DNA from: Candidatus Berkelbacteria bacterium
GTDB lineage: Bacteria; Patescibacteriota; UBA1384; XYA2-FULL-43-10; 1-14-0-10-43-13
DNA: 64,000 nt
Reading direction: 5' to 3'
Assembly (NCBI GenBank): GCA_037143235.1
Contig: JBAWZC010000001.1
Location: 1,132 to 65,131 of the forward strand
Shown here: in pieces, positions 1 to 64,000 of the stretch
Position numbering within the stretch: position 1 is the first letter of the stretch
Layout of the letters: every line of letters begins with the position of its first letter
Made by a program: the position numbers and the translations under genes
Notes under the pieces: generated by a model
What the model was told of the DNA's origin: nothing
The model's database searches: none
What the model saw: only the letters and a program-made list of their open reading frames with translations

Positions 1-2705
1 GCTTTACCGTTACCGCTTGAATCATTCCCGTTGCCATCAAACTTCCAATATCCAGCCAATCCACTTTCTGCCCCTCCTGCCGCGCCATTAACCGTCATAT
101 TATAGAAGTCTTTACCGGTACCCGTGCCACCAGTATTGATGGTTTTGCCTGCTGTTGAGCCATTGAAGTTGACAGTACTTGCACCCTTGGTAAATATTCC
201 TCCGGTGTTGTTCCAGCTACCACCAACATTGATAGTCTGATTCCCAGGTGCGAATGTACCAGCAGCTAGATTGATGTCCCCTGTGATCGTCAAATCGCGA
301 CTAGCCGAAACTGTGTTAGTATAACCAGAATTAATCGAGAGCGAATTAACCGTTCCAGCGAAATTACTATCAATAGTTGATGCCTTGGTCGATGTCCCAT
401 CAAAGATAACATCATTAGTCGCTATCGGCTTTGCATTTCCGCTCCAGTTCGCATCTGTATTCCAATTGCTATCTGAGCCCCCACCGGTCCAAATCCTAGT
501 ACTATCAACGATGAAATTAACTACGATAGTATGATCAGTTATAACATTAGAAAAAGTGTAGGGACTGGCCAGCGTTGGCTGAGCGACACCGTCAACGACA
601 AGAGAAGCAATATAATAGCCTGAGCTCGGACTGAAAGAAAAAGCCTGATTAGCGTTGGCATTGACATAGGTAGCACCATTTGGTGAAATAGTACCGCCTG
701 CACTGGCCGAGGCAGTAATTGTATTTTGAGTCGTAAAGGTCCACTTGGTGTTTCCGCTGACATTGTTGGAATTGTAGGCCGTAATATTGGAAGCATTTTG
801 ATTGACTGATTCAGAGATAGTAGCATAACGAATATTCACATTGGCCACATTGGACGGATTGACATTCCAAACCCCCGCATCGCCAACTTTCTTTTGTAAC
901 ACCACATTGTGATCTTTTGTCCCTGTCACCGTCCAAGTACCAGAAATCGTTTGAGTGGAACCTCCAGCGAAACTCAGGGTCTTGTCAGCTGTAGTAGCTG
1001 TAACATTATTAAATGTCGTGTTCCCAGAAATTGTTGCACTACCATCAAAAGCGACTGTGCTACCGTTGGCTGTAAAAGTGCCGCCAGAATTGGCAAAAGT
1101 ACCACCGTCGCCAATGTGGATAGTTTTGCCATTGGCATCCAGCGTGCCGGAAGAGACGGTGAAATTATTGAGTGCGGTGAGATTGGAAGAAAGAGTATAA
1201 GAACCAGGAGAATTCGGCGAATTATATGCATACAAATTAGATATCTCTGATTGTGTAAGCACCCGGCCAGAGTAGATACGCAGTTCATCAACAGAGCCGT
1301 TGAAATAACGACCAAGGTCAGTGCCTGTCGGCGTATAATAACCAAACCCACCAATATTGAGAGCTTTGGTATTTGCGCCTGGTCCGTTTGCGCTAGCTAT
1401 CTGATTGACATAATTTCCATTTACATAAAATCTATAGTAAGAGCCATCAAATGTTGCCGTAACCATATTCCAAGAACCCGTCGACAGTGTATATGGCACA
1501 TCCCCACCGCCAGATGTCCATGGCCCAGTCGCAGTGGCTAGTCCAATATTTTGTGTTCCAGCGTTATTATAAAGCCTAAGGTCATAGCCACCATTGTTCG
1601 GATTGGCATCGTATTTGCTTACTATAGACGCAAGACTATTTAATGCTGGCAAGGCAACAGGATTGATCCAGACCGAGATAGACATGGTCCCAGATATATT
1701 CAATGGTGCCGAGCTGGGTGCTGTGATTTTGTTACTTCCGCTAAGAGTCAGTCCACCGCTAAATCGACCGACGGAATGCATTACCGAGGTATTTTGCGGA
1801 GCCGTGGCGGTATTCGTATTAGCGGAATCAGCCACCGTGGTATTGGATGTATTCTCATCCATCTTCCAATAGCCTTGCAAAGAGCTCTCTGTGCCACCAG
1901 CTACGGCCGCTATCGTAGCATTGTAAAAACTTTGACCATTGGTTGAAATAGTCTTCCCGCTCGCAGTGCCATTAAAAATAACCGATGGTTCCTGCCCCGC
2001 CGTAAAAGTAGCGGCGGTATTGTTCCAGCTACCCGCAACATAAAAAGTTTTGTGGCTGACGGTACCACTGATATTACCGGCAGCCAAAGTGACATCATTA
2101 TCGATATATAGATCATTAACCAAAGTCAGTGTATTCGTATATCCAGAACTGATCGAGAGTGACTTGATGTGGTTAACAAAACCAGCGTCAACAGTAGAAG
2201 CTTTGGTGCTTGTAGCGTTAAAGATTACATCATCAGCTGCCGTCGGCACTACTCCGCCACTCCAGTTGGAAGCACAAGACCAGTTGTTTTCGTTGCCAGC
2301 ACCGCAAGTCTGAGTCGTTCCTGCACCGTTCCAGGTATAAGCCGAAGCTCTCACCAATTTTGGCTGGCTAACCAGTGTCATCGGGACAAAAACGCCCAAA
2401 GCCAATATATAAACAAGCAGGATTGACCAATGAACGGACTTCGCCCACGACGAAGAATGCCAGCTGTAGTACCATTTCCACTTCATCCGAATATAATTGT
2501 GAATCAGAGAAAACTGAGGAAGTAAAGTTTTAGTCGAGCGCTGTATCTTCAGTATTTCGCTATCGAGCTTTTCAGCCTTGTCCAAATAAGCTGATTCCTT
2601 CTCTGACATGGACCTGATCTTATTCTTTTCGTCAACAGAAAGAGGCATGACATCACCACACTTTTTCTTTTTTTTAAAGAATAATTTCTTGAAAAAATTT
2701 GTCAT
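1..2705 (-). CDS. Large cell-surface/secreted repeat protein, partial (C-terminus runs off the window start). It has a roughly 90-aa cytoplasmic tail, a single TM signal-anchor, two long internal repeats and a LamG/concanavalin-like segment.
   Basis: A hand-traced continuous minus-strand reading frame runs from ATG at 2703-2705 (SD-like GAGGGG 8 nt upstream) to position 1 without stops. It is absent from the ORF track because it is not closed. Gly/Thr/Asn/Ser-rich beta-solenoid-like sequence with a repeated block (WNGAGTTQTCG...NWSGGVVPTAADDVIFNATSTKAS and IWTGGGSDSNWNTDANWSGNAKPIATNDVIFDGTSTKAS). The motif FNGSVDELRIYSGRVLTQSEISNLY is typical of laminin-G-like jellyroll domains. Hydrophobic segment SILLVYILALGVFVPMTLV. 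Confidence 0.6.
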   Translation of the reverse strand, partial: MTNFFKKLFFKKKKKCGDVMPLSVDEKNKIRSMSEKESAYLDKAEKLDSEILKIQRSTKTLLPQFSLIHNYIRMKWKWYYSWHSSSWAKSVHWSILLVYILALGVFVPMTLVSQPKLVRASAYTWNGAGTTQTCGAGNENNWSCASNWSGGVVPTAADDVIFNATSTKASTVDAGFVNHIKSLSISSGYTNTLTLVNDLYIDNDVTLAAGNISGTVSHKTFYVAGSWNNTAATFTAGQEPSVIFNGTASGKTISTNGQSFYNATIAAVAGGTESSLQGYWKMDENTSNTTVADSANTNTATAPQNTSVMHSVGRFSGGLTLSGSNKITAPSSAPLNISGTMSISVWINPVALPALNSLASIVSKYDANPNNGGYDLRLYNNAGTQNIGLATATGPWTSGGGDVPYTLSTGSWNMVTATFDGSYYRFYVNGNYVNQIASANGPGANTKALNIGGFGYYTPTGTDLGRYFNGSVDELRIYSGRVLTQSEISNLYAYNSPNSPGSYTLSSNLTALNNFTVSSGTLDANGKTIHIGDGGTFANSGGTFTANGSTVAFDGSATISGNTTFNNVTATTADKTLSFAGGSTQTISGTWTVTGTKDHNVVLQKKVGDAGVWNVNPSNVANVNIRYATISESVNQNASNITAYNSNNVSGNTKWTFTTQNTITASASAGGTISPNGATYVNANANQAFSFSPSSGYYIASLVVDGVAQPTLASPYTFSNVITDHTIVVNFIVDSTRIWTGGGSDSNWNTDANWSGNAKPIATNDVIFDGTSTKASTIDSNFAGTVNSLSINSGYTNTVSASRDLTITGDINLAAGTFAPGNQTINVGGSWNNTGGIFTKGASTVNFNGSTAGKTINTGGTGTGKDFYNMTVNGAAGGAESGLAGYWKFDGNGNDSSGNGK

Positions 2706-2836
2706 GATCACATCCCCTCTCGCAAAAAGATTTGATAAAAATAGACATAATAATTATATCTCCTTACCCGAGACTTAGCAACAAAAGAAATCCCCAAATC
2801 TATTATTCTAGCGACAATGAATAATTACGCGCTGTT

Positions 2837-2866
2837 TGTCATTCCGGACCACGATCCGGAATCTAT
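2837..2866. repeat. Solo palindromic element of the TGTCAT family (tgtcattccggaccacgatccggaatctat).
   Basis: TGTCAT terminus followed by an 8-bp stem (attccgga/tccggaat) and a ctat tail, as in the inverted repeats flanking the GIY-YIG genes. Confidence 0.55.
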
Positions 2867-2943
2867 ATAAATTATTCCCTAATGCTGATTTAAGCCTGCC
2901 GACCGACAGACAGGTTCAGGATAACAATTCCGTGACGATAGTA

Positions 2944-3744
2944 CTATTTCGGCAGCAACGACTTCATCTGCTTCGCAATGAAATTTGTCGCGTAGACAGG
3001 GTTCAGCCGATACAAAATATTCATAAAATTTGAATCCTTGCCAAGGAAAATCTGAAGTTTATTTTTCTCTATGCCAGCAATGATCTGTAGGGCTGCCTCA
3101 CTAGCCGGCAACATCTGAAAACTTTGCTTTTTCGAATCGCTCTCTGGCAATTTCATTGTTTTTAGGCCAGAGTTTTCGGTAATATTTGTCGCTGTCGCCC
3201 CTGGGAAGACCACTGAGACATGAACATTGGTCTCTTTCAGCTCGGCATAGAGCCCTTCAGTCATCAATTTCACGGCTGCCTTTGACGCCCCATAAACACT
3301 CTGACCAGGCACTGGCAAGAAACCGCCCATGCTTGAAACATTGACGAGATATGCCTCTGGTCGTTCCAACAAAGCTGGCAAAAAAGCTTTTACCATGTAC
3401 AAAGTACCAAAAAAATTGACATTCATGACTCTCTCGATCGCCTCATAGTCAAGATCATTCACTCTGACAAATGGTTGGATAATCCCAGCATTGTTGATGA
3501 CAACATCAACTTCCCCAACCTCACTTGCCAATTTTTCGACAGCAGTTTTGTCTGAAATATCCACCACATAAGTTGCGACGCGGTCACCTTTTTCGCCAAC
3601 TGATTCTTTCAACTGCTGCAAAGTCTCAGTATGAATATCCACAGCTACAATCTTGGCATCTTTTTCGAGTAAGGCCAGCACCAACGCTTTGCCGATACCA
3701 CTGCCCGCACCAGTGACCAGAACTGTCTTGTTATCCATTTTCAT
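2944..3744 (-). CDS. Short-chain dehydrogenase/reductase (SDR) family oxidoreductase
   Basis: N-terminal TGAGSGIG Rossmann motif and YGASK catalytic Tyr-x3-Lys; SD-like AAAGGAAA before the ATG; 266 aa. Confidence 0.85.
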   Translation of the reverse strand: MKMDNKTVLVTGAGSGIGKALVLALLEKDAKIVAVDIHTETLQQLKESVGEKGDRVATYVVDISDKTAVEKLASEVGEVDVVINNAGIIQPFVRVNDLDYEAIERVMNVNFFGTLYMVKAFLPALLERPEAYLVNVSSMGGFLPVPGQSVYGASKAAVKLMTEGLYAELKETNVHVSVVFPGATATNITENSGLKTMKLPESDSKKQSFQMLPASEAALQIIAGIEKNKLQIFLGKDSNFMNILYRLNPVYATNFIAKQMKSLLPK

Positions 3745-3960
3745 ATTATTTCCTTTTTTATTTAATATTATTGTAACAGATTGAGCAGCAGAAAAGCATC
3801 ATCCTGATTTGGGTCTAGCACTGGATTTATTTTTGAGTATCGCGAGAAGTTTAGGTGCTAAACGCAAACACCTCACATGTCTGAGGTGTTTGATAGACGG
3901 CTATCTTTGTAAAAAAGAATGTGGTATAAGTAAATCAGTCTACACACGGGAGGTGCTCCT

Positions 3961-4254
3961 ATGAGCATGGTACTGGGAATTGTGGTATGGCCGATAGCTA
4001 TACTGCTAAACTTGTTGGTTCGCGGTCTGTTCTTCGTGCTGACCCTAATCTTTGGTCCTGATGATGCAGCCTGCTTGTGCCTGTTTGGGCCATTTCCTAG
4101 GTTCAGAGTCGTCAGAACAAAGGATGATTTCGATCTGTCCATACAAGAGTCGTGGTTTACTCCATGGATCGAAGAAAAGCAGAATAAAAGGGCAGAGTAC
4201 GAACGCCAGCGCGAAGAGAAAGACAACAAAGATGAAGATGAACAGCAGAAATAA
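3961..4254 (+). CDS. Small hypothetical membrane protein (97 aa) with a charged KE-rich tail
   Basis: Strong SD-like GGGAGGTG 5 nt upstream, extended -10 TGGTATAAG further upstream, one or two TM helices; no recognisable family. Confidence 0.4.
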   Translation: MSMVLGIVVWPIAILLNLLVRGLFFVLTLIFGPDDAACLCLFGPFPRFRVVRTKDDFDLSIQESWFTPWIEEKQNKRAEYERQREEKDNKDEDEQQK

Positions 4255-4592
4255 TCTGTTGTTCATCAGATGTGCCACTCCATACCTCAAGGAGGTGAAA
4301 ACCTGCGGTATGGAGAAAACCAGAGTTATCAAATATTGATGATTCTGGTTTTTTTAATACAAGTTTTGAATATACTCTATAAAAAAACTAGCCTAGAACT
4401 AGTCTTTTATTGGTGGAACACGAGATATTGCGTGTAATGAAAATAATTATTGCTAGCACAAAGTACGGTTATATCCGATATCGAGGATTAAGTTATACCA
4501 ACTTGGCCATTTGTGAACAGATTTTGATAGTTATCTATGGTTAATAATGATACAATTCTACTAAATCGCTAAATATATAATCGGGAGGGATT

Positions 4593-6050
4593 ATGGATTC
4601 AGAAAAAAGCAAGTTCAAGATGTCATGGGAATCAATAAAGAGTAAATTTCTCGAACTGACTCCCAAAACAAAACTACTCATTGGTCTCGGTATATTTTTA
4701 TTAGTTGTATTGGTTGCATCGGGAATACTCGCCAAAAGCAAGATGTCTTCGCTTGCCAATAATACTGGAGAAATAGCAGCAGGAAATATCATTGCTGACG
4801 GTAAGTGCAGTTTGCCACAACAAGAAATCAAAGAATCTGCTTTTACGATCGGAGTCCCTGCGGGTTGGCTTTACGAGTTGAACAATGGCACAGTCTCCAT
4901 CATGAAAGATACCTCAAATCTAGAGGGTGCCTTTCTGTATACCGCTAAGCTAACCAAAGAGGATATTTCTGCCAAAGAGTTCCTGACTGCTTCTTCGGGA
5001 TTTTTTACTAAATCAGTTGCAGCAGAAGGCGGCACATTTACGGTAACGAATATCAAAGAAATTGATGGCGATGCAGAGGGTACAATCGTGGCGTCGCTTA
5101 ACAATACACCGATCGCAGGTGTATACAAAGTCGAAAAAGAGGGCAATTTCGTTACCCTGAGAGCATATTATGCACCTGAAAAAGATATTGAGACTTCAAG
5201 AAATAACCTAAAAGAAGTGGTCGGTTGCTTTAGTCGTACCACGACGCTCACAACTGATATCTTGACCGCAATCAAAGCCAAAGAAGAAGTGGCCAAAGCA
5301 ACTCCAAGCGGATTTACCAAATATACCGGAAAGTATTTTAGTCTTTCACTACCTTCGGGCTATAAAGTTACTGGCGAAAGTGATTCGGGTATCGATATTA
5401 GCCGAAATGATATGTCTGCCGGCTTTAGCTACGCTTACGTCACAGGGGCAAAAGGGCCATACACATCAGAATCATGGACAAGTTACGCACTGCCAAAATT
5501 TGCCAGCATTGGGAATCTATCGCTTGGATCAGGTCAAAATGTTCCATCAGAAATAGCAGGGATGAAAGTCCAAGAATTTCCTTTTACTGGAGTTTTGAGT
5601 GGCACGACAAATGTGAAAGGAAAAGTGACAACTGGTGTCATCAACACAACTGATTTCGGGATGGGCTCCAGCACCTCGGCTTTCTGGGCGATACAGGTCG
5701 CGAAACCAGAAGTCTTTGGCAGCGTCTCGTCAATTTTGCAGACAATTCAGGATTCAGTCACTATCATTGATATTGGCGACATCAGAAAAAAGGCCATGTT
5801 GCCGCCAAATCGTCCAATAGAGTCTTCTGGCAGCTCGATCCCCTCAAAAAATCCGGGAGCATCAGTCAGCGATGAATCAAGCAACGACTGGGCTGACGCG
5901 ATGCATGGCTACCAAACCATGGAGTCTCCAACCACTGGGGAAAAATTCGATGTTCCTCTGAACTCATGGAACGAAACTGGTCCAGATGGACCGGGACAAT
6001 ATATAAAGTTGCCAAATGGTGACACTCAAAAACTCCAAGAAGTGGAGTAA
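4593..6050 (+). CDS. Hypothetical membrane-anchored extracytoplasmic protein (485 aa)
   Basis: SD-like GGGAGGGA, N-terminal TM anchor (LLIGLGIFLLVVLVASGIL), Ser/Thr/Gly-rich body; no recognisable conserved motifs. Confidence 0.55.
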   Translation: MDSEKSKFKMSWESIKSKFLELTPKTKLLIGLGIFLLVVLVASGILAKSKMSSLANNTGEIAAGNIIADGKCSLPQQEIKESAFTIGVPAGWLYELNNGTVSIMKDTSNLEGAFLYTAKLTKEDISAKEFLTASSGFFTKSVAAEGGTFTVTNIKEIDGDAEGTIVASLNNTPIAGVYKVEKEGNFVTLRAYYAPEKDIETSRNNLKEVVGCFSRTTTLTTDILTAIKAKEEVAKATPSGFTKYTGKYFSLSLPSGYKVTGESDSGIDISRNDMSAGFSYAYVTGAKGPYTSESWTSYALPKFASIGNLSLGSGQNVPSEIAGMKVQEFPFTGVLSGTTNVKGKVTTGVINTTDFGMGSSTSAFWAIQVAKPEVFGSVSSILQTIQDSVTIIDIGDIRKKAMLPPNRPIESSGSSIPSKNPGASVSDESSNDWADAMHGYQTMESPTTGEKFDVPLNSWNETGPDGPGQYIKLPNGDTQKLQEVE

Positions 6051-6144
6051 ATATTCGGATCAAACAGGGTTATCTTTTGTACACGCAATATTCGCGGCTA
6101 CCCGGCCCAATCTGATCGTAGTAGAATAATTATTGGACATTCAG

Positions 6145-6606
6145 ATGAAATCAATCAACAATCAAAGCCAATCATTGCAGCAAAACATCGCCATTTTTAC
6201 ATGGATCATAAGTGCGATTGTTTTGTTTTTGACCAGTATCGGTGCATACGACTTTATCATGACTATCAGCCAGAATACCCAATATTTCGATTATATGAAC
6301 TACGGTTCTCGCCAAACAACATATTTCATGAATTATCCACTATCACTAACAATATTCTGGTTCATGGGTATCTGGGGTGCTTTTGCTGGGTCCGTCTGTC
6401 TGTTGCTAAGGTTAAAAACGGCCAGAAATCTCTTCGTGGTCGCCGCACTAGGCCAAATCATTTTAGATATTTATACATTTGCTTTTAAACACAGATGGGA
6501 AATTTTAGGGCCAAAACTATGCACACAAGACTTAATTATTCTGGTATTTACCATTTTACTTGTTATTTATTCTCAGTATTTAATCAATCGAGGATTTCTC
6601 AAATAA
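6145..6606 (+). CDS. Hypothetical integral membrane protein (about 4 TM)
   Basis: The ORF-track start at 6133 is TTG; the first ATG is at 6145. Four hydrophobic segments. Confidence 0.4.
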   Translation: MKSINNQSQSLQQNIAIFTWIISAIVLFLTSIGAYDFIMTISQNTQYFDYMNYGSRQTTYFMNYPLSLTIFWFMGIWGAFAGSVCLLLRLKTARNLFVVAALGQIILDIYTFAFKHRWEILGPKLCTQDLIILVFTILLVIYSQYLINRGFLK

Positions 6607-6886
6607 GATGATTTTGTTAAGATTTTAGTAATCCAAAAAAGATACAATTCTATATAAAACAGCCATTAAACCTATTAATTTCTCGCAAAGTCAGGCAGCC
6701 GTAATTAAAAAGACTAGTCCGGGATCAATCAGCTTTGTCACTAGAAATGATCATGGTCATAAAAAACACATCACAAAAGTGATGTGTTTTTTATGGTGGA
6801 ACGCACTGTTGCAAGTCAGAAATATAATCTTAAACAGTGAAAAGATGATTTATATTCCGAAGATGAGGATTAGAGAATTTAATTGA

Positions 6887-7071
6887 TTATTTTTTCTTAG
6901 ATAACTTTGTTAGGGGCTCTCTTAATATATAGGCCGAAAGTGATGCCAACACTAACGCTATTATTAGTTCCAACCACCACACTGGTTTTAAGTAATCATG
7001 AATCAAAGTCATAATGACAAAAAAGGCGGCAAAATACCAAAATATCTTTCCGCTTAGCACTTTGAATTTCA
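6887..7071 (-). CDS. Small hypothetical membrane protein (61 aa)
   Basis: Internal Met of the track ORF 6887..7228, whose 5' part overlaps tRNA-Ala. Strong SD-like GGAGGGAG immediately upstream of the ATG at 7069-7071; two TM segments. Confidence 0.4.
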
Positions 7072-7167
7072 TACTCCCTCCATTATTTATTGTTTGTATT
7101 ATACCAAACAGTTCCAACCTATTAAATAGGTATAATAAAAAGACTAGTCTAGGACTAATCTTTTTAT

Positions 7168-7243
7168 TGGTGGACCCAACAGGATTCGAACCTGCGACAT
7201 CCTCGTTGCAAACGAGGCGCTCTACCAACTGAGCTATGGGCCC
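7168..7243 (-). tRNA. tRNA-Ala (anticodon TGC)
   Basis: Reverse complement GGGCCCATAGCTCAGTTGGTAGAGCGCCTCGTTTGCAACGAGGATGTCGCAGGTTCGAATCCTGTTGGGTCCACCA. Cloverleaf with G3:U70 Ala identity pair, anticodon loop TTTGCAA, encoded CCA, and an intrinsic terminator hairpin right after the 3' end. Confidence 0.9.
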
Positions 7244-7434
7244 TTATATTAAATTTTCCAATTACCCCTACTTCGCCCATCCTTCATTAAAATTACGGAC
7301 GGCACAGCAAGGCTACGCAGGGCAGGCAAGTAACAATAACCAACAAAGTCACAAATACCAAATTGCAATTCCCAAATATCTTACATCAAAACAGCTTGTT
7401 TTTCAAGGTTCGATGTAATATATTTATCATCTGA

Positions 7435-7468
7435 GGGCCTATAGTTAAGCGGTATAACAGGGCACCCC
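7435..7468 (+). pseudogene. Degenerate 5'-half copy of tRNA-Ala (acceptor 5' strand plus D-arm only)
   Basis: GGGCCTATAGTTAAGCGGTATAACAGGGCACCCC aligns with nt 1-30 of the tRNA-Ala(CGC) 44 nt downstream (GGGCCGGTAGTTCAGCTGGTAGAACACTGCA), then loses tRNA structure. Confidence 0.45.
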
Positions 7469-7511
7469 AAAAAGTACGCTTTGTATTTCGCACCCGCCTG
7501 CCATAGCATGT

Positions 7512-7587
7512 GGGCCGGTAGTTCAGCTGGTAGAACACTGCATTCGCATTGCAGAGGTAGAGGGTTCGAGTCCCTCCCGGTCCACCA
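7512..7587 (+). tRNA. tRNA-Ala (anticodon CGC)
   Basis: GGGCCGGTAGTTCAGCTGGTAGAACACTGCATTCGCATTGCAGAGGTAGAGGGTTCGAGTCCCTCCCGGTCCACCA. G3:U70, anticodon loop TTCGCAT, T-loop TTCGAGT, encoded CCA. Candidate promoter TTGTAT-17-TAGCAT upstream. Confidence 0.85.
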
Positions 7588-7716
7588 CAAAATTATCAGC
7601 TCCAAAGGATGTTTTTTGTAAAAATTCGAAAGAGATACACTTGGTGATATGGTTATTTTGAAGCATACAGATTGTATTTATCTCAAATGGGCTCTATTTA
7701 ATAATAGATAAAATTT

Positions 7717-8541
7717 ATGAATACTGAAAGAAAATACGGCATGGATGCAAAGAATCTAAATCTGGACCTAGAATCAATTTTAAAAAGGATTGACAAGGTT
7801 GATTGTATTGTGCAATTTAAGGAAATAGAGATTAATCAACGAATGTTGATGTCTAAAGTTGAACACTTCAAAAAGTTAGAGCAGGACCTTAATAACACTA
7901 TAAGCAGGTCAAACCCACTTATCTCTACAATGACTTTTGGAAACCTAGATGTTTTTAGGATCTGGGAACAAAAGCAGTCAATGTGCGGGAATCGTGCAGA
8001 CGAGCAATTTCTAAATATTTTAGCAATGCTAGAGGATATTGTGTCTGATTTTTTTATAAAAATGGTTATATCGATGAGCAAAACTCGAAAAATATTAAAC
8101 AGATTGTCAATCTATTTTAGAAATACAGGAAGTGCTGAATTTTCTGATGGGGATTTCAAAAATTTTTACAAACAATATAGGGAAGGCAAATTTAAAGATT
8201 TCGATTCAATCCTACAAGCTGTAATCGAACGAACTATTAGTCCATGGGTTGTTATTCGTTTTGTTAGAAATTCTCTTAAAGAGAATAGCAGACTGGATTT
8301 TAATATATCTAACGGTACTTGCTATATCTGTAAGTTTTTAGATGTGAATAATGGAGATAACGCTATAAAAGAATGCGAATTAATCAACGAATCGCAAAAA
8401 TACGGAGATTATATTAAATTTAATTTTAATTCTGAACTTTTCCATAGCTTGTTATTAGGACAAAATGAAATAATTACACAACTGAAGTCTGCTATTATTG
8501 GAAGATATATGAGTAAATACAAGCAAAGTAATGTTAGATAG
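7717..8541 (+). CDS. Hypothetical protein (274 aa) in an AT-rich segment
   Basis: Long ORF with no SD and no motifs I recognise. Its composition is markedly more AT-rich than the flanking housekeeping genes, and it lies between the tRNA-Ala pair and tdk. Confidence 0.45.
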   Translation: MNTERKYGMDAKNLNLDLESILKRIDKVDCIVQFKEIEINQRMLMSKVEHFKKLEQDLNNTISRSNPLISTMTFGNLDVFRIWEQKQSMCGNRADEQFLNILAMLEDIVSDFFIKMVISMSKTRKILNRLSIYFRNTGSAEFSDGDFKNFYKQYREGKFKDFDSILQAVIERTISPWVVIRFVRNSLKENSRLDFNISNGTCYICKFLDVNNGDNAIKECELINESQKYGDYIKFNFNSELFHSLLLGQNEIITQLKSAIIGRYMSKYKQSNVR

Positions 8542-8739
8542 GAGTGGGCGTAGCATGCTACGATACGACTAAGGGTTCCAACTTTTTTCGCCTAGGCCCG
8601 CCACCGCACATCGGCCTCTTGACCACAAGAGGTGTCCAGTTTGCCCAGTGAAGCTTCAGAGTACTTGGGCGTAGCTTTTGCAAAGTTGGATGCGTCAAAA
8701 TTTAATCATTTTCATTATTTCATCTATATACGAACAAGC

Positions 8740-9309
8740 ATGTTTAAAATGTTTCTAGGACCTATGTGCAGCGGTAAATCGCTCGAGATGATCGAGGAGT
8801 TTTCACGACTGAAAATTGCCGACAAACGAATCGGGCTTTTCCAGCCAGAAAGAAATGTCAGGGACGAGCATATCGAATCACGCAACGGCGGCAAACTGGA
8901 AGCGATCAAAATCTCCAAGATTGCAGACCTTTTGCATTTCGACGAAGTCGACCATATCGGGATTGACGAGATTCATATGTTCAACCACGATCAAATTTCA
9001 AAAGTGAAAAATGATGCAAAAATCATCAAATGCTTATTGCAACGCGGTAAACAAATCTCTGTCTCTAGACTAGACCTTGATTATCAGGGTAGAATGTTTA
9101 ATATCATCAAAGTATTCCTTGAACTCGGCCCAGATGTTGTTGTTTACAAAAGATCAGTCTGCTCGCAATGCAAGATGTTGAACGCGGCCTATTCACAGAT
9201 AATGAATAAATCACAAACACCGATCACCCGAGGGCTACCACCAGTGAATCCTGATGACGGCAACCTGCTTTACGAACCAAGGTGTCGCAACTGTTTCGTT
9301 AAAAAATAG
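8740..9309 (+). CDS. tdk: Thymidine kinase
   Basis: FLGPMCSGKSLEMIE P-loop at the N-terminus and a C-terminal CxxC...CxxC zinc ribbon (VCSQC...CRNC); about 189 aa from Met 8740. The track ORF starting at 8632 is an upstream extension without support. Confidence 0.85.
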   Translation: MFKMFLGPMCSGKSLEMIEEFSRLKIADKRIGLFQPERNVRDEHIESRNGGKLEAIKISKIADLLHFDEVDHIGIDEIHMFNHDQISKVKNDAKIIKCLLQRGKQISVSRLDLDYQGRMFNIIKVFLELGPDVVVYKRSVCSQCKMLNAAYSQIMNKSQTPITRGLPPVNPDDGNLLYEPRCRNCFVKK

Positions 9310-9311
9310 GT

Positions 9312-9506
9312 CTACAAATTGAACAAAGACCAAAAAGCGCCGACTATGGCGAGAATGCCGACGATTTTCCAGAAAGCATATGTGCCGGCGGGCCCAAGAT
9401 ATTTCTCAACTGTCTCGATCCTAGTCGTATTATCTGTAATCCAGCCAGAAAAACGCACCATGACAATACCGACAATCATAAAAATAACAAAGTATAGATA
9501 ATTCAT
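9312..9506 (-). CDS. Small hypothetical membrane protein (64 aa)
   Basis: Two TM helices; it abuts the start of the downstream antiporter gene (possible co-transcription). Confidence 0.35.
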   Translation of the reverse strand: MNYLYFVIFMIVGIVMVRFSGWITDNTTRIETVEKYLGPAGTYAFWKIVGILAIVGAFWSLFNL

Positions 9507-11219
9507 TTATCGCCTCATCGATTCTGGCAACATCGTCATCTCCCCGAAGTCTTTACGCTTTTCCAGATCGTTTAGGTGCTTCTTTTTTTCCTGAACAAAT
9601 TTCTCAGCATCAAAACCAAATTTTGAGATCAACATAGATGCATATTTTCCACCAAATAAATGCGGTGTGATCACATAGGTCGCACCTGCCTCATATAGCG
9701 CAATCGCTTCGTCAACAACATGAGACACAACTATCACGATTGCCTTCGGATTGATCTGATTCACCTTTTCGATTAAGAAATCGTTCGTATCAAAATCTGG
9801 TATTGTCGACACAACCATCTTCACATTTTCGAAACCAATCTCATCGAGAAATTCATTGTCGTCTGCATCACCATATCTGGTCTCCACCCCCATCGCCTTC
9901 AGATGAGCGATCATCTCTGGGTCATAATCAACGACCAAAAATTTTGAGGCTTCGTCTTTGAAAACTTCCAACAACTCCTGTCCAGTCCTGTTGCAACCAA
10001 ACATCACTACTTCATACTTTTTGCTTTCAGTTTTGAGTTCTCTCGGATTTGACCTTTCCATTGTTCCCAAAATAGGAGTGAAAAATTTATAAATTTTGTC
10101 AGAAAATATGATTAAGTATGACGAACCAGCAATGGTTAACATCGAGACGGTAGTAACAATAGTGAGAACCGATTCGGAGATATGTCCATAAGTCACACCT
10201 GCCACCAGCAGTATGATCGAAAATTCACTTACTTGCGTCAGCGTATTACCAGCCAAAAAACTGATTCTTTTCTTGTAGCCGAGAGCTAGGCCAACGATGA
10301 TTGCAATCAACGGCTTCACCGTCAGGACGAAAAGCGACAGAACCACAACCGGTATCCAGTTATGGGCCAAGCTGCTAATTGATATTTTTGATCCCAACAA
10401 AACGAAAAACAGAACGATGAAGAAATCGCGTAATGGTCGTAATTTCGAAGAAATCTCAAAATGAAATGGTGAGGTAGACAGGGCTACTCCAGCGATCAGG
10501 GCACCAATCTCGATCGAAAATCCAAGGACATGGAAAAGAGCAGCCAAACCCAGCCCCCAAGCCATCGAAAAAAGAAAAAGCAATTCTTGCGACTTTGCAA
10601 AATAGTTCATAAACCATGGCAAGATATACGATGAAAACAAAATAACTAGATCGACGACAACAACACCTTTTAGCAAAGTGAGTGCAATTACTGTCCAATC
10701 AGATCCGCCGCTCTTGCCATAGGTTGTAACACCAATCAGGATCAATGAAATCAATAGATCCTGTACCAACAAAAGACCAATCGAAACCTTACTATAAAGT
10801 TTTCCAAGATCTTTTTTATCTGAAATCAACTTCATAATGATAATAGTACTACTAAAGGCCAACGCAGCCCCGATATAGATAGATGAAATATTGTCCAAGC
10901 CCAAAAACCTTGAGACAGCAAACCCAGCCAAAGATGTCAAAACCACCTGAATCAGTCCGATAGAAAGCGAATTACGACCCACCTCCTTGATAACTTTCGG
11001 ACTTAAGTTCAAGCCGATAATGAACAGCAGCAAGGCCACCCCAAATTTCGATAAAATGTCGATCGACCCAGTGATCTCCGCATTGCCAAACAAAAACGGC
11101 CCAACCAATAAACCAGTCAGAATATGACCAATGATAATCGGCTGTCGCAAAAGTTGCATTATCCCAGCTAGAACCGCCGCGACGACAATTACGATAGTTA
11201 AGCCAATAAATATTTCCAT
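9507..11219 (-). CDS. Monovalent cation:proton antiporter (CPA2/Kef-type) with a C-terminal RCK/TrkA-N domain
   Basis: About 12 TM helices with Kef-like GHILTGLLVGP and GLNLSP motifs; C-terminal Rossmann block VVMFGCNRTGQELL...DADD typical of TrkA-N. Start set at ATG 11219 (SD-like GGAGGA 4 nt upstream) rather than the track's upstream extension. Confidence 0.85.
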   Translation of the reverse strand: MEIFIGLTIVIVVAAVLAGIMQLLRQPIIIGHILTGLLVGPFLFGNAEITGSIDILSKFGVALLLFIIGLNLSPKVIKEVGRNSLSIGLIQVVLTSLAGFAVSRFLGLDNISSIYIGAALAFSSTIIIMKLISDKKDLGKLYSKVSIGLLLVQDLLISLILIGVTTYGKSGGSDWTVIALTLLKGVVVVDLVILFSSYILPWFMNYFAKSQELLFLFSMAWGLGLAALFHVLGFSIEIGALIAGVALSTSPFHFEISSKLRPLRDFFIVLFFVLLGSKISISSLAHNWIPVVVLSLFVLTVKPLIAIIVGLALGYKKRISFLAGNTLTQVSEFSIILLVAGVTYGHISESVLTIVTTVSMLTIAGSSYLIIFSDKIYKFFTPILGTMERSNPRELKTESKKYEVVMFGCNRTGQELLEVFKDEASKFLVVDYDPEMIAHLKAMGVETRYGDADDNEFLDEIGFENVKMVVSTIPDFDTNDFLIEKVNQINPKAIVIVVSHVVDEAIALYEAGATYVITPHLFGGKYASMLISKFGFDAEKFVQEKKKHLNDLEKRKDFGEMTMLPESMRR

Positions 11220-11420
11220 AAAATCCTCCGATATTTCACCATGAATATTACAATAATAGTATAGATGATTTACTCTAATTAGAAAAGAAAAGACAGTAGA
11301 CCAAAGCCATTTCAATCTATTTATATCAAACTAGCAACTTAAGGTTGAATTATAGAACGAAATTTGGTATATTTTTACCGTTGCAGATTTATTTATTCTT
11401 TGACAGCAAGAAATAAATTT

Positions 11421-11493
11421 GGGCGCGTAGCTCAGTTGGTTACCTGCCCGCAATGCTTATGCATAGCGTATGCAGGCGGGGAGCACGTCACTG
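11421..11493 (+). pseudogene. Partial 5'-half copy of tRNA-Ile (nt 1-22 and nt 23-35), interrupted by a 38-nt hairpin insert in the D-loop and truncated in the anticodon loop
   Basis: GGGCGCGTAGCTCAGTTGGTTA (11421-11442) and GAGCACGTCACTG (11481-11493) are identical to the 5' part of the intact tRNA-Ile 90 nt downstream. Identity ends after anticodon-loop CTG. Confidence 0.6.
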
Positions 11494-11582
11494 CATACAA
11501 GAATCGAAAGTGCCCGAAGGGCGACAGGGCGTAATGCGAACAAATTACAATTTATTTATTTTTTTACTGGTGGGCACAATAG

Positions 11583-11659
11583 GGGCGCGTAGCTCAGTTG
11601 GTTAGAGCACGTCACTGATAATGACGGGGTCGGAGATTCGAGTTCTCCCGCGCCCACCA
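11583..11659 (+). tRNA. tRNA-Ile (anticodon GAT)
   Basis: GGGCGCGTAGCTCAGTTGGTTAGAGCACGTCACTGATAATGACGGGGTCGGAGATTCGAGTTCTCCCGCGCCCACCA. Canonical cloverleaf, anticodon loop CTGATAA, encoded CCA. Confidence 0.9.
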
Positions 11660-11675
11660 GTAAGATAGTAATTGC

Positions 11676-11721
11676 GAGCACTAATGACGGGGTCGGAGAT
11701 TCGAGTTCTCCCGCGCCCACC
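11676..11721 (+). pseudogene. 3'-half copy of tRNA-Ile (anticodon-loop TAATGACGG through CCA), 16 nt downstream of the intact gene
   Basis: TAATGACGGGGTCGGAGATTCGAGTTCTCCCGCGCCCACCA is identical to tRNA-Ile nt 36-77. An intrinsic terminator (AAACGCTTTAAATAGCGTTTTTTTG) follows at about 11737-11762. Confidence 0.6.
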
Positions 11722-11817
11722 AAACAAACGAAACAAACGCTTTAAATAGCGTTTTTTTGTTTGTCAAAAATATGAGTTCGCGGTAAGATTAAAAAATAAG
11801 CAATTAATATCGAAAAA

Positions 11818-13125
11818 ATGAAAAAAATTATCCGCAAACTGTTACCAAAACGACTTATACTGCTCTACCATTATTTTCTCGCACTTTTAGCCACACTGAT
11901 ATACGGCTCCCCTGCCAAAAAAATGATTATCATTGGCGTCACTGGCACCAAGGGCAAAACCACAACTTCCAACTACATCTGGTCTTGTCTCTCTGCTTGC
12001 GGCATCAAGACAGGCATCATTTCCACCGCCAACATTCGTATCGGTAACGAAGAATCGCTCAATGAATATCACATGACGATGCCAGGGCGCTTCACCATCC
12101 AAAAATTGTTAAAACAGATGGCCGATGCGGGCTGCAAGTACTGCGTCGTCGAAACCACCTCGGAAGGACTTAAACAATATCGTCACATCGGCGTTCACTA
12201 CGACATTGGTGTTTTTACCAATTTGACCCCAGAACATCTCTCGGCCCATGGTGGCTCATTTGAAAATTACAAAAATGCCAAAAGTATCATGTTCCGTGCC
12301 CTTTCCAAAAACATCAAAACAATTGACGATAAAAAAATCGAAAAAATTATTATTGCCAATGCCGATAGTGAATATGCCGACTTCTATCTTAATTTTCCTG
12401 TCGATAAAAAAATCACTTACTCCATCGATCAACCATCCGACTACAAGGCAGCGAAAATCGTCGAATCTGTTGAGGGTGTGAAATTTGAACTTGGCTCAGA
12501 AAAATACGCCAGCAAAATCACCGGCCGCTTCAATGTCTACAACATTTTGCCCGCCATCATCATCTGTAAACTTGCTGGCGGTACAAACGAAAAAATAAAG
12601 CTAGGATTAAATAGTCTCGAAGTTATTCCGGGCAGAATGGAATTTATCGACAAGGGACAAAATTTCAAAACGATGGTTGATTATGCCCACGAAAAACAAA
12701 GTATTACCAATATATTAAATACTGCCAGAAAAATTATTGCTCCGACATCAAAAGTTATTATCTTGCTCGGTGCCGAAGGTGGTGGCCGAGACAAAACTAA
12801 GCGAACTGCGATGGGCGAACTCTCCGCCAAGCTATCTGACTTTGTTGTCGTTTCCAATGTTGACCCTTACGAAGACAATCCAACCGAGATCGTCGAAGAT
12901 ATCGCCAAAGTCGCCGAAAATAATGGCAAAGAGCGTGACAAAAACTTATTCGTGATCGAAGATCGCCGCGAAGGCATCCGCAAAGCCTTCTCACTCGCCC
13001 ATCGTGACGACATCGTCCTCATCACTGGCAAAGGCGCCGAGCAATCGATCACCATCGGCGGCGTCAAATATCCGTGGGACGACCGCACTGTCGTGATTGA
13101 AGAATTGGAAAAACTAAAATTTTAG
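11818..13125 (+). CDS. Mur ligase family protein (MurE-like UDP-N-acetylmuramoyl-tripeptide synthetase) with an N-terminal TM segment
   Basis: GVTGTKGKTTT ATP-binding P-loop, TNLTPEHL motif, and a C-terminal Mur ligase domain (GGGRDKTKR...LITGKGAEQ...PWDDR). Promoter-like TTGTCA-17-TAAGAT upstream. Confidence 0.75.
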   Translation: MKKIIRKLLPKRLILLYHYFLALLATLIYGSPAKKMIIIGVTGTKGKTTTSNYIWSCLSACGIKTGIISTANIRIGNEESLNEYHMTMPGRFTIQKLLKQMADAGCKYCVVETTSEGLKQYRHIGVHYDIGVFTNLTPEHLSAHGGSFENYKNAKSIMFRALSKNIKTIDDKKIEKIIIANADSEYADFYLNFPVDKKITYSIDQPSDYKAAKIVESVEGVKFELGSEKYASKITGRFNVYNILPAIIICKLAGGTNEKIKLGLNSLEVIPGRMEFIDKGQNFKTMVDYAHEKQSITNILNTARKIIAPTSKVIILLGAEGGGRDKTKRTAMGELSAKLSDFVVVSNVDPYEDNPTEIVEDIAKVAENNGKERDKNLFVIEDRREGIRKAFSLAHRDDIVLITGKGAEQSITIGGVKYPWDDRTVVIEELEKLKF

Positions 13126-13151
13126 TTGGAAAATTAGCCCTGCCACCCGTT

Positions 13152-13530
13152 TGTCATTGCGAGCTATTGGGTTTTCCAAAGCGCGGCAATCTATCATGCT
13201 CTACCATGAAAAACTATTACACCTACATTTTATCTAACTATGATAATTCTGTTCTGTATATTGGGATTACCAATAATTTAGTTCGTAGAACACACGAGCA
13301 CAAAAACAATTTAATCGAGAGTTTTTCATCCAAATACAAAGTCCACAAATTAGTTTATTTCGAGGAAACCAATGACGCAAACTCTGCAATTTCACGAGAA
13401 AGACAATTGAAAGCTGGTAGCAGACAGAAAAAACTCGATTTAATAGCAAAAAACAATCCTGAATTTAATGATTTGTATCCAGAACTATTATAATGATAGA
13501 TTGCCGCGTCGCAGACTCCTCGCAATGACA
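13152..13530. mobile_element. Palindrome-flanked GIY-YIG cassette, divergent family member: 45-bp left IR, GIY-YIG gene, 37-bp right IR
   Basis: Left IR 13152-13196 tgtcattgcgagctattgggttttccaaagcgcggcaatctatca and right IR 13494-13530 tgatagattgccgcgtcgcagactcctcgcaatgaca. The terminal 12-14 nt are exact reverse complements (tgtcattgcgag/ctcgcaatgaca; gcggcaatctatca/tgatagattgccgc). Confidence 0.7.
13206..13493 (+). CDS. GIY-YIG nuclease family protein (small URI-domain/YhbQ-like, 95 aa)
   Basis: YTYILSNYDNSVLYIGITNNLVRRTHEHK matches the GIY...YIG motif with the conserved Arg and Glu. The ORF occupies the interval between the two IRs almost exactly; the TTG track start lies inside the left IR. 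Confidence 0.75.
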   Translation: MKNYYTYILSNYDNSVLYIGITNNLVRRTHEHKNNLIESFSSKYKVHKLVYFEETNDANSAISRERQLKAGSRQKKLDLIAKNNPEFNDLYPELL

Positions 13531-13563
13531 GACATTAGGCAGCCATTGCAACAATCCCCTGCT

Positions 13564-13688
13564 TGTCATTGCGAGCTATTGGGTTTTCCAAAGCGTGGCA
13601 ATCTATCATATCCTTTTTTTACTATTGCGGCCCAACCACGGTATCAAAGCACGATAGATTGCCGCGTCGCAGACTCCTCGCAATGACA
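13564..13688. repeat. Empty miniature copy of the same element (MITE-like): left IR and right IR separated by only 44 bp
   Basis: 13564-13608 is near-identical to the left IR at 13152 (one mismatch) and 13653-13688 is identical to the right IR at 13494. No ORF lies between them. Confidence 0.7.
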
Positions 13689-13756
13689 AATTTAGGTATT
13701 TATCAATTTTGTACTTTCTTAACACAATTAGATTAATTAAGTCAATTAGATCAATT

Positions 13757-13790
13757 CAAAAAAATCTCCCCACTGGGGAGATTTTTTCTT
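13757..13790. terminator. Bidirectional intrinsic terminator (AAAAAAATCTCCCCACTGGGGAGATTTTTTC)
   Basis: Perfect 8-bp GC-rich stem flanked by an A-run and a T-run. It terminates the 16S transcript (minus strand) about 150 nt after the rRNA 3' end, and any plus-strand read-through from the GIY-YIG cassette. Confidence 0.7.
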
Positions 13791-13937
13791 ATAGTTCTTT
13801 TGCAACTAACTAGTGATAAGTACGACCTGACCAATAATAAATTATCGATGCAGGATTTTTTTGTCTCTATGACCCAATTAGATCGGACCATAGAAATCGA
13901 CCATCTCTCAAAGCCTTATCGGCTAGAGATGCTCCTA

Positions 13938-15524
<1,587 letters not shown>

Positions 15525-15927
15525 AAGCGCCATGATTACTCACAGCGCACATCGAGTATGATTTGCTCTAATTTTACTTAGTTTTGTGTTTTGGAATAAA
15601 TTCCAAAACATTCGTTCATCTCAAAGTATTGATCCAACTCACCTTACTGCAAGCAGCAAGGCAAAGTGGGACACACATACTTATCACTATTTAGTTGTTA
15701 AAGAACAGAATCCTGACGGTCCAGGGAATCCGAATTCTAATTCCTAAAGGCCAAACAATTTCCAATGTTCGAATATCTAATTTAGCAATTAGAAGCTAGA
15801 AATTAAAAATTAAATATTTTGGCCGTTTTCGACCAAAAAAGAATCATCCCCTTCAACTTGCCGTATATACTTTTTGTATATTCCTATCTGATAGTAGCCG
15901 AAAATTATTCTATTGTCAATATTTTCT

Positions 15928-16566
15928 TTAAGAAGATATCTTTTTCGGCAAAAAGTCACGATAAACAACAGCGTTAGCTATGCTAGCGACAATAATTGCC
16001 GGGAATACGCCAATGCCAAACACGCACAAACCAAGGAAAATCACGACTGCTTTAACCATAGCGAAACCAAGCAAGTCCCACTTGAAACCACGCGTCATCT
16101 CGCCACTCATGTGAAGAGCTTCAACAGGCTTCATGCCCTGATCAATAACCAGAAAGGGAGCGAACCGATACTTGATTGCCCAGTAAACACCAGGCACGAT
16201 CAAAAACAGCAATCCAGCCGTAACTATCAAAAGATACAAAACGTTGACAATGAAATATGAGAAAAAGTTCTTGTAATGAACAAAAAGATCGGTGATTTTT
16301 ACTTTCTTGCCGTCAACAATTGCCAACAACACTTTGACGAAGCCCATCTCCAAGATAACCGACGCAACCAAAAAGATAAAACCAATTGCAACAGCCAGAG
16401 CGGTGTACAAATTTGCGTATTTTGAAAGATTGTCCGAAGGAAAGGAAGGCAAGCAATTAATCACCCCTATAGCAAGAAAGAAAACTGCAAAAACAAGCCA
16501 GTTTTTACCAGCATGATCCCAGCCGAATTTTAGCGCTCGGCCAATGATTAAATCTTTTTTATCCAT
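15928..16566 (-). CDS. Hypothetical integral membrane protein (212 aa, about 5 TM)
   Basis: Multiple hydrophobic helices; no catalytic motifs recognised. Confidence 0.5.
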   Translation of the reverse strand: MDKKDLIIGRALKFGWDHAGKNWLVFAVFFLAIGVINCLPSFPSDNLSKYANLYTALAVAIGFIFLVASVILEMGFVKVLLAIVDGKKVKITDLFVHYKNFFSYFIVNVLYLLIVTAGLLFLIVPGVYWAIKYRFAPFLVIDQGMKPVEALHMSGEMTRGFKWDLLGFAMVKAVVIFLGLCVFGIGVFPAIIVASIANAVVYRDFLPKKISS

Positions 16567-16649
16567 AATTCTCCTTCTGCAAAATTATATCTAAAATTAT
16601 TCTACACTATATCGACGAATCGAACAATTGCACCCAGACAACCGCTCTC

Positions 16650-17726
16650 TTATACTAACCATTTTCCATTTTTTTGAACCGTCTCGCCATCCAAGATAAT
16701 CTCGCCCTGATGCATATCTTTCACAATGTCCCAATGCAAAGACGAATCATTCCCGCCTCCGTTTTCCTTGTAGGCCATACCGAAAGCCAGATGGATTGTT
16801 CCGCCAATTTTTTCATCAAAGAGCAAATCTTTGGAAAATTTGGTAATTTTCGGATTGATGCCGATGCCGAGCTCGCCGACATACGAAGCATTTTCATCAA
16901 TATTCAACATATTTTTTAAAAACTTCTCATTTTTTTCGGCCTTGACAACGACAGCCTTGCCGCCTACAAATTCGACATAAATGCCATCCACTTCATTACC
17001 GCTACGAATGGCTGGATAATCAAATCTGATCCAACCGCTCAGGCTCTCGCGCACAGGTGCCATGAACACTTCACCGCCAGGCATATTTTCTTCGCCTTTG
17101 TCGGCCACCGCTTTGGAACCATGTATTTTCATCTTGAGATCAACATTTTTACCAATCAAATGAACTTCCTTGCCCTTTTTAAAGATATCAAGGACACGAT
17201 CAATTCCCCCACCTATTTTCTCCCAATCCTGCAGACAAGCACCAAAGAAAAAATCCTCGTACTCTGACAAACTCATCCCTGCCTCTTGAGCTAGGGCTGT
17301 GGTCGGATAACCCACAGTGCATCGACGGATTTTATCATGCTCACTGACAATATATTCAATAATTGGATGCATGACCTGATCACGCTGTGCAATTTTTTGA
17401 GAATCAGCCCCAGAAAGCTCTCTAGTATTTGATGGAGCATGAATACCTATATATTTCTGTGCCCCTTTGACCATATAATCAAGATATTCAGGAAACCGCT
17501 TCAAATGGTGCTCCTGAGCATGTTTAAAATAAACTTGATCGATCCCAGGCACAGTCAGACGCAAAATAGGGTGAGCTCCAACTTTCAAAATCTCCTCATA
17601 TAGCGCAACAATAAATGGTTCCGCTACTGTGGAGCCGGCGATGATCACATTTTCGCCATGCTTCACTCGCAGTGAATAATTTACCACCAACTTTGCCAAT
17701 TTTTTTGTTCTTACATCTATCGCCAT
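16650..17726 (-). CDS. Aminopeptidase, M29 family (AmpS/PepS, aminopeptidase T-like)
   Basis: Full-length similarity pattern to thermophilic metalloprotease M29 (VVNYSLRVKHGENVII..., GELGIGINP..., HLAFGMAY); 358 aa. Confidence 0.75.
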   Translation of the reverse strand: MAIDVRTKKLAKLVVNYSLRVKHGENVIIAGSTVAEPFIVALYEEILKVGAHPILRLTVPGIDQVYFKHAQEHHLKRFPEYLDYMVKGAQKYIGIHAPSNTRELSGADSQKIAQRDQVMHPIIEYIVSEHDKIRRCTVGYPTTALAQEAGMSLSEYEDFFFGACLQDWEKIGGGIDRVLDIFKKGKEVHLIGKNVDLKMKIHGSKAVADKGEENMPGGEVFMAPVRESLSGWIRFDYPAIRSGNEVDGIYVEFVGGKAVVVKAEKNEKFLKNMLNIDENASYVGELGIGINPKITKFSKDLLFDEKIGGTIHLAFGMAYKENGGGNDSSLHWDIVKDMHQGEIILDGETVQKNGKWLV

Positions 17727-17872
17727 TGTAAGCCCTCGTTAATAACCGATCAAACATAATTCAAATAAATTCAAAAAATACTATTTTTAAACTTAATCTA
17801 GATTGTCACAATACTAATTGTATCAAACTTGATTTGATGGTGGTGGGCAAGATGCCCACCACCCGACACATT

Positions 17873-18058
17873 TCATTCAGCAGTTAGCTCAGCTAACTGC
17901 TGTTGTTCTTCCTGAGCCAAGCATGGAGTATCGTATTCAAAACAACCTCCTGCCCATGTTCCATGAAAGTACTTCCCCTCAATATTCGCAAGAGGATCAC
18001 CTCCGGCGCAGTAAGGGCATTTCTTCCCAGCCGATTCTACGATTTCCCCTTTACTCAT
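17873..18058 (-). CDS. Small Cys-rich hypothetical protein (61 aa; CPYC...C...C)
   Basis: SD-like AAGGGG upstream; followed by the hairpin GGGTGGTGGGCATCTTGCCCACCACC. Confidence 0.35.
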   Translation of the reverse strand: MSKGEIVESAGKKCPYCAGGDPLANIEGKYFHGTWAGGCFEYDTPCLAQEEQQQLAELTAE

Positions 18059-18311
18059 GAAAATTCCCCTTTTCCCTGATTTTGAGCAGTATGCTCAATA
18101 CGCAAATACTACCACAAAGATGCAGATAAACAAGAGGAAAAACTATGGTACCGAAAAACCCTAATGGTAATTCAAACATAACAAAAATATGTACGAGTCA
18201 AGTATCGAGTTTGATTCTTGGGCACTCGCATGATATATTGACCAGTACCAACCTCTGAGGTCACCGGTCTTTGACTGGCTGCGCCCACCGTAGGTTGATA
18301 GCCTTCCACCA

Positions 18312-18350
18312 CCTCTGTATAGAGGTGGTGGAGTCTTTTTATTTAATCAC
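18312..18350 (+). terminator. Plus-strand intrinsic terminator (CCACCACCTCTGTATAGAGGTGGTGG followed by AGTCTTTTTATTT) converging on the clpP 3' end
   Basis: 11-bp perfect stem followed by a T-run on the plus strand only. This implies a short plus-strand transcript in 18060-18340 (possible sRNA or 37-aa ORF). Confidence 0.5.
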
Positions 18351-18917
18351 CTTATCGATAATCCCATATTTCAACGCTTCAGTCGCTCGCATATAGTAAT
18401 CACGATCAGTATCTTTAGAAATCTTCTCGAGAGGCTGACCAGTATTTTTAGCCAAAATAGCATTCATCTCATCTCTAATTTTCAAAATTTCCTCCGCCTG
18501 AATCTTGATATCAGAAGCCTGTCCATCCGTACCGCCCATCGGCTGATGAATCAAGATACGAGAGTTTGGCAAAGAATACCTCTTACCTTTTTCTCCACCG
18601 GCGAGCAAAAACGCAGCCATTGAAGCAGCTATTCCTACACACATGGTCGAGACATGCGGTTTGATATGACGCATCGTGTCATAAATCGCCATACCGCTGT
18701 AAACCGAGCCTCCAGGAGAATTGATATACATCTGAATATCTTTTTTACTATCTTCTGCTTCCAGAAAAAGCAACTGAGCGATGACCAAGTTAGCCGTATC
18801 GTCATCGATCGGATTGCCTACAAAAATAATCCGATCACGCAAAAGTCGCGAATAGATATCATAGGATCTTTCGCCGTCAAAAGTTTTTTCGACAACTGTT
18901 GGGATCAAATAAGACAT
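18339..18917 (-). CDS. clpP: ATP-dependent Clp protease proteolytic subunit
   Basis: Canonical ClpP sequence with Ser-His-Asp context ([20 protein letters not shown]); 192 aa. Confidence 0.9.
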
Positions 18918-18929
18918 TGTCTCCTTCCT

Positions 18930-20126
18930 CTATTTCGTCAACTTCTCGACTAGGAAATTTAGGGCTTTGCGGCCAACTTCTTTGTCATCAACATCAAATT
19001 TTTGCGACTTAGCAGTTTCACCCAACATCAGGCCAATCTTGATATTTTTCTCTGCCTGAGCGCGCATATCTTTACGCAAATCTTCAATCGATTTTTTCAT
19101 ATCAGCCAAATATTTATCGAGTGTCATCCTCATACCTTCAAGCTGGTGACCATAGTCGTGAATCATTCGGTCAATTTCTTTTTCGATCAAACTTTCAGGG
19201 ATTTCAACTTGCAAAAAGCTAATCATCTTTTCGACTACCATCGAGTCTACCTGCGCTTTGTATTGCTGTTCCATCTCCATCGCCAGGTTAGCTCTGATCG
19301 CGTCTTCCATCGACTTTGCATTCTTCTGACCAAAATCCTCAGCAAATTTATCATCAATTACTGGCAAAACGACCTCTTTGAGTTCAAGTAACTCGACTTT
19401 GAATTCAGCTTCTTTGTTCGCATAATCTTTTTTATGATAAGTCGATGGGAATTTGATTTTAAACTCTTTCTTCTCGCCCTTCTTCATCCCAACTACTTTC
19501 TCCTCAAAACCAGGAATCAAGGTGCTATCGCCCAAAACAATCGGAAAATTTTTCGAGCACATCTCGTCGATACGCACTTTCTTGATCGCACCTTCGAAGG
19601 AAATCTCAGCCAAATCGCCCATCTTAGCAGCTCGATCAACCACATTGTAAGTCGCTTTTTGGCGCTGCAACTGCTTCAATACTTTGTCGACATCTTCCTG
19701 CTTGGCTTCATCCTTTTTTGGCAAAGTAATTTTGGCTTTTGAATAGTCTTTTAGCGAAACTTCTGGAAAAACATCAACTTCAGCAACAAATTCCAAATCT
19801 TTTTCAATTTCCATATCAGTCAGTCCCCAGCTTGGAGCACTGTTCACAGCAATATTTGGACTCGAAATCGGCGACAGTTGATGCTCCTGAACAGCCATAA
19901 AATATGCCTCATTGATTGCTGCATCGATAGCTTCAGACAAAAGCCTAGACACGCCAATAGTACTTTCGATCAACGGTCGTGGTGCTTTGCCCGGTCGGAA
20001 ACCATCAAGCTTCACAGTTGGGGCCAATTTATCATAAGCAGATTGGAAATGTTTTACCAATTCTTTTGGCGAAACCTTAATAGAAAGCTTAACTTTACTT
20101 TTGTTTTTTTCGATGTTCGAACTCAT
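18930..20126 (-). CDS. tig: Trigger factor (short form, 398 aa)
   Basis: N-terminal ribosome-binding signature FRPGKAPR, a PPIase-like middle region, and the position immediately upstream of clpP. Confidence 0.85.
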   Translation of the reverse strand: MSSNIEKNKSKVKLSIKVSPKELVKHFQSAYDKLAPTVKLDGFRPGKAPRPLIESTIGVSRLLSEAIDAAINEAYFMAVQEHQLSPISSPNIAVNSAPSWGLTDMEIEKDLEFVAEVDVFPEVSLKDYSKAKITLPKKDEAKQEDVDKVLKQLQRQKATYNVVDRAAKMGDLAEISFEGAIKKVRIDEMCSKNFPIVLGDSTLIPGFEEKVVGMKKGEKKEFKIKFPSTYHKKDYANKEAEFKVELLELKEVVLPVIDDKFAEDFGQKNAKSMEDAIRANLAMEMEQQYKAQVDSMVVEKMISFLQVEIPESLIEKEIDRMIHDYGHQLEGMRMTLDKYLADMKKSIEDLRKDMRAQAEKNIKIGLMLGETAKSQKFDVDDKEVGRKALNFLVEKLTK

Positions 20127-20250
20127 ATTTCACTCCGTTATTTATTAAAATTCCTTGTGATTGTAGCACGATATCAAAATAAATGGAAGCCAAAAATAGC
20201 GCAAACCATGCAAATGGAAACGATAACAGCGTTAGGACAAAAACAAATAA

Positions 20251-21216
20251 TTACTCCAATTCCTTCTTCGAAAGCAGTCCATTTTGCGCCCCGATATGAC
20301 GAATAACTGATTGTGAATTTTTCAGACCACTGCTTAATGCCTCAGTCATCACAGTTTTTGAATACTCACCTATCTTTTCCCCTATTAGGCGGCCGACAAA
20401 CCCAGTTGCGAAAGCGTCCCCCGCTCCAGTCGCATCGACAACCTCGATCGATCTGTTTGTATCGATGTGAAAGAGCTCCTTGCCATTATAAGCATCTGCC
20501 CCGTTATTTGAGTCTGTAATAACGACAATCTTCGCTCCCATCATATGCAATCTTTTGGCCATCTCCTCTATCGAACTTTTGCCGTTGATCGAGAGAAATA
20601 GTCTCGCTTCCTCCTTGTTCAAGAAAAGTACAGTGCAACAACGCAAAAGATGAGACCAATGGCTGGCACCTTTTTTCAGCTGATTTGTCCCAGGATTCCA
20701 AGCGAATTTAGAGTTATTTTGGGAGACTTCTTTGACAATTCTCTTCTCGATATCCCCAATCCCTTCACCCAGAGAAGAAATATACAACCATTCAGCTTCA
20801 ATATTTTCATCGATCTTCAGCAACTCGTAATTTTTCATCGCGTGATAAGAAAAAATCGTCCTTTTGCCATCAATCGAGAAAATTACTGAAAAACCGGTTT
20901 GAATACCAGGATAAATATTTTCACTGGCGCAATTTACTTTTTCTTTTTTCAGTCGATCAATCACCCTTCGAGCCGGTGAATCATCACCCAAGGCAGTTAC
21001 AATCGCAGTTTTATAGCCTTGTCGAGCCAAACCAACAGCTACATTGCAAGCCGTACCGCCAATCTCGTACTGGATCCATTTAAGAGGCACTTTATCGCCA
21101 AGCTCGAAACAGATACCCTGTCCGCTACCAAAGGCCTGAGAATTCTTCACATCGACTTCTGGAGAGGTAAATACATCCTCAAATGCGTCTCCAATTGTTA
21201 CAACATCATATTTCAT
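20251..21216 (-). CDS. PfkB-family carbohydrate kinase (ribokinase/1-phosphofructokinase-like)
   Basis: DATGAGDAF anion-hole/catalytic motif near the C-terminus and GGTACN near the N-terminus. Start trimmed to ATG 21216 (AAGGAA SD). Confidence 0.8.
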   Translation of the reverse strand: MKYDVVTIGDAFEDVFTSPEVDVKNSQAFGSGQGICFELGDKVPLKWIQYEIGGTACNVAVGLARQGYKTAIVTALGDDSPARRVIDRLKKEKVNCASENIYPGIQTGFSVIFSIDGKRTIFSYHAMKNYELLKIDENIEAEWLYISSLGEGIGDIEKRIVKEVSQNNSKFAWNPGTNQLKKGASHWSHLLRCCTVLFLNKEEARLFLSINGKSSIEEMAKRLHMMGAKIVVITDSNNGADAYNGKELFHIDTNRSIEVVDATGAGDAFATGFVGRLIGEKIGEYSKTVMTEALSSGLKNSQSVIRHIGAQNGLLSKKELE

Positions 21217-21321
21217 AATAAATTCCTTTATTCCCCCTCCTAAGATAGGAGGGGCTAGGGGTGGTATGACTGAATTGTTTTTCACAATTTATTCTCTTCT
21301 TTTGTCGCGCCAATCCTTTTT

Positions 21322-21678
21322 TGTCATTCCCGCGCAGGCGGGAATCCACCAATAGCCACCTCCTAATTTTTATTCAAGTAAGTCTTTCCACCCAGGATTG
21401 CTTTGCTCAATCAACTTTATTTTCCAAACCCTATTCCACTTTTTAAGACGCTTTTCTCTAAGAATTGCCTCAGTCACATCAGATGTTTCTTCGAAGTAAA
21501 CAAGTTTTTTGGCTCCATATTTTTCAGAAAAACCGTTTGTAATTTTATCTTTATGCTCATTCGTTCGCTTCTCTAAATTTGATGTCACCCCCACATACAA
21601 TGTTCCATTCAAACGACTTGCCAATATGTATACAAAGTATTTTTTCATTTGTGGATTCCCGCCTGCGCGGGAATGACA
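21322..21678. mobile_element. Palindrome-flanked GIY-YIG cassette: 28-bp perfect IRs (tgtcattcccgcgcaggcgggaatccac at 21322-21349; reverse complement at 21651-21678)
   Basis: The IRs are exact reverse complements and each is itself a hairpin (ttcccgcg/cgcgggaa). The GIY-YIG ORF fills the space between them. Confidence 0.75.
21370..21648 (-). CDS. GIY-YIG nuclease family protein (92 aa)
   Basis: YFVYILASRLNGTLYVGVTSNLEKRTNEHK GIY-YIG motif; about 80% identical to the copy at 28464-28742 and about 45% to that at 13206-13493. Confidence 0.75.
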   Translation of the reverse strand: MKKYFVYILASRLNGTLYVGVTSNLEKRTNEHKDKITNGFSEKYGAKKLVYFEETSDVTEAILREKRLKKWNRVWKIKLIEQSNPGWKDLLE

Positions 21679-21702
21679 TATATTTATCCACTAATTAGAA
21701 AT

Positions 21703-22515
21703 TTAGGAATTCTGTAGCAGTTTAATCCTCTCTTCAACAACTTTTCCCACTGCATCCATGCCCTCTTTATTTGCATCACGATAATCTTCATCACTCGAAG
21801 ATTCAATCGCTTCAGCAAAAGCATGTTTCAATTTCGTATCAACATTGAACTTTGTAACACCACAACCTATTGCTGCGCGAATATCTTCATCGCACAATCC
21901 AGACGAGCCATGCATGACGAGTGGAATACTCACTTTTTCTGATATTAATTTCAGTAATTTTAAATCAACTTTTTCACCCTCTGGCGCGCCATGCTCATTA
22001 CCTACAGAGACAGCTACTGAATCAACGCCAGTCAGTTCAACAAATTTAGCAACTTGATCTGGATCACTCATCACCGCCGTACCCGAGATTTGACCACCTT
22101 CCTCTTTGCCGATAACCCCAATCTCGGCCTCGACGGTAACGCCTCTTTCGTGAGCATATTCGACGACCTTTTTAGTCTCAGCAACGTTTTCATCAAAAGA
22201 TAATTTTGAACCATCGAACATGACTGACTTATAACCCATGTCGATACATCTTTTGACTGTTTCAAAATCCTTAGCATGATCAAGATGAATCGCCGCATTG
22301 ATTCCAGAACTATCGATTTCATCTCTAATAATATCAAATAGCGTTTGTGGCCCAGCATACTCCAAAGCGCTCGGTGTCGTTTGAATCAGGATAGTCGCAT
22401 CCAATTTCTTAGCCGCGCTACAAATTGCTTTCGTCACCTCAAGATTATTGGTATTGAAAGCCCCGATAGCACATCTGGTTTCGCGGGCTTTATTTAATTC
22501 TTCTTTTACATTCAT
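21703..22515 (-). CDS. fba: Fructose-bisphosphate aldolase, class II
   Basis: Class II FBA/tagatose-bisphosphate aldolase motifs (AIGAFN, LHLDHA, HGSSG). Start set at ATG 22515 (AAGGAAAA SD). The track's 5' extension is translation of a solo TGTCAT-family repeat. Confidence 0.9.
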   Translation of the reverse strand: MNVKEELNKARETRCAIGAFNTNNLEVTKAICSAAKKLDATILIQTTPSALEYAGPQTLFDIIRDEIDSSGINAAIHLDHAKDFETVKRCIDMGYKSVMFDGSKLSFDENVAETKKVVEYAHERGVTVEAEIGVIGKEEGGQISGTAVMSDPDQVAKFVELTGVDSVAVSVGNEHGAPEGEKVDLKLLKLISEKVSIPLVMHGSSGLCDEDIRAAIGCGVTKFNVDTKLKHAFAEAIESSSDEDYRDANKEGMDAVGKVVEERIKLLQNS

Positions 22516-22524
22516 ATTTTCCTT

Positions 22525-22570
22525 TGTCATTGCGAGCACTGAACTTATCGAAGGGTGCGGCAAGGTATCA
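22525..22570. repeat. Solo TGTCAT-family element (tgtcattgcgagcactgaacttatcgaagggtgcggcaaggtatca) just upstream of fba
   Basis: Same termini (tgtcattgcgag...gcggcaa..tatca) as the left IR of the 13152 cassette. Confidence 0.55.
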
Positions 22571-22572
22571 TA

Positions 22573-22791
22573 TTATTTTTTTCGAAACAACTTCAATACT
22601 ATTGCTGTCAGCCCCCAAACTACAAAAAATGAGACGAAGGCAGCGAAGTAGAAAAAGATGAAATATATTTGCCAAGGCGCACCACTTCTGCCACTATCCA
22701 GTAAAACGCAGATCAATGAATACAAGACAATTACCGCTGGAAGAATACTTGCAACAACAAGACTTATTTTCTGGTTGCTCCACTTTTTCAT
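22573..22791 (-). CDS. Small hypothetical membrane protein (72 aa)
   Basis: Two TM helices; no homology recognised. Confidence 0.35.
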   Translation of the reverse strand: MKKWSNQKISLVVASILPAVIVLYSLICVLLDSGRSGAPWQIYFIFFYFAAFVSFFVVWGLTAIVLKLFRKK

Positions 22792-22858
22792 CTCTTTCCT
22801 TTTTTCTAATCTTTTAACTCAGTCACTGAAACTTGCTCAATAGCTAAAGCTATATTGA

Positions 22859-23065
22859 TTATTTCTTTCTTCCAATTGACCACATAAAATTATTAATCTT
22901 GCGAGCAAATAAAAGGTAAAGGATTCCAGCGATCATCACTAGCCAACCCCAATCATTTCCAGACATCAACAACGCTATTGATCCAACAATAACTATGACA
23001 CCAAAAATATACTCCTCTATTAAGGTTCCTTTTTTCGCAAATTTACTAAACTTTTCACTAGCCAC
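22859..23065 (-). CDS. Small hypothetical membrane protein (68 aa)
   Basis: Two TM helices; no homology recognised. Confidence 0.35.
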   Translation of the reverse strand: MASEKFSKFAKKGTLIEEYIFGVIVIVGSIALLMSGNDWGWLVMIAGILYLLFARKINNFMWSIGRKK

Positions 23066-23087
23066 ATTCCTCCTTGTAAATATTTAA

Positions 23088-23160
23088 TTATTTTAATACA
23101 TCAACCCCTGGCAGCTCTTTCCCTGCCAAAAACTCCAGTGCTGCTCCACCACCAGATATT
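23088..23160 (-). repeat. Diverged duplicate of the pgk 3' end (repeat R3), still encoding ISGGGAALEFLAGKELPGVDVLK-stop
   Basis: About 85% nucleotide identity to the native pgk terminus at 24349-24421. The frame-preserved translation is nearly identical to the Pgk C-terminus. Confidence 0.7.
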
Positions 23161-24003
23161 TTATTTATCGTCCAATAATATATTATCCTGTTTGGCAACA
23201 AATTTATACTTACTGACTACCAGTCTGCCGGTTTTTGACTCTATTTCTTTTCTGGCATGACCGGCAATAGTCCCGCCTTCCTTTGCCACTTGACGGTTTT
23301 CTGGTAAGTCTTTGGGCTTACGCTTCTCTGATATTTCTGTGGTCGCTGTTTCAGCCAACATATTCAAGACCAATTCCAGATTGGTCATATTGTCGCGTAA
23401 ATTTTCTTTTTTCAGATTTTTATAATTCTTGTATTCTCGTGTACCCATTCCCGCCCAAGCCAGAGTGATATCGTCAGTTAAAATGGCAAATTCATCGCCC
23501 CTTTTCACGCCGCGTTTTTCCCATTCATCGGTCAGGGCCTTTCGGATTTCAATACTTTTTAGTCGTTGATTTATCCAGCTCTCGCTGTAACCTTTTTTCA
23601 GATATGTATTTAACGCTCGGTTGATCGCTAGCTCCGGATCATGGGTCTCTTCGATCCGCTCGTATCCAACTCGTGCCAACCAGAGCTTAAAAGGCTCGGC
23701 ATTTGGCGAAGGAACCGATTGAATCAAGCGAAGTAATACTTCTGTATCAGCGACATCAGTTAGGCGCATCTTGCCATCCATAGCAAACATCTTCAAACCG
23801 TGACAATTTGTCACGGTTTCATTCCCGCCCTCTTTCTTCATCCTCTCTTTTAGCTTTCTCCAATACGCAAGAGGATCGACACTTCTCGTCAATGCCGCGA
23901 CCACATCAACAACCGAAAAATACCACTTTTCCTCTTTCTCGTCCCAGTGGCGACGAATTTTATTACCTTCAAAAATTGCAATCTTTTTAACTTTTTTACT
24001 CAT
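23161..24003 (-). CDS. DinD-like DNA-damage-inducible protein (N-terminal BRO-N/KilA-N-like domain)
   Basis: The N-terminus (KIRRHWDEKEEKWYFSVVDVVAALT) resembles BRO-N. The C-terminal half (FAILTDDITLAWAGMG...KNLKKENLRDNMTNLELVLNMLAETATTEI) parallels E. coli DinD (FAIFQNHGYQGLYGG...KGLKKNQKILDHMGSTELAANLFRATQTEE). Confidence 0.6.
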   Translation of the reverse strand: MSKKVKKIAIFEGNKIRRHWDEKEEKWYFSVVDVVAALTRSVDPLAYWRKLKERMKKEGGNETVTNCHGLKMFAMDGKMRLTDVADTEVLLRLIQSVPSPNAEPFKLWLARVGYERIEETHDPELAINRALNTYLKKGYSESWINQRLKSIEIRKALTDEWEKRGVKRGDEFAILTDDITLAWAGMGTREYKNYKNLKKENLRDNMTNLELVLNMLAETATTEISEKRKPKDLPENRQVAKEGGTIAGHARKEIESKTGRLVVSKYKFVAKQDNILLDDK

Positions 24004-24010
24004 TCCGTTA

Positions 24011-24088
24011 CTATTTTAATACTTCAATGCCTGGTAAAGTTTTGTCAGCTAAGAGCTCTAGTGCTGCCCCACCACCGGTCACAGAGAA
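24011..24088 (-). repeat. Diverged duplicate of the pgk 3' end (repeat R2), encoding FSVTGGGAALELLADKTLPGIEVLK-stop
   Basis: Protein-level conservation of the Pgk C-terminus with many nucleotide substitutions relative to the native end. Confidence 0.7.
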
Positions 24089-24097
24089 ATAAAAAGT

Positions 24098-24301
24098 TTA
24101 ATTAAGTTTCCGTCTGCCGACTTCGAATAATAATACTCCAACGGCTAATGCAACAATACCCCAAAGAACACTATTATTGACAATTGATCTATCAACGAAA
24201 ATCATCATCAAACCAAAAACGAAAATAATTACTCCTCCAACCATTGTCTGAACATGCATAGACCTTCGCGGATCTTGAACCTTCTTAACGTTTTTTGCCA
24301 T
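24098..24301 (-). CDS. Small hypothetical membrane protein (67 aa)
   Basis: SD-like AGGAGAGGG; two TM helices. It lies between pgk-end repeats R1 and R2. Confidence 0.4.
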   Translation of the reverse strand: MAKNVKKVQDPRRSMHVQTMVGGVIIFVFGLMMIFVDRSIVNNSVLWGIVALAVGVLLFEVGRRKLN

Positions 24302-24348
24302 CCCTCTCCTGTTTTCTTTATGAACTTTATGACTTTATAAACTTTTAA

Positions 24349-25491
24349 CTATTGCAATACTTCGATCCCTGGCAGCTCTTTTCCGGCCAAAAACTCTAGC
24401 GCTGCCCCACCACCGGTTGAGATAAAGGTAATATTTTTGTCCAAGCCCTGTGACTTGACGAAACCAACTGTATCACCGCCAGCAATCACTGTTTCGGCGT
24501 TAATATTGCTCAACGCCTCAGCAACCACCCTTGAGCCATTGGCATATTCGTTATCTTCAGTATAACCCAAATTACCGTTCCAAAATACTGTTTTTACCCC
24601 TGAAATAATATCGACATACTTTTTCTGCGTCTCGGCACCAATATCAAGTATCTTGCCATTATTTCTGACAAAGTCTGTCGGCAAAACTATCTTCTCTCCA
24701 TACTTTTTAAGTATTTCCTTACACCTCTCGACCATTGTCTCATCATAAACCGAATCACCAATATTTAGACCGCTTGCTTTCAAAAAGGTATTAGCTACTC
24801 CTCCGCCCAACAAGATTTTGTCGACTTTGGGTGCTAAAAATTCGATCACGCCAGCTTTGTCCTCTATTTTCACGCCCCCAATGATCAAAATGAACGGCAA
24901 TTTTGGTTCCGTCATCACTTTAGTAAGTTCAGAAATTTCTTTTTGAATCAACAAACCCGCATAACCTGGCAAAAATTTTGTAATTGCGTGCACCGAAGCA
25001 TTGGCACGATGTGAGACGGCAAAAGCATCATTTATATAAATATCCTGCCCAGCCGCAAGCTCTTTGGCATATTCCTCGTCGTCTTTTTCTTCGCCAGAGT
25101 TGAATCTTAAATTTTCAAGCAACATCACTCTCTCATTCAATTCAAACCTTTCAGCTGGTCCATCAAATTTTTTATCAATATTTAACTTTTCAGCCAATCT
25201 GTTCGCAACTGGCCACAAACTAAATTCCGAATTATTTTTCCGCGTCGGCCTGCCCGCCTCATTTTGCGAAGCAATTTGGGCGGGCTTACCTAGATGAGAC
25301 CCAATAGTGATCTTGCTTGCTCCATTTTCCAACAAATAATTAATCGTCGGTAAAGCCGCATCAATACGATTATCATCCGCAATACTGTTTTCTGTTTTCT
25401 GTGTGCTGTTCACTGAATTCATCGGCACATTGAAATCCACGCGCAGGAAGATATTTTTACCTGCAATTTCCGCTTGCTCAATTGTTTTCAT
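24349..25491 (-). CDS. pgk: Phosphoglycerate kinase
   Basis: Canonical PGK motifs (RVDFNVPM, GGGA...LE at the C-terminus). Start at ATG 25489-25491 with SD-like GGGAAGTGG; the track start was GTG. Confidence 0.9.
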   Translation of the reverse strand: MKTIEQAEIAGKNIFLRVDFNVPMNSVNSTQKTENSIADDNRIDAALPTINYLLENGASKITIGSHLGKPAQIASQNEAGRPTRKNNSEFSLWPVANRLAEKLNIDKKFDGPAERFELNERVMLLENLRFNSGEEKDDEEYAKELAAGQDIYINDAFAVSHRANASVHAITKFLPGYAGLLIQKEISELTKVMTEPKLPFILIIGGVKIEDKAGVIEFLAPKVDKILLGGGVANTFLKASGLNIGDSVYDETMVERCKEILKKYGEKIVLPTDFVRNNGKILDIGAETQKKYVDIISGVKTVFWNGNLGYTEDNEYANGSRVVAEALSNINAETVIAGGDTVGFVKSQGLDKNITFISTGGGAALEFLAGKELPGIEVLQ

Positions 25492-25603
25492 AATTACCAC
25501 TTCCCGTAGACCACGCTTTAGCGTGTTTACAAACTAAAGTTTGAGCTACACTATATATTAACAATATTTTACCACAACTGCCTCGTCATGATACAATAAT
25601 ATC

Positions 25604-26485
25604 ATGAATGTGATTGAAACAAAAAAACTAACCAAGTACTATCTAGGACGCAAAGTTCTTGGGATTAAGAACCTTGACCTCGAGGTGAAAGAAGGAGAGA
25701 TTTTTGGTTTTATTGGTCCAAACGGTGCTGGCAAATCAACTACTATCCGATTGCTTTTGGATCTAATACGCCCCACCTCTGGTGATGCTAAAATTTTTGG
25801 CAAAGATGTAAATAAATTAACCGTATCAATAAAAGAAGAAGTTGGATATTTGCCCGGAGAGATTTTTCTCGATGACGGCATTACTGGTGAAGAGTGCTTA
25901 AATTATTATAAAGGGTTCAAGAAAAACATCGACCACAAGTATCTAAACAGTTTGATCAATCGTTTTGATTTTTCTGTTGATAAAAAAGTTAGAGATTATT
26001 CCAAGGGAAACCGTCAGAAATTGGCAATAATCCTAGCACTGATGCACAAACCAAAGCTTTTAATACTAGACGAGCCAACCTCCGGGCTAGACCCACTAAA
26101 CCAACAAGAATTTTTCAAAGTTTTAAAAGAGACACAGAAAACGGGAACTACTACATTCCTTTCGACTCATATTCTCGATGAAGCCAATCGCATATGTGAT
26201 CGCGTGGGAATCATCAAGTCTGGCGAGTTAATCAGCATTGAGAACATCGATGACTTCAGAAAGAAAAATATTCGCGACATCGATATTACCACCAGTACGA
26301 CTATCCCTCTCTCGCACTTTAAAATCGATGGTATCACCAAGGTAGCGAGAACTACCTCCGGATATCATCTGTCTGTGGCTGGCCCAGTAACAAAAATATT
26401 GGAAGAAATTTTGAAACACGATATAAGCGATATTGATATCACAAAACCAACACTAGAAGAGATATTTATCAGGTTCTACAGATGA
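25604..26485 (+). CDS. ABC transporter ATP-binding protein (ABC-2 exporter type)
   Basis: Walker A GPNGAGKST, signature and Walker B LILDEPTSGLD; 293 aa. Confidence 0.85.
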   Translation: MNVIETKKLTKYYLGRKVLGIKNLDLEVKEGEIFGFIGPNGAGKSTTIRLLLDLIRPTSGDAKIFGKDVNKLTVSIKEEVGYLPGEIFLDDGITGEECLNYYKGFKKNIDHKYLNSLINRFDFSVDKKVRDYSKGNRQKLAIILALMHKPKLLILDEPTSGLDPLNQQEFFKVLKETQKTGTTTFLSTHILDEANRICDRVGIIKSGELISIENIDDFRKKNIRDIDITTSTTIPLSHFKIDGITKVARTTSGYHLSVAGPVTKILEEILKHDISDIDITKPTLEEIFIRFYR

Positions 26486-27276
26486 AAAATATAGTATTAT
26501 TTCAAATCAAAAAACAATACAAAAGCGTTTTGGTATACCTAGCCGCTTTGGTTGGATTTGCGTGGATGTATATCTCACTCTTTCCATCAATGCAAAAAAT
26601 TGATATCGAAGCCATGATGTCCCAATTACCCAAAGAATTTCTTGGCTTTTTGGGCGAAGGTGGTGGTTCCGCATACAATACCATCGAAGGATTTTTATCG
26701 GTAGAGTTCTTTTCCTTTTTCTTTGTTCTGTTGATTGGATTTTATGTGTCATCTGTTGCCGGAGCGGCTATCGCCGGCGGTATTGAGAGAAGAACTATGG
26801 ATTTCGAACTCTCTCAACCAGTTTCCAGAACGAAAAAATTACTTTCAGAAACTTTTGTTGCAATTATTTTTTCTATTCTGATTGTCACCGCTGCCAACCT
26901 TATGATCAAATTGCTATGTGTGATTTACAACATTGATATTTCCAGCAAAGGATTGTTTTATTTTAGTATACTTGCCTCTTTATTCTCCATGGCCATATAT
27001 GGCATCGCCATCTTTTTATCATCCATAGTCAGATCCAAGATGTCTGTGGTGGGGATCACACTCTTTTTTACACTCGGTTCATATGTTTTTTATTCACTGT
27101 CATTGGCGGTTGAAAAGATAAAAGATTTTGGCAAATTCACCCTTTACTATCTCTATGACCCACAGAAAACATTGAGTAGAGCCGAACTTAATCTCGACCA
27201 TTGCTTAATCCTGCTATTTATTTTCATCCTCGGCACGATAACTGCTCTAATTATTTTTAACAAAAAAGACGTCTAG
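26482..27276 (+). CDS. ABC-2 family transporter permease (6 TM)
   Basis: Overlaps the upstream ATPase gene by 4 nt; multiple TM helices. Confidence 0.7.
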   Translation: MKNIVLFQIKKQYKSVLVYLAALVGFAWMYISLFPSMQKIDIEAMMSQLPKEFLGFLGEGGGSAYNTIEGFLSVEFFSFFFVLLIGFYVSSVAGAAIAGGIERRTMDFELSQPVSRTKKLLSETFVAIIFSILIVTAANLMIKLLCVIYNIDISSKGLFYFSILASLFSMAIYGIAIFLSSIVRSKMSVVGITLFFTLGSYVFYSLSLAVEKIKDFGKFTLYYLYDPQKTLSRAELNLDHCLILLFIFILGTITALIIFNKKDV

Positions 27277-27337
27277 GGAGAATCTAGAGATATTTCCAAA
27301 GAATAAACGAGAATAAATAACTACTCAAAAGTATAGT

Positions 27338-28339
27338 CTAGTGTTGCCAAGTTGCAGCCAAAGTCGCCATATCTATCAGTCTCTCGCTGTAACCCCACTC
27401 ATTGTCATACCAAGCAATAATTTTTACCAAATCGCCATCTACGATTTGAATCAAAGGCAAATCTACTATCGAGGAATAAGTTGAACCGATCAGATCAGAC
27501 GAGACAATTTCCTCATCGCTAACCGCCAAGATACCTTTCATCTCATCCTGAGAATATTTAGTAAAGGTTTCGGTTAATTCATCAATTGTTACTTTTTTCT
27601 TCAACAAAACAGTCATGTCAGCCAGAGAAACCACTGGCGTTGGCACTCTGATAGCCAAACCATCGAACTTTCCTTTGAGATCCGGAATTGTTTTGTAAGC
27701 TGCTTTGGCTGCCCCCGTCGAAGTCGGAACGATATTTAGGGCAGCGGATCTAGCTCGACGCAAATCTTTGTGTGGCCCATCCACCAGATTTTGGTCACCA
27801 GTATATGAATGTACCGTTGTCATCAAGGATTTTTCGACGCCCCAAGCATCATTTAAAATTTTCATCACGGGAGTAATACAGTTTGTCGTGCACGAAGCAT
27901 TAGATATTATTTTTTCCCCTTTATATTCCCTATCATTCACTCCCATCACAAACATTTTTACCTCATCATCTTTTGGCGGCGCTGAGATGACTACTTTTTT
28001 TGCCCCAGCAGCAAGATGTGCTTCACAGTCTGCTTTTGTCAAAAAATACCCAGTTGATTCAATCACTACATCTACCTTGAGCTCACGCCAAGGCAATTTT
28101 GATGGATCTTTTTCGCAATAACAATGAATCCTGTGACGATCGACAATAATATCACCCTCATCAAAACCAACTTCATGTTGCCAGACTCTGTAAACACTGT
28201 CGTATTTGAGCAAATGAGCCATCGTCTCGACATCACCCAGATCATTAACAGCCACAAGCTCAACATCATCTCGCTCAAAAATTATTTTCGCAGCCGCTCT
28301 ACCGATCCGACCAAAACCATTTATTGCGATACGAATCAT
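27338..28339 (-). CDS. gap: Glyceraldehyde-3-phosphate dehydrogenase
   Basis: NGFGRIGR NAD-binding motif and ASCTTNC active site. Start at ATG 28339 (GGAGGT SD). Confidence 0.9.
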   Translation of the reverse strand: MIRIAINGFGRIGRAAAKIIFERDDVELVAVNDLGDVETMAHLLKYDSVYRVWQHEVGFDEGDIIVDRHRIHCYCEKDPSKLPWRELKVDVVIESTGYFLTKADCEAHLAAGAKKVVISAPPKDDEVKMFVMGVNDREYKGEKIISNASCTTNCITPVMKILNDAWGVEKSLMTTVHSYTGDQNLVDGPHKDLRRARSAALNIVPTSTGAAKAAYKTIPDLKGKFDGLAIRVPTPVVSLADMTVLLKKKVTIDELTETFTKYSQDEMKGILAVSDEEIVSSDLIGSTYSSIVDLPLIQIVDGDLVKIIAWYDNEWGYSERLIDMATLAATWQH

Positions 28340-28418
28340 ATTTACCTCCATCAGTTAATTTTCATTGATGGACTATCTGCCATCACCCAATTTACTTTGT
28401 CATTCCCGCACCCTTATT

Positions 28419-28773
28419 TGTCATTCCCGCGCAGGCGGGAATCCACAAAAAGTCAACTCATAATCATTCAGTCAAATCTTTCCATCCAGGATTATTTTCT
28501 TCAATCAATCTTATTTTCCAAATTCTATTCCATTTTTTAAGACGTTTTTCTCGAAGTGATGCCTCGTGAATATCTGTCGTTTCTTCAAAATAGACAAGTT
28601 TGCTTACTCCGTATTTCTCAGAAAAACCATCAGCGATTTTATCTCGGTGTTCGGTTGTCCGTTTCTCTAAATTTGATGTTACTCCGGTATACAATGTTCC
28701 GTTGAAATGGCTCGCCAGTATGTAAACATAATATTTTTTCATTTTGTGGATTCCCGCCTGCGCGGGAATGACA
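28419..28773. mobile_element. Palindrome-flanked GIY-YIG cassette with the same 28-bp IRs as the 21322 copy (28419-28446 and 28746-28773), plus an adjacent partial IR at 28398-28413
   Basis: IRs are identical to those of the 21322-21678 element. Inserted between gap and tpiA. Confidence 0.75.
28464..28742 (-). CDS. GIY-YIG nuclease family protein (92 aa)
   Basis: YYVYILASHFNGTLYTGVTSNLEKRTTEHR; paralog of the 21370-21648 gene. Confidence 0.75.
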   Translation of the reverse strand: MKKYYVYILASHFNGTLYTGVTSNLEKRTTEHRDKIADGFSEKYGVSKLVYFEETTDIHEASLREKRLKKWNRIWKIRLIEENNPGWKDLTE

Positions 28774-28783
28774 GAAATCTCAT

Positions 28784-29518
28784 CTATTTCAAACTTCGTG
28801 CATCACTCCAATCTTTGCACAATTTAATAAATTCACTCGCTCTCAAACTTGCGCCACCGACCAACAAACCGTCGATCTCAGGTCGCTTGGCATATTCTAA
28901 AACATTACTTGATTTGACACTACCGCCATAAATAATTGCCGTTTCGGCATCAACAAATTCACGCAACTTGTTACAAACTTTGGCGACATATTCTGCTTCA
29001 GCATTCTCCCCAGTGCCGATAGCCCAAACTGGTTCGTAAGCAATAATAATATCTTTGAAATGTTTTTTGGGAATTCCCTCCAACGCCTCACGAAGCTCTT
29101 TGACCGGTTCAACAATATTATTTTTCTCTTTTCTCTCTCCAACGCAAATGATCGGGATCAGTCCTGCGCGCAAAGCAGAGATTGTTTTTTCATTTACATC
29201 ATGATCTGTTTCACCGAAATATTCACGACGCTCAGAGTGACCGATGATAACATAATCAGCAACTTCCTTGATCATCGTCGGCGAAATCTCCCCCGTATAT
29301 GCCCCCTCGGGCTCGTAGAACATATTTTGGGCACCCAAAGAGATCTTTTTGTTACCAATGATTTGTTTCACCTCCGACAACCAAATTGATGGCGGACAAA
29401 GCACGACTTCAACACTACCAATCCCCGATAAACCATTTCTGACTTCAGTTGCCAAAACATGAGCATCGGAAATCCCCATGTTCATTTTCCAATTCGCAAC
29501 CACGATAGACTTCTTCAT
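28784..29518 (-). CDS. tpiA: Triosephosphate isomerase
   Basis: ANWKMN, IAYEPVWAIGTG and GGSV motifs; SD-like GGAGGGG before ATG 29518. Confidence 0.9.
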   Translation of the reverse strand: MKKSIVVANWKMNMGISDAHVLATEVRNGLSGIGSVEVVLCPPSIWLSEVKQIIGNKKISLGAQNMFYEPEGAYTGEISPTMIKEVADYVIIGHSERREYFGETDHDVNEKTISALRAGLIPIICVGERKEKNNIVEPVKELREALEGIPKKHFKDIIIAYEPVWAIGTGENAEAEYVAKVCNKLREFVDAETAIIYGGSVKSSNVLEYAKRPEIDGLLVGGASLRASEFIKLCKDWSDARSLK

Positions 29519-29576
29519 TTTCCCCTCCAAGCTATATTATTTGCGCGTCAAGTACGACACGCCAGACCACGAACGA

Positions 29577-30614
29577 TTAAACATTATTTCCCGCCTTTAT
29601 ACCATTATACATTTCTATTAGCGTTTTGGCCAAAAGATTCGGATTGTGAAACAAAGGATTTTGACGATCGACAACATCCTTACGAAATATACTGACTCCT
29701 GCAATAACTTTATCGGTTGTAGTTATATTGTTAATCTCACCCAATACTGTTTCTTTTGCACTTTTCTTCATTAACTTCGAATTGACCAAACAATGGCCGA
29801 ATAATCCTTTTTGAGAATGAGCAAAGATCTCCTCAATATGATTTTCTACCGTATAACCGGCCGTCTGAGTTCTTTCGGTCGAGCAATTTGAGATATAAAT
29901 CTTCACCGCACGACTATTGTGAACAATCGCTCGCCTGATACCAGGAATTAATAAATTTGGAATTACACTCCCATACAGACTCCCCGGCCCGATCAAGATC
30001 AAGTCAGCTGCTGCGATTGCTTTGATGACTCGAGGATTAGCTTTGACTTTTTCTTGCTGATAAAAAATCTTCTGTATCTTTTTACCAACGATCTTATCTA
30101 GGTTATCCTCGCCCTTAACCTGCTTGCCATCATCATACAAGGTGCAAAGATCAAGCTTTTCAAGTGAAGCTGGCAAAACTTCACCATGCGTCGCAAAAAG
30201 TTCACTCGTAATTTCAATGGCCTTAGCAAAAGAACCATAACGCTGAGATAGTCCCGTCAGCCAAATATTACCCAGGGTATGATTGTCTAGACCCGACCCA
30301 GCATTACGAAAACGATACTCGAGAATATCTGTCATCATCTTTTCATCTTCAGCCAGTGCAGATAAACACTTGCGAATATCTCCTGGGGGCAAGACATCGA
30401 ACTCTTTGCGCAGTTTACCAGAGGACGACCCATTGTCAGCCACCGAGACCACAGCGGTAATTTCATTCGAATACAATTTCAGCCCCTTGAGCAATGTCGA
30501 CAAACCCGTCCCTCCGCCCAGAGCAACAATACGAATAACTCCACCCGCACGATGTCGTGGATCAGTCGGCTCGTATTTGAGCGAGTTAAACCATTTTTTA
30601 AAAAATTTTTTCAT
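29577..30614 (-). CDS. YvcK/CofD-family gluconeogenesis factor-like protein (UPF0052)
   Basis: VALGGGTGLSTLLKGLK glycine-rich motif characteristic of the YvcK/CofD family; 345 aa. Confidence 0.75.
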   Translation of the reverse strand: MKKFFKKWFNSLKYEPTDPRHRAGGVIRIVALGGGTGLSTLLKGLKLYSNEITAVVSVADNGSSSGKLRKEFDVLPPGDIRKCLSALAEDEKMMTDILEYRFRNAGSGLDNHTLGNIWLTGLSQRYGSFAKAIEITSELFATHGEVLPASLEKLDLCTLYDDGKQVKGEDNLDKIVGKKIQKIFYQQEKVKANPRVIKAIAAADLILIGPGSLYGSVIPNLLIPGIRRAIVHNSRAVKIYISNCSTERTQTAGYTVENHIEEIFAHSQKGLFGHCLVNSKLMKKSAKETVLGEINNITTTDKVIAGVSIFRKDVVDRQNPLFHNPNLLAKTLIEMYNGIKAGNNV

Positions 30615-30615
30615 A

Positions 30616-32046
30616 TTAATCAAAAAGATCCTTTACCTGTTTTTTTCGATGATAGGATATAGCAAAACGATGCGCCTCATCCCTTGCTCGTATCAAGACT
30701 CTTTGCAATGTTTGGTTTGTTTTAATAAATACCGCAATTTTATCATCAGAAAATCGCAAATCATTTCTTTTTCTCTCGGCGCCCTTTGCAATTGCCACCA
30801 CGGGGATGTCTTTGCCAAGCTCCGTAAGCAATAACTTCACAATATTCAACTGCGATTGTCCCCCGTCCAAAACGATCAAATCAGGCAGTGGCCAATCATT
30901 TTTCATTCTTCGCTCAATCACATCTCTCATCCAATAAATATCACCTACTCGCTTGTCATCCCCAGATTCACTATTTTTTGTCATCCCCGATCCAGTCGGG
31001 GATCCATTAATAGCTTTCCCCACTTCACTAAAGTTACGAGGGGCAGGGTGGATTCCCGCCTCCGCGGGAATGACAGAAACGGGAAACTGTTTTCCGTTTT
31101 CTGTTTTCTGTAAACTAAACATCCGATAATCGTCCTTGCTTGCTTTTCCGTCTACAAAAACGACCATCGAACCAACGACATTTTTTCCAGATATATTCGA
31201 AATATCATAACACTCGATTCTCTTGAAGCCAGCGACTGATTGATCGACCAATTCATCCGACAAGCCCACCCCCACATCTCGAAGGTGCTGTAGCGCTCTG
31301 ATCTTGTCCCGAACCAACGCTGCCTCCTCGTATTTTGATTTGGCACTTAGTTTCGCCATCTCCTTTTCAAGGTCGGCAAAAAGCTTCTGTTTTTTGTTTT
31401 GCAAATATTTGACCAAATAGCCAATGTTCTTCTGGTAATCTTTTTCGTCAGTAAAATCGGCGCAAGGCGCACTACAAACTCGGATCTCGCCGAAGATACA
31501 TGGCCTTTTTTGCCTTTGCTGAGACGCAAACTTTGTCTTGGAACAGTCACGATATGGAAAGATCTTGCGTAGATATCTCAAAGCATTTTTCAGCAAATCG
31601 CCTGAAGGATAAGGGCCAAAATATATCGCCGATCGATCAGAAAAATCCACATTTCTCGATCGTACCAGTTCAACCATCGAGAACGATCCAGCTCGGTCAA
31701 CTTGAGATTTAGAATTTAAAATTCTACGAGTTATCTTTATCACCAAAAAGCTTTTGTCGTCCTTGGCTCTGATATTATATTTCGGCTTAATCTTGTTGAT
31801 CAGCTCTGCCTCGAGCAAAATTGCTTCAATCTCAGAATCAGTCTCAACGGTCACGACCTTGTCGGCTAGCTCCACCATCTGAATGATGCCAACCCCTCTG
31901 TCTAGTGTACTCAAAAAATATTGACGGATGCGATTGCGCAAGTTCTTTGCTTTGCCGATATACAAAATCTTCCCTTTGACATCCAGAAACTTATAGACGC
32001 CAGGAGAACTTGAGATTCCACTAAAATTTATCGAACTTTTATTCAT
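30616..32046 (-). CDS. uvrC: Excinuclease ABC subunit C (UvrC), short form ending right after RDEAHRFAISYHRKK (no C-terminal (HhH)2 domain), with an in-frame insertion of about 50 aa
   Basis: N-terminal GIY-YIG (GVYKFLD...ILYIGKAKNLRNRIRQYF), a Cys cluster, UVR domain, RNase-H-like ECYDISN...YRMF and DIYWMRDVIERR...LIVLDGGQSQL...RDEAHRFA. The TGTCAT-family hairpin plus heptamer repeats at 30943-31095 are translated in-frame (…IPAEAGIHPAPRNF…). Confidence 0.8.
   Translation of the reverse strand: MNKSSINFSGISSSPGVYKFLDVKGKILYIGKAKNLRNRIRQYFLSTLDRGVGIIQMVELADKVVTVETDSEIEAILLEAELINKIKPKYNIRAKDDKSFLVIKITRRILNSKSQVDRAGSFSMVELVRSRNVDFSDRSAIYFGPYPSGDLLKNALRYLRKIFPYRDCSKTKFASQQRQKRPCIFGEIRVCSAPCADFTDEKDYQKNIGYLVKYLQNKKQKLFADLEKEMAKLSAKSKYEEAALVRDKIRALQHLRDVGVGLSDELVDQSVAGFKRIECYDISNISGKNVVGSMVVFVDGKASKDDYRMFSLQKTENGKQFPVSVIPAEAGIHPAPRNFSEVGKAINGSPTGSGMTKNSESGDDKRVGDIYWMRDVIERRMKNDWPLPDLIVLDGGQSQLNIVKLLLTELGKDIPVVAIAKGAERKRNDLRFSDDKIAVFIKTNQTLQRVLIRARDEAHRFAISYHRKKQVKDLFD
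30943..31095. repeat. TGTCAT-family palindromic elements plus a (CTGTTTT)n heptamer repeat embedded in-frame in uvrC
   Basis: Contains cttgtcatccccagattcac, ttgtcatccccgatccagtcggggatcca (stem ccccga/tcgggg), gtggattcccgcctccgcgggaatgaca (the 28-bp IR with one substitution) and ctgttttccgttttctgttttctg. Confidence 0.65.
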
Positions 32047-32102
32047 GAAGTTACCTTAGAGCAATTAGGTCAACCTGTAAAGACAATAACTATTGACTTT
32101 GC

Positions 32103-33377
32103 CTAATCATAATCAGGTTGAACGAAAACAAATTCAGCTTGTGTCCCCCACAGATGATCATCTTCAGCCCAGGTTGCTCCTAGGCTTTTTTGACCATCAC
32201 TATTATTTTTAATACTAAATATCGATGGCTCTTGATCAATATTGAGTATTGGCTCCATCGCCACATAATAATGATTTCCTGAGCCGTTACCCGGATCATT
32301 AATTCTCAGATATGGACCCATCTCAGCAGGACACAAAGAAAGACCAAGAGAGATAGCTCGCTCGTATATATCTATGGTTGACGCTCCCCCCGTAAACCCA
32401 AGAGATGCAACAGAAAGACGAATAACTTTGACTGTTTTTTCCCTCTGGCTGACAATAAATTCGTGACTATCCATCAGATCTTCAGCCTCAGGCAGAATAT
32501 CACCATCGTTGGCTCGAATTTCATTTTCAAGCATTTTCTGGTCTTTTCCTCCGATGAACATACTACCTCGACGCAACATTTTCTTTGGAAAATCGAGAAA
32601 AACATCAGGCACATTGGATAATTTTTTCAAAATATCCGGAACAAGTGGCATGCCTCCGAGAAAAAGTGGGCCAATATAAACTTTTGTTCGGTCATTTATT
32701 TCACTACCACTCATCGCCACTTCGTCAATCCTGCATTCCATTGTGATCGCAGCATCTACTTTGAGATGTTTCTTGCGTTGCTGCCTCACCACATCGATCA
32801 CCGGAAATAATCTTTCATCAAAAACAAAATCAGACAGGGCATCATGATAAATAAATTTTATGTCAGCGCTGGTCAAAGCAGTATTTGATCTGATTTTTTT
32901 CATGACATGATTAAAAAAAAGATTCTGCGTGTCGTAATCAACATCTTCGTTTATTTTTTTCGCAAACAATGGTCCGTGCGACTTCGAAGTTGCTTCTTCG
33001 GACTCGTCCAAGATCTTATAAATTTGCATCACCCCCCACGGAAATTCAGGTAACAACCGCAATCGATCAATTACCTCAAGCATATGACGATGCAAAGTTT
33101 CCCTGTTAAAAGGAATGTAAGCGTCGCTTGAAATATCAGTTCCGGCCAAAGACTGAAGCTGAAGGATATAATTATCCCTGTCTCTTTCCGTAATTGCCTG
33201 ATTCATTTGATCAAAAAACTGCTGATTTTCTGATACTTTATAATAAGACAGCATTGCCTCAATATCTCTGAACAGTTCTATCGTTTCATCACTCAATCGC
33301 TCGCTATCACGACCGACGGTTCTGCTTTTTTCCTCCTCCGCCATTCCACCCGAACTATCGTGTATTTCGCCAGACAT
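32103..33377 (-). CDS. Hypothetical protein (424 aa), no recognisable domains
   Basis: Start at ATG 33377 with SD-like GAGGAG; soluble; directly upstream of uvrC in the same orientation. Confidence 0.5.
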   Translation of the reverse strand: MSGEIHDSSGGMAEEEKSRTVGRDSERLSDETIELFRDIEAMLSYYKVSENQQFFDQMNQAITERDRDNYILQLQSLAGTDISSDAYIPFNRETLHRHMLEVIDRLRLLPEFPWGVMQIYKILDESEEATSKSHGPLFAKKINEDVDYDTQNLFFNHVMKKIRSNTALTSADIKFIYHDALSDFVFDERLFPVIDVVRQQRKKHLKVDAAITMECRIDEVAMSGSEINDRTKVYIGPLFLGGMPLVPDILKKLSNVPDVFLDFPKKMLRRGSMFIGGKDQKMLENEIRANDGDILPEAEDLMDSHEFIVSQREKTVKVIRLSVASLGFTGGASTIDIYERAISLGLSLCPAEMGPYLRINDPGNGSGNHYYVAMEPILNIDQEPSIFSIKNNSDGQKSLGATWAEDDHLWGTQAEFVFVQPDYD

Positions 33378-33571
33378 AAATCTCCTCAAAATATCTTATT
33401 GACAAATAATTGCTATGAAAATTATCCCTTCACAATATCTATGAGTTTATCATAAATTTCGTTGGAACCACCAACAAAAATCCTGTCTGATCCCCTGATA
33501 TGTTTTCTATTTCTCGCAAAAGAAAATTTCGCACTTTATATTACTCAACATGAATCTACAGATTGCCCCCT

Positions 33572-34027
33572 TCAAATTCTTCCTGGGTATTCAACTTTTT
33601 CAAATGGCCATTTTTCGCTCAACCATTTTTTAACTGCCTCAAAAAGTATAGGATCAAATCCTTTTTCAAATTCGCTTTGTCTTACCCAAAGGTAAACCTT
33701 TGCGTCAAAACCAGGAGTATCTGTTGGGTAAATATAAACACAGCCTAAACATTGTGATTCATCCAAACTCATCATCGTATAGGCGAATGACGATCTTTTC
33801 TGAAATTCTTTTTGGTGCCAACCAAGATCAATCAAATCCTGCTCAAAAGTTAGGTCCGGAGATGGCCAAGCGTTGTCATCAAAAGTATTCTGAAGATGTT
33901 GAACGCTCGTCATCACAGCGTCATAATCTTTAGCTACATCATTAATTGTAAGCATTCTTAACCTAAATTGATCAGTCTCTAATTTTTCAGGTATTTGGAA
34001 ATTTAAATCAACTAACGGCTTATTCAT
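33572..34027 (-). CDS. GNAT-family N-acetyltransferase (RimJ/RimL-like)
   Basis: Acetyltransferase fold pattern (LRMLTINDV..., ...CLGCVYIY...); 151 aa. Confidence 0.55.
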   Translation of the reverse strand: MNKPLVDLNFQIPEKLETDQFRLRMLTINDVAKDYDAVMTSVQHLQNTFDDNAWPSPDLTFEQDLIDLGWHQKEFQKRSSFAYTMMSLDESQCLGCVYIYPTDTPGFDAKVYLWVRQSEFEKGFDPILFEAVKKWLSEKWPFEKVEYPGRI

Positions 34028-34054
34028 AAAATCCTTATTAAGATTAATGCAAAC

Positions 34055-34954
34055 TTATTTCTTTTTTAAAATATTTTGCGGTTTTCCTAGAAGGAAAGCT
34101 TCAATATTTTCAATCGCAATTTCTCGGCCTTTTGCACTTGCTTGTTTGGTTGAGAAGGCAACATGTGGTGTGACCAATATTTTCTCATTGCTCAAGGCTT
34201 TTTGGTAGAATTCATTTGTCGTATCACCAAAGGATTCAGGGTCACAATCGATAGCAGCGCCGGCAATGATGTCTGCTTCGATTGATTTTATCAAGCCATC
34301 GAGACCGTAGGTATATGGTCTGGCAAATGTGATATAGAAGCAGCCCTTTTTGAGATTCATAAAAAATTCCTCGTTTAGTAAATTTTGGCTGCTCGTATTG
34401 CAATTCAAGGCGTTGACCACTAAGTCAACACCATCTGAGCTTTTGGCCAAATCGTCACCTCTCTCAAAGAATATTACTTTCATTCCAAAACTTTCGCACA
34501 GGACGCCAATCTGGCTGCCTATACTTCCGCGACCAACTATTAAAACTTTTTTTCCGCTCAAACTTTCATTGAGCTCAAAGGGGAAGCTACTTTTCGCCCG
34601 CACCATCCTGCCAAAGTTTCGAAATAAAGATAGAGCCATATACATCACCCACTCGACGATTGAATCACGATTGCCACCTTGCGCATTGGCAACATAAACG
34701 CCATTTGAAGCTAAATTCTCTGAGTCAAATACACCTAATTCAATATATGGGTATGTTACGAAAACATTTTTTAGTTTTGGCAAGCTGTCGAGTAAATAAT
34801 CACCATCACTGTAGATAACATCAGCATCCTTGGCTTTGGTCAAAAAATCTTCTTCGCTATCAACACTATCAAAAACCTCAAGTGATCCGACGGCTTCTAG
34901 TCTCTTTTTATACTCGTCGGTGAGATTAATTCCCAGCGTAACAATTTTTTTCAT
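34055..34954 (-). CDS. D-isomer-specific 2-hydroxyacid dehydrogenase family protein
   Basis: NAD-binding GRGSIGSQIG, catalytic RP...D and ...TPHVAFST motifs. Confidence 0.8.
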   Translation of the reverse strand: MKKIVTLGINLTDEYKKRLEAVGSLEVFDSVDSEEDFLTKAKDADVIYSDGDYLLDSLPKLKNVFVTYPYIELGVFDSENLASNGVYVANAQGGNRDSIVEWVMYMALSLFRNFGRMVRAKSSFPFELNESLSGKKVLIVGRGSIGSQIGVLCESFGMKVIFFERGDDLAKSSDGVDLVVNALNCNTSSQNLLNEEFFMNLKKGCFYITFARPYTYGLDGLIKSIEADIIAGAAIDCDPESFGDTTNEFYQKALSNEKILVTPHVAFSTKQASAKGREIAIENIEAFLLGKPQNILKKK

Positions 34955-35008
34955 ACAATCCTCGCAAAATATGACAATTAACTTTCAATAGTTTTAGTCG
35001 ATAACCAT

Positions 35009-35542
35009 TTAAAATAACTCCTTGTTCTCAAGATGAATCATGGCCATCATCACGGCTTGTTTGTAATACTCGATAATATGAAGCCGCCCCTTGGTCAGAT
35101 ATCCAATTCCACCTTCGGCATAGCCAATCTTGCCCGAAGTAGTGAGTCCGGCAGCCTTGAAGCCATCGCTCAAATCCATCCCTTCCTCTACTGCAAACCT
35201 AACAACCTCTTTTGGAAACTCAAAAAGTGAGGCAAACCCAAGGTGGTACCCTCCTCCATCATAAATCGCACAAACAGAGGTATTCATATAACCGGTTTTT
35301 GATCCCAGAATTGGCATAAGACCAGATTCAATCCCGAAGCTATATGTCGAGCCCTTAAATACATTTTTTGCTCGGTTTTTAGCTCCTTTTATAGTCTCTT
35401 CAGGCGTCATCGGTTGATCAGAAACGCCAGAATCTGCTTTGAAACTCTCAAATTCAGCACCCTTAAGCATCGGATATTCAGCAGACAGATCAATGATAGC
35501 TTTGATTTTAGTTGGACTCATCGTCCCGATATGTATTTTCAT
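35009..35542 (-). CDS. Inosine/xanthosine triphosphatase YjjX-like (DUF84 non-canonical NTPase)
   Basis: ESGVSDQPMTPEETIKGAKNRAKN and GIGYLTKGRLHIIEYYKQAV parallel the E. coli YjjX motifs [22 protein letters not shown] and [20 protein letters not shown]. Confidence 0.6.
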   Translation of the reverse strand: MKIHIGTMSPTKIKAIIDLSAEYPMLKGAEFESFKADSGVSDQPMTPEETIKGAKNRAKNVFKGSTYSFGIESGLMPILGSKTGYMNTSVCAIYDGGGYHLGFASLFEFPKEVVRFAVEEGMDLSDGFKAAGLTTSGKIGYAEGGIGYLTKGRLHIIEYYKQAVMMAMIHLENKELF

Positions 35543-35821
35543 ATTTTGATAATTATTTACCACTAATTACGATAAATAATAACACAAATTGATCATAAAA
35601 AGTAAGAGTCAGCGGACCCAACCAGTAAACTATTAAAATATTTAAACACCATAGTCCCCAGCGATAATTGCAATATATTCGACAATATAGTATACTGCAG
35701 CCGTACTTTTGTACATTAAAAATTTCTCGTTGGGTCTTAATTGTCTGCATCGAACAGAAGTAGACAGCTAAGACCTAGGGGAAACACCCGATGGTACTAA
35801 AACCAGCGAAGGAGATATCCA

Positions 35822-36442
35822 GTGGCAAAATCGCCGCGACCAGTGCCAGTCTCGTATCTGATGTTCGAGAGCGAACAACGGCCAATGAACTTAAACCAAG
35901 TTCTTCAAGAACAGATTCATTGCATGATCGCCAATGGAGTGCATCACCAAGTTGGCATCTACGAGGAAAAATTTTTCGCCGATGCTATGAATTTAGTCGA
36001 ACAATTCGAGTACTCAGTTGAGCTGGATTCAGTAGATCTTTGCGAAGTCTGGTTTGTACACTACGATTTACGCGACGAATGGCTTTGCGAGATCAACAAC
36101 GTTGACTATTCGATGTACTACCGAAATAAGTATGTCGATATGCAAAGACCCACCGGCCTCCAGATCATCCAAGGGCAGCTTGGTACAAAGTACAAGGGTT
36201 TGCTCACTCTAGGCAATCGAGACACCGACGAATACCTTGGTATCCCTAAAGAAGGGCTCATGGCCTTTCTCTTCTGGAAAAATATCCTCAGAAGCTCCAA
36301 TATGATCTTCCCAGGATCGAAGGGTTTAACAGGGATATTGCCCAAGCTGTTCGAGTATGACGACAAAACAGAGCTCGGGCCAAGCTCGCACCGGTTTGAC
36401 CCAAAAGACTACGGCTTTGTAACTGTACATTACAGAAGCTAG
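35822..36442 (+). CDS. Hypothetical protein (206 aa)
   Basis: GTG start with SD-like GAAGGAGAT 7 nt upstream; no domain recognised. Confidence 0.45.
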   Translation: MAKSPRPVPVSYLMFESEQRPMNLNQVLQEQIHCMIANGVHHQVGIYEEKFFADAMNLVEQFEYSVELDSVDLCEVWFVHYDLRDEWLCEINNVDYSMYYRNKYVDMQRPTGLQIIQGQLGTKYKGLLTLGNRDTDEYLGIPKEGLMAFLFWKNILRSSNMIFPGSKGLTGILPKLFEYDDKTELGPSSHRFDPKDYGFVTVHYRS

Positions 36443-36544
36443 ACCAAGTTGCAGCAAATCCATCGAACGGTCGTCACTATGTATATATGGCGACCGTTAA
36501 TTTTATCCAAAAATTAGTTACCAAGTATTTTTTTAGAAAACATA

Positions 36545-36578
36545 AAAAAACACGATGGCGAACCATCGTGTTTTTATG
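36545..36578. terminator. Bidirectional intrinsic terminator (AAAAAAACACGATGGCGAACCATCGTGTTTTTAT)
   Basis: 8-bp stem with an A-run and a T-run, between convergent genes. Confidence 0.7.
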
Positions 36579-36750
36579 CTCTCCTCCTCGTCCTCCTCTA
36601 AAGAGCTAGGCCCTCACGGAAAGAAGAAGCGAAAAGCAATATCATCGTATGCTTTATCATGAGTAAACACAATGCCCAGAAGGGAGAGACATCCGACAGT
36701 TACAGTCCTAGAGTAGATAATATCGGATATACTAATCCAAATTAAATCGA

Positions 36751-37971
36751 CTAGATATTAGAAACTTCTTCTTCTGTTAGAATTTTCTTTTCGCCGTTTT
36801 GAGTCACCACTTCATAGCCGCCAGCGGCCAAGGACTTTTCTGACACAATAATTCTTGTAGGTACCCCCAAAAGGTCCGCTTCGGCAAATTTCGCCCCAGC
36901 CGTCATCTCACGATCATCGATGATTACATCATATTTTTGTCTTAAAATATCATACAATTTTCCAGATTCATCATCCTTTTGCAACGAAATGATCTGAATA
37001 TCAAAAGGAGCGACAGATTTTGGCCAGCTCATCTTATTTTTTGTCGCATCATAATATATTTCGACGAGTGTCGCGATGGCTCTGGTCATACCAATACCAT
37101 AACAACCCATAATTAATGTCTTTTCTTTACCATCTGCGTCAACGAAAGTAGCATTCATCGGCTTTGAATATTTGTCGCCCAAGGGGAAAATATTCCCAAC
37201 CTCGATAGAATTATCTAGTTTGATTGTCCCCTCACATTTCGGACACTTATCGCCAGCCTTGACTGTGGCGATCTCACTGTTTTGAGCGAAATCACATTTA
37301 TCACAATAAAAAATCTTATCTTCGCCAACCGGAGATATTGTTTGAAATTCATCAGATGCCATAGAAAAAGCGCCGCCAGAAGCTTGAACATATTTAGTGT
37401 CCAACCCGATGCGACTAAATACATTTTGATAAGCCTTCTTCACCCTATCGTAATATTTATCAAAATCTTCATTGTCAGCATGAAAACTATACATATCTTT
37501 CATAATAAATTCGCGACCACGCAAAAGACCAGATTTGGCTCGCGCTTCATTGCGAAATTTTGTCTGGAACTGGTATAAAACTTGAGGCAAATCTTTGTAT
37601 GACTTAACCTTTTTGCGCACGATATCAACAATTTGTTCTTCATGAGTCCAACCAAGACCAAGTTCTTTGCCGCGAATATCTTTGAACTGATACATCACAT
37701 CAGGATATTTGGCCCAGCGCCCAGTCTCATCCCAAAGTTCCTTTGGCTGAAAGACATTCATCAGCAATTCCTGGCCGTCGACAGCATTCATCTCTTCGCG
37801 AATAATCTGCTCAATTTTTTTATAAACCCTGAGACCAAGCGGCAACAAAGCATAGACACCCGCCATCTGTTTCTCAACAAATCCAGCACGGATCAAATAT
37901 GACGCGTTAATACTATCTGCGTCAGACGGAACCTCTCTGAGAGTCTTCAGAAACATCTTTGACATTTTCAT
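36751..37971 (-). CDS. proS: Prolyl-tRNA synthetase (short form lacking the editing insertion domain)
   Basis: Class II aaRS motifs and ProRS-type anticodon-binding domain (…FRNEARAKSGLLRGREFIMKDMYSF…, …GCYGIGMTR…); 406 aa. Confidence 0.85.
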   Translation of the reverse strand: MKMSKMFLKTLREVPSDADSINASYLIRAGFVEKQMAGVYALLPLGLRVYKKIEQIIREEMNAVDGQELLMNVFQPKELWDETGRWAKYPDVMYQFKDIRGKELGLGWTHEEQIVDIVRKKVKSYKDLPQVLYQFQTKFRNEARAKSGLLRGREFIMKDMYSFHADNEDFDKYYDRVKKAYQNVFSRIGLDTKYVQASGGAFSMASDEFQTISPVGEDKIFYCDKCDFAQNSEIATVKAGDKCPKCEGTIKLDNSIEVGNIFPLGDKYSKPMNATFVDADGKEKTLIMGCYGIGMTRAIATLVEIYYDATKNKMSWPKSVAPFDIQIISLQKDDESGKLYDILRQKYDVIIDDREMTAGAKFAEADLLGVPTRIIVSEKSLAAGGYEVVTQNGEKKILTEEEVSNI

Positions 37972-37978
37972 GTAACTC

Positions 37979-39061
37979 CTATTTTCTTATGCGATCCAAG
38001 ATATCTTGATACGAAATCAGAAACATTAACACTATCAGTATAGCAAATCCTATCAAATGTACGATATTTTCAATTTTTTCATGGACCAGTCTTTTACGAA
38101 ATATTGCTTCGACAATAATAAAAACTGATCTTCCGCCATCCAAAGCTGGAAATGGCAAGATATTTAATATCATCAAATTTAAAGACAACACCGCGATAAA
38201 TCTTGTCAACGAAATGATACCAGCCTGAGCAGCCACACCAGTCATCGAAAAAATCTTGATTGGTCCACCAACTCCGCTGACACCCTCGTGCATAAATATG
38301 CCCTTGATCATGTCGCCGAACAGCTCAAACATCAGCTTCACCGTGACCACTGATTCACGCAGCGACACATAAAAAGCCTGATACCATGGTATTTTCACTT
38401 TGATATTATCGGTCGAAGAAATGCCAAGAGGCGCAGCAGAGTCATTTGATAAAGTCACCGTTTTTTCAAGACTGTCTTTGCCGCGATCAATTATTAAACT
38501 GACTTCTTGGCCAGCATGAGCTCGAGTAAAACTACCAATATCGTCACCAGTCTGAAATACTGTCGTCGCTCCAGCCGCTGAGCCCGAGACAAGTTCGTCG
38601 CCAGCTTTAATGTCAGCACTTTTAGCTATGCCAGCGTCGGCGACCGCGACAACAATTGGCGAATCATAAATCTTCTGACCGGGCAAAGAGTTCGGGTCAG
38701 TCGCTACGGGATAGGTTCCCACCGAAAAACAAATCCAGAGAGCTAGCCAAGCCAGCAAAAAATTCATTGTGACACCAGCCAAACTGATAATCAATCTTTT
38801 CCAAGGCGCCTGATTTTCAAATGCCCTTTTGTCCTTCGAGTGCTCAAGCTCGCCCAACATTTTGACATAACCACCGATCGGAATCGCATTTAGAGAATAA
38901 TTCGTCTCGCCTCTTTTCCATGAAAATATTCTAGGCGGAAAGCCAAAAGCAAACTCTTCGACTTTGACACCAAATGCTTTGGCAGCCAAAAAATGTCCCA
39001 GCTCATGAACCAGAACGAGTATCCCCAAAACAAATATAAAGGCGATAATAGTTAGAAACAT
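37979..39061 (-). CDS. rseP: RIP metalloprotease RseP (site-2 protease, M50) with a PDZ domain
   Basis: HELGHF zinc motif in TM1, a PDZ segment, and LDGG motif in a C-terminal TM. Confidence 0.85.
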   Translation of the reverse strand: MFLTIIAFIFVLGILVLVHELGHFLAAKAFGVKVEEFAFGFPPRIFSWKRGETNYSLNAIPIGGYVKMLGELEHSKDKRAFENQAPWKRLIISLAGVTMNFLLAWLALWICFSVGTYPVATDPNSLPGQKIYDSPIVVAVADAGIAKSADIKAGDELVSGSAAGATTVFQTGDDIGSFTRAHAGQEVSLIIDRGKDSLEKTVTLSNDSAAPLGISSTDNIKVKIPWYQAFYVSLRESVVTVKLMFELFGDMIKGIFMHEGVSGVGGPIKIFSMTGVAAQAGIISLTRFIAVLSLNLMILNILPFPALDGGRSVFIIVEAIFRKRLVHEKIENIVHLIGFAILIVLMFLISYQDILDRIRK

Positions 39062-39180
39062 AATTATAAATTCTTAAATTACTAATTTCCAATTCTTCAA
39101 ATCACAATTTCTAAATTACTAAATTTGAAACGTTAGTGAATTGATTTAGTAATTAGATATTGGAAATTTAGAAATTCTCA

Positions 39181-39738
39181 TTAAATCGTCAGTATTTCTC
39201 TCTCTTTTTCAGCTACGATCTCGTCAACCTTTTTGTTCATCTCAGTAATCGCAGTGTTGAGTTCTTTTTCAGCCCAGTCACGATCATCTTCAGTCGCCTC
39301 TTTGGTTTTAACACCATTCTGGACTTTTCCCCAAACATCACCGCGCACATTGCGCAATGATATTTTAGCTTGATCGCCATATTTCTTGGCCATTTGAACT
39401 ATCTCTTTGCGTCGCTCTTCGGTCATCTGGGGCAAAATAAGTCTGACGCCAACGCCATCATTGATTGGCGACAAACCCAGCTCGGAGTTTCGAATAGCAG
39501 TCTCGATCATCCCGATAACATTTTTATCCCAAGGCTTGATGAAAATTTGCGATGCATCAGGCACAGTCACTGAAGCGATTTCTTTAATCGCCATGTTACT
39601 GCCATAGACCATCACTGAGAGACCATCCAAAATAGCCGGATTGGCGCGGCCAGTACGGATTCTTGAAAGCTCTTCTCGCAAATTTTGCAAGGCCGCTTCC
39701 ATTTTTGGAGTCATCTCTTTGAGCAAATCCTCTACCAT
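39181..39738 (-). CDS. frr: Ribosome recycling factor
   Basis: Canonical RRF sequence; 185 aa. Confidence 0.9.
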   Translation of the reverse strand: MVEDLLKEMTPKMEAALQNLREELSRIRTGRANPAILDGLSVMVYGSNMAIKEIASVTVPDASQIFIKPWDKNVIGMIETAIRNSELGLSPINDGVGVRLILPQMTEERRKEIVQMAKKYGDQAKISLRNVRGDVWGKVQNGVKTKEATEDDRDWAEKELNTAITEMNKKVDEIVAEKEREILTI

Positions 39739-39791
39739 AGAACCTCCTTGTTAATTCGTTTTAGTACCAAATTCTTTCGAAACTATCTGCG

Positions 39792-40385
39792 TTATTCGCC
39801 AATCTGATATCGGACAAATCTAGAAATTACAATTTTCTCACCGATTTTAGCAATCTTTTCATTCAAAAGATCGGTGATAGTCATTTTATCATTTTTCACA
39901 TAGAGCTGATCCATCAAACACAATTCACTATAAAACTTTTGTAATTTGCCATCGACAATCTTGGCAATAATCTCCGCAGGTTTGCCAGAATCCTTCAACT
40001 CCTCAGCAAATTCTGCTTTTCGACTTTCGACTTCAGCGACGGGAATATCTTTTTCACTCAAATATGTCGGATTCATCGCCGCAATATGCAAAGCTACATC
40101 ATGGGCAAACTCTTTAAATTCATCATTTTTAGCCACAAAATCAGTCTCAGCCAAAACTTCGATCAGCACACCGATCTGATTGTTGCTATGAACATAAGAC
40201 TCAATGATACCATTTTTGGTTTCACGGTCGGCTCTTTTTTCACTCTTGGCAACGCCCTTTTTCTTCAAAATTTCCATCGCCCTGGCTTCATCGCCGTCAG
40301 CCTCAACCAAAGCTTTTTTACACTCCATCATCCCGATACCAGTTTTTGCTCTGAGTTCAGCAATTTCTTTTGCAGATACTGTCAT
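39792..40385 (-). CDS. tsf: Elongation factor Ts (short form)
   Basis: N-terminal UBA-like ELRAKTGIGMMECKKAL and EF-Ts core; 197 aa. Confidence 0.85.
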   Translation of the reverse strand: MTVSAKEIAELRAKTGIGMMECKKALVEADGDEARAMEILKKKGVAKSEKRADRETKNGIIESYVHSNNQIGVLIEVLAETDFVAKNDEFKEFAHDVALHIAAMNPTYLSEKDIPVAEVESRKAEFAEELKDSGKPAEIIAKIVDGKLQKFYSELCLMDQLYVKNDKMTITDLLNEKIAKIGEKIVISRFVRYQIGE

Positions 40386-40433
40386 ATAGTTCCCTTCAGA
40401 TTTAATTAATTAGCCGTACAGTAACGAAACAGA

Positions 40434-41135
40434 TTAATTTTTGATCTCTACTCGTGGTTTTGCAGCAATGATCGCTTGAGCGAAAACATTAGCGAACATC
40501 TCGATCGATTTGGTCGCGTCATCATTTGCTGGCACTGGAAAATCAATTTCCTGTGGGTTTGAGTTGGTATCGCAGATCGCGATCAATTCGATGCCCGCAG
40601 TTTTTGCTTCTTTCAAAGCGTTCTTTTCGTCATGAGCACCAAAAAGGATCAACGCATCAGGCTTACGATCGAGTTTTGACAAACCTTCGAGGAATTTATC
40701 ACCTCGAAGAACCTGTTTTCTAAGCTTAGAAATCTCACTTTTTGGCATCTCCAAACTATCAGCATTATCAAGCTCTGCTTTGATCTTTTCGTATTTCTTG
40801 ATCGAAGTTTTCACAGTATTAAAGTTGGTGATTGTGCCACCAAGCCATCGAACATTCACATATGGCATCGCGCAAGCAACAGCCGCTTTTTTCACGATCT
40901 CGCTAGACTGTTTCTTGGTGCCGACAAAAACCACGATCTTACCTTTAGCAATGAGATCAGAAACATGAGCGACCGCTTCTTTTAGTTTTTCTTCGGTCTT
41001 CTCAAGATTAATGATGTGCACACCAGATTTGACCGTAAAGATATACGGCGTCATGCTTGGCTGCCATCTCGAAGTTTTGTGACCGAAATGTGCCCCAGCA
41101 TCGAGCATTTCACGCAGTGTTGGAAGTTTCAACAT
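40434..41135 (-). CDS. rpsB: 30S ribosomal protein S2
   Basis: LLEAGAHFGH-type N-terminus (MLDAGAHFGHKTSRW); 233 aa. Confidence 0.9.
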   Translation of the reverse strand: MLKLPTLREMLDAGAHFGHKTSRWQPSMTPYIFTVKSGVHIINLEKTEEKLKEAVAHVSDLIAKGKIVVFVGTKKQSSEIVKKAAVACAMPYVNVRWLGGTITNFNTVKTSIKKYEKIKAELDNADSLEMPKSEISKLRKQVLRGDKFLEGLSKLDRKPDALILFGAHDEKNALKEAKTAGIELIAICDTNSNPQEIDFPVPANDDATKSIEMFANVFAQAIIAAKPRVEIKN

Positions 41136-41512
41136 AATTTCCTTAATTCCTAATTATAATAAATAATAAATAATAAATATCTAAATTACCAATTTCCAAA
41201 TCAATATTCAAATAATCAAATATTCAATAAATAAATGACTAATTGAATAAATGGTTAAATGACTAAATAACTATTTGAGTCTTCGACACTTCTCTTTTTT
41301 ACCTCACCCATTCGACTGGCTCCGCTATGCGGAGAGAGAATTGAGACGAATGTGACGATTCCCCCTTGAAAATCATTACTTGATTACACTACCACAGTCT
41401 TGATTTATTATCAAGTAAGTGATACTATTGTTCTAGTTGATTGGGAATCACCCATCAACATATTTATTTTTTATATTCATTTGTATTAATTTAGGCTCAG
41501 CCAAACAAAATT

Positions 41513-41806
41513 ATGAAATCAATCCACCCAGCTTATCACGCCAAAACAACTATCACCTGCGCCTGCGGTGCTTCTTTTCCAGTTGGATCGACCAGAGACG
41601 ATCTCCATGTTGATGTTTGCTCTGCCTGCCACCCTTTCTATACTGGCAAAAAGAAATTGCTTGATACTGCCGGACGAGTTGATAAATTCAGAGCCAGAGT
41701 TGAAACTTCCAAGAAACTACAGGAAGCCATCGCCATCAAAAACGCCAACAAAAAAGTTGAGCCTGAAGTCGAAGCTGTATCTGAAGAGACCACTGAAGCC
41801 AAATAG
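41513..41806 (+). CDS. rpmE: 50S ribosomal protein L31 with a C-terminal KE-rich extension
   Basis: MKSIHPAYH...CxC...[11 protein letters not shown] zinc-ribbon L31 signature. An intrinsic terminator follows at about 41826-41872. Confidence 0.85.
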
Positions 41807-41928
41807 CTTTTCTATATATGAAAATCGGCCAAAGTTCGATATAATTCGAACGAAGCCGATTTTTTAGTTATATGATCGATGGAACAGTAAACTGGTTATT
41901 GCATCTTAGTTGATAAAGCAGAAGGACG

Positions 41929-42999
41929 ATGATGAATACAGAAAAATTAAATAAAATACTAGCCAACTATGCCGAAATGGAGCGCAAACTTCACGATCCG
42001 GCACTTTTGACGAACCAAAACGAGACCATCAAGATTGCCAAAGAAAAAAGTGCCTTGGATGATGTCGTCACCCTGATCAAACAATATTTCTCAGTTGTCG
42101 AACTAATCACCGAAAGCCAAGAAATTATGGCCGGCGATGATGAAGAACTAAAAGAAATTGCCTGCGAAGAAGCATCGCAAAACGAGAGCCGCAAAACGGA
42201 GCTCGAAAAACTACTCGAAGTTGCCCTCTTGCCCCGTGATCCAAACGATTCTAAAAATGTAGTCGTCGAAATCAGGCCAGGAGCTGGTGGTGACGAAGCT
42301 GAGCTTTTTGCAGCTGAACTCTTTCGTGCTTATACACGATATGCGGAAAAACAGAAATGGCGTGTCGACCTAATCGATTCACAAACAACGGGTATCGGCG
42401 GTATCAAGTCATTGGTCTTCGATATTTCTGGCGACCGCGTCTATGCCAAGATGAAATATGAATCTGGCGTACATCGAGTTCAACGAGTACCAGAGACCGA
42501 AAAGCAGGGACGCGTTCATACCTCAACTATTACCGTCGCTGTACTACCAGAAGCGACTGAGAACGAAATCGATATCAAACCAGAAGATCTACGTCTTGAT
42601 ACCTTCTGTTCTGGCGGTGCTGGTGGCCAATCTGTCAACACGACCTACTCAGCAGTCAGGATTACCCACCTGCCGACCAATACTGTTGTTCAGTGTCAGG
42701 ACGAACGCAGCCAGTTGAAAAACAAAGAAAAAGCCATGGGTGTTCTACGCTCCAGACTACTCGCACTTCAGGAAGAAAAGATCAACAAAGAACGCAAAGA
42801 TCTACGCGGTAGTCAGATCGGCAGTGGTGATCGATCTGAAAAAATTCGAACATACAATTTTCCGCAAGACCGTATTACCGATCATCGAATCAATATGTCC
42901 TGGCACGGCCTACCAACCATCATGAGCGGCGAACTTGACGAAATCATTACTGCACTAATGACCGAAGACCAAACCAGAAAGCTGGCCAGTACCGATTAA
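41929..42999 (+). CDS. prfA: Peptide chain release factor 1
   Basis: GGQ motif ([10 protein letters not shown]) and RF1-type P-x-T tripeptide (PET) in domain 2; 356 aa. Confidence 0.9.
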
Positions 43000-43126
43000 T
43001 AAATAACCAAGCACCAAGATACAAATCCCAGAAAAATTCTAAATTCCAACAACCAATTTCTAAATAATATTTGAATTTTGAAGATTGGATATTTACTGTT
43101 TATTATCTCTTGATTTATTGTACCTT

Positions 43127-44020
43127 ATGTCAAAAACCTTAAAATCCCTCTTGTCCGAATCAAAGCTACAGCTTGACGGAACATCTTCTTCGCCTTCGCT
43201 CGATGCTGAGGTTTTAATTTGTCATGCGCTCAATATCGCCAAGAAAGACCTGATACTTCAGGCAGATCAAAATTTAACTGCCAAAAAAATTGCTAAAATT
43301 GAAGATCTAATACACCGCCGAAAAAATGGCGAACCTATTGCTTATATTTTGAAACAAAAAGAATTTTATGGCTTGAATTTTATTGTCTCCCCTGCCGTCT
43401 TAATTCCGAGGCCAGAGAGTGAATGGCTGATCGAGACGGCACTCGACAAAATACAACAGGCAGCACGCAAAAAACAATTGGAAAATTGCAAGACATGTTT
43501 CACTCTCCGTGTTCTCGATCTCGGCACTGGCTCTGGCTGCTTAGGTATCTCTTTAATAAATGAATCCAAAAAACTGTCTCCTGTTTTTTGTAATCTGTTA
43601 TCTGAATATTGCGCCTCCGACGTCTCTCCTGTCGCGCTAAATGTTGCTCGAAAAAATGCGAAGATTCACCAGATTAAAAATATCAAATTCATCCACTCAG
43701 ACTTATTCTCAAATCGTTTCCTCCACAAAAAATTCGATCTAATTATCGCCAATCTGCCCTATGTCCCCAAAGATCTAAAAACTATGGACGAACTCAGATA
43801 CGAGCCGTCAGGGGCAATATTTGCCGACGACAACGGCTCCGACATCATCAAGAAATTTCTTGACCAAGTCCCAAACTATTTATCGAACAACAGCACCATC
43901 CTGATCGAACTCGACCCCAGAAATGCACAGGAAGTTCAACGCTATGCAAAAAAAATATTTAAAAATGTTGAGCTGACGAAAGACCTCGCCGGTCTCGATC
44001 GATATCTTACAATAAGCTAG
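43127..44020 (+). CDS. prmC: Release-factor glutamine N5-methyltransferase (PrmC/HemK-like)
   Basis: SAM-binding VLDLGTGSGC and a catalytic NLPY variant of NPPY; immediately downstream of prfA. The track start at 43085 is TTG; first ATG is at 43127. Confidence 0.7.
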   Translation: MSKTLKSLLSESKLQLDGTSSSPSLDAEVLICHALNIAKKDLILQADQNLTAKKIAKIEDLIHRRKNGEPIAYILKQKEFYGLNFIVSPAVLIPRPESEWLIETALDKIQQAARKKQLENCKTCFTLRVLDLGTGSGCLGISLINESKKLSPVFCNLLSEYCASDVSPVALNVARKNAKIHQIKNIKFIHSDLFSNRFLHKKFDLIIANLPYVPKDLKTMDELRYEPSGAIFADDNGSDIIKKFLDQVPNYLSNNSTILIELDPRNAQEVQRYAKKIFKNVELTKDLAGLDRYLTIS

Positions 44021-44198
44021 TAAGTCAATAAGTGTTTGGGGCAGCAATAGTTACGTGCATGCCATTTATTTCGTCAGGGTGTTTCCAAGGTATTGAAACA
44101 TAACAAACTGATAGACAAAATATCGAATATATGATAAAGTATTGACCAAATGCGGCAATAATGCCAATTTTCGCACAACCATGAAAAGGAGGCTTCTC

Positions 44199-44903
44199 AT
44201 GGGAAAACAAACAGTCAACATAGGAGCAAACATAGAATGTTTCCAGGAAGTGGGATTTAGCGCCTTTTTTAGGGGAACGCTTCGGGATTCCAGAGTGGCA
44301 CTTTTAAATGCCGAAAAAGCAGAAATGGATTTCTTGCTCGTTTCAGCTGCGAAAGGAATGCCCGCAGTCAATAGGGCTAGAACGCCCTGGGTATTCTGGG
44401 AAAGCACACCAGACAAAAAAGGTGCAGCGCCCCTGCCACAGATAGCAGGCTACAAATTAGCCGAGATATCATGGGCGATGAATTCAAAAATGAACTTCAT
44501 CGACACAAGATGGCGAAAGAACGGACTCGTTAGATTGCCTGCGTCAGAAATTACAGACCAAGCTTTGCTCAGTAGATATCTGGACTGCGACTATCCGAAT
44601 GTCGTTATCGACAGCTACGAACTGATGACAGCGTGCGAGAGTAAAGAAATTGTGTTCGAAACAACGGAATTATTGGCACCATTATTGGCACCCGTGTTCA
44701 TCTTGAACATGCGCCCAACAGAAAACCACGATCCGTGCTTCCGTCACTTCCACGTTCTGAACAGGTGGGCAAGCATAACCAGCGACCTTGACGAACGCTG
44801 GATTATCGTTGAGAATGTGATCGAAAGCACACCGCCAGGAACTATCGCCGAAGAATTCTCTCGGTTGAAAGGTTGGATCAAACAAGTATTCAAAACAGAA
44901 TAA
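44199..44903 (+). CDS. Hypothetical protein (234 aa), GC-richer than its surroundings
   Basis: Strong SD-like AAAGGAGG 6 nt before ATG 44199 (the TTG track start at 44142 is unsupported); no domains recognised. Confidence 0.5.
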   Translation: MGKQTVNIGANIECFQEVGFSAFFRGTLRDSRVALLNAEKAEMDFLLVSAAKGMPAVNRARTPWVFWESTPDKKGAAPLPQIAGYKLAEISWAMNSKMNFIDTRWRKNGLVRLPASEITDQALLSRYLDCDYPNVVIDSYELMTACESKEIVFETTELLAPLLAPVFILNMRPTENHDPCFRHFHVLNRWASITSDLDERWIIVENVIESTPPGTIAEEFSRLKGWIKQVFKTE

Positions 44904-44970
44904 CTAGACCGAAAGAGCGCTGTCATTCGTGACGGCGCTCTTCTCATATAAAATCAACAATTTTACGATC

Positions 44971-46167
44971 CTATTTGCTCTCTTCGAGTTTCACCTTAAC
45001 TGTCTTTTCCACCCCTTTGGACAAGACTTTGAGAGTGATTTCGTCGCCAACATTGTATTTCTGAACCAAGGAGATCAGTGAATTATTTTCATCGATCTTC
45101 GTACCATTGATCTCAGTAACAATGTCGTTTTCGACAATCCCTGCCTTGTCCGCTGGCGAGCCAGGCACGACCGCGGCTTCAAAAACTGTACTACCATTTT
45201 TCACCCAAGCACCCGCCGATACCGGCAGACCGTATTTATCCGAAATTACTTTTGAAAGCTCGACATATCGAACACCCAGATATGGACGAATGATCCGACC
45301 ACTCGTCCTGATGCTATCAATCGCCTTCTTGGCATCATTGATCGGGATGGCAAAACCAATACCCTGAGCCCCACTGGCAGTCGCCGTATTGATACCAACA
45401 ACCTGTCCGGCCAGATTGACCAGCGGCCCGCCAGAATTTCCAGGGTTAATCGCTGCATCAGTTTGCAACAGATTGGTCAAAGCTTCAGAACTGCTGCCAG
45501 CAGAGTCAGAGGCCGTAATGCTACGATTTTTTGCCGAAACGACGCCCGCTGTCACAGTATTTTGAAATTGACCAAGCGCATTACCAACCGCGATAACCCA
45601 CTGACCAACCTTCAATTGATCAGAGTCGCCAAGCTCGACAACTGGCAGATTGCGCGCGTCAATTTTTAGCACAGCCAGATCGCTAAAAGTATCTTGCGAC
45701 TGAACCTTAGCATCATAAGTCTTGCCATCAGAAGTTACGACAGTATATGCAGCAGTCAGATCAGCTGCCACGTGTTTGTTGGTCAAGATCAAACCATCAG
45801 AGGTAATGATAAAGCCCGTCCCTGCTCCGGTCGACTGGACCGTCTGGCCAAAAATATCTGTCGACTGACTTTTCAACAAGATCGAGACAACAGAAGGTGA
45901 AATTTTGTTAGTCGTATCGATAATCGCATTTGATTCTTCGACCACAATCTTCTCCGTCTTGGTCGTCGGGATAGAAATCTTCGAAGTATCGATGCCAAGC
46001 TTTTTGGCCAGAGTATTGTCTTTAGCTGAAAGTAGCAAGATACCTCCCACGCCTCCAACTGCTCCAAAGAATAACAATGAGACCACGATCAAAACACCGC
46101 CAACTACGCTGACGATACTTTTCTTTTTTTGCATCTGACTGATCGAAGTATCTTCAAATTCCTTCAT
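44971..46167 (-). CDS. htrA: HtrA/DegP-family serine protease with N-terminal TM anchor and C-terminal PDZ
   Basis: Trypsin-like catalytic triad context (TNKHV, DLAVLKI, GNSGGPL) plus a PDZ domain. Confidence 0.85.
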   Translation of the reverse strand: MKEFEDTSISQMQKKKSIVSVVGGVLIVVSLLFFGAVGGVGGILLLSAKDNTLAKKLGIDTSKISIPTTKTEKIVVEESNAIIDTTNKISPSVVSILLKSQSTDIFGQTVQSTGAGTGFIITSDGLILTNKHVAADLTAAYTVVTSDGKTYDAKVQSQDTFSDLAVLKIDARNLPVVELGDSDQLKVGQWVIAVGNALGQFQNTVTAGVVSAKNRSITASDSAGSSSEALTNLLQTDAAINPGNSGGPLVNLAGQVVGINTATASGAQGIGFAIPINDAKKAIDSIRTSGRIIRPYLGVRYVELSKVISDKYGLPVSAGAWVKNGSTVFEAAVVPGSPADKAGIVENDIVTEINGTKIDENNSLISLVQKYNVGDEITLKVLSKGVEKTVKVKLEESK

Positions 46168-46194
46168 ACGCTCCTTTTATTTAGATATTTTGTT

Positions 46195-46446
46195 TTATTT
46201 TTTCTCTATCGCACTACCAAGCATTTTGCCCAGAAAATATGTCACCGCCACCGCTATCGTCGTCACGATCAACGCATAAATAAGCTTTGACACTAAACCG
46301 TTGCTACCGAGGGGAATAATCTCTTTCAAGAAAGTCTGAATCGCATCATTCCACACCAGTGCGGCAACCAGACCAAAACCAGCCGTAGAGAGCGACAACA
46401 TTGATTTGATCAACTCCTCGCGGATGCTTTTTTTATCCTCTTTCAT
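46195..46446 (-). CDS. Small hypothetical membrane protein (83 aa)
   Basis: Two TM helices; overlaps the gatB start by 4 nt. Confidence 0.4.
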   Translation of the reverse strand: MKEDKKSIREELIKSMLSLSTAGFGLVAALVWNDAIQTFLKEIIPLGSNGLVSKLIYALIVTTIAVAVTYFLGKMLGSAIEKK

Positions 46447-47840
46447 AATTTTTCCTTTAATATTGTATTGATAACTTGTGGACTCGCCTTCCCGGCTGCC
46501 TTCTTCATGACCTGACCAACGAAAAAACCATAGAGAGCTGTTTTGCCAGCTTTATAGGCGGTTAACTCAGTCTGATTTTCTGCAAGCACCTGATCAACAA
46601 TGGCTTCAATCGCCGTATTGTCCGACACAAACCCACCGCCAGACTCTGCTAATGCTTCCGTAAAGGTTTTTCCGCCCTGAACAATCTTATCTGACAGCCG
46701 TGACAATAGTTGTTTATCAATCTTTTTCTCGATCATGGCGTTCAGAGCGTTGCTTAATTCCAATAAAATCTCTTGGTCAACCGTTTTCAATGAACCAAAA
46801 TAATTCTGGACAATCGCTCGAGCTAAAACAGCGTGGTCAGCTACAGTTCCTCTCATCGCTTCGAACTGCGTCAATTTCGTCCTATCGTTGGCCAATACCT
46901 TCGCCTCAGATTCGCCGACTCCAAGATCAACAAATGATTTGACCAGATCTTGAACACTCAAAGAAACTTCATTTTTCAATTTATCCAGATCAAAAACAGA
47001 ACTATCAAATGGCGGCAGGTCTGGTTCTGGAAAATAACGATAATCAGCCGAGCCCTCTTTCTTGCGCTGTAAATAGATTTTATCCTCGAGACTATCATAA
47101 CCCCAAGTTTCTTTGGTCAATTTCTCCGGCCATGACTGATATTCTTTGCGCAGCATTATCTCTGCTCGACCCAGGGCTTTTTCAACAAATTTGAAAGAAT
47201 TTATATTCTTAATTTCAATTATCTGCGACATTTTCTCACCATCGGCAACCGAAATATTGGCGTCACAACGCAGGTGTCCCTTTTCCATACTCGCCTCCGA
47301 GACCGCCACCTCATCACGAACAATTTTTTGCAACTTACGCAAAAAAGTGCCCGCCATCTCTGGCGATGTGATGTCTGGTTCAGTCACGATCTCCATCAAA
47401 GGAGTCCCTGCTCTATTTAGATCGACAAAACTTTTGTTACCACGATGAATTAACTTGCCAGCATCCTCTTCCAGGTGGACCCTATTTATCCTTACAACAA
47501 TATCGTCGTCGCCAATTTCCACTGCCCCACCGATCGCAAATGGCTCATCATATTGTGAAATTTGATAACCCTTGGGCAGATCTGGATAAAAATAATGTTT
47601 ACGATCAAACTTAGCAATCTTGGGGATCTGGCACCCCAACCTCAAACCAGTCTTGATCGTCCACTCAATTGCCTGTTTATTAGCCACCGGCAAAGCTCCT
47701 GGCATCGCTAGACAGACAGGACAAACGACTGTATTGGGCGCTTTGCCTTCGGAATTATTATCACAACGACAAAACATCTTACTCGCCGTCTTTAGCTGCA
47801 CATGTATCTCCAACCCGATTGTAGTTTTCAAATTATCCAT
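46443..47840 (-). CDS. gatB: Asp/Glu-tRNA(Asn/Gln) amidotransferase subunit B
   Basis: GLEIHVQL...CRCD...CPVCL signature N-terminus; 465 aa. Confidence 0.9.
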   Translation of the reverse strand: MDNLKTTIGLEIHVQLKTASKMFCRCDNNSEGKAPNTVVCPVCLAMPGALPVANKQAIEWTIKTGLRLGCQIPKIAKFDRKHYFYPDLPKGYQISQYDEPFAIGGAVEIGDDDIVVRINRVHLEEDAGKLIHRGNKSFVDLNRAGTPLMEIVTEPDITSPEMAGTFLRKLQKIVRDEVAVSEASMEKGHLRCDANISVADGEKMSQIIEIKNINSFKFVEKALGRAEIMLRKEYQSWPEKLTKETWGYDSLEDKIYLQRKKEGSADYRYFPEPDLPPFDSSVFDLDKLKNEVSLSVQDLVKSFVDLGVGESEAKVLANDRTKLTQFEAMRGTVADHAVLARAIVQNYFGSLKTVDQEILLELSNALNAMIEKKIDKQLLSRLSDKIVQGGKTFTEALAESGGGFVSDNTAIEAIVDQVLAENQTELTAYKAGKTALYGFFVGQVMKKAAGKASPQVINTILKEKL

Positions 47841-47906
47841 TTAGTTTTCTTTCGGTACGGAAACTAGCGTATTTTATCTCATTTGGTTGTTCGCCTGATT
47901 CTGACA

Positions 47907-48356
47907 TCATCTCTTCGTATACTCCAATAATTTCCCTGTCGCTTCGCGCAACTCTCTGTTTGAAATTCTTAGCTCATTTTCATGCGCAATCTGATTTCTG
48001 ACCTTATGGCCTTCCCACAAATCATTGTAAATATTTTTGCTGAGATCAGCCTGAGAATTTCGCAGGCGATCAGCGAATGTTTCACCCTGATAACCCTTCA
48101 ATTTTAGCACAAAATCAACCAATTTATCAGCCTCCAAAACAGCATGATTTAGCTCGATCAAACTCTCGCTTGTCAGGATTTTCTCTATTTCAACTCGCTT
48201 ATTGAAAATATAGGCGCGATCATCAGCCGATACTCCAGCTCTCTTTTTAAACCCACCAAAAGGAAGCATGATCAACCGCCAGATCAACTTGAAAAAACCC
48301 ACGACAATCGTCGTAATAATATCTGGCTGTTGTTGTTTTTTGTAATTCTTACTCAT
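47907..48356 (-). CDS. Hypothetical protein with N-terminal TM segment and a C-terminal HEPN-like R-x4-H motif (KVRNQIAHE)
   Basis: RNQIAH resembles the Rx4-6H catalytic motif of HEPN/Abi-type domains. The call is weak (motif only). Confidence 0.35.
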   Translation of the reverse strand: MSKNYKKQQQPDIITTIVVGFFKLIWRLIMLPFGGFKKRAGVSADDRAYIFNKRVEIEKILTSESLIELNHAVLEADKLVDFVLKLKGYQGETFADRLRNSQADLSKNIYNDLWEGHKVRNQIAHENELRISNRELREATGKLLEYTKR

Positions 48357-48461
48357 AATTTCTGCTTCCTGTTTTCTGTTTTCAACCTGCCCCGCGCAGC
48401 CTTGGCGAAGTGGAATTTTCTGACTCCTGGCTCTTAGCTCTCAGCTCCTACTTCCAGACTC

Positions 48462-49217
48462 TTAATTGACTGTAATTGAGTCAATCGTCACTTGCTCAGT
48501 CGGCTTATCATTCGCATCAACTGGAACCGCCGCAATTGCTCGCACAGCCTCCATTCCAGCCGTCACGTGACCAAAGACAGTATACTTTCCATCCAAACTT
48601 GGCTGGTTTTGCTCAGTAATGATGAAAAATTGACTCCCGTTTGAATTTGGCCCAGAATTTGCCATTGCAATGCTACCAACTTCAGCTTTGTGCGAAGTAA
48701 TATCGGTTCGATAGGTATAACCTGATTTTTCGTTCGCTGCAATCTGATCTTTGGACAAACCAAGGCTCTCGGCATTGATCTCGTCAGCAAACTTTCCGCC
48801 CCAAAGACTTGCCCCACCAGTCCCATTGCCAGATGGATCGCCGCCTTGAATCATAAACGATTTAATCACTCGATGAAAAGTCAGGTTATCGTAGTAACCC
48901 TCTTTGGCCAAACCAACAAAATTCTCTACTGTCTTGGGGGCATCTTGATCGTAAAATTCGATTGATACATCACCATTCGATGTATGTATTACTGCGGTTG
49001 TTTGGGACACTTGTTTCTCCTCTATTTTAAATAATTTACCTTGTACAAATGGATAAGCAATGATCAAAGCCACGCAAGTGACATATAACCAGAAGGTCCA
49101 CTTCTGCCAAAAATAGATCCATGAAAATTGCTCACGCTCTTTTTCTTTGCGAATCTCACGCAGCTCTTTCTCCGACTGTTCTTTCTTTTCTCGTCTAAGT
49201 TGTGATTTTTTACCCAT
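48462..49217 (-). CDS. Peptidyl-prolyl cis-trans isomerase, cyclophilin type, membrane-anchored
   Basis: FHRVIKSFMIQGGDP and GSQFFI cyclophilin motifs; N-terminal TM helix. Confidence 0.85.
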   Translation of the reverse strand: MGKKSQLRREKKEQSEKELREIRKEKEREQFSWIYFWQKWTFWLYVTCVALIIAYPFVQGKLFKIEEKQVSQTTAVIHTSNGDVSIEFYDQDAPKTVENFVGLAKEGYYDNLTFHRVIKSFMIQGGDPSGNGTGGASLWGGKFADEINAESLGLSKDQIAANEKSGYTYRTDITSHKAEVGSIAMANSGPNSNGSQFFIITEQNQPSLDGKYTVFGHVTAGMEAVRAIAAVPVDANDKPTEQVTIDSITVN

Positions 49218-49357
49218 TTTTTCTCCGTGTGATGACCAGACTTACATTATTTAATCAATTAATCATTTATTGAGTATTTGATTATTGATTATTTACCGGT
49301 CATTGTTCCTTGGTTATTGTATCTTGTTCTTTTGATCAATTAGAATAATTAGATTAA

Positions 49358-50830
49358 TTATCCTCTTTTTTCTATCTCTTTGCCCAGTGCAAAAATCCGT
49401 TCCTCTCCCCACATCGGCCCGATAACCTGAACACCGACCGGCAGATCTTTCCCGTCCTCAGACACCGTTCCCGCCGGCACAGACATCGCTGGCACCCCAG
49501 CCAAATTTATCGATATCGTCATGATGTCCGACAAATACATTCGCAACGGATCGTCATCATTTTCACCAAATTTCGGAGCTAGATTGGGCGTGACCGGAGT
49601 GAGCAACAGATCAACCTGTGAAAAAATTTCTTCGAACTCTCGCTTAATCAATGTTCGTACTTTCAAAGCTTTTTTGTAGTAGGCGTCGAAATACCCAGCC
49701 GACAAAACATAACTCCCAAGCATAATTCGACGCTTAGCCTCAGCCCCAAAGCCCTCTGCCCTAGACTTCATATAAACATCCAACAATCCTGACTCCTGGT
49801 TCCTATCTCCTGTCTCCTTCAATACAGAATGTCCATACCGAATACCATCATATCTTGCCAGGTTTGAGCTCACCTCTGCTGGCATAATAATATAATAAGC
49901 CGCCAGTGCAAAATGACTCATCGGCATTGAGACCGGAACGATTTCATGACCAGCATTTTTCAATTCCTCAATCTTAGCCTGGATGATTGAATTGATTCTC
50001 GGATCAAGCCCTTCACCAAAAAACTCTTTCGGAATACCAATTTTTAACTTACCGTTACCCGTTATCTGTTTTCTGTTTTCTGTGCTTGTACTATCACCTT
50101 CATCTTTTCCGGCAATGATATCTAACAATATTTTAGCGTCCCCCACCGTCTTGGTCATTGGCCCAGCTTGATCAAGGGACGAAGCCATCGCAATCACATT
50201 TTTTCGAGAAACCTTGCCATATGTTGGTTTCAAGCCAACAATGCCGCAATGGCTAGCTGGTTGGCGAATAGAGCCACCTGTATCGGTACCGATTGCCGCA
50301 ATACACATATCAGCTACCACAGCTGCCGCGCTGCCACCACTCGATCCACCAGGCACACGATCATGATCAATCGGATTTGTCGTTGTCCGATCAAACTTCG
50401 TCGCTGTTTTATAAGCCGATGATTCGGTCGACGAGCCCATAGCAAACTGATCCATGTTTGTCTTGCCAACCAAGACTGCTCCAGCTTCCCACAGTCTTCT
50501 AGTTACTTCAGATTCATTTACAGGGATAAAGTCCTCCAATATTTTCGACGCCGCCGTTGTCCGTACACCTTTTGTCAGGAACAAATCTTTAACTGCAATC
50601 GGCACACCATCAACCAGTGACTTCCTTTTATGAGAGACAGCAAAATCAGCGTCACTTTTCTTGGCCATCTCCATCGCTCGATCTTCACACAAAGTGATAT
50701 AGGCTCCAACCAGCGGCTCAACGACGCTGATCCGTTTAAAAATAGCCTCGGTTAGTTCAACCGAAGTAATCTCGCCACTGGCGAGTTTGTCTGATGCTTC
50801 TTTGATTGTCAATTTGTATAATTCAGACAT
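49358..50830 (-). CDS. gatA: Asp/Glu-tRNA(Asn/Gln) amidotransferase subunit A
   Basis: Amidase signature GGSSGGSAAAV...; 490 aa. Confidence 0.9.
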   Translation of the reverse strand: MSELYKLTIKEASDKLASGEITSVELTEAIFKRISVVEPLVGAYITLCEDRAMEMAKKSDADFAVSHKRKSLVDGVPIAVKDLFLTKGVRTTAASKILEDFIPVNESEVTRRLWEAGAVLVGKTNMDQFAMGSSTESSAYKTATKFDRTTTNPIDHDRVPGGSSGGSAAAVVADMCIAAIGTDTGGSIRQPASHCGIVGLKPTYGKVSRKNVIAMASSLDQAGPMTKTVGDAKILLDIIAGKDEGDSTSTENRKQITGNGKLKIGIPKEFFGEGLDPRINSIIQAKIEELKNAGHEIVPVSMPMSHFALAAYYIIMPAEVSSNLARYDGIRYGHSVLKETGDRNQESGLLDVYMKSRAEGFGAEAKRRIMLGSYVLSAGYFDAYYKKALKVRTLIKREFEEIFSQVDLLLTPVTPNLAPKFGENDDDPLRMYLSDIMTISINLAGVPAMSVPAGTVSEDGKDLPVGVQVIGPMWGEERIFALGKEIEKRG

Positions 50831-50841
50831 AATATTAAAAA

Positions 50842-51135
50842 TTATTCGAATACTCCCGGCACGACAAAACTACCATTTTCAAATTTCGGTGCATTTATTG
50901 CAACATCATCGGCACTGATGCCTGAAGCGACGACTGTGTCGTCACGCCAAACATTTTCCAAGCCAGTCACATTGTTACAGTCGGCGACATTTTCAGTATC
51001 AACTTTTTGCAACTCAGCCACATAATCAAGCACGCCAGAAAGCTGATCACCATACAAGGTGACCTCCGCGTCCGTCAGGTCAAGACGCGAGAGTTTCGCA
51101 ATATGTCTTATTTCTTCTGTCGTTATTTTAGCCAT
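50842..51135 (-). CDS. gatC: Asp/Glu-tRNA(Asn/Gln) amidotransferase subunit C
   Basis: MAKITTEEIRHIAKLSRLDL is a typical GatC N-terminus. The track's upstream extension is rejected. Confidence 0.8.
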   Translation of the reverse strand: MAKITTEEIRHIAKLSRLDLTDAEVTLYGDQLSGVLDYVAELQKVDTENVADCNNVTGLENVWRDDTVVASGISADDVAINAPKFENGSFVVPGVFE

Positions 51136-51243
51136 AAAATTCACCTTTTCTATCCACAATAGTAGCAACATTTGTCTCAATGAGCAAGAACCAAGATCTG
51201 CCTATATCAATGCGATCACACAATCAAAATAAATATCTTTTAA

Positions 51244-52044
51244 TCACTCTGGCACATTGATAATCTGTAGTCGTTGTGGTGCCCTACCATGCAACAAAGT
51301 GAAGAAAAGCATGCGGAAACCCTTAGGGATAAAGAAAAAAGCATAGCGCAGCAAGGCCCGAAGAGTCCACGATCCATGCATCGCCTGAGTCTGGTGATGG
51401 CGAAGGGCAACCTTCAGGTCATCAGCTGACTTACCCTCGTACAATGTATAACCACGACCAATCGCCTCTTTAATGTGAGCATCAGAGGAGCCAGTCTCAG
51501 CTTTAAATAATAATGTCCTGTTTACAAAAGTAGCACGCAAATTCTCTTCGCCCAAGGTTGGCGTAGCATTAATCGTTTCAACACCATTTAGCAACTTCGC
51601 CTCCTGCAGCATCGCCACTAGACCAATGCCATCCATCGTCAGATACTCTGGGCTGCGGACTCGCACATGCTGAAAGGGATGAGCGGCGATCCTGATACCA
51701 TTTTGTTCCTTGATTCTTTTCAATGTATGGTGGACAGTCAAACCGCCCTGAATCGGCTTTTTGATAAACAAAGCCAAGATGTGACCCTGCTGCGTCGTCA
51801 CTTCCTCTCCGGGAATCAGAACGAAACGGTATTTCTTTTTCTTCATTATCTCTACAGCCTCGAAATAACCATCCATCGTATCATGATCAGCGATCGCAAT
51901 CGCGTCCAAATCAGTTTCGTTCTCCACATACTCCAAAACTTCCAATACTGACGGTCGCCCATCAGAATGATTGGTATGAATATGCAAATCAGCCTTTGAC
52001 AACCGTGCCATTTTTTCCAAAGATTTGATACCAGTTTTTTCCAT
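51244..52044 (-). CDS. PHP-domain phosphoesterase
   Basis: LHIHTNHSDG and AIADHD metal-binding motifs of the PHP family. Confidence 0.7.
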   Translation of the reverse strand: MEKTGIKSLEKMARLSKADLHIHTNHSDGRPSVLEVLEYVENETDLDAIAIADHDTMDGYFEAVEIMKKKKYRFVLIPGEEVTTQQGHILALFIKKPIQGGLTVHHTLKRIKEQNGIRIAAHPFQHVRVRSPEYLTMDGIGLVAMLQEAKLLNGVETINATPTLGEENLRATFVNRTLLFKAETGSSDAHIKEAIGRGYTLYEGKSADDLKVALRHHQTQAMHGSWTLRALLRYAFFFIPKGFRMLFFTLLHGRAPQRLQIINVPE

Positions 52045-52087
52045 AACTTGATTATAACAGATTAATTAGTCGAAATAGGCGCGAAGT

Positions 52088-54172
<2,085 letters not shown>

Positions 54173-54325
54173 TTATCATATAAATTAATCTCTCATCTGG
54201 AACCACCTTTTTCACCTTAGAGGCGGAAGATGTGGTTTTCGAGAAGATCGATAAATTATATTATATAATTACAGTTTACTAGAGCCGATAATTAGCACAT
54301 ACAATCAAATAGATCCTGACAATTA

Positions 54326-54354
54326 TTGACATAATACTACAACAGTGCTATAAT
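54326..54354 (+). promoter_or_regulatory. Consensus sigma-70 promoter: TTGACA, 17-bp spacer, TATAAT
   Basis: Perfect -35 (54326-54331) and -10 (54349-54354) hexamers with optimal spacing. No protein-coding gene lies downstream on this strand. Confidence 0.65.
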
Positions 54355-54360
54355 ATGCGC

Positions 54361-54622
54361 AGCAACGGTGAGAGACCAAATATCTTCACTCGTTGCCGCG
54401 GAGGAGTCAGCCCTCGTAATAAAGCTGACTATATTTCAGCAGCTGTGCGTTTAAGCTGTTGAATGAGAGCTCATGGATTGAGCAAATCGTCCCCTTGGGT
54501 CTGACGCATCAGGCAAAGGGTTGTCCTGCTGCCAAGCAGGAGAGAGTCGTAAGGCTCGTCGTAAAAATCAGGTATACACAACCAAGCTCCCCGTCCGTTA
54601 AGGACGGGGAGACGCTTTTTTT
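54361..54622 (+). ncRNA. Unassigned roughly 260-nt ncRNA between the consensus promoter and a strong intrinsic terminator
   Basis: Terminator CTCCCCGTCC-gttaa-GGACGGGGAG plus T7 at 54587-54622. The interval has only tiny ORFs without SD, and several internal hairpins (GCAGCAACG...CGTTGCCGC, AGTCAGC...GCTGACT, CCTGC-UGCCAA-GCAGG). No motif of RNase P, tmRNA or SRP RNA recognised by eye. Confidence 0.45.
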
Positions 54623-54699
54623 ATAAGAACAAATAAGCTGTAATATTGTCACCAAAATTCACGCAAAGATCTGTGGAGATTTGTTTCCCAACACTTCTT

Positions 54700-55365
54700 C
54701 TAAACTTCTACACTTTCGCCCCAGCCCAGCACTTTTACTTGAATATCAGTATCGTCCATCGAGCTCTCAAAATCCTGCACATCGACAGGAAATCTTGAAT
54801 TGTCGTAATGGATCGGGATCACAAGCATCGGATTAGCAAGAAGCACCTGCTCTCTGGCAGTCGCGATATCCATCACCACCTGACCGCAAATAGGTGCGGC
54901 GATAATATTGGCTCCTGTTTTTTGGTCTAAAAATGTTGAATCACCAGGAGTATAGAATCTACTTTTTCCATCATCGATCACAACGCCAACAACCTCGGGC
55001 GGAGTATTTCCGTTTGGCAAAGGACCGTGTTCTGAGACAACTCCTTCGATTTTAATATCAGACAATTCGAATGTCATACCAACCTCATTTACTCGACAAT
55101 CCAAGTCTGGATATTCTTCTCTCGCTGTTTCGATGACCGCTATTGTTCCAAGCATGACTGGCCCATTCATCTCAATTATTTTTTGAACATTTTCCCAATC
55201 GAAATGGTCAGAATGTTCATGGGTAACAATAATTACATCAATGTCGCTAAAATCTTCAGCTTTCATCCCCTCTTCAGCAAAAACATAAGTTCCCGGATCG
55301 ATCAAGATCTTCGATTTCTCTGTTTCAACCAAAAAACAGGACTGTGCATGCTTGGTGATAATCAT
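54700..55365 (-). CDS. MBL-fold metallo-hydrolase
   Basis: THEHSDH (HxHxDH) motif; 221 aa. Confidence 0.75.
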   Translation of the reverse strand: MIITKHAQSCFLVETEKSKILIDPGTYVFAEEGMKAEDFSDIDVIIVTHEHSDHFDWENVQKIIEMNGPVMLGTIAVIETAREEYPDLDCRVNEVGMTFELSDIKIEGVVSEHGPLPNGNTPPEVVGVVIDDGKSRFYTPGDSTFLDQKTGANIIAAPICGQVVMDIATAREQVLLANPMLVIPIHYDNSRFPVDVQDFESSMDDTDIQVKVLGWGESVEV

Positions 55366-55404
55366 GTTGCTTCCTTTCGCAAAATTTAGAATTTATTATT
55401 CAGA

Positions 55405-56094
55405 TCAAGGCTTTCTGGCACTAACTATCGAATACAGACCCATCTGCCTTTCGAGTTTAATATTTACAAAACCCGCCTCCGCCAACTCTTCCATGTGCTC
55501 ATATATGGTGTCTAAGTTGCTAAAATCTTCTTTTTCGTGCTTAGTCCATTTTTCGCAGAGATCGTCCCTACTGATTCCTTTCAAAACAGCAAGGTGATCA
55601 ATTCTTGCATTGTATTTTTCGGTATATTCATCCACTCTTTTTTCATCCACCATTTTATCACCGTTTATATACAAACCATTTTCACCAAGTTTATCAAAAA
55701 CAATTTTCAGCAATTCTTTTCTTCGATCTTTGGCAATGTTATGAATGGTTAAAACTGTGACAAGCACATCAAAATTCTGTTCATTTTGCAGAACATCGAT
55801 AACATCACCCTCTCTAAAAAGACAATTGCGATATGATTTCAGCCTATCCTTGGCAATGTCGATCATCGCTGAATCAAAATCGTTGAGAGTTATAATTAAA
55901 TTAGGAGCAACATTGAGCAAACCAATAGCGGTATTGCCGGTACCACAACCTGCATCAAAAACAGTCGAATCATCCTTATCAATATAGTCCTTGACCAAAT
56001 CGGAAATTACTATCTGAATTTTTTTATCATTTTCGTCAATCAGATTCTCGAAAATCTGATAATCATCGGCCCAGCCTTTGAAACGGTTATTCAT
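55405..56094 (-). CDS. Class I SAM-dependent methyltransferase
   Basis: VFDAGCGTGN motif I. Start trimmed to ATG 56094 (the track start was TTG). Confidence 0.65.
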   Translation of the reverse strand: MNNRFKGWADDYQIFENLIDENDKKIQIVISDLVKDYIDKDDSTVFDAGCGTGNTAIGLLNVAPNLIITLNDFDSAMIDIAKDRLKSYRNCLFREGDVIDVLQNEQNFDVLVTVLTIHNIAKDRRKELLKIVFDKLGENGLYINGDKMVDEKRVDEYTEKYNARIDHLAVLKGISRDDLCEKWTKHEKEDFSNLDTIYEHMEELAEAGFVNIKLERQMGLYSIVSARKP

Positions 56095-56148
56095 TATTGT
56101 CCTAATATAATATTGCAGTTGATAGCCAGACCAGTATATTTTTCGCAA

Positions 56149-57039
56149 CTATTTCATCCCACGCAAGATTTTTACTCGCTCCTCGATCGGTGGATGAGTT
56201 GAGAACAAATTGGCAAAGAATGAAGTTGATTTGCCATTTGGATCACCGATGAAGAGATGAGAAGTCGAAGTACTAATATTTTGCATTGGCTCTTTGTAAG
56301 AACCGATCTTTTCCAAAGCTGATGCCAGCCCCTCCGGGTATCGAGTTAAGAGTGCGCCAGAAGCATCTGCCAAGTATTCACGCTTGCGGGAGATCGCCAG
56401 CTGGACGATCATGGCAACAATAGGGGCTAAAATAATTGCGACAATACCAATCAGCGCCATAATACCGCCACCGCTATTATTATCATTATCTCTGCGCCCA
56501 CCAAAGAAAAATTGAAATCGCCAAACTAAGTCAGCCAGTAAAGCAACGACGCCGACAAGAACAGAGACGACCATCATCAGACAAATATCGTAATTTCCAA
56601 TATGTGACATCTCGTGCGCAACAACGCCCTCTATTTCACTTTTATCCAATTGCTCAAGAAGCCCAGTGGTCACCGCCACAGATGATCTGGATGGATCACG
56701 GCCGGTCGCAAAGGCATTTGGCGCAGGATCATTAATAATATAAACTTTTGGCATCGGCAGTCCAGCCGTGATAGCCAGGTTTTCGACCAAATTCCACAGC
56801 AATGGATTATCCTTTTTCTGGATTTGCACCGCACCAGAAGCAGAAAGAGCAATCTTGTCACCTGCGTAATAGCTAATTGTCGTTTGAACGATCACCACAA
56901 CTAGTGCAATAACGAAAAACAAAGAATTTCCGTAAACATAGGATAAGGTCCAACCAAGTCCCATCACAAAAATGACAAAAAAGATCATGATAAAAACAGT
57001 ACGCCTCTTGTTTTCGTCAATGTGAGTATATAAGTTCAT
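56149..57039 (-). CDS. htpX: Zinc metalloprotease HtpX (M48)
   Basis: HEMSH zinc motif and 4 TM helices. Confidence 0.85.
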   Translation of the reverse strand: MNLYTHIDENKRRTVFIMIFFVIFVMGLGWTLSYVYGNSLFFVIALVVVIVQTTISYYAGDKIALSASGAVQIQKKDNPLLWNLVENLAITAGLPMPKVYIINDPAPNAFATGRDPSRSSVAVTTGLLEQLDKSEIEGVVAHEMSHIGNYDICLMMVVSVLVGVVALLADLVWRFQFFFGGRRDNDNNSGGGIMALIGIVAIILAPIVAMIVQLAISRKREYLADASGALLTRYPEGLASALEKIGSYKEPMQNISTSTSHLFIGDPNGKSTSFFANLFSTHPPIEERVKILRGMK

Positions 57040-57051
57040 AAGAACAAGTGG

Positions 57052-57417
57052 TTAAACGAGTTTTCCAATCAAAGGTAACGGTTGCTGCTTATTGGCCAAA
57101 ACATTTGTCCAGCCAACAACAACGGCTAGTGCAAGATAGAAACCAAAAATAATCGGTAAAACTGGAGCAAAAAAGCTAAAAATAAACAGCACCCACACGA
57201 CCAACAGAGCCATCCCCTGCTTGGCGTGATATTGGATAAACCTATCTTTCTTGGCAAACATCATCGGAATGACGACCAAAATATTTAAATATGATAGAAG
57301 CGCAATCAATTGCATCCAGCTAATCTTGGCCTTGCGCCAATTGATCTTTTTCAATTCAGCAATAAATTCTTTCGGCAGACTTTTCACTGAGGTAATTGTT
57401 TTTTCTTTGATATCCAT
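57052..57417 (-). CDS. Hypothetical membrane protein (about 3 TM)
   Basis: Hydrophobic helices. Start at ATG 57417 (the track start was TTG). Confidence 0.4.
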   Translation of the reverse strand: MDIKEKTITSVKSLPKEFIAELKKINWRKAKISWMQLIALLSYLNILVVIPMMFAKKDRFIQYHAKQGMALLVVWVLFIFSFFAPVLPIIFGFYLALAVVVGWTNVLANKQQPLPLIGKLV

Positions 57418-57446
57418 ATAATCCAAACTTAATTATTGATAAATTG

Positions 57447-58007
57447 CTATTCGAACTTTGCGACAACTGGTTCTTTGGCTTCAGCCTGTTCAAGTTCAAA
57501 TAGTTCCTTGGGCGCAAAACCAAACATCCCAGCAATGATATTGGACGGAAATGCCTGGATCGAAATATTTAAATCTCGGACATTTGCGTTGTAGAAACGA
57601 CGAGAAGCCTGGATCTTGTCCTCGGTATCAGTCAACTCTCGCTGCAAATCGATAAAGTTTTCATTCGCCTTCAGCTCAGGGTAGGCCTCAGCAACTGCAA
57701 AAATGGATTTGAGCGCGCCCTCCATCACATTTTCAGCCTTGCCTTTTTCTACCACACCTTTTGCACTCAAAGCCTCAGCACGAGCCTTCGTCACATCTTC
57801 AAAAACTGTTTTTTCATGTTTGGCATAACCCTTGACTGTCTCAATCAAATTTGGGATCAAGTCGTATCGGCGCTTCATCTGTACATCAATATCACTCCAG
57901 GCTTCCTGAGATCGGATATTAAGAGTCACCAATTTATTATATCCCGAAACAACTATGATCAAAACCAAGGCAATTACGATTATTACAATCCACCAAATCA
58001 AAGTCAT
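57447..58007 (-). CDS. lemA: LemA family protein
   Basis: N-terminal TM plus a LemA-like body (GYNKLV...SQEAWSDIDVQMKRRYDLIPN...EAYPELKANENF). Confidence 0.8.
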   Translation of the reverse strand: MTLIWWIVIIVIALVLIIVVSGYNKLVTLNIRSQEAWSDIDVQMKRRYDLIPNLIETVKGYAKHEKTVFEDVTKARAEALSAKGVVEKGKAENVMEGALKSIFAVAEAYPELKANENFIDLQRELTDTEDKIQASRRFYNANVRDLNISIQAFPSNIIAGMFGFAPKELFELEQAEAKEPVVAKFE

Positions 58008-58075
58008 GCTACTCCTTTGTTATCTTTCTGTTAAATTACTACTTATTTATATGAATGTAAAGAAGCAACGAAATG

Positions 58076-60097
58076 CTATTCTCCAGAAGTGTCATATATC
58101 GTCGCGGGGTCCGACCCAACAATTTCAGCCGAAGAAGTCGCCCCATTACTTGTTGTTGCAGCAGAAGAGGAACTAGCAGACGAAACTGCACGAGTAGAGG
58201 AGGAGGAAGAGGATGACGAGACAGAAAAAGAGCTGTCGCTAGCTGACGATGAAAGATTGGATGTAATATTGTCAATCGTGTTAACCTTGTCAAAGTCAGA
58301 AAGAGTTAATGATGTATCAATTTGAGTCACGGGCATTGATGGACTCATGACTATTTTCAATTCAATTTTTCTCAATAATTTAGTTGAGATCTCTATCCAG
58401 ACATCTCCTTGAATTGACTGAATCATATTGTCATCAACATTGAAATCAGACAAAGATGTGCCCAAAATCATTGAGTTTATATGATATTTATAACAACGTT
58501 TGCCGTCAATTTTTTCATTTGAGATACGAGAACCAGCGACTGAAACTCCGGAATCTACATTTATGCCCGAGATTTGTTCAGCAAAAGTTGTGTCTTTGTT
58601 CCCAAACGCATACTGATTCCAGCTGCCAATATTTGCGTCTTCACCAAATAGAAAAGTATCACTCTTGGTTGCAATCAAGCCATCACGAGACAATATCGAC
58701 ATATCCGCTGAACCAATGCTCCTACTAATCCCCAAATCAGCTTGGAAACCATCTTTGGCAAAATTCGCCCCGATCTTCACACTAACTTCTTTTAACGAAC
58801 TAGCATCTTTACTAGTGTAGGCCTGTTGATTTGTTTGTTCGGCTGTCGCGCTCGACAATGTCGAAGACGAGGAGACAGAACTACTATTTGCAGCTCCAGT
58901 ACTAGAAATCAAACCGCTATAATCATAGCTGCTGGCCGAATCAGACGCAGTAGAGCTACTATATAATCCAGTTTCATCAGAGGATGATACCTCTTCATCA
59001 GCAATCGCCAACGCAGCCTCAGTAATAATGCCTGTCGACAATTTCTGGTCAACCCGAGCTAGACTGCTACCTATTTTCGACAACAATTCATTGGTGACAA
59101 CATTGGACTGACTTTTGTTTATTGTCAGATCGATACTACCATTCATCTTGTAATCGCTCTTGTTGCTCATTGCCGCCAAGGACTGTGCAAGACCGGTTTC
59201 AGATTTAATAGATAGACCGCCCCACAGCTGTTCCAGCCCTACTTTGCCATATACTTTTTCAAAGCCAAATGAGATAAAACCAAACTCAGTCAGAGCAACA
59301 ATGACCGCCATAATTGCAACAAGCCCGAGCACCGACAAAGTGACGATCAAGCCAATGCGAGATTTTGGTTTTAAGTCTGCCGCAATTGGCGGAACATCAG
59401 AACTAACCGCATCCGGCACTGGGATAACCGGAGATACCTGACTAGACTGAGGCACAGTAGAGTTATCCGGTGCTGAGCTTGCAATCACAGGTGGAGCCGA
59501 AGGTGCTGCTACCGGTGAAGTCAAGGGTGGGGTTGCTGAAGTATTTCCTTCGTCATCAATAAAAGGACTATATGTAGATTTAGGCTGAATATCTCCAACG
59601 GGACCGGCCGGAACTGGTGGAATCACTGGCGGAGCCAAAGGAGTTAGCGGAGCAGCAGGAATTATTTGTGATTCAGCCACCGGGGCAACATTTTGCATTA
59701 CAGGATCAACCGGTGGCACCAAGGTGTTCAAAGGATTTTCCATGGTGACTTGGTTTACCGGCGATGATGTCAAAACTGGTGTCGCCGAAGAGACTGGTAC
59801 AGATGGTGGCATCGTCTGGCTGATGTCATTGGTCGAAACTCCGCCACTTGAACCAAAACCAGCCGGAATGGCTGACGGCATCGACTGATTGCTAATGCCA
59901 GTAGTCGGATCTAACTCATTCGACAAAGAACCACCGGGCACTGTCGGCGGAAGAGTCTGTGCTGGTGGTACTGACGGAATGGCCTGCGTTGACTGTACCG
60001 ACGGCACTTGTCCTGAACCAGAATTTTGTGCGGCGCCAGAAGTTGGCGCTACACCCAAATTATTATTTTGATCGTCCATCGCCCCTCCAAACATCAT
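58076..60097 (-). CDS. Hypothetical bitopic membrane protein (673 aa): Pro/Ser/Val-rich low-complexity N-terminal region, one TM, large extracytoplasmic domain, Ser-rich C-terminus
   Basis: Composition and a single hydrophobic helix (IGLIVTLSVLGLVAIMAVIVAL); no catalytic motifs. Confidence 0.5.
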   Translation of the reverse strand: MMFGGAMDDQNNNLGVAPTSGAAQNSGSGQVPSVQSTQAIPSVPPAQTLPPTVPGGSLSNELDPTTGISNQSMPSAIPAGFGSSGGVSTNDISQTMPPSVPVSSATPVLTSSPVNQVTMENPLNTLVPPVDPVMQNVAPVAESQIIPAAPLTPLAPPVIPPVPAGPVGDIQPKSTYSPFIDDEGNTSATPPLTSPVAAPSAPPVIASSAPDNSTVPQSSQVSPVIPVPDAVSSDVPPIAADLKPKSRIGLIVTLSVLGLVAIMAVIVALTEFGFISFGFEKVYGKVGLEQLWGGLSIKSETGLAQSLAAMSNKSDYKMNGSIDLTINKSQSNVVTNELLSKIGSSLARVDQKLSTGIITEAALAIADEEVSSSDETGLYSSSTASDSASSYDYSGLISSTGAANSSSVSSSSTLSSATAEQTNQQAYTSKDASSLKEVSVKIGANFAKDGFQADLGISRSIGSADMSILSRDGLIATKSDTFLFGEDANIGSWNQYAFGNKDTTFAEQISGINVDSGVSVAGSRISNEKIDGKRCYKYHINSMILGTSLSDFNVDDNMIQSIQGDVWIEISTKLLRKIELKIVMSPSMPVTQIDTSLTLSDFDKVNTIDNITSNLSSSASDSSFSVSSSSSSSSTRAVSSASSSSAATTSNGATSSAEIVGSDPATIYDTSGE

Positions 60098-60135
60098 TAA
60101 TTTAGTCCATAAAATATCACTTCACGTTCACCTAT

Positions 60136-61359
60136 TTATTTTACCACATTTGTCAGTGCAACATCCAATTGTTCATCAGTATCCGTAGCTTGGTCGTCGG
60201 CCTGTGTAATATCTGGCTTCAATCCTGCGCCACTGATCTGAGTGCCGTTCGGCGTAAACCAATTTGCAACCGTAATCTTCACCGCAGACCCACCCGGCAA
60301 ATCGATCAACTCTTGGACGCAACCTTTACCAAAAGTTGTCTCGCCAATTAACTGGACATTGCGACGATCTCGCAAAGCACCAGCCGTAATCTCCGATGCT
60401 GAAGCTGACCCACCATTTACCAAAACTACAGTTTTTATATTTTTGAGAATTGGGCTGGAAGTTACAGTGTAATCTTTTTTAGCTCGGTTTTTGCCTTCCT
60501 CGGAAACAATAACCCCCGAGTCGACAAAATAACTCGAAACATTGATCGCAGTCTCCAAGTAGCCACCTGGATCATTGCGTAAATCCAAGACGATCCCATC
60601 GGCGTGATTTTTCACCGCCTCGTCAGCAAATTGCTGAAAAAGCTGATCCGTATCGTCACCAAACTGACGAATTTTCACCACATAGATTGTCTTATTTTTA
60701 ACAGTCTTTTTCTCCCATGTTACGCTCTTAACACTGATCTTGGCTCTTTCGATTTCGAAAACTAACGGCCCGCTTGCATCCTGACGAACGACCTCTATCT
60801 TGACTTTGGTTCCGGCTTCACCGCGAATATCACCGACAATCTGATCAATAGACATATCGGAAACACTTTTATCATTTACCTTGCTAATAATATCTTTCGG
60901 CTTCAATCCCGCCTTTTCGGCTGGAGTATCAGGAATTGGAGCCACGACCGTGACATATCCATTTTTGTTAACCAATTCGACGCCGATGCCGCTAAATGTG
61001 CCCTCAATATCCTGACGAAATGACTGATTCTGAGCAGGAGTAAAAAAAGTCGTATAAGGGTCGTTCAGCGATCCCAACATACCGTTAATGGCATCATAAA
61101 CCATCGCCTGACTATTCGGAGCAACCACTGATTTCTCCTCAAGCTTGTTCCAAGCTTGCCAAAAGAGTGAAAAGTCGACGCTCTTCGGCTTACCAACTTC
61201 GGTACTGGTCAAACCGTCGGAAATAATACCGATCGACTTACCCTGACGACCATAAGAATAACCAAACAAAAACACACCGGACATCACGCCCAATGCAACA
61301 ATGAAAACAACGATAATTGTGACTAATTTGCCACGATTAGTTCTGTTTTTTATATCCAT
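60136..61359 (-). CDS. ctpA: Carboxyl-terminal processing protease (S41, CtpA/Prc-like) with PDZ
   Basis: PDZ segment, S41 motifs GGSASASEI and the catalytic TFGKG context; N-terminal TM. Confidence 0.85.
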   Translation of the reverse strand: MDIKNRTNRGKLVTIIVVFIVALGVMSGVFLFGYSYGRQGKSIGIISDGLTSTEVGKPKSVDFSLFWQAWNKLEEKSVVAPNSQAMVYDAINGMLGSLNDPYTTFFTPAQNQSFRQDIEGTFSGIGVELVNKNGYVTVVAPIPDTPAEKAGLKPKDIISKVNDKSVSDMSIDQIVGDIRGEAGTKVKIEVVRQDASGPLVFEIERAKISVKSVTWEKKTVKNKTIYVVKIRQFGDDTDQLFQQFADEAVKNHADGIVLDLRNDPGGYLETAINVSSYFVDSGVIVSEEGKNRAKKDYTVTSSPILKNIKTVVLVNGGSASASEITAGALRDRRNVQLIGETTFGKGCVQELIDLPGGSAVKITVANWFTPNGTQISGAGLKPDITQADDQATDTDEQLDVALTNVVK

Positions 61360-61373
61360 AAGAAAATAATTAT

Positions 61374-62591
61374 TTAGTAATTCTTTTTGATAATTTGTAT
61401 CGATTTGACCTGACTCATCGAATACGATGAATTAGTTAATGCCGGATCATGAATCAAATACTTTCCGTTCGCATAACCCTTGATCACAATATAGTGACAG
61501 ACTCCGAACGGATTGTTATAAATTGAACAATTTTTACCTGGGAAAACCACTCCCGCTACTACTGGCTGACCATGAGTGACAGAATAATTAATTGTATCCC
61601 AGTTCACCGATTGATTGTAGGCAGAGGGCACACTCAGGCCAGTGCCTGACAGATTATAATTCTGCGCTACCATTGGTGGGGTCAGTCCCTTTCCGTAATA
61701 TGTTGCGACCATCGCTAGAGAAGTAACGAAACAGCCAACATCGGCGATTGTTGACCTTGTGTTACCGATGTAGGTGTTCGGATAGTTCTTCTGATTATAA
61801 TAAAAACTAGAATCGATACTTGTGACTAAATCACTACCCCAGTTGACACCAGAAGAAAATAAAGCCGCATACTGAACACGAATCAGCGCCGCCTTGGCCT
61901 CCGCGTCAGCGGCTTGTTGCGCTAAAGCATTTATCGCACCCTGTGTTCCAGACAAGAGTTGCGCCTTGTAATTCTTTTTACTTACAAGCTCATTTTTTTG
62001 AACCTGTTGACTATCCTGCAAGCCCTGCAAGGTGACCAATTCGTTTGTCCTCTGATCCTTTTGACCAGTAAGATCATTTTTCAAGATGGTTATCTGGGCC
62101 ATCGACTCGGTAATCTGGTCTTGGATAGAAGCAAAATATTTCTGTTTTGTTACCACAGCAGAGACAGTATCAGAACCCACCAGAGTTTCGATTAGGCCCT
62201 GAGGCTTGTTCATATACCAATTCGCAATTAGTTCTCCAAGTTTATTCTTGGCATCATCATAACTAGACTGCTGCTGACTTATATTAGTTTCAAGCTGATC
62301 AATTACCTGACCGGTCAAATTTATCTGATTTTGAGTTGAATTTATCGCACTCTCAGCTTCAGAAATATCTGATTGTACTACCGCGATCTGATCTTGTATC
62401 AGCGCAGCCTCCTGCTTTTTGGCCGTTGCCTGTTGGCGAGCGTTTGTTGATTGTGCAACCAAAGCCTGCAATTGTTGCTGAAGCTCAGTTGCAGTCAGGG
62501 CACTAGTCCTGTTTGGCATTGCAACCAAAAAAACAGAAAGCACAATTACCGCTAAACCGATAAATTTATATTTCAAGATAAATTTTTTCAT
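61374..62591 (-). CDS. Coiled-coil peptidoglycan-hydrolase-like protein (PcsB/EnvC-like) with a C-terminal C39-like/CHAP-like papain-fold domain
   Basis: A long Gln-rich coiled coil followed by a Cys...His region (DVGCFVTSLAMV...GVCHYIVIKG...HDP). Start ATG 62591 with SD-like AAAGGAGAAAAA, 4-nt overlap with the ftsX stop. Confidence 0.55.
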   Translation of the reverse strand: MKKFILKYKFIGLAVIVLSVFLVAMPNRTSALTATELQQQLQALVAQSTNARQQATAKKQEAALIQDQIAVVQSDISEAESAINSTQNQINLTGQVIDQLETNISQQQSSYDDAKNKLGELIANWYMNKPQGLIETLVGSDTVSAVVTKQKYFASIQDQITESMAQITILKNDLTGQKDQRTNELVTLQGLQDSQQVQKNELVSKKNYKAQLLSGTQGAINALAQQAADAEAKAALIRVQYAALFSSGVNWGSDLVTSIDSSFYYNQKNYPNTYIGNTRSTIADVGCFVTSLAMVATYYGKGLTPPMVAQNYNLSGTGLSVPSAYNQSVNWDTINYSVTHGQPVVAGVVFPGKNCSIYNNPFGVCHYIVIKGYANGKYLIHDPALTNSSYSMSQVKSIQIIKKNY

Positions 62592-63514
62592 TTTTTCTCC
62601 TTTAGATGCTGTCTCACAGCCAGTAAAGAACAAATTATACCAAGCAACAAACCAACCAAAAACTCAAAACCAATTATATACCATATGTTTAAACCAAGGT
62701 AATTTGAATTTAGATTTGAAACTTCCAAGTACTTCTCTACTGTGGGCAAAATTAATTTAAGAACACTCAACAAAACTGTTCCAGTCAAAATTGATCCCAA
62801 AATCGCGTAAACAACACCTTCGACGAAAAATGGACCCTGAATATACAGAGAGCTTGCGCCAACCAGCTTCATAATCTCTATTTCCTCACTTCTGGCATAG
62901 ATTGCCAAGCTAATTGTATTATAGATAATTACAACTGAAATCAAAACAAAGATAGAAGACAGAGTCCAGCCAAGAATCTTCACAAAACTAGATAGCTTTA
63001 GCAATCGGTCGACGACCTTCTTATTCTGCTCGTAACTAATCGAACTGATAATCGGGGCGTTGGCCTGTGTATTTACAAAATTGTAAACACCGTCTACATT
63101 TTGCAATTGTTCGGTTTTTATCTCAATGCTGCGGGGCAACGGATTGAATTCACTGGAGACTACTGATTCGGCCTGATCATCTTTCTGATAAGACTTCCAC
63201 ATCTCCTGCCAGCTGACGAGTGCATCTTCTTTGGAGACATACTTGACCGTTTTGACATCAGAACGGGTCAACAATAAATTCTTCAAAGCCAAGACCTGGT
63301 CATCAGTCGCATCAGATTTGAAATAGACGATAATATCCACTTTATCGCGCAGATTTTCATTCGTTTTGTTCGTAATAATAAGCAGACTCACAAAGAAAGA
63401 TATCGTAAACAATGTCAAAAACATCATGATCGTAGAAGCGAGCGCCAACCAGCGGCTACGCCACAAGGACAACATCGATGTTTTCAAGATTCGGTAAATT
63501 GAAATCAATAGCAT
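62588..63514 (-). CDS. ftsX: Cell-division ABC transporter permease FtsX-like
   Basis: 4-TM FtsX topology with a large first periplasmic loop; downstream of ftsE. Confidence 0.75.
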   Translation of the reverse strand: MLLISIYRILKTSMLSLWRSRWLALASTIMMFLTLFTISFFVSLLIITNKTNENLRDKVDIIVYFKSDATDDQVLALKNLLLTRSDVKTVKYVSKEDALVSWQEMWKSYQKDDQAESVVSSEFNPLPRSIEIKTEQLQNVDGVYNFVNTQANAPIISSISYEQNKKVVDRLLKLSSFVKILGWTLSSIFVLISVVIIYNTISLAIYARSEEIEIMKLVGASSLYIQGPFFVEGVVYAILGSILTGTVLLSVLKLILPTVEKYLEVSNLNSNYLGLNIWYIIGFEFLVGLLLGIICSLLAVRQHLKEKK

Positions 63515-63582
63515 AGTATATATAAATTAATAATTATTTAAATGATTGAGGGCGCCCATTGCCTGAACGCTTCCACGATTGC

Positions 63583-64000
63583 TTATAAAATATATTTTCC
63601 CCTAGCATCGTCCGATATCATTTTACCTTCTTTTAGTGTTACGACACGCTTCTCCAAAGTATCAACAATCTCTTTGTCGTGAGTTGCTAATATTACGATC
63701 GTGCCCTGCTTGTTTATCTTGAATAATAATTCGATAATCTCCCAAGTTGTCACCGGGTCCAAGTTACCTGTTGGCTCGTCAGCAATAATCAATTTCGGAT
63801 TGTGAACCAAAGCTCGAGCAATTGCCACTCGTTGTTTTTCGCCACCCGAAAGCTCTTCTGTGAATGCCCTAACACGAGTAGTCAAACCGACCATTTCAAT
63901 GATCTTTGGTACTCTGGCAGCAATCTCATCATTGGTCGCATCAGCAACTTCTAGAGCAAAGGCGACATTTTCATAAACAGTTTTTCTAGGCAAAATCTTA
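63583..64000 (-). CDS. ftsE: Cell-division ATP-binding protein FtsE (partial; N-terminus beyond the window end)
   Basis: ABC signature LSGGEKQRVAIARAL and Walker B LIIADEPTGNLD. Confidence 0.8.
   Translation of the reverse strand, partial: KILPRKTVYENVAFALEVADATNDEIAARVPKIIEMVGLTTRVRAFTEELSGGEKQRVAIARALVHNPKLIIADEPTGNLDPVTTWEIIELLFKINKQGTIVILATHDKEIVDTLEKRVVTLKEGKMISDDARGKYIL

Follow-up and report, generated by a model that had tools for sequence, protein, structure and literature searches.

A complete tRNA-Ile gene between the halves of a second, split copy in a Candidatus Berkelbacteria genome

How does an intact tRNA gene come to lie between the two halves of another copy of itself? The question is raised by a tRNA-Ile(GAT) locus of a Candidatus Berkelbacteria bacterium, studied here within a 64-kb stretch of genomic DNA (the window). 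ARAGORN and the Rfam tRNA model (71.1 bits) call a single intact gene at 11583-11659, where an earlier interpretation of the bare letters (the sequence-only reading) had placed it. BLAST of this gene against the whole window detects three more pieces of it. Positions 11421-11442 match nucleotides (nt) 1-22 (100% identity, E=2e-7), the match continues collinearly with nt 23-35 at 11481-11493 (100%), and 11682-11722 match nt 37-77 (41/41 identical, E=1e-18). The 64 kb hold no tRNA-Ile fragment beyond these three. One callable tRNA accompanied by fragments is the outcome that the sequence-only reading had predicted for an ARAGORN search. The order on the DNA is 5' half, intact gene, 3' half, and the locus is organized as follows:

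11345..11373, plus strand: sigma-70-type promoter, ancestral (TTGAAT, 17-nt spacer, TATATT, TG extension), scoring 9/12 in the promoter scan, upstream of the outer 5' fragment
11421..11442, plus strand: outer 5' fragment, part 1, tRNA-Ile nt 1-22 (5' strands of the acceptor stem and D-stem, and D-loop), 22/22 identical
11443..11480, plus strand: GC-rich palindrome of 38 nt inserted in the outer copy's D-loop (CCTGCCCGC...GCAGGCGGG), folding as a hairpin
11481..11493, plus strand: outer 5' fragment, part 2, tRNA-Ile nt 23-35, whose last base is the first anticodon base G, 13/13 identical
11494..11582, plus strand: left part of the intervening segment, including the inner tRNA leader (repeat families D3, D4 and I1)
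11583..11659, plus strand: intact tRNA-Ile(GAU), the sole functional gene of the locus (ARAGORN, Rfam, 77/77 identity to relatives)
11660..11681, plus strand: right part of the intervening segment, the 22-nt inner trailer, with GTAA pairing with the leader (inverted repeat I1) and GAGCAC at its end
11682..11722, plus strand: outer 3' fragment, tRNA-Ile nt 37-77, from the third anticodon base through CCA, 41/41 identical
11735..11761, plus strand: intrinsic terminator of the ancestral gene (7-bp stem and T run; terminator scan), downstream of the outer 3' fragment

Taken together the outer fragments match the intact gene at 76 of 76 positions. In linear numbering the last base of the 5' copy is G35 and the first base of the 3' copy is T37, which correspond to anticodon bases 34 and 36 in the standard numbering; the middle anticodon base A is missing from both. 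The sequence-only reading had the two halves meeting at the same point, which is not the case. It recognized the 3' half but set it at 11680-11721 with a start at nt 36, two features that had to be corrected. The 89-nt spacer that it gave before the intact gene stands, while the 16 nt that it gave after the gene become 22 nt, composed of 16 nt and the sequence GAGCAC, which repeats tRNA nt 23-28. Its description of the 5' copy as nt 1-35 with a 38-nt hairpin-forming insert agrees with both the BLAST alignments and the fold. The only ORFs found between the repeats are spurious, of about 50 amino acids, and overlap the tRNA.

A layout of this kind in a metagenome assembly might be created by an assembly error at a tandem tRNA-Ile repeat or by strain mixing, and an independent short contig (L001) does break within the repeated 3' half. 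The repeats are 41 nt or shorter, while the name of the 123,850-nt source contig, k141_293778, suggests assembly with k=141. L096, a separately retrieved contig of the same organism, is identical across the locus, and the same layout is found with different sequences in unrelated assemblies. For these three reasons assembly error is unlikely; a collapsed repeat would in addition leave the unique spacers and the hairpin unexplained. An artefact, against which the sequence-only reading had cautioned, is thus considered highly improbable. Elsewhere the window and L096 differ at 11 positions, all within one 100-nt stretch of the 16S gene (14969-15070 in the window, 4891-4992 in L096), which suggests strain microheterogeneity or a consensus artefact.

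The ancestral state can be deduced from relatives. The 16S gene of the window is bacterial and is 91-93% identical to those of L004 and L012, from MAGs labelled Saccharibacteria and Berkelbacteria. It stands alone at 13939-15524 (minus strand), 23S and 5S genes being absent from the 64 kb, and tRNA-Ile and tRNA-Ala(UGC) are found outside any 16S-23S spacer. Two tRNA-Ala genes (UGC, CGC) are divergently arranged at 7168-7243 and 7512-7587. The tRNA-Ile sequence is identical over 77/77 nt in four Patescibacteria genomes (L004, L010, L014, L016), each having a plain single gene, and the L012 locus is simple too. The nested arrangement with conserved spacers, which the sequence-only reading would have taken as a sign of a functional structured RNA, is accordingly not what these relatives carry. 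In L014 the upstream gene codes for a Na+/H+-exchanger (PF00999, TrkA_N) that is common to the window locus. The window promoter (11345-11373) aligns with the L014 promoter AAGGTTGA...TATAAT, and window positions 11735-11780 (hairpin, T run and TTTG(T/C)TCAAA) align with the L014 trailer. Both alignable signals are situated outside the outer halves of the window locus. The ancestral promoter and terminator thus bracket the outer halves. It follows that the ancestral gene lay where the outer halves now are, and that it is interrupted by the 188 nt separating them. The nearest MurE-linked relative, L095 (74% MurE identity), has the tRNA followed by its trailer and murE, and lacks an extra 3' half; its contig begins within the tRNA, so that the 3' side is the one visible.

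The interruption spans 11494-11681 and is composed of a leader, the complete tRNA-Ile and the 22-nt trailer, inserted inside the anticodon loop of the old gene. Its left part has a small GC hairpin at 11510-11525. The inner leader at 11550-11567 resembles the outer leader at 11387-11404, the two being in register with 16/18 and 4/5 matches at offsets of 163 and 162 nt. Further into the inner leader, TTACTGGTGGGC (11564-11575) pairs with GCCCACCAGTAA, which is made up of the tRNA 3' end and trailer. This inverted repeat (I1) is perfect over 12/12 positions and extends to 17/20, and the leader/tRNA/trailer unit folds with -48.3 kcal/mol (z=-5.5). The inner trailer is unrelated to the terminator region found 3' of the outer 3' fragment. 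Nothing above chance repeats the flanks of the intervening segment elsewhere in the window, and the 9 nt that the inner trailer shares with the repeats on either side of a GIY-YIG gene are a chance-level match (E=2.3).

That gene is a 108-aa nuclease ORF at 13167-13493, localized between murE and the 16S gene. Direct repeats of 52 nt (13146 and 13558) and 36 nt (13495 and 13653) lie on either side of it, and the ends of the unit are inverted (TGTCATTGCGAG / CTCGCAATGACA). The region 13140-13690 looks like a small mobile unit.

Sequences that pair across the tRNA were also observed at other loci. The motif TGGTGGGC(A/G)CA, which is the complement of the tRNA 3' end GCCCACCA, lies just 5' of the tRNA-Ile genes of nested loci, namely in the window (11564-11575), in both copies of L026 and in L054. 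The L054 motif is longer, being perfectly complementary over 16 bp to the 3' end and trailer. The simple loci examined lack the motif. The single tRNA-Ile genes of L004, L006 and L010 have an inverted repeat of 8-9 bp between leader and trailer, followed by a T run (ATAGACAT...ATGTCTATTTTTTT), and in L010 the pairing is preserved via a G-T wobble. This suggests that the leader/trailer stem around these three genes is a processing or termination stem acting at the RNA level.

The nested layout is found in at least seven other loci: L003, L026, L034, L054, L060, L089 (identical to L060) and L094. The nested tRNAs are tRNA-Ile(GAU), a tRNA with a UAU anticodon and tRNA-Leu(UAG). L003 came from a scan of a genome collection; a metagenome scan for tRNA 3' ends with another acceptor 3' end 45-75 nt further downstream returned 77 loci. 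Short-range tRNA 3' fragments are common across many phyla. Among the long fragments of the metagenome loci, those starting at position 36 form the largest independent class, with L026, L054, L060 (=L089) and L094 of the Ile type and L034 and L051 of tRNA-Leu(UAG). In the nested loci of this class (L026, L034, L054, L060/L089 and L094) the start at anticodon position 36 is shared by tRNAs with three anticodons, while the ends of the 5' fragments are ragged (31, 32, 34, 35, 35 and 38). The two halves meet exactly at 35|36 in L054 and L060, and no base is duplicated. A 5' fragment is present in 6 of the 7 position-36 loci, window included, compared to at most 3 of the 65 others (Fisher p=4e-6), and such tight co-occurrence of the two fragments points to one event rather than two. 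As it recurs in unrelated loci, the break position is non-random. The nested outcome is seen independently in other Patescibacteria-type genomes.

The outer copies of these loci are in different states. In L003, a Parcubacteria MAG, the break is near nt 48-50 in an ancestral promoter-tRNA-Ile-tRNA-Phe array; the interrupting DNA is an intact tRNA-Ile with a flanking 18-bp inverted repeat, and the outer copy has hairpin inserts in the D-arm and T-loop. The outer copies of L026 (a T-stem mismatch and a T-loop change) and L094 (nt 32-35 missing) are decayed. That of L060 is a distinct paralogue with perfect stems, that of L034 is identical to the inner copy, and in L054 long covarying helices bring both junctions together. 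A different type of tandem was noted in L072, a high-GC genome, where several tRNA-Val-like copies, with the anticodon arm replaced by a CCCCGG-tetraloop-CCGGGG hairpin, surround an intact tRNA-Val(GAC) at about 2500-2900 (plus strand).

Partial tRNA copies are usually interpreted as traces of the integration of phages or islands and serve to map such events, the anticodon loop being a classic integrase target. The sequence-only reading followed this line and interpreted the two halves as integrase scars. Its attribution of the halves to a DNA-level event in the anticodon loop is retained, while two integrase events do not fit the junctions. Two tyrosine-integrase elements would have to have integrated in the anticodon loop (attL/attR type), one regenerating the 3' half and the other the 5' half, with later loss of their cargo. 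The direct repeats expected of att scars are indeed present, as the 41-nt 3' copy and the 35-nt 5' copy are 100% identical to the intact gene. As Williams reportedly described in 2002 for the anticodon-loop sublocation, a tRNA 3' fragment displaced by integration stays in front of the native terminator, which is the layout of the window; the abundance of short-range 3' fragments in many phyla is also in keeping with integration, and an archaeal 5' tRNA fragment made by a recombinase element has been published (PMC3293823).

The integrase reading meets several obstacles at the level of the junctions. Site-specific recombination duplicates a shared core, so that scars of the 5' and 3' types overlap by that core, whereas here no overlap exists: the 5' repeat stops at nt 35 and the 3' repeat starts at nt 37 in the window, and the two abut at 35|36 in L054 and L060. 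Neither an integrase nor cargo lies between the repeats, where the spacers measure 22 and 89 nt, and precise excision by an integrase leaves no scar. Two integrations of opposite polarity and two near-total deletions would be needed, and this in several lineages. An exact-match search with the 3' halves of four of these tRNAs against the 2.9 million viral contigs of IMG/VR found no attP-like half-tRNA and a single complete phage tRNA. The two-integrase scenario has little likelihood. A complete tRNA-Ile lies at 5779-5855 of the viral contig L002 (IMGVR_UViG_3300035698_003862), together with one or more further tRNA-like sequences; it has the same acceptor stem and T-arm as the window tRNA and a different anticodon stem. 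Insertion by a serine recombinase, a DDE transposase or an IS200/IS605-type element was rejected as well, since a 2-nt core, a target duplication and a constant target are not consistent across the copies.

Local duplication offers another route to the same order of pieces. Slippage, or break-induced repair from the sister chromosome, could have produced two separate partial duplications, [leader + nt 1-35] and [nt 36-77 + trailer], both initiated by the recurrent 35/36 break. The in-register likeness of the inner and outer leaders would then be a direct consequence. L094 also speaks for this route, with three clear tandem 48-nt units of 5' half and leader directly upstream of the intact gene (about 290-418); in each unit the tRNA-Ile 5' half has diverged, including a compensatory change in the D-stem, and is accompanied by a 16-nt spacer. 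The spacer that follows the tRNA in L051 is similar to the true trailer, which a tandem copy of nt 36 to the end plus trailer would predict. However, a tandem duplication requires the spacer after the inner tRNA to resemble the sequence that follows the outer 3' fragment, and the two are unrelated in the window, L026, L034, L054 and L094. Two events per locus would be necessary in many lineages, while the co-occurrence of 5' and 3' fragments is better fitted by one. Paired duplications are therefore an unlikely origin of the locus.

The outer halves might instead be functional RNA. They could form a tRNA around the inner one, either spliced or assembled from two pieces once RNase P and 3' processing have freed the inner tRNA, or they could serve as a structured clamp of leader and trailer that assists the inner tRNA in its processing or stability. 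The fold of the whole unit pairs the outer acceptor strands (z=-6.3), the architecture recurs, and the perfect stems of the L060 paralogue, the identity of the L034 outer copy and the covarying helices of L054 speak for such a role. The duplicated leader has accumulated 3 changes in 23 nt and a replaced 10-nt patch, compared to none in the 76/76 identical outer fragments (p=0.011), a difference that may reflect gene conversion or constraint on the halves. Against a functional product, the joined halves form a molecule of 76 nt with a 6-nt anticodon loop that lacks the GAU anticodon (the ligated junction would read CACUG joined to UAAUGACG), and no splice register in the window restores this anticodon or a 7-nt loop. 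The 38-nt hairpin lies where D-loop and D-stem join, L026 and L094 have degenerate outer copies, and close relatives get by with a simple gene. Inspection by hand shows no bulge-helix-bulge geometry, and there is no match to group I introns, group II introns or ribozymes. To our knowledge, no protein-based tRNA splicing exists in bacteria, which also weighs against functional outer halves. A role of the halves as RNA is thus improbable, and the outer copy of the window is predicted from its sequence to be unable to make a tRNA.

Known classes of interrupted tRNA genes were also considered. Searches of Rfam with the gathering threshold on the window and with E<=10 on 11200-11900 found tRNA only, and six related loci contain no family besides tRNA; weak matches to HPnc0260, Plastid-ycf2 and permuted tmRNA are tRNA-derived noise. 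Group I introns have a core found by covariance model, a length of at least about 200 nt, a U before the 5' splice site and G as their last base. The intervening segment, of 188 nt including a 77-nt tRNA, is too short, its junction bases (G|C and C|T) are wrong, and neither the window nor the six relatives have a match to the model. Group II introns and small ribozymes are rejected on the same absence of Rfam matches. Archaeal-type split tRNAs have a bulge-helix-bulge at the junctions and their joined exons form a valid tRNA. No 3-4-3 bulge-helix-bulge was identified by hand at the junctions of the window, L054 and L060, the joined window halves are one anticodon base short, and the organism is bacterial by its 16S. 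In a permuted tRNA gene the 3' half would be encoded upstream of the 5' half, opposite to the order here. The low rank that the sequence-only reading gave to a split or permuted tRNA is borne out by this gene order and by the missing base.

The 38-nt insert at 11443-11480, which interrupts the D-loop of the outer copy, is a GC-rich hairpin (-18.8 kcal/mol, z=-2.3) that reads CCCGCCTGC...GCGGGCAGG on the opposite strand. Its termini recur at 25249-25284 of the window, between the tRNA genes of L003 and inside the outer 5' fragment of L026. They also form the outer arms of the tRNA-bearing cassette of L060 and, approximately, those of L054; the anticodon-loop junctions of the window are devoid of these CCCGCC...GGGCAGG arms. 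The copy at 25249-25284 is an exact in-frame insertion of 36 nt, or 12 codons (PAQIASQNEAGR), in pgk (24349-25500, minus strand), and solved PGK structures have a 12-residue gap at the corresponding site. A hairpin-forming repeat with conserved termini is thus present at several unrelated sites, as defines small palindromic elements. An RNA intron is ruled out by the in-frame copy with the same termini in pgk, and the D-loop hairpin is a DNA-level insertion element without target duplication. The pgk insert indicates that this hairpin family reshapes RNA genes and proteins alike in these reduced genomes. Another REP-like hairpin, ATTCCCGCGCAGGCGGGAAT, is found at 21326-21345 and 28423-28442 with conserved flanks TTTGTC...CCAC, and partially a third time at about 28398-28412; it has GCAGGCGGG in common with the tRNA D-loop insert.

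The best explanation for the window locus, judged probable with considerable reserve, is that the outer halves are relics of the ancestral gene, which was split in its anticodon loop by DNA carrying a complete replacement tRNA-Ile. A break or insertion at anticodon position 35/36 would have hit an essential gene that is probably single-copy, as viewed in the 64 kb of the window. This disruption would have persisted only because the incoming DNA brought a functional copy of that tRNA, a 'rescue by cargo'. This DNA may have been acquired by a site-specific nick or break followed by fragment capture, or by mobilisation of a palindrome-bounded cassette. The ancestral promoter and terminator bracket the unit and probably drive one transcript, from which only the inner tRNA would mature, presumably through RNase P cleavage at 11583 and 3' trimming at 11659. 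The outer 5' half has additionally been struck by the 38-nt palindromic mini-element. As the target tRNA gene is essential, such insertions would be seen only with the cognate tRNA aboard, and the rescue idea accounts for the inner and outer genes always sharing their anticodon. Points that weigh against this explanation are the lack of further copies of the intervening flanks in the window, the missing CCCGCC...GGGCAGG arms at its junctions, the identity of the outer fragments to the inner gene beside a diverged leader, and the well-preserved outer copies of L060 and L034.

A more specific proposal is that Patescibacteria harbour an undescribed non-autonomous cassette, made of a tRNA gene with its leader/trailer stem and sometimes CCCGCC...GGGCAGG arms, which inserts precisely between positions 35 and 36 of the cognate tRNA gene and persists by replacing it; this is conceivable but rather doubtful. 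The outer copies of L060 and L034 could in principle be restored by exact excision, and their outer gene possibly works. In the intact cases L060, L034 and L054 the outer gene might still be expressed, as a tRNA with another tRNA as its intervening sequence.

No bacterial tRNA nested in its own disrupted copy was found described in the full-text literature searched. With a recurrent break adjacent to position 36 and no shared core, these loci indicate that half-tRNA repeats are reachable by a route other than phage or island integration. If general, the phenomenon would reveal a site-specific DNA process acting on Patescibacteria tRNA genes at the same 35/36 site as their group I introns, and would exemplify an insertion that an essential single-copy gene tolerates only because a replacement comes with it. 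Caution would also be needed with software for tRNA annotation or island finding, which detects one tRNA and overlooks or misinterprets the halves.

The locus shares traits with several known systems. Palindromic elements of Rickettsia are small palindromic repeats able to insert into genes, and REP elements are likewise small palindromic repeats (PMC3733652). The D-loop hairpin resembles both in being GC-rich and palindromic, with recurring termini and a sibling in a protein gene (pgk). It is much shorter than the Rickettsia elements, differs from both groups by having only two copies in 64 kb and no target-site duplication, and its termini CCCGCC...GGGCAGG are without the GTAG or CGTC tags of classic REPs.

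[quoted passage not shown] The nested loci have in common with them the phylum-level group and this unusual anticodon-loop site, and standard tRNA finders miss both types of gene. In contrast to the introns, the 5' exon would here end in A or G instead of U and the last intervening base is C instead of G; the window halves do not yield a valid tRNA when joined. Among archaea, disrupted tRNA genes include intron-containing, split and fragment-plus-gene forms, and a model was proposed for the Caldiarchaeum tRNA-Thr (PMC3293823). As in some of these, a piece of the tRNA gene precedes the intact gene for that tRNA at the window locus, both the D-arm and the anticodon loop have received insertions, and insertion of mobile DNA is invoked for the arrangement. 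It differs by its bacterial host, by the lack of a bulge-helix-bulge motif and of a recombinase gene in the intervening DNA, and by the size of the latter, just 188 nt with a complete tRNA within.

The resemblance to integrase att repeats lies in the tRNA 3' part that begins in the anticodon loop, downstream of the restored gene and next to the native terminator. Here, no element or integrase separates the repeats, a matching 5' fragment is present too and no crossover core is common to the fragments. Insertions at att sites carry only the part of the tRNA that is needed to restore their target, whereas the DNA inserted at the nested locus carries a whole tRNA gene.

Follow-up and report, generated by a model that had tools for sequence, protein, structure and literature searches.

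Our study reports on a hairpin-flanked nuclease gene in the genome of Candidatus Berkelbacteria, within a 64,000-nucleotide stretch of DNA that we refer to as the window. Positions 13152-13688 very probably comprise an SRM-ssn-SRM cassette, in which a GIY-YIG nuclease gene lies between two inverted hairpin arms, followed by a gene-less head-to-head dimer of the same motif; to judge from its sequence, the 95-aa protein of the cassette would, with the same high probability, be a member of the Ssn family. The locus is a new example of a known, published system; it represents neither a new mobile element nor a new class of element, and the finding matters in that it places the Ssn/hairpin system in a CPR (Berkelbacteria) genome and reveals an arm type, with a long hairpin, that falls outside the published search motif.

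In many bacteria the gene ssnA, which encodes a 94-aa protein with a single GIY-YIG domain, is flanked by NTS (CGTCATTCCCGCGMAVGCGGGAATCYRG), an oriented Neisseria repeat that extends dRS3, and by a wider form of it, the Ssn-related motif or SRM (Chenal et al., Nat Commun 2025, PMC11893778). The Ssn family is defined there by the CDD model cd10448. The SsnA enzymes of N. meningitidis, N. elongata, N. wadsworthii and Wolbachia bind the hairpin as single-stranded DNA only and cut it a few nucleotides upstream; SsnA is inactive on duplex DNA, on RNA and on the reverse strand, does not bind RNA, and depends critically on the GTC that precedes the palindrome and on the C that follows (PMC11893778). 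The NTS-ssnA-NTS arrangement was likened by these authors to an insertion sequence and compared with REP/RAYT systems (PMC11893778). The same repeats have been described as CGTC/TGTC-tagged REPs, including dRS3 of Neisseria and RPE-4/6 of Rickettsia; the CGTC REPs have AT-initiated stems of 8-9 bp, loops of 4-5 nt and 3-nt CCA/CTA tails, and occur mostly as head-to-head dimers, with some units within repair genes and no enzyme reported (Di Nocera et al. 2013, PMC3733652).

Layout of the cassette and the gene-less copy

The features of the locus are as follows.

13152-13197, plus strand: left hairpin arm of the cassette, a putative SRM in the long (type-2) form, with its TGTC tag at 13152-13155
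13156-13160 with 13186-13190, plus strand: lower stem of the left arm, ATTGC paired with GCAAT
13164-13181, plus strand: apical stem-loop of the left arm, with the C and the tail TATCAT at 13191-13197
13206-13493, plus strand: putative ssn gene for the 95-aa GIY-YIG protein, from ATG 13206 to the stop codon TAA at 13491-13493
13493-13530, minus strand: right hairpin arm (its repeated 36 nt at 13495-13530), with a short apical stem-loop
13531-13563: spacer of 33 nt between cassette and gene-less dimer, without similarity to either neighbour
13564-13609, plus strand: left arm of the gene-less head-to-head dimer, with 1 mismatch to 13152-13197 (CGCGG/CGTGG)
13610-13652: spacer of the gene-less dimer, 43 nt (43-44 according to the arm end chosen), without a gene
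13653-13688, minus strand: right arm of the gene-less dimer, identical to 13495-13530 at 36 of 36 positions

Read on the plus strand, the left arm is TGTCATTGCGAG-CTATTGGGTTTTCCAAAG-CGCGGCAATCTATCAT (13152-13197) and the right arm is ATGATAGATTGCCGCG-TCGCAGACTC-CTCGCAATGACA (13493-13530), which read forward on the minus strand becomes TGTCATTGCGAG-GAGTCTGCGAC-GCGGCAATCTATCAT. An earlier description of this DNA, made from the letters alone and here called the sequence-only reading, had located the repeats and described their termini as reverse complements; every repeat was found where it had been placed, and on alignment the outer 12-nt termini (TGTCATTGCGAG and CTCGCAATGACA) are perfect reverse complements. 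The inner 14-16 nt of the arms (CGCGGCAATCTATCAT and ATGATAGATTGCCGCG) are likewise complementary. This complementarity is confined to the tag, the lower stem and the tail, while the middle of the left arm (18 nt) is unlike that of the right arm (10 nt). Folded on itself, each arm presents an unpaired TGTC, the ATTGC/GCAAT lower stem, an apical stem-loop set off by a small internal loop, and then a C and TA(TC); the apical stem-loop is TTGG-gtttt-CCAA plus an extension in the left arm and GTC-tgc-GAC in the right. All four type-2 arms read TGTC-ATTGC...GCAAT-C-TA and carry the unpaired [ACT]GTC tag, the AT-initiated palindrome and the 3' C of an SRM. The 12-nt terminus occurs five times in the 64-kb window, compared with 0.34 copies expected.

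Inverted termini of 12-14 nt that bound a single gene, together with a short gene-less copy that has the same ends, could be read as a classical TIR transposon with a MITE-like deletion derivative, the GIY-YIG protein acting as a transposase on double-stranded ends. We regard this as improbable. The restriction of complementarity to tag, lower stem and tail and the self-folding of each arm argue against it, as does the covariation of the stems across loci described below, which fits a hairpin and not a duplex binding site; moreover, the characterised homologues leave double-stranded DNA alone. A search for a target-site duplication found no direct repeat in the flanks (...CCACCCGTT/GACATTAGG... 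and ...CCCCTGCT/AATTTAGG...), and the cassette contains no transposase, its sole ORF being the 95-aa nuclease. The spacer of the gene-less dimer gives a local alignment score of 10 against the ssn gene, at chance level (shuffled mean 8.8; 117 of 500 shuffles score as high or higher). This spacer is unrelated to the gene, and thus only the arms are common to the full and empty copies. The empty copy had been taken for a MITE-like derivative, but its spacer is no recognisable deletion remnant of the gene; the arm pairs had been taken for transposon-type ends, but they are inverted copies of an oriented single-stranded DNA hairpin motif. The boundaries assigned to the element were correct and fit the published biochemistry of the Ssn family.

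Under the SRM-ssn-SRM reading, our analysis suggests that the gene-less dimer is most likely one further substrate copy for the nuclease, in the head-to-head form that is commonest for these repeats. That an arm pair can exist without the gene, as had been proposed, is borne out here, by a type-1 dimer elsewhere in the genome and by many gene-less copies in metagenomes, and the idea that the nuclease acts on such copies agrees with the published cutting of many dispersed hairpins by the Ssn family (PMC11893778).

The whole gene-less dimer folds stably (-25.6 kcal/mol, z=-4.4). It lies between convergent genes, murE and 16S rRNA, a site typical for REPs, and REPs can be transcribed (PMC3733652). 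The arms could on these grounds act mainly in RNA, as hairpins for the termination, processing or stabilisation of transcripts between murE and 16S, or the empty copy could be a small structured RNA gene; we consider either very unlikely. Rfam searches, at the gathering threshold and at E<=1, returned no family over 13152-13688, and the weak matches belong to another structure, the terminator hairpin at 13759-13787. SsnA does not bind RNA, and the same motif is also found within a coding region. The sequence-only reading had itself allowed for a conserved structured RNA at the empty copy; in addition to the Rfam result, the orthologous locus of the nearest relative has no empty copy.

The 95-aa protein and its family

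The product of the 95-aa ORF matches PF01541 (E=5e-15, residues 3-76) as a single domain without an extra DNA-binding domain, and is identical to the protein of a public gene call (P0001) on a 144,911-bp contig of Candidatus Berkelbacteria. The TTG at 13167, from which the ORF had been drawn, does sit inside the left arm as claimed, but translation from it merely reads the hairpin; the real start is ATG 13206, which is used by the public gene call and whose methionine is the point from which all homologues align. Identity to the other two GIY-YIG proteins of the window, first put at about 45%, was measured at 49-50%. Residues Y7, Y18, R28, H32, E65 and N84 are invariant across 24 aligned homologues, and we take them, from established knowledge of GIY-YIG enzymes, to be catalytic. 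The predicted structure (pLDDT 94) has the GIY-YIG fold, with the UPF0213 protein 1ZG2, Slx1 and the N-domain of UvrC as its best solved matches. A sequence search of the PDB found no solved relative and no Ssn structure there, and a search of NCBIfam found no specific family model for the protein.

Comparison with a 94-aa ORF of N. gonorrhoeae, inferred to be SsnA, gives 43% identity (E=1e-27) for the type-2 protein, and 51% for the type-1 protein of the cassette at 21322-21678, described below; the type-2 protein is 53% identical to a Wolbachia homologue, the gene of which has the same flanking hairpins. That these two ORFs are orthologues of the assayed enzymes is taken from species, length and flanks; the gonococcal one comes from a gonococcal chromosome in a plasmid collection, where it is the single 94-aa homologue between canonical NTS repeats. 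No named Neisseria match appeared among the matches listed in a search with the type-1 protein. The closest homologue of the type-2 protein is P0002 (70% identity), followed by P0004 (63%); the arms beside P0004 have a different type of stem, so that similarity between proteins is no simple guide to the type of arm. From these homologies we infer the enzymatic specificity of the 95-aa protein, which would be that of the assayed enzymes.

Many GIY-YIG enzymes are homing endonucleases, and the type-1 protein gives a score of 25.8 bits against a group I intron endonuclease model, below the cut-off of 56. A free-standing homing endonuclease with a double-stranded target in gene-less alleles is nevertheless scarcely credible, with a protein of only 95 aa that has no DNA-binding domain, a setting without intron or intein, and hairpin repeats and multi-copy paralogues that are foreign to homing. 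On the evidence given, the homing endonuclease was rejected, as were the transposon with its MITE and the structured RNA gene.

Relatives of the Ssn-like proteins form a very large family spread over phyla; at E<=1e-5 the type-2 protein has at least 1,209 matches and the type-1 protein at least 7,969. A genome scan yielded 80 loci, at 47-62% identity, in CPR groups, Firmicutes, Cyanobacteria, Proteobacteria, Wolbachia, Francisella and others, and the 77 of them with enough flank were surveyed for hairpins. A forward tag and hairpin lies within 150 nt upstream of the homologue at 52 of these 77 loci and a reversed one within 150 nt downstream at 48; 37 loci have both, and five control regions scored. 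Left and right arms are non-identical in 34 of the 37 two-sided loci, and 44 of 100 arms beside homologues are longer than 26 nt. In an alignment of 24 arms, G2, T3 and C4 of the tag never vary, nor do A5 and the T and C that follow the stem, while the stems differ in sequence among arms and covary. Compensatory changes are seen in six of seven pairs and 97.6% of cells are paired, a level reached by none of 500 shuffles and compared with 12-52% in slid controls, although this signal is partly circular for the outer pairs because only arms with five or more nested pairs had been admitted to the alignment.

The orientation of the arms varies between hosts. At the N. gonorrhoeae ssnA locus (L209, 480-1000) the tags face the gene, with GGGAATGACG upstream and CGTCATTCCC right after the stop codon, whereas the tags face outward in the window and at most other loci; the architecture of the cassette is therefore not uniform.

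Hairpin types in this genome and in metagenomes

The Candidatus Berkelbacteria genome holds three ssn genes and two hairpin types. Besides the type-2 locus, the window contains the following features.

21322-21678, minus strand: type-1 cassette, arms TGTCATTCCCGCGCAGGCGGGAATCCAC at 21651-21678 (minus) and 21322-21349 (plus), with a putative ssn gene of 92 aa at 21648..21370
28419-28773, minus strand: second type-1 cassette, arms at 28746-28773 and 28419-28446, with a putative ssn gene of 92 aa at 28742..28464
22525-22569, plus strand: solo degenerate type-2 arm, with GCAAG for GCAAT and a weakened lower stem
30954-30978: partial arm in an insert in uvrC
30979-31006, plus strand: hairpin TGTCATCCCCGATCCAGTCGGGGATCCA in the same insert
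31049-31075, minus strand: hairpin TGTCATTCCCGCGGAGGCGGGAATCCA in the same insert

Both type-1 cassettes have arms built as a short perfect hairpin, TGTC-ATTCCCGC-gcag-GCGGGAAT-CCAC, which almost equals the NTS consensus; those at 21322-21678 are canonical NTS-like arms. The published search pattern for SRMs, HGTCWYN(0-2)YYVSBRHN(0-5)WNVSBRGN(0-2)RNCYNB, has four hits in the window, compared with 0.17 expected, all of them type-1 arms; it has no match among the arms of 13152-13688. The type-2 arms miss it because their hairpins are 35 or 27 nt long and contain an internal loop. As SRMs of 20-50 nt are allowed (PMC11893778), the miss reflects a limit of the search pattern, and the type-2 arms are still admissible. 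The long-hairpin arm type thus escapes the published motif, which catches just 14 of the 100 arms beside homologues. Measured against the CGTC REPs, the stem and loop dimensions are fitted by the type-1 arms and not by the type-2 arms, while the tail and the head-to-head dimer fit.

Further hairpins are scattered through the genome. The solo arm at 22525-22569 lies 10 nt upstream of the start of a minus-strand gene; the sequence-only reading had asked whether it pairs with a right arm elsewhere, and a search found none within several kb. An intergenic tagged hairpin with a fourth type of stem (TGTCATTCCGGACCACGATCCGGAATCTA, 2837-2865, plus strand) stands alone, without a clear partner. About 6 kb past the end of the window, a gene-less type-1 head-to-head dimer (L208, 2316-2381) has a spacer of only 10 nt and an AATGACA arm that overlaps the start codon called for secA. 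The uvrC gene (30616..32046, minus strand) carries an in-frame insert of about 49 aa made of tagged hairpins (window 30954-31075), which translates as ...VIPAEAGIH...; the region has 54 residues here and 5 in the solved UvrC chains 3c65 and 2nrr. Directly outside the right arm of the cassette at 28419-28773, a half-arm duplicate (GCGGGAATGACA) occupies 28398-28412, and similar tandem half-arms, GGAATGACAC and then GGAATGACGC, are found at a Wolbachia locus (L059, 1826-1860). These duplicates hint at a recurrent by-product of a process acting on the ends.

The type-2 arms have their tag, lower stem and tail in common with a widespread metagenomic class of hairpins with variable self-complementary apical inserts. 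A metagenome scan for these parts recovered, among the matches listed, 80 loci with 85 copies and 61 distinct apical inserts. Among the same listed matches, 33% of the inserts form a perfect stem of at least 5 bp, compared with 3% of shuffled inserts; two of the 80 loci have a GIY-YIG gene adjoining the hairpin, and 11 hairpins have the inverted partner CTCGCAATGACA 22-65 nt downstream. In about 20 contigs from sediment metagenomes (L093-L165), a type-2-like hairpin, TGTCATTGCGAGGAGCGAAGCGACGTGGCAATCTATC, is accompanied by conserved flanks (ACCAAGTTGCAATCA ... CTATTGAGATTGCTTCAC) and may be part of a larger conserved unit; the GCGAAGC motif within it is known as a very stable DNA mini-hairpin.

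Possible mobility, proposed mode of action and known counterparts

The nearest relative retains the order tRNA-Ile, murE, terminator and 16S, but a clean empty site was sought there and, where the cassette and dimer would lie, about 920 nt of unrelated DNA was found instead. A second assembly of the organism (L206) is identical to the window across the element and 99.95% identical over 21 kb. All 12 differences between the two fall in a stretch of about 100 nt of the 16S rRNA gene (14969-15070), which suggests a strain mixture or a collapsed variable region.

REPIN-RAYT systems combine GTAG-tagged REPs with an HUH tyrosine transposase, and REPINs are copied as whole doublets. SRM dimers could in a similar way be non-autonomous mobile units, copied through a single-stranded intermediate by Ssn acting in trans, with the cassette as the autonomous or master copy; we hold this to be possible but doubtful. 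It is favoured by the empty copy, which retains the same combination of left and right arms at 98-100% identity, by gene-less dimers of both hairpin types in the genome, by the in-frame dimer within uvrC, an insert that the solved homologues lack, and by the nearest relative, which has the same synteny with neither cassette nor dimer; the spread of the protein family across phyla at 50-60% identity and the likeness to insertion sequences remarked on by the authors of PMC11893778 point the same way. Against it, neither the nearest relative nor the two assemblies of the organism offer a precise empty site or an insertion polymorphism, no target-site duplication is present, and what the full and empty copies have in common is their arms and not their spacer, whereas REPINs copy the doublet whole. 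The protein is moreover a lone nuclease, and we know of no strand-transfer activity in such an enzyme. On this evidence, transposon-like movement of the dimer or cassette is plausible but unproven, here as in the literature.

For the cassette and dimer as SRMs, a model of nuclease action can be put forward. When the DNA turns single-stranded, for example in replication, repair or DNA uptake, each arm would form a hairpin whose TGTC tag stays unpaired on the 5' side and whose stem is directly followed by a C. If it behaves like its Neisseria and Wolbachia homologues, the nuclease would bind this oriented hairpin, cut a few nucleotides 5' of the tag, and leave duplex DNA, RNA and the opposite strand untouched. 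Cuts at the left arms are predicted on the plus strand, just upstream of 13152 and 13564, and cuts at the right arms on the minus strand, just past 13530 and 13688; as the enzyme would cut 5' of tags that lie on the plus strand in left arms and on the minus strand in right arms, all four predicted cuts would fall just outside the arm pairs. The role of the system may be the control of incoming single-stranded DNA or the spread of the repeats. CPR bacteria depend on DNA uptake, and the handling of incoming single strands is offered as a suggestion only.

More speculatively, Ssn and its hairpins might constitute a second, GIY-YIG-based counterpart of REPIN-RAYT, in which dimers are copied as units in trans and two co-resident nuclease/hairpin specificities have recently been active, as the near-identical arms, the in-frame insertion in uvrC and the absence of the cassette from the nearest relative could suggest. 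If true, the 'missing enzyme' of the CGTC-tagged REPs would be supplied. A single 64-kb stretch with three nuclease paralogues, two cognate hairpin types, gene-less dimers and the uvrC insert is a compact test bed for the system.

Among known systems, the locus resembles insertion sequences and MITEs in its short inverted ends around a gene and its miniature gene-less copy, but has no target-site duplication and no transposase, and its ends are covarying hairpins and not duplex binding sites. With REPIN-RAYT it shares a single gene between inverted hairpins, gene-less doublets and the recognition of a single-stranded DNA hairpin with an unpaired tag; it differs in having a GIY-YIG protein instead of a Y1 HUH transposase, a TGTC instead of a GTAG tag, a doublet spacer that is not conserved between copies, and a mobility that is unproven. 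The likeness to the CGTC/TGTC REPs extends over the tag, the AT-initiated stem, the 3-nt tail, the head-to-head dimer and the unit in a repair gene (uvrC), whereas the hairpin is longer here and an associated enzyme gene lies between the arms. Compared with Ssn/NTS, the type-2 arms stand apart by their lower stem of 5 bp, their internal loop and their additional apical stem-loop, the tags point outward here and inward at the N. gonorrhoeae gene, and the host, Candidatus Berkelbacteria (CPR), belongs to a group that the main text of PMC11893778 does not mention. The likeness to Ssn/NTS lies in the size and make-up of the protein (about 94 aa, one GIY-YIG domain), in the inverted, oriented hairpins that flank its gene, with their [CT]GTC tag, AT-initiated palindrome and C after the stem, and in the many gene-less copies of these hairpins.

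Follow-up and report, generated by a model that had tools for sequence, protein, structure and literature searches.

Introduction

The Ssn proteins are single-domain GIY-YIG endonucleases of about 94 amino acids that cut single-stranded DNA (ssDNA) only, a few nucleotides 5' of a tagged hairpin and on one strand only (Chenal et al., Nat Commun 2025, PMC11893778). SsnA of Neisseria meningitidis (94 amino acids, CDD cd10448) binds the hairpin of the Neisseria Transformation Sequence (NTS), CGTCATTCCCGCGMAVGCGGGAATCYRG, in ssDNA only; it cuts neither duplex DNA nor RNA, does not bind RNA, and its residues Y6, Y17, and E64 were shown by mutagenesis to be essential (PMC11893778). Strand-specific cleavage of ssDNA has been demonstrated experimentally for four Ssn homologs. 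Genes of the family are typically bracketed by hairpins of the NTS or Ssn-related motif (SRM) type: at least one SRM lies nearby in 71% of homologs, and SRMs lie on both sides in 42% (PMC11893778). The same study described the NTS-ssnA-NTS arrangement as insertion-sequence-like, compared it with IS200/IS605, REP/RAYT, and REP/BIME systems, raised mobility as a hypothesis, and proposed domestication. We found no demonstration that Ssn-SRM modules move, either in that study or in later literature.

Here we describe a 64-kb stretch of DNA from the metagenome-assembled genome of an uncultured Candidatus Berkelbacteria bacterium of the CPR, referred to below as the window, which carries three such genes. 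An earlier note on this DNA had drawn attention to a small GIY-YIG gene between perfect inverted repeats and had proposed a new kind of element mobilised by its nuclease. From comparison with the characterised proteins and their sites, we conclude that each unit is very probably an Ssn-SRM module, consisting of an Ssn-family endonuclease with one GIY-YIG domain and of its cognate SRM repeats.

Results

Three repeat-bracketed genes

The three units and the further repeat copies in the window are listed in Table 1. As the earlier note had it, 28-bp inverted repeats enclose a 92-residue GIY-YIG ORF at 21322–21678, and an identical pair encloses a paralog at 28419–28773: the repeats match exactly, Pfam confirms the domain (E 8e-16 for ssn-1, residues 3–76), and ssn-2 is 79% identical to ssn-1 in amino acids and 76.7% in nucleotides. 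No match to the 28-mer TGTCATTCCCGCGCAGGCGGGAATCCAC is expected in the window (100 shuffles). The gene fits closely between its repeats: 2 nt separate the ATG of ssn-1 from the right repeat, and 20 nt lie between the stop codon and the left repeat. The TGTCAT tag of the unit 1 repeats points outward on both sides. As ssDNA, the 28-mer is predicted to form an 8-bp stem, ATTCCCGC/GCGGGAAT, closed by a GCAG loop (−8.9 kcal/mol, z −3.65, DNA fold). All three proteins match Pfam GIY-YIG (E 8e-16 to 9e-14), and their alignment keeps the GIY, YIG, Arg, His, and Glu positions throughout. The placing of the copies between glycolytic or core genes is in substance as previously claimed, with unit 1 between pfkB and fba, unit 2 between gap and tpiA, and unit 3 between a Mur ligase gene and 16S rRNA.

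Table 1. Units, genes, and further repeat copies in the window, with positions counted from its first nucleotide
Feature	Position	Strand	Basis and remarks
Solo tagged hairpin TGTCATTCCGGAccacgaTCCGGAATC	2837–2866	+	Repeat search, fold
Left arm of unit 3, type-B repeat TGTCATTGCGAG..CGCGGCAATCTATCAT	13152–13197	+	Outside the published SRM pattern
ssn-3, divergent paralog of 95 residues	13206–13493	+	Pfam GIY-YIG; 50% identity to ssn-1
Right arm of unit 3, type-B repeat	13493–13530	−	Ends as in the left arm, centre different
Geneless type-B doublet	13564–13688	+ and −	Left-type arm 13564–13609 (+), 41-nt spacer, right-type arm 13651–13688 (−)
Left repeat of unit 1, SRM/NTS-type hairpin TGTCATTCCCGCGCAGGCGGGAATCCAC	21322–21349	+	Exact match; downstream of ssn-1
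ssn-1, single-domain GIY-YIG nuclease of 92 residues, Ssn family	21370–21648	−	ORF, Pfam, BLASTP, AF2
Right repeat of unit 1, SRM/NTS-type hairpin	21651–21678	−	Exact reverse complement of 21322–21349; upstream of ssn-1
Solo type-B-like repeat at the 5' end of fba	22525–22571	+	Repeat search, fold
Half copy TGTCATTCCCGC (tag and left arm)	28398–28409	+	21 nt outside the left repeat of unit 2
Left repeat of unit 2, SRM hairpin equal to the unit 1 28-mer	28419–28446	+	Exact match
ssn-2, paralog of ssn-1 with 92 residues	28464–28742	−	Pfam, alignment
Right repeat of unit 2, SRM hairpin	28746–28773	−	Exact match
Inward-facing SRM doublet inside uvrC	30979–31075	+ and −	30979–31007 (+) and 31048–31075 (−); read in frame

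The third paralog, for which an analogous repeat pair had been claimed, agrees in part. Its repeats are indeed of another type (type B), and the protein has diverged to the degree given in Table 1; the pair itself is irregular, as the two arms of unit 3 (13152–13530) share their 5'-terminal 12 nt and their 3'-terminal 16 nt, differ in their centres, and include a right arm for which a stable fold is not predicted (−2.6 kcal/mol, z +1.05). The unit 3 repeats keep the TGTCAT tag and an AATC tail, yet fall outside the published SRM pattern. Because the type-B repeats lie outside that pattern and one arm lacks a predicted fold, ssn-3 and its repeats are only presumed to be a cognate pair.

The earlier note had passed over the two doublets (13564–13688 and 30979–31075), the solo copies at 2837 and 22525, and the half copies at 28398 and 30954. 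These further copies follow a common outline, TGTCAT - stem - loop - stem - ATC, with differing stems; the minus-strand repeat of the uvrC doublet has a single mismatch to the 28-mer. Each arm of the geneless doublet beside unit 3 differs by 1 nt from the corresponding arm of that unit, and the asymmetry between left and right arms is preserved; the doublet is REPIN- or MITE-like in form and appears to derive from the adjacent unit by deletion. In viral contigs, one of 170 type-B matches lay within 150 nt of an ssn-like ORF and most copies were solo, for which reason the type-B repeat was rejected as a gene-linked marker. We note that tagged doublets are present in frame in uvrC in several lineages; in the window the insert in UvrC amounts to roughly 55 residues.

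Assignment to the Ssn family

As a reference protein we used the Neisseria gonorrhoeae ortholog of SsnA, taken from two chromosomes filed as plasmids in PLSDB. The ssn-1 protein finds a single match on each gonococcal chromosome (tblastn E 2e-22, n = 2), where PMC11893778 defines homologs by tblastn E < 1e-10, and BLASTP aligns the two proteins gaplessly with 43/85 identities (51%, E 8e-33); ssn-3 shares 39 of 90 aligned residues with the gonococcal protein (43%, BLASTP). The residues Y6, Y17, and E64 of SsnA align with Y7, Y18, and E65, positions that do not vary among the three paralogs or in 29 homologs. The DNA sites correspond as well. TGTCATTCCCGCGCAGGCGGGAATCCAC departs from the NTS consensus in its two outermost bases alone, with 26 of 28 positions in agreement, and the gonococcal ssnA locus is ringed by NTS copies, one of which is the same as the window repeat over 25 consecutive nucleotides. 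The published degenerate SRM pattern has four matches in the window against 0.12 expected (100 dinucleotide shuffles), and the four are the repeats of units 1 and 2, so that both flanks of either unit fit the pattern.

An AF2 model of ssn-1 (pLDDT 85.8) forms one compact GIY-YIG domain. The best solved fold matches are the 94-residue UPF0213 protein 1ZG2 (Foldseek E 3.9e-4), followed by Slx1 and the N-terminal domain of UvrC; a search of the PDB gave no sequence relative at E < 0.01, and no Ssn structure was among the entries searched. NCBI labels the protein simply as 'GIY-YIG nuclease family protein'. None of the proteins matches a transposase family (Y1_Tnp included), and cultured phages yielded one weak match only. 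A part in a defence system was considered and rejected, as no PADLOC model matched any of the three proteins (0 defence-system families).

The same arrangement in metagenomes

A scan of metagenomes with an alignment of homologs as the query gave 80 loci in hosts of 30–68% GC, at which proteins 55–67% identical to ssn-1 are accompanied by near-identical hairpins. By the published pattern, an SRM lies within 150 nt of the gene in 43 of 68 metagenomic loci, and its orientation is polarised: upstream SRMs are forward in 19 cases and reverse in one, downstream SRMs reverse in 35 and forward in four. With a more lenient detector, which asks for a tag and a hairpin, inward-facing tagged hairpins were found on both sides in 51 of 72 independent loci (71%) and on at least one side in 66 of 72 (92%); the opposite orientation was found in 10/76 upstream and 21/78 downstream flanks. 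Tag and tail stay constant, with TGTCAT present in 97 of 130 metagenomic hairpins and TCCAG in 70 of 130. Stems vary on both sides with pairing kept, for example ATTCCTGC/GCAGGAAT and ATTCCCGT/ACGGGAAT, a regularity to be read in the knowledge that hairpin extraction itself required complementarity. Two high-GC viral contigs carry the same hairpin-gene-hairpin arrangement.

It had been suggested that nuclease and repeat co-vary. The two classes in the window agree with this; across 64–66 outside loci, Mantel tests gave a weak correlation for the upstream hairpins (r 0.18, p 0.014) and for the downstream ones (r 0.11, p 0.07), and the flanking hairpins are identical in 7 of 54 loci, so that pairs of the window type are a minority.

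Selection and expression

Units 1 and 2 are equal at all 56 of 56 repeat positions. Within the ORF, ssn-1 and ssn-2 agree at 86% of first and second codon positions but at 58% of third positions, and 13 of 22 four-fold sites are equal; outside the repeats, similarity falls to random levels (14/40 and 10/40). Protein and repeats are both under selection, and the two units are old duplicates rather than recent transpositions.

No promoter-like or terminator-like site was scored within unit 1, and the ssn genes are co-oriented with their neighbours (fba>pfkB, tpiA>gap, and the Mur ligase gene). Neither ssn-1 nor ssn-2 has a GGAGG Shine-Dalgarno sequence, whereas pfkB and tpiA do, and the sole purine-rich stretch upstream of ssn-1 and ssn-2 falls within the hairpin. 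The lack of an internal promoter, the shared orientation, and the missing GGAGG together suggest that the ssn genes are probably expressed at a low level by read-through from the host operons.

Related genomes

The relatives were compared by synteny at the level of genus or family. The nearest relatives of UvrC in a set of 5.8 billion proteins are about 50% identical, and a search of genome contigs with Fba returned Cetobacterium only, at 38% identity. Three relatives conserve the order uvrC-(cofD)-tpiA-gap with no ssn in the tpiA|gap slot, which is taken by a 23S_rRNA_IVP gene in one (L003), by two unrelated small ORFs in another (L089), and by a 153-nt spacer with geneless tagged hairpins in the third (L090).

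Discussion

The core idea of the earlier note, that of a cognate nuclease and site arranged around the nuclease's own gene, was right and has been shown experimentally for homologs (PMC11893778). In the mechanism that we propose, the repeat would extrude as a hairpin once the DNA becomes single-stranded during uptake, replication, or repair; Ssn would bind the stem together with the C immediately following it on the 3' side, read the GTC tag on the 5' side of the stem, and hydrolyse the strand a few nucleotides further 5' than the tag, sparing duplex DNA, RNA, and the complementary strand. Since both tags of a unit point outward, each strand is predicted to be cut once, immediately beyond the unit. 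The chemistry and geometry of cleavage by the window proteins are here inferred from homologs with which they share 43–51% identity. We suggest that the likeliest role in Berkelbacteria would be the restriction or trimming of incoming or replicative SRM-bearing ssDNA, as in Neisseria, while the hairpins, and now and then the gene, would spread slowly and selfishly. The part played in natural transformation in Neisseria cannot be assumed for a CPR bacterium.

The repeat-ssn-repeat unit may be an autonomous mobile element, with cleavage by Ssn driving the copying of units and geneless doublets, a reading that we think possible although doubtful; it is compatible with the Ssn biochemistry and differs on the biology only. 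Several observations point towards it. The homology of units 1 and 2 ends sharply at the outer repeat ends, and two metagenomic units (L021 and L035), compared on one side of the unit only, are 92% identical with homology beginning at the TGTCAT tag and unrelated upstream flanks. The window has three ssn paralogs within 64 kb, the geneless doublet retains the arm asymmetry of unit 3, ssn is absent from the tpiA|gap slot of the three related genomes, in-frame tagged doublets recur in uvrC across lineages, and the metagenomic proteins keep near-identical hairpins at 55–67% identity in hosts of widely different GC content. Paralogs together with geneless doublets resemble the traces of a proliferating element more than those of a lone housekeeping nuclease, and we regard the window as circumstantial support for past spread of units and repeats. 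Against movement by the enzyme itself stands its chemistry, since GIY-YIG nucleases are hydrolytic and have no known strand-transfer activity; we know of no GIY-YIG enzyme with the covalent intermediate by which HUH transposases carry out strand transfer. Reading the flanks of the units revealed no target-site duplications; the duplication of units 1 and 2 is old, so that nothing there points to recent movement; the predicted cuts fall on opposite strands, in contrast to IS200/IS605; and flanking hairpins are mostly non-identical. The term 'GIY-YIG-mobilised' used previously is thus not sustained by a hydrolytic enzyme, old duplicates, and flanks in which no target-site duplication was seen. 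A specific form of the idea, which we consider unlikely, holds that the SRM-ssn-SRM modules of CPR bacteria are mobile by way of a nick outside the tag followed by repair or template switching, which would copy units and doublets into new sites, including a recurrent insertion-tolerant position in uvrC, and would leave the outer half-hairpins as footprints. If true, this would be a transposition-like mechanism from a hydrolytic GIY-YIG nuclease instead of a transposase, with one of its target sites within an essential repair gene.

The remaining explanations would detach the hairpins from the nuclease or the nuclease from any element. That the hairpins are RNA or transcription elements of the glycolytic operons (terminators, mRNA stabilisers, or RNase III sites) next to an unrelated housekeeping nuclease of the UPF0213/YhbQ type would agree with the position of the units within co-directional operons, with the potential of the two 28-mers to pair in a transcript, and with 1ZG2 as the best solved fold match. 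We judge it very unlikely: no terminator-like site was scored, no T run follows the hairpins on the transcribed strand, no Rfam family matches them, and the sequence homology of the protein is to SsnA, which does not bind RNA (PMC11893778), and not to UPF0213. Moreover, the repeat has an orientation-specific tag that is conserved across phyla and polarised with respect to the gene, as would suit a site recognised by a protein. The catalytic core has weak NCBIfam and PHROG matches to endonucleases of group I introns and of the homing type, which might suggest a free-standing homing enzyme acting on the duplex DNA of an empty allele, the repeats being incidental. However, the TIGR01453 match reaches 25.8 bits, far short of the cut-off of 56, and is confined to the first 50 profile positions, the protein is a single domain of 92 residues without a DNA-binding domain, and the genes sit in host operons rather than in an intron or intein context. 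The metagenomic flank counts argue that the repeats are not incidental, and the characterised homologs do not cut duplex DNA (PMC11893778); homing is in our view extremely unlikely. A conserved operon architecture, present once per genome in all relatives and without element-like behaviour, could be read from the fact that every copy lies within a conserved core-gene cluster. Such an account, which the earlier note had named as one that would count against its proposal, is hardly credible given three copies in the window itself and three relatives without ssn at the tpiA|gap slot, and its failure speaks in favour of the note.

We return to the Ssn-SRM module as the description of each unit. 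As the main claim was published in 2025, the locus opens no new category: the NTS-ssnA-NTS arrangement, of which the earlier note was aware of no bacterial example, and its likeness to IS200/RAYT-REP systems are already in PMC11893778. Its value is that of a clean, compact Ssn-SRM example in a reduced CPR genome. Two well-separated nuclease/repeat classes, perfect repeat pairs at the start codon, geneless doublets, and the uvrC doublet occur here together, which makes the locus a convenient system for asking whether Ssn-SRM modules move or persist as domesticated processors of ssDNA. The ssDNA tools proposed in PMC11893778 could, in addition, draw on the window for new enzyme/site pairs. The presence of three paralogs with two repeat classes, and of hairpin doublets inside coding sequence, is in our view worth recording.

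Comparison with known systems

Among the dRS3 repeats and intergenic mosaic elements (NIME) of Neisseria, dRS3 (ATTCCC-N8-GGGAAT) corresponds to the palindromic core of the hairpin and likewise occurs in intergenic clusters; it has been defined without an orientation tag or an enzyme and is Neisseria-specific in the literature. The UPF0213/YhbQ proteins (BH0048, PDB 1ZG2) are likewise stand-alone GIY-YIG domains of about 90–100 residues, but they form a separate family with 23% identity and no known association with flanking hairpins. Homing endonucleases of the I-TevI type share the catalytic domain and an association with selfish elements; they differ in having separate DNA-binding domains, in cutting duplex DNA, and in residing in introns or as free-standing phage genes. 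Inverted repeats are common to the window units and to insertion sequences and MITEs, whereas here no target-site duplication was seen and no transposase matched.

The REP/REPIN-RAYT systems come closer in layout, with a small gene between inverted tagged hairpin repeats, solo and doublet copies elsewhere, and a protein that recognises hairpins in ssDNA (for the window protein, by homology). The likeness is architectural only, as RAYTs are covalent HUH Y1 tyrosine transposases related to IS200/IS605 and Ssn is a hydrolytic GIY-YIG enzyme; the window moreover has several gene copies rather than one, and its mobility is a hypothesis. For the uvrC doublet, a parallel is provided by the Rickettsia palindromic elements, palindromic repeats that lie in frame within protein-coding genes, although they belong to another repeat family and another host.

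The nearest system is the Ssn/NTS of Neisseria. Both have a GIY-YIG domain of about 92–94 residues in which the catalytic residues agree and ssn-1 is 51% identical to the gonococcal protein, a hairpin that agrees at 26 of 28 positions, and the hairpin-gene-hairpin order with outward tags. They differ in that the host is a CPR Berkelbacteria here and a proteobacterium there, and in that three paralogs occur in 64 kb against a single match per gonococcal chromosome. The repeats of units 1 and 2 form perfect 28-nt pairs adjoining the start codon, and a second repeat class, type B, falls outside the published SRM pattern. Finally, a doublet is translated inside uvrC in the window, whereas the NTS of Neisseria is rarely intragenic (2%).

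Tagged hairpins in uvrC and between tpiA and gap

Within the uvrC gene of the window, an inward-facing doublet of tagged hairpins is translated in frame, and the resulting peptide reads ...SVIPAEAGIHPAPRNFSEVGKAINGSPTGSGMTKNS.... In an alignment of 120 CPR UvrC homologs, from which inserts were counted in the first 60 of the 120 rows, about half of these rows have no insert at the position of the window doublet, and the remainder carry inserts of up to ~60 aa at exactly the same position. The uvrC inserts of L089 and L090, two related genomes with conserved uvrC-(cofD)-tpiA-gap order, are likewise tagged doublets, and their stems differ. The position appears to be either a hotspot where insertions recur or a permissive loop. 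The intergenic slot between tpiA and gap also holds small cargo, which varies by genome among the window and the related genomes L003, L089 and L090 (see table).

Features of the window and of the compared loci
Feature	Location	Strand	Remarks
16S rRNA gene	window 13939-15524	-	complete
longest fba ORF	window 21703-22563	-	start inside type-B-like repeat 22525-22571
280-aa protein with BRO-N domain	window 23161-24003	-	Pfam E 4e-9; just past fba
uvrC	window 30616-32046	-	476 aa; insert at ~30950-31080
uvrC insert	L089:3994-4137
uvrC insert	L090:4000-4170
tpiA-gap slot	window 28352-28783		ssn
tpiA-gap slot	L003:13422-13814		23S_rRNA_IVP (PF05635) gene
tpiA-gap slot	L089:5355-5925		two unknown small ORFs
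tpiA-gap slot	L090:6778-6930		geneless hairpins
half-hairpin copies	window 28398-28409; window 30954-30965; L021:2290-2383; L035 ~660-760
metagenomic ssn unit	L021:1780-2383
metagenomic ssn unit	L035:150-760
ssnA locus stretch (L087)	NZ_CP119142.1 1881119-1882573

The type-B repeat and its neighbours

The outline of type B, the repeat class that flanks ssn-3 (TGTCATTGCGAG-N(8-30)-GGCAATC), is very common in IMG/VR viral contigs, with at least 170 matches in at least 120 stretches. Among the matches listed, the inner stem-loops are variable, some copies are arranged in tandem (L110, L124), and an ssn-like ORF lies within 150 nt of only 1 of 170.

In the window, the 16S rRNA gene is followed, ~250-800 nt past its 3' end, by the type-B unit and doublet; no 23S rRNA gene was found across the 64 kb. 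The N-terminal peptide of the longest fba ORF, ...SVLAMT..., is a type-B-like repeat read backwards. Because the Pfam match of this ORF starts at residue 18, the real start of fba is probably an ATG further downstream. The neighbouring protein has a BRO-N domain, which is frequent in proteins of phages and viruses.

Other ssn loci and half-hairpin arrays

Two N. gonorrhoeae chromosomes (2.17 Mb) are filed as 'plasmids' in PLSDB. In the strain of L087, the reading frame of ssnA (VYILAS...) is offset by +1 from the nearest ATG, and for this reason the gene may be frameshifted or start elsewhere.

The metagenomic ssn units of L021 and L035 share 92% nucleotide identity; their homology begins at the TGTCAT tag, and the flanks upstream of it are unrelated. 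A compensatory pair separates their upstream hairpins (CCCGCG..GCGGG vs CCCACG..GTGGG). Both loci contain arrays of GGGAATGACA units. Half-hairpin copies, each consisting of the tag and the left arm, recur with a period of ~19-25 nt and lie outward of full hairpins, in the zone in which Ssn, the single-domain GIY-YIG ssDNA nuclease, is reported to cut (PMC11893778). The half-hairpin copies could be footprints of repair or slippage, or they could be arrays resembling NIME or BIME.

What the first reader, a model, noticed from the sequence alone, without database searches (positions are those of the whole stretch)
23088..24421. Two tandem cassettes at the 3' end of pgk, each delimited by a diverged copy of the pgk terminus that still encodes the Pgk C-terminal peptide
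The last 70 nt of pgk (24349-24421, encoding ...TGGGAALEFLAGKELPGIEVLQ-stop) recur at 24011-24088 and 23088-23160 with about 75-85% nucleotide identity. When translated in the pgk frame both copies give near-identical peptides (FSVTGGGAALELLADKTLPGIEVLK-stop and ISGGGAALEFLAGKELPGVDVLK-stop). The substitutions are therefore mostly synonymous or conservative, as if the copies derive from pgk genes of other genomes. Between the repeats lie a 67-aa membrane protein gene and a DinD/BRO-N-like gene (phage-associated family). This is the footprint expected when integrative elements carrying a surrogate 3' gene end insert serially at the end of a protein-coding gene. No recombinase is present in the cassettes or window, so mobilisation would be in trans, or the arrangement arose by homing-type gene conversion. 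Two more tiny membrane-protein genes continue toward fba.
Basis: partly seen in the sequence, partly recalled or inferred. Interest (0 to 1): 0.75.

Follow-up and report, generated by a model that had tools for sequence, protein, structure and literature searches.

The report
Gene cassettes bounded by pgk-end copies
Two small accessory genes were inserted right after the glycolysis gene pgk of an uncultured Berkelbacteria bacterium, each arriving with its own spare copy of the pgk tail so that pgk stays intact; one of them is a candidate phage-defence gene that carries similar echoes of neighbouring gene ends in other phyla.

Summary
The last ~70 nt of pgk occur three times in direct orientation (window 24349-24417, 24011-24079, 23088-23156). 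Identity is 72-81% and within-window BLAST E-values run from 6e-16 to 4.5e-5. All three copies keep the Pgk reading frame and the stop codon.

Differences sit mainly at third codon positions (E1-E3: 10 of 13). The copies therefore diverged as parts of working pgk genes, not as decaying local duplicates.

They bound two one-gene cassettes. One is an orphan 67-aa membrane protein. The other is a 280-aa Bro-N protein, which is PADLOC candidate defence family PDC-S13 and not true DinD.

In related Berkelbacteria pgk and fba are 22 nt apart, or are separated by other small selfish genes. A distant Berkelbacterium has the same Bro gene directly after pgk with a 17-nt echo. In other phyla the Bro gene is flanked by echoes of other gene ends, 17 to about 400 nt long.

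The insertion-with-surrogate-end reading is supported. The enzyme is not identified: no recombinase was found, and the variable echo length points to homology-driven recombination rather than one dedicated integrase. The closest known structures are tandem CIME arrays at gene 3' ends. I rate it a new variant of a known kind, of moderate interest.

The parts
24349..25500 (-). pgk, intact phosphoglycerate kinase (383 aa as listed; the database entry is 380 aa)
   Evidence: Pfam PF00162 E=1e-108, profile positions 1-379 of 379. An identical protein is annotated in a Candidatus Berkelbacteria MAG.
24330..24417 (-). E1: the functional pgk terminus (69 nt, TGGGAALEFLAGKELPGIEVLQ-stop) plus about 17 nt after the stop that are shared with E3
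   Evidence: Of the three copies it is the closest to the pgk end of the nearest relative L167 (55/69 against 49 and 44).
24098..24301 (-). Cassette 1 cargo: 67-aa protein with two predicted TM helices, an orphan
   Evidence: ORF. No Pfam, NCBIfam, PHROG or PADLOC family. The only database hit is itself.
24011..24079 (-). E2: displaced pgk-end copy (TGGGAALELLADKTLPGIEVLK-stop). It starts about 10 nt after the TM67 stop and ends 7 nt before the Bro ATG
23161..24003 (-). Cassette 2 cargo: 280-aa Bro-N domain protein with a conserved helical C-terminal half; PADLOC candidate defence family PDC-S13
   Evidence: Pfam Bro-N 37.4 bits against a cut-off of 25.6. PADLOC PDLC04920 E=1.8e-131, full length. 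PHROG 15286. DinD equivalog not met. More than 8000 homologues.
23088..23156 (-). E3: displaced pgk-end copy (SGGGAALEFLAGKELPGVDVLK-stop) starting directly after the Bro stop codon, followed by about 17 nt similar to the sequence after E1
22859..23065 (-). 68-aa two-TM ORF. It is either part of the original pgk downstream region or an older insertion; it has no flanking echo
   Evidence: Only weak similarity to TM67.
22573..22791 (-). 72-aa membrane ORF with no flanking echo
21703..22563 (-). fba (class II aldolase). It is the gene that directly follows pgk in related genomes; the true start is probably downstream of the listed TTG
   Evidence: Pfam PF01116 E=3.8e-87. Synteny in L167-L172.

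Best explanation
The pgk-fba junction of this Berkelbacteria genome is adjacent in relatives. Here it has been opened twice by recombination inside the conserved last ~70 nt of pgk.

Each incoming DNA carried a complete pgk terminus from another Berkelbacteria lineage, fused to one accessory gene. The first event brought [E2 + Bro-N/PDC-S13 gene]. The second brought [E1 + 67-aa membrane gene].

Integration was by a single crossover (Campbell-type or ends-in). This regenerated an intact pgk and pushed the previous terminus downstream as an untranslated echo.

The cassettes have no terminator-like or clear promoter-like sites of their own, so they are probably read through from pgk towards fba.

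The same gene family shows echoes of different genes and of very different lengths elsewhere. I therefore think the crossover is made by general, homology-dependent recombination on short conserved sequences, or by a relaxed enzyme supplied in trans, rather than by one dedicated site-specific integrase. Recombination between echoes would excise a cassette as a circle and restore pgk.

Shown: three copies; coding-type divergence; empty and differently filled sites in relatives; recurrence of Bro at pgk; echoes at other genes.

Inferred: order of events, circular intermediate, the enzyme, co-transcription.
For: 1. Three significant in-frame copies, each with a stop codon.

2. Third-position excess. 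E1-E3 is [3,0,10], P=0.0016 against 1/3. Pooled with the analogous L055 echo it is 23/29, P=9e-5 against the ~43.5% third-position share I estimated (my own assumed rates, not fitted) for a local duplicate whose displaced copy decays freely.

3. Berkelbacteria synteny is pgk-fba-pfkB-tig-clpP. The pgk-fba gap is 22 nt in L171/L172. Other single small genes occupy it in L167, L168 and L169.

4. In L008 Pgk is only 42% identical but Bro is 81% identical. There pgk-end + 8 nt + Bro is found with a 17-nt echo containing the pgk stop. The arrangement is stable in 15 contigs.

5. Bro loci elsewhere have echoes of adjacent gene ends:
- L029: 35 nt exact, class IV aminotransferase.
- L055: 62 nt, 13 of 16 differences over the 69-nt terminus are at third positions (10 of 11 within the 62-nt repeat).
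- L046: 178 nt, a tandem RhuM + Bro array with three copies.
- L085: 61 nt.
- L023: a whole 132-aa gene.

6. Ten of about 70 loci score above the 99th percentile of controls. Echoes are enriched around Bro against other genes of the same loci, with odds ratio about 12 and P=0.005. None was seen in 80 unrelated pgk loci.

7. No recombinase was found in the cassettes. Ten further window ORFs (8, 2) and 41 neighbours of echo-positive loci also gave none.

8. No terminator-like site lies in any gap between pgk and fba, and promoter-like matches are at chance level.
Against: 1. No genome closer than 66% Pgk identity is available. There is therefore no strain-level presence/absence evidence and no identified donor.

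2. E2 and E3 start within about 12 nt of the same position (GGTGGTGG). This looks more like a fixed att boundary than like free homologous recombination.

3. 70 nt at about 80% identity is poor substrate for RecA.

4. How the Bro gene first reaches a new target gene is not explained.

5. Most Bro loci (about 85%) show no flanking repeat.

6. E1, the copy attached to pgk, is the one most like the nearest relative. The order of events could therefore be the reverse, with cargo followed by its echo.

7. The window comes from a single MAG contig.
Confidence: 0.5

Rival explanations
1. CIME-like tandem accretion. The cassettes are non-autonomous integrative elements. Their att sites overlap the pgk 3' end and are recombined by a tyrosine or serine integrase encoded elsewhere in the genome, or by a visiting element. 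This matches ICE/IME/CIME arrays at the 3' ends of fda, rpsI and rpmG in streptococci.
For: 1. The topology is the same: direct repeats containing the gene end, tandem elements, and no recombinase inside (PMC7563491 read).

2. E2 and E3 share the same 5' boundary at GGTGGTGG.

3. The same genome carries an att-type duplication of the 3' 41 nt of tRNA-Ile. Integrase-type events have therefore probably occurred in it.
Against: 1. No integrase was found among the window ORFs tested or among 41 neighbours of echo-positive Bro loci.

2. CIMEs arise by deletion of ICEs or IMEs, but these cassettes are bare ORFs 0-7 nt from the repeats.

3. Around the same gene family the echo length ranges from 17 to about 400 nt and the target genes differ. 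A single site-specific enzyme does not produce that.
Confidence: 0.25
2. The Bro-N/PDC-S13 protein is itself the mobility factor of a one-gene selfish element. It would promote insertion next to gene ends and create or select the long flanking duplications, in the manner of a homing gene or an unconventional integrase.
For: 1. Echo-flanked cassettes cluster at Bro genes (odds ratio about 12).

2. The unit shared between L052 and L060 is the Bro gene plus its two flanking repeats only.

3. The family is patchy and occurs in many phyla and contexts.

4. The N-terminal Bro-N domain is a DNA-binding fold (my own knowledge of the family). The C-terminal half is extremely conserved and of unknown function.
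Against: 1. No nuclease, recombinase or transposase domain was detected, and the C-terminal half could not be modelled (pLDDT below 50).

2. Non-Bro cassettes (TM67, RhuM) carry the same echoes.

3. Synonymous sites between Bro genes are saturated and their GC content follows the host. The genes are therefore old residents under strong purifying selection, unlike a currently spreading selfish element.

4. There is only one copy per locus and none elsewhere in the window.
Confidence: 0.12
3. Purely local events. The pgk end was duplicated in tandem within this lineage, for example by slippage or a long target-site duplication at insertion, and the copies then drifted. No foreign pgk ends are involved.
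For: Some echoes in other loci are identical or nearly so (L029 35/35, L085 59/61, L008 16/17). This is what a fresh duplication would give.
Against: 1. The displaced window copies keep frame and stop codon. They differ from E1 mostly at third positions and show no indels.

2. Third positions are about 43% different while first and second positions are about 7% different. This requires the copies to have been under coding selection for most of their divergence.

3. Unrelated genes lie between the copies.
Confidence: 0.06
4. Assembly or binning artefact. The contig joins reads from several co-occurring Berkelbacteria strains at the conserved pgk end.
For: The window is known from a single MAG contig. 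The copies resemble pgk ends of different lineages.
Against: 1. The copies are only 72-81% identical, too diverged to collapse or chain in an assembler.

2. Only about 70 nt of pgk is repeated, not longer pgk segments.

3. The analogous pgk-Bro junction in L008 is found in 15 contigs from several samples.

4. Similar echo arrays occur in independent assemblies.
Confidence: 0.04

Closest known systems
Cis-mobilizable elements (CIMEs) and tandem accretion of ICEs/IMEs at the 3' end of housekeeping genes (fda, rpsI, rpmG) in streptococci (PMC7563491)
   Same: Elements sit in tandem at the 3' end of a conserved protein gene. They are separated by direct repeats that contain the gene end. The gene stays intact. 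The small elements (1.2-13 kb, or 130-220 bp microCIMEs) carry no recombinase.
   Different: CIMEs are decay products of integrase-bearing ICEs or IMEs and have short att repeats of fixed length. Here the units are bare single ORFs of 0.3-0.9 kb in a Patescibacteria genome and no cognate integrase is found. The repeats are about 70-90 nt of diverged coding sequence. The same cargo family has echoes of other genes with very different lengths.
SCC/SCCmec composite islands at the 3' end of rlmH (orfX) in staphylococci (from my own knowledge, not checked here)
   Same: Serial insertion at the end of a housekeeping gene, each unit bounded by a repeat carrying the gene terminus. Some units lack the recombinase and depend on it in trans.
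   Different: SCC elements are large, the Ccr serine recombinases are known, and the repeat is a short conserved core. None of this is seen here.
Integron gene cassettes
   Same: Compact, promoterless one-gene cassettes in a co-oriented array downstream of a fixed point. The cargo includes defence-type genes.
   Different: There is no IntI, no attI and no attC-type imperfect palindromes. The delimiting sequence is the coding end of the upstream gene.
Insertion-duplication by single crossover of circular DNA (Campbell integration), and homology-facilitated illegitimate recombination in naturally transformable bacteria (from my own knowledge)
   Same: These predict exactly a duplicated homology segment flanking the insert, with one copy donor-like and one recipient-like, and of variable length.
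   Different: They are known mainly from laboratory constructs and transformation experiments. To my knowledge they are not described as a recurrent natural route for a specific defence-gene family at gene termini.
E. coli DinD and Bro-N/antirepressor-like phage proteins
   Same: An N-terminal Bro-N domain (Pfam) and distant similarity of the C-terminal half to DinD (E=4.7e-5).
   Different: It is far below the DinD equivalog cut-off (22.9 against 242 bits). It belongs instead to PADLOC candidate family PDC-S13. It is rare in phage genomes (4 of 50,697 records).

Membership tests
CIME / ICE-IME accretion array | Integrated at the 3' end of a conserved gene, with elements bounded by direct repeats that include the gene end | tested here: met
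   Three direct copies of the pgk terminus bound two cassettes.
CIME / ICE-IME accretion array | att sites served by a cognate tyrosine, serine or DDE recombinase of a related ICE or IME | tested here: inconclusive
   No recombinase domain in the cassettes or in ten further window ORFs (8, 2; cassette genes also). No strong hit among 41 neighbours of echo-positive loci. The rest of the genome is not available.
CIME / ICE-IME accretion array | Derived from an ICE or IME by deletion, so remnants of the element backbone are expected | tested here: not met
   The cassettes are single ORFs lying 0-7 nt (Bro) and 10-47 nt (TM67) from the repeats, with no backbone remnants.
Integron cassette array | IntI integrase, attI and attC hairpin sites | tested here: not met
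   No integrase was found. The repeats are coding sequence without a conserved palindrome across the three copies. There is no Rfam hit.
Transposon / IS with target-site duplication | A transposase gene, terminal inverted repeats, and a short duplication of fixed length | tested here: not met
   No transposase domain. No inverted repeats at the cassette ends. The duplicated segments are 17 to about 400 nt in different loci.
Homing endonuclease gene | A recognisable nuclease domain (LAGLIDADG, GIY-YIG, HNH, PD-(D/E)XK or similar) | tested here: inconclusive
   Only Bro-N was detected. No PDB relative by sequence. The C-terminal half was modelled at pLDDT below 50.
Bro-N domain proteins | Pfam PF02498 above the gathering score | tested here: met
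   37.4 bits against 25.6, residues 16-110. The N-terminal domain was modelled at pLDDT of about 80-89.
PADLOC PDC-S13 (candidate single-gene defence system) | Full-length match to the PDC-S13 profile | tested here: met
   PDLC04920 E=1.8e-131, residues 5-272 on profile positions 4-270 of 286. Defence activity itself was not tested.
DinD (DNA damage-inducible protein D, NF008573 equivalog) | Score above the curated cut-off | tested here: not met
   22.9 bits against a cut-off of 242; only residues 143-256 align.
Phosphoglycerate kinase | Full-length PF00162 match with an intact C-terminal TGGGA...LPG motif | tested here: met
   E=1e-108, profile positions 1-379 of 379. The C-terminus matches those of relatives.

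The most novel reading that the evidence does not exclude
PDC-S13 Bro-N genes, together with neighbouring one-gene cassettes such as RhuM or small membrane proteins, form a previously undescribed class of recombinase-less mobile cassettes. These cassettes would spread between genomes by recombining on short conserved sequences, namely gene termini or promoters. They would carry a surrogate copy of that sequence so that the target gene survives. If so, conserved gene ends such as the Pgk C-terminus act as natural landing pads across Patescibacteria and other phyla.
Probability: 0.2. Interest if true: 0.8.

Novelty: new variant of a known kind. Interest (0 to 1): 0.58.

Why it matters
Patescibacteria have tiny genomes, and few of the classical mobile elements have been described in them (my own knowledge). 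How they gain accessory and defence genes is poorly understood.

This locus shows a concrete route. One-gene cassettes enter at the end of an essential glycolytic gene without damaging it, because each brings a replacement gene end.

The recurrence of the same signature around one extremely conserved candidate defence gene in several phyla suggests a general, possibly enzyme-independent, way of moving small genes between diverged genomes.

It also gives a simple sequence signature, an in-frame echo of a gene terminus, that can be searched for in any genome collection.

Tried and rejected
1. Close relatives of the genome. Pgk peptide scans of genome contigs and metagenome contigs found none, and the nearest Pgk is 66% identical. 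No strain-level presence/absence test was therefore possible.

2. Exact look-ups of the window's Bro and Pgk proteins found no record.

3. A profile scan for Pgk in metagenomes returned mostly non-CPR loci. These were useful only as a negative control: 0 of 80 had a second Pgk end.

4. The TM67 homologue search returned only the protein itself.

5. In the AlphaFold model of the Bro protein only the Bro-N domain is confident. No fold search was run on the C-terminal half.

6. The PDB sequence search gave nothing.

7. A search for older pgk echoes between E3 and fba gave nothing above shuffled controls.

8. Scans for a phage origin of the Bro gene gave 4 phage records and 7 IMG/VR contigs, the latter at 48-65% identity. 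I rejected phage as the main vehicle.

9. Literature searches for PDC-S13, or for Bro-N together with Patescibacteria, found nothing.

10. I first read the C-terminal tail of Bro as target-derived. I rejected this as a general rule because the tails share a basic KNAK..KKLK pattern. Only in L008 does the ORF end inside the echo.
Full report
**1. What is in the sequence**

The region lies on the minus strand of a 42% GC window. The window's Pgk and Bro proteins are identical to entries from a Candidatus Berkelbacteria MAG.

The gene order is as follows:
- pgk: 24349-25500.
- 67-aa two-helix membrane ORF: 24098-24301.
- 280-aa Bro-N protein: 23161-24003.
- Two further small membrane ORFs: 22859-23065 and 22573-22791.
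- fba: 21703-22563.

The last ~70 nt of pgk occur three times in direct orientation. I call the copies E1 (24349-24417, the working end of pgk), E2 (24011-24079) and E3 (23088-23156).

- The repeat finder groups them as one family.
- MAFFT aligns them without gaps.
- Self-BLAST of the 64-kb window gives E = 6e-16, 9e-8 and 4.5e-5.
- Each copy keeps the Pgk frame and ends in a stop codon at the same place.
- E1 and E3 also share about 17 nt after the stop.
- No fourth copy exists towards fba.
- pgk is the only one of 52 long ORFs in the window with such echoes.

**2. The copies are not decayed local duplicates**

Between E1 and E3, 13 of 69 positions differ: 10 at third codon positions and none at second positions. 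For E1-E2 the counts by codon position are [4,2,10], and for E2-E3 they are [5,2,12].

About 43% of third positions differ, against about 7% of first and second positions.

Consider a local duplicate whose displaced copy drifts freely while the functional copy changes only synonymously. With substitution rates I assumed (not fitted), that model predicts roughly 43.5% of differences at third positions. The observed pattern, pooled with the strictly analogous echo in locus L055, is 23 of 29 (P = 9e-5).

The displaced copies therefore spent most of their divergence time as parts of working pgk genes. All three peptides are ordinary Pgk C-termini of this clade (TGGGAALEFLAGxxLPGIEALx).

**3. The interval is an insertion site**

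Berkelbacteria share the order pgk-fba-pfkB-(x)-tig-clpP. The pgk-fba interval varies as follows.

| Locus | What lies between pgk and fba |
|---|---|
| L171/L172 | Nothing; the stop of pgk and the start of fba are 22 nt apart |
| L167 (closest Pgk, 66%) | A 23S_rRNA_IVP gene |
| L168 | A PDDEXK_3 gene bounded by inverted repeats |
| L169 | A 35-aa ORF |
| Window | Four small genes; a GIY-YIG element also lies between fba and pfkB |

None of the relatives has a pgk echo. Of 80 unrelated pgk loci from metagenomes, none has a second Pgk terminus.

**4. The Bro gene**

Family assignment:
- It has a Bro-N domain.
- Its C-terminal half is only distantly DinD-like, at 22.9 bits against a cut-off of 242.
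- It matches the PADLOC candidate defence profile PDC-S13 over its full length, E = 1.8e-131.

Distribution and conservation:
- More than 8000 homologues exist.
- More than 550 are found in species-representative genomes at 68-84% amino-acid identity. They come from many Patescibacteria lineages and from MAGs labelled Gammaproteobacteria, Nitrospinota, Omnitrophota, Bacteroidales and Methanosarcinaceae. The labels rest on binning.
- Synonymous sites between these genes are saturated, and their GC content follows the host (r = 0.78). This is an old and very strongly constrained family. It is more conserved than Pgk, which is 42% identical between the window and L008 while Bro is 81% identical.
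- It is rare in phage collections.
- Only the Bro-N domain could be modelled with confidence.

**5. The same signature elsewhere**

L008 is a distant Berkelbacterium. There the Bro gene follows pgk after 8 nt. The last 17 nt of pgk, including the stop codon, are repeated at the end of the Bro ORF. The arrangement occurs in 15 contigs. This is the same architecture as E2 + 7 nt + Bro in the window.

I compared the 500 nt upstream of Bro genes with the 700 nt downstream. Ten of about 70 loci have direct repeats above the 99th percentile of mismatched-pair controls. Several of these repeats are ends of adjacent genes.

| Locus | Echo |
|---|---|
| L029 | 35 nt exact, from a convergent class IV aminotransferase |
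| L055 | 62 nt from a convergent 563-aa gene; the displaced copy still encodes the same peptide and a stop codon, and 13 of 16 differences over the 69-nt terminus (10 of 11 within the 62-nt repeat) are at third positions |
| L046 | 178 nt from an 822-aa membrane protein, in a tandem array gene-E-RhuM-E-Bro-E |
| L085 | 61 nt of the upstream gene's end |
| L023 | A whole 132-aa gene duplicated around [209-aa gene + Bro] |
| L052/L060/L070 | The repeat is a promoter or start region instead; in L052/L060 the homology between the two loci ends at those repeats |

Echoes are enriched around Bro relative to the other roughly 470 genes of the same loci (odds ratio about 12, P = 0.005). Most Bro loci, however, show no repeat.

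**6. Mechanism**

The data fit insertion by a single crossover within a short conserved sequence. The partners are the chromosome and incoming DNA that carries that sequence next to a cargo gene. This duplicates the sequence, leaves one donor-type and one recipient-type copy, and keeps the target gene intact.

The likely history in the window, which is inferred, is:
- Native state: pgk-E3.
- First event: [E2 + Bro] enters.
- Second event: [E1 + TM67] enters.

E1 is the copy most like the nearest relative's pgk end, so the reverse reading, in which cargo is followed by its echo, cannot be excluded.

Against one dedicated integrase:
- The echo length varies from 17 to about 400 nt.
- The targets differ, and the cargo lies in either orientation.
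- The cassettes are bare ORFs.
- No recombinase domain was found in the cassettes, in ten further window ORFs (8, 2) or in 41 neighbours.

For a fixed att-like site in this particular locus:
- E2 and E3 begin within about 12 nt of the same GGTGGTGG.
- The same genome has an att-type duplication of the 3' 41 nt of tRNA-Ile.

I therefore rank the explanations as follows:
- Homology-driven or trans-assisted cassette insertion: 0.5.
- The CIME-type rival: 0.25.
- A Bro-driven selfish element: 0.12.
- Local duplication: 0.06.
- Artefact: 0.04.

No terminator-like site lies in any gap between pgk and fba, and promoter-like matches are at chance level. Read-through from pgk is therefore plausible but untested.

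**7. Comparison with known systems**

The topology is that of tandem CIME/ICE accretion at the 3' end of fda, rpsI or rpmG in streptococci (PMC7563491), and of SCC arrays at rlmH (my own knowledge).

Membership fails on derivation from a larger element and remains open on a cognate integrase. It is not an integron, an IS element or a recognisable homing endonuclease gene.

The new elements are:
- The host group.
- The minimal one-ORF units.
- The long, diverged coding echoes.
- The link to one highly conserved candidate defence family across phyla.

**8. Verdict**

The enzyme and direction of events remain unresolved. I rate it a new variant of a known kind, with interest 0.58.

The boldest reading not excluded is a general recombinase-less cassette mobility using conserved gene ends as landing pads. 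I give it about 0.2.

Noticed in passing
window 21315-21682, 28412-28777, 31047-31083: A 92-aa GIY-YIG gene bounded by 32-nt inverted repeats (TGTCATTCCCGCGCAGGCGGGAATCC) lies between fba and pfkB. A second copy, 79% identical, lies next to gap, and a solo repeat lies further on. These small inverted-repeat elements sit beside glycolytic genes.
   Followed up: partly
window 13151-13530 and 13563-13688; remnant at 22529-22547: Another GIY-YIG gene is bounded by a different inverted-repeat family (GTCATTGCGAGCTATTGGG...). It is followed by an empty MITE-like pair of the same repeats. A related remnant (GTCATTGCGAGCACT) lies just upstream of fba.
   Followed up: no
window 11387-11442, 11583-11659, 11682-11722: The 3' 41 nt of tRNA-Ile(GAT) are repeated exactly 22 nt downstream, and a partial 5'-half-like copy lies upstream. 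This is an att-type footprint of integration and loss at a tRNA gene in the same genome.
   Followed up: partly
L008 versus window; 71 Bro loci: The accessory Bro/PDC-S13 protein is far more conserved than Pgk: 81% against 42% identity between two Berkelbacteria. Synonymous sites are saturated and GC content is adapted to each host (r = 0.78). The constraint on it is unusually strong and unexplained.
   Followed up: partly
L046 2482-2503, 2550-2573, 3881-3902, 4834-4855: The cassette boundaries in this Parcubacteria locus carry four copies of a perfect hairpin (TTCCTAAAGG-TTC-CCTTTAGGAA) overlapping the stop codon of the target gene. The neighbouring cassette encodes a RhuM-family protein.
   Followed up: partly
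L052 1013-1043, 1893-1925, 2137-2167; L060 3955-3985, 4836-4865: Here the Bro gene is flanked by a promoter-like 31-nt direct repeat ending in TATAAT. Homology between the two loci stops at these repeats, and the surrounding genes differ.
   Followed up: partly
L023 410-950, 993-1391, 3269-3667; L009 1991-2839: L023 has a split Bro pseudogene, and a whole cupin-like gene is duplicated around [209-aa gene + Bro]. L009 has two Bro paralogues 1.1 kb apart on the same strand.
   Followed up: no
L168 3830-4330; L167 3399-3767 and 6817-7206: In L168 a PDDEXK_3 gene with inverted repeats is inserted at the pgk stop and lengthens Pgk by NESTN. The same tail is seen in another database Pgk. In L167, 23S_rRNA_IVP genes sit after pgk and between gap and tpi.
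   Followed up: partly

Follow-up and report, generated by a model that had tools for sequence, protein, structure and literature searches.

Between the glycolytic genes tpiA and gap of a Candidatus Berkelbacteria genome lies a small GIY-YIG gene bracketed by identical inverted repeats, and a related cassette lies about 7 kb away on the same contig. This arrangement raises the question of whether the repeats are the ends of a mobile element, as the original prediction implied, or belong to the gene in some other way, and of how such a cassette came to separate two genes that would otherwise be contiguous. In what follows, the window refers to the whole stretch of DNA analysed (64,000 nt).

Ssn-family genes and their hairpin repeats

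A comparable architecture was reported by Chenal et al. (Nat Commun 2025, PMC11893778), whose text makes no mention of Patescibacteria/CPR. The Ssn proteins described there are single-domain GIY-YIG proteins, of which SsnA of N. meningitidis (94 aa) is assigned to CDD cd10448 (GIY-YIG_unchar_3), and members of the family are recognised by a length of <150 aa, a match to SsnA at E < 1e-10 and the residues Y6, Y17 and E64 (PMC11893778). Their genes are typically flanked by repeats, known as NTS in Neisseria and as SRM generally, which are oriented 28-nt hairpins that Ssn binds as ssDNA only. Cleavage takes place a few nucleotides upstream of the repeat and on the repeat strand only, with the reverse strand left uncut, and the bases that weigh most in cleavage and binding are the GTC that precedes the palindrome and the C that follows (PMC11893778). 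Cutting of ssDNA only, on one strand, has been established for four homologs; the characterised homologs are inactive on dsDNA, and SsnA does not bind RNA (PMC11893778).

The genes and repeats of the two cassettes in the window are as follows.

28464..28742, minus strand: ssn copy 2, encoding a 92-aa single-domain GIY-YIG protein (Pfam PF01541, E 9e-14)
28746..28773, minus strand: SRM/NTS-like hairpin upstream of ssn copy 2, 3 nt before its ATG (exact match, SRM pattern, folding)
28419..28446, plus strand: SRM/NTS-like hairpin downstream of ssn copy 2, inverted, 17 nt past the stop codon
21370..21648, minus strand: ssn copy 1, encoding 92 aa, between fba and a pfkB-family kinase gene (Pfam GIY-YIG, E 8e-16)
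21651..21678, minus strand: SRM upstream of ssn copy 1, 2 nt before its ATG (exact match, SRM pattern)
21322..21349, plus strand: SRM downstream of ssn copy 1, inverted (exact match, SRM pattern)

The two encoded proteins are 79% identical (76-77% at the DNA level), in agreement with the earlier description of a second copy of the same GIY-YIG cassette at about 80% identity, and GIY-YIG is the sole domain in each, with Pfam coverage of residues 3-75. Both align without gaps to the 94-aa SsnA ortholog of N. gonorrhoeae, at 54% (copy 2) and 51% identity (pairwise E 6e-34 and 6e-33; tblastn E 2e-23), which, with this gonococcal ortholog as comparator, is better than the E < 1e-10 used in PMC11893778. 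It should be noted that the comparator was recognised by its length and by Y6/Y17/E64, that it was taken from a chromosome wrongly listed in PLSDB as a plasmid, and that it is not the meningococcal protein of PMC11893778. The catalytic residues Y7, Y18 and E65 fall in register with Y6, Y17 and E64 of the gonococcal ortholog and are invariant across 120 homologs, in which the C-terminal signature KKW.R.WK...NP.W.DL is also invariant or nearly so. Other searches returned little: NCBIfam models gave sub-threshold matches only, with TIGR01453 (group I intron endonuclease) at 18-26 bits where the cutoff is 56, PADLOC gave no match, PHROGs gave weak motif-level matches only (E ~4e-4), and the solved UPF0213 proteins 1ywl and 1zg2 matched the window protein at only E 0.06-0.07. 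The cassette holds the GIY-YIG domain and no recognised transposase (DDE, HUH/Y1, serine, tyrosine or DEDD). By these sequence comparisons, the window genes belong to the Ssn family of ssDNA-cutting GIY-YIG nucleases, their activity being predicted by homology.

The repeat, TGTCATTCCCGCGCAGGCGGGAATCCAC, is present at 21322-21349(+), 21651-21678(-), 28419-28446(+) and 28746-28773(-) with 0 mismatches in all four cases, exactly as first described, while 0.00 matches are expected from dinucleotide-preserving shuffles; 31048-31075(-) holds a further copy, which has 1 mismatch. Around ssn copy 2, the inverted repeat extends to 32 nt and is 100% complementary, with its arms 291 nt apart. Each single arm is itself a palindrome, ATTCCCGC-GCAG-GCGGGAAT, able to form a hairpin (DNA folding energy -10.4 to -11.8 kcal/mol, with z -4.6 for -11.8), a feature absent from the original prediction. 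All four arms satisfy the published SRM pattern HGTCWYN(0-2)YYVSBRHN(0-5)WNVSBRGN(0-2)RNCYNB, for which 0.18 chance matches are expected per 64 kb, and both ssn genes have an SRM within 500 bp on their 5' and 3' sides (28419(+)/28746(-) and 21322(+)/21651(-)). The window repeat agrees with the Neisseria NTS consensus CGTCATTCCCGCGMAVGCGGGAATCYRG at 26/28 positions, differing in the first and last base, and retains the GTC 5' of the palindrome and the C 3' of the stem. The inverted repeats are thus present as claimed, but rather than generic transposon ends they appear to be the cognate SRM/NTS hairpins of Ssn (PMC11893778), and the region is very probably an SRM-ssn-SRM module, in which an Ssn-family nuclease gene carries a recognised hairpin on each side.

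The layout of this module recurs in other organisms. Homologs at 63-70% identity are found in Patescibacteria, Planctomycetia, WS5 and one further MAG, and homologs at 44-62% identity on replicons of Azospirillum, Rhizobium, Aeromonas, Planktothrix and Novosphingobium, each in a different gene neighbourhood and usually co-oriented with its neighbours. At most of these loci, a forward SRM precedes the ATG, by 3-13 nt in the closest cases and by more in the others, and an inverted SRM lies within ~40 nt of the stop codon (3-5 nt in L100 and L103, overlapping the stop in L102); the Planktothrix and Novosphingobium loci yielded no SRM. At the WS5 locus (L103), the repeat has a 25-nt core identical to that of the window. 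Other loci display compensatory changes in the stem (ACACCCGC/GCGGGTGT, ATCCCCGC/GCGGGGAT and ATCCCAGGGC/ACCCTGGGAT), and therefore it is the hairpin itself that is conserved. The Azospirillum homolog interrupts the sufB/sufC pair in a way that recalls the window copy between tpiA and gap. The Azospirillum and gonococcal loci have an SRM doublet on each side of the gene. An outward as opposed to inward direction of GTCA was considered as a basic difference from Neisseria and was dropped, since Neisseria and Azospirillum simply carry flanking doublets.

These loci bear on the possibility that the gene encodes a free-standing GIY-YIG homing endonuclease cutting dsDNA at a cassette-less tpiA-gap junction and copied there through repair, with the repeats being incidental. 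Such an enzyme would fit the intergenic position between conserved genes, as well as the weak matches to phage homing families and TIGR01453, which are made through the GIY-YIG motif alone. However, the protein has 92 aa and no DNA-binding domain, its characterised homologs are inactive on dsDNA, homologs at unrelated sites come with the same repeats, which is unexpected for a tpiA-gap-specific enzyme, and the repeats are found without the gene too. We consider a homing endonuclease very improbable here.

Insertion between tpiA and gap and the age of the two copies

The neighbours of ssn copy 2 are two genes on the same strand.

28784..29530, minus strand: tpiA (triosephosphate isomerase), upstream neighbour, with its stop codon 10 nt from the SRM and its likely true start at ATG 29518
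27338..28351, minus strand: gap (GAPDH), downstream neighbour, with its likely true start at ATG 28339, preceded by GGAGG

From the tpiA stop to ATG 28339 of gap the distance is ~445 nt. Read along the gene strand, tpiA is followed by 10 nt, an SRM, 3 nt, ssn, 17 nt and the second SRM, and then by 7 nt, a half SRM and a spacer of ~57 nt. A metagenome scan with TpiA yielded six syntenic relatives that share the order uvrC, cofD-like gene, tpiA, gap. In these distant relatives (TpiA 54-68% identical), no cassette was found at the tpiA-gap junction: the tpiA stop and gap start overlap as ATGA in L081, L082, L084 and L086, and the two genes are ~16 nt apart in L085 and 5 nt apart in L014 (Kerfeldbacteria). 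In L084, fba is directly followed by the pfkB-family gene. The 300-nt tpiA-gap spacer of L083 was rejected as a candidate cassette; it contains an unrelated 99-aa membrane ORF and no SRM. A short, near-identical contig with identical TpiA (L112) has the repeat at the same place and ends inside the SRM. The GTDB species representatives scanned with Gap included no close relative (best 60%) and contributed synteny alone, through L014, and the Gap protein from ATG 28339 has no exact match on record.

Because related contigs with overlapping tpiA and gap carry no cassette, we conclude from these junctions that the cassette is a derived insertion splitting a translationally coupled tpiA-gap pair. 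The original prediction had likewise held that the insert interrupts a contiguous pair, and relatives in which the genes overlap or lie 5-16 nt apart agree with it. It had also proposed comparing the tpiA-gap spacing among relatives and searching for a target-site duplication. In the relatives compared, the spacing did not turn up what would have refuted the prediction, namely an insert of the same sequence at the orthologous junctions, and the search for a duplication found no direct repeat flanking either cassette.

No promoter, terminator or Rfam match was detected at the cassette, which has the same orientation as tpiA and gap, and therefore ssn is probably co-transcribed with the neighbouring operon. 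Could the repeats then be regulatory hairpins of the glycolytic operon (terminator, attenuator or mRNA stabiliser), with the ORF an unrelated UPF0213/YhbQ-type housekeeping protein? Their co-orientation with both genes would suit this explanation, and only 2-3 nt separate the upstream SRM from the ATG, so that an RNA hairpin there could affect translation. It is nevertheless extremely improbable, given that there is no T-run or terminator-like site, that the UPF0213 structures match at E 0.06 only, that relatives have the same operon without the hairpins, that the repeat accompanies the gene across phyla, and that RNA binding is lacking in SsnA.

The age of the duplication turned out differently from what had been proposed. 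A 'recent-to-moderate' event is at odds with a pS of 0.70, a dS of about 2 (saturated) and a third-position identity of 58% between the two ssn copies. Their dN/dS is 0.06, and they are reciprocal best hits in a collection of 5.8 billion proteins, where the next best are 68-70% identical. Synonymous saturation, low dN/dS and reciprocal best hits together argue that, as judged from sequence, the copies are old lineage-specific paralogs, both kept by purifying selection. Between these old copies, the SRM bases are identical at 56/56 positions. Because the synonymous sites of ssn are saturated, identity of this extent cannot be neutral (by our arithmetic, the chance of 56 identical bases at 58% is 0.58^56, or ~6e-14), and the invariance of the repeat points to strong constraint, as a protein recognition site would predict, and not to youth. 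Gene conversion was rejected as the main cause of the repeat identity, since the identity tract between the cassettes extends no more than a few bases past each arm, and WS5 and Neisseria conserve the core as well.

Repeats without the gene and the half repeat

Including three that lie away from the ssn genes, 5-7 SRMs are present in the window. Those without the gene are listed here.

31048..31075, minus strand: SRM with loop GGAG, one arm of a uvrC doublet, in frame with 1 mismatch, encoding ...VSVIPAEAGIH...
30979..31007, plus strand: variant SRM TGTCATCCCCGATCCAGTCGGGGATCCAT, its stem altered by compensatory changes, forming the second arm of the uvrC doublet and encoding ...GSGMTK...
2836..2866, plus strand: intergenic variant SRM standing alone, TTGTC ATTCCGGAC cacg ATCCGGAAT C, its stem likewise altered by compensatory changes

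The window UvrC contains an in-frame insert of ~40-45 aa (…VSVIPAEAGIH…GSGMTKN…) that corresponds to a gene-less inverted SRM doublet (30979-31075), and this doublet is absent in the four relatives compared. L082 and L093 have an SRM doublet of their own, its spacer 16 nt long, also in frame but at another uvrC site, and that doublet is absent from the window, L084 and L086. Because the uvrC doublets occupy different sites in different lineages, this comparison leads us to conclude that SRM units arose in this group by independent gains at separate sites.

Beside the downstream arm of copy 2 lies a further, incomplete repeat.

28396..28409, plus strand: half SRM TTTGTCATTCCCGC, matching the 5' (outer) half of the repeat and lacking its own 3' stem arm

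The partial repeat that had been noted here is real, but the string originally quoted is 17 nt long (28397-28413), and only the 14 nt listed above match the repeat. Measured between starts, the half SRM precedes the matching 14 nt of the full copy (28417-28430) by 21 nt, and DNA folding gave no structure for it alone. The succession of half SRM, ~10 nt and full SRM recurs, with an offset of 21 nt in the window and offsets of 19 and 24 nt in N. gonorrhoeae. In L093, a perfect 21-nt tandem duplication (TTTTACCTCTGTCATTCCCGC twice, with GNDRGKS twice in UvrC) is present that is absent in its relative L082, and the duplicated unit ends on its 3' side with the final base of the 5' stem arm. A transposition footprint or an aborted event, as first suggested, is possible. 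However, because the half-plus-full arrangement recurs at 19-24 nt, once as a perfect tandem, the better reading seems to be a local duplication of ~21 nt at the hairpin, arising by slippage or nick repair. In the window unit, the 11 SRM bases are intact and the flank is 5/10 identical, and intact SRM bases beside a diverged flank hint at constraint on the half SRM. A repeat split into two halves is still able to direct cleavage (PMC11893778), and it is conceivable that the half site pairs alternatively with the 3' arm at 28435-28442.

Proposed mechanism, mobility and comparison with known systems

If the window proteins behave as their homologs do, the palindromic arm would fold into a hairpin once the DNA becomes single-stranded, during replication, repair or the uptake of transforming DNA. 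Ssn would bind this hairpin through both sequence and structure, with the C after the stem and the preceding GTC as the key bases expected from homologs, and would nick the hairpin strand a few nucleotides 5' of GTCA. The nick position is extrapolated from the Neisseria and Wolbachia homologs, whose cleavage positions differ by a nucleotide or more (PMC11893778), and would lie near 28415/28416 on the plus strand and near 28776/28777 on the minus strand. With the GTCA ends pointing outward, the predicted nicks would lie immediately beyond the cassette, one on each strand. We infer that the module may serve as a modulator of restriction or recombination for SRM-bearing ssDNA, and that gene-less doublets and half copies have probably spread and rearranged locally in this lineage.

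The main alternative is that the cassette and the gene-less SRM doublets constitute an active mobile element, a GIY-YIG-driven counterpart of RAYT/REPIN or IS200/IS605. Ssn would nick ssDNA hairpins to excise the unit or copy it to new sites, and the half SRM would be a by-product. The authors of PMC11893778 raised a mobile-element origin of the Ssn module as a hypothesis and left its role outside Neisseria to elucidate. The layout of inverted repeats around a nuclease gene is indeed IS-like, but near-identical cassette copies, by which an insertion sequence is judged, do not occur within the 64-kb window, where the two share 77% of their DNA sequence and have a pS of 0.70; with synonymous sites saturated, there is no sign of recent movement here. 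The tpiA-gap and fba-pfkB junctions of relatives without a cassette are what mobility would leave, but these empty sites come from distant relatives only. Homologs in unrelated contexts across many phyla, such as sufB/sufC in Azospirillum, in-frame uvrC doublets at differing sites (window versus L082/L093, with none in L084 and L086) and the L093 case of an SRM end duplicated perfectly over 21 nt, taken as ongoing rearrangement, also favour movement. Against these stand the small number of SRMs in 64 kb and a scan of viral contigs that returned no exact SRM. The cassettes share their lack of target-site duplications with ssDNA elements of the 'peel and paste' type. The chemistry is less favourable, however, as GIY-YIG enzymes hydrolyse DNA with no covalent intermediate, and Ssn is not known to carry out strand transfer or ligation. 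Moreover, because the arms are inverted and the reverse strand of the repeat is uncut, there would be one nick per strand where two are required to free a strand. On balance, we regard active mobility of the cassette as unlikely, and prefer a nuclease module whose recognised hairpins flank its own gene.

The wider claim, that SRM-ssn-SRM cassettes and gene-less doublets are truly mobile in CPR and form a GIY-YIG-based, ssDNA-hairpin-dependent transposable class parallel to RAYT/REPIN, is possible but doubtful. If it were true, operon junctions would be landing sites for mobile SRM units, as would in-frame positions within genes such as uvrC, and the duplications of ~21 nt at the outer half would be the scar of Ssn nicking and repair.

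Taken alone, the locus is a typical example of the known Ssn system and does not reveal a new kind of system. Its contribution is some comparative evidence for Ssn cassettes inserting at new sites, which was left as a hypothesis in PMC11893778. The window offers a clean case in a CPR bacterium with a reduced genome, where a tpiA/gap overlap is broken and two old paralogs share the same hairpin, and the in-frame uvrC doublets and the recurrent 21-nt end duplication bear on whether Ssn modules are, or were, mobile. The window proteins combine a recognition sequence nearly identical to that of Neisseria with ~54% identity to SsnA, making them candidates for studies of specificity in ssDNA nucleases, a setting in which Ssn is a potentially useful family.

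Among known systems, the closest is Ssn/NTS of Neisseria, which shares with the window a GIY-YIG protein of ~92-94 aa with Y/Y/E, a 28-nt oriented hairpin (26/28), a gene flanked by inverted repeats and further repeats elsewhere. The window differs from published Ssn systems in its host, a Candidatus Berkelbacteria (Patescibacteria/CPR) MAG, and in having two diverged paralogs in one 7-kb stretch. Its repeats are few in 64 kb, as against hundreds per genome in Neisseria; Rickettsia is also named among the SRM-rich genera (PMC11893778). One repeat stands on each side of the gene with GTCA outward, as opposed to the doublets per side of the gonococcal and Azospirillum loci, and a repeat doublet lies inside a coding gene, whereas NTS are seldom intragenic in N. 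meningitidis (2%; PMC11893778). The dRS3/NIME arrays of Neisseria have the identical core ATTCCC-N8-GGGAAT and likewise place full and partial copies side by side, but copy number and clustering are far lower in the window, and no association with surface-protein genes was seen there.

RAYT/REPIN systems (PMC2817692, PMC3116915, PMC3333891) resemble the window in having a small nuclease gene amid inverted hairpin repeats together with dispersed inverted doublets, in the absence of a target-site duplication and in the apparent co-evolution of repeat and protein. The window enzyme, in contrast, is a GIY-YIG hydrolase and not an HUH/Y1 protein (no Y1_Tnp), with no covalent-intermediate chemistry known, and its repeats lack the GTAG/CGTC tetranucleotide tag. 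IS200/IS605 elements (TnpA Y1) similarly recognise subterminal hairpins in ssDNA, cut a short distance 5' of the hairpin and make no target-site duplication, but their ends are not inverted repeats, both cuts are on the same strand, and the enzyme family is another. Homing endonucleases (I-TevI, Seg) and UPF0213/YhbQ-Slx1 share the GIY-YIG fold with the window protein, from which the homing enzymes differ by their DNA-binding domains and their cutting of dsDNA. Finally, the uvrC SRM doublets are similar in layout, through their in-frame insertion, to the Rickettsia palindromic elements, which are palindromic repeats that lie in frame in protein genes and do not destroy them.

Interruptions of the glycolytic cluster

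The glycolytic cluster of the window is broken at several junctions, and the two cassettes, in which a gene for a GIY-YIG nuclease of the Ssn family (ssn) is flanked by its 28-nt hairpin repeats (SRMs), are not its sole interruptions. The other features concerned are:

23074-23153, 23997-24076 and 24335-24414: copies of the 3'-terminal ~21 codons of pgk
23161-24003: 280-aa Bro-N-domain protein, inserted before a pgk relic copy
25604-27276: ABC-transporter gene pair in opposite orientation, between gap and pgk

The three copies of the last pgk codons share 69-83% identity. Downstream of the true 3' end of the gene lie two relic copies, and an inserted gene precedes each of them (in one case a membrane ORF of 67 aa, in the other the Bro-N-domain gene); in the related contig L084 fba lies directly after pgk. 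This arrangement looks as if genes had inserted serially at the 3' end of pgk. The genes gap and pgk are adjacent in L084, whereas the ABC-transporter pair separates them in the window. Between the start of the pfkB-family gene and the first cassette there is also a perfect 9-bp inverted repeat (ccctcctaagataggaggg, 21230-21252), which includes the probable ribosome-binding site (AGGAGG) of that gene.

Repeated sequences are typical break points of assemblies. A short independent assembly (L112, Logan SRR7053653), identical in sequence to the window, stops in this manner within the SRM right after tpiA (2296-2331).

SRMs without a nuclease gene

SRMs also occur without ssn, both singly and as inverted pairs (doublets), in the window and in two related, Berkelbacteria-like contigs (L082 and L093):

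window 2836-2866: solo variant SRM, intergenic, TTGTC ATTCCGGAC cacg ATCCGGAAT C
window 30979-31075: inverted SRM doublet, in-frame insertion inside uvrC (30616-32046, minus strand)
L082 2676-2741 and L093 412-498: a distinct SRM doublet, in frame at another site in uvrC

Relative to the canonical stem, that of the solo SRM carries changes that come in pairs and compensate each other. In the window uvrC doublet one arm is a variant SRM as well, and its stem changes are again compensatory. This doublet lies in the region encoding the RNase H-like endonuclease domain and gives UvrC ~40-45 extra residues (…VSVIPAEAGIH…GSGMTKN…) that are missing in four related UvrC proteins. In L082 and L093 the doublet follows FLVIKITRK, and L093 alone additionally carries a perfect 21-nt tandem duplication, consisting of the outer SRM half and 10 nt of flank.

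ssn homologs on plasmids

Two plasmid loci that carry a homolog of ssn are:

Planktothrix agardhii plasmid p1 (L109), 18447-19516: ssn homolog, 54% identical
Azospirillum lipoferum 4B plasmid AZO_p3 (L107), 255112-256184: ssn homolog, 61% identical, between sufB and sufC

The Planktothrix homolog, at whose locus a hairpin scan found no SRM, is neighboured by an MmeI-type restriction-modification gene on one side and DISARM drmA on the other. The Azospirillum homolog has an SRM doublet on both sides (stems ATCCCCGC/GCGGGGAT); here, too, a cassette of this kind interrupts a conserved operon.
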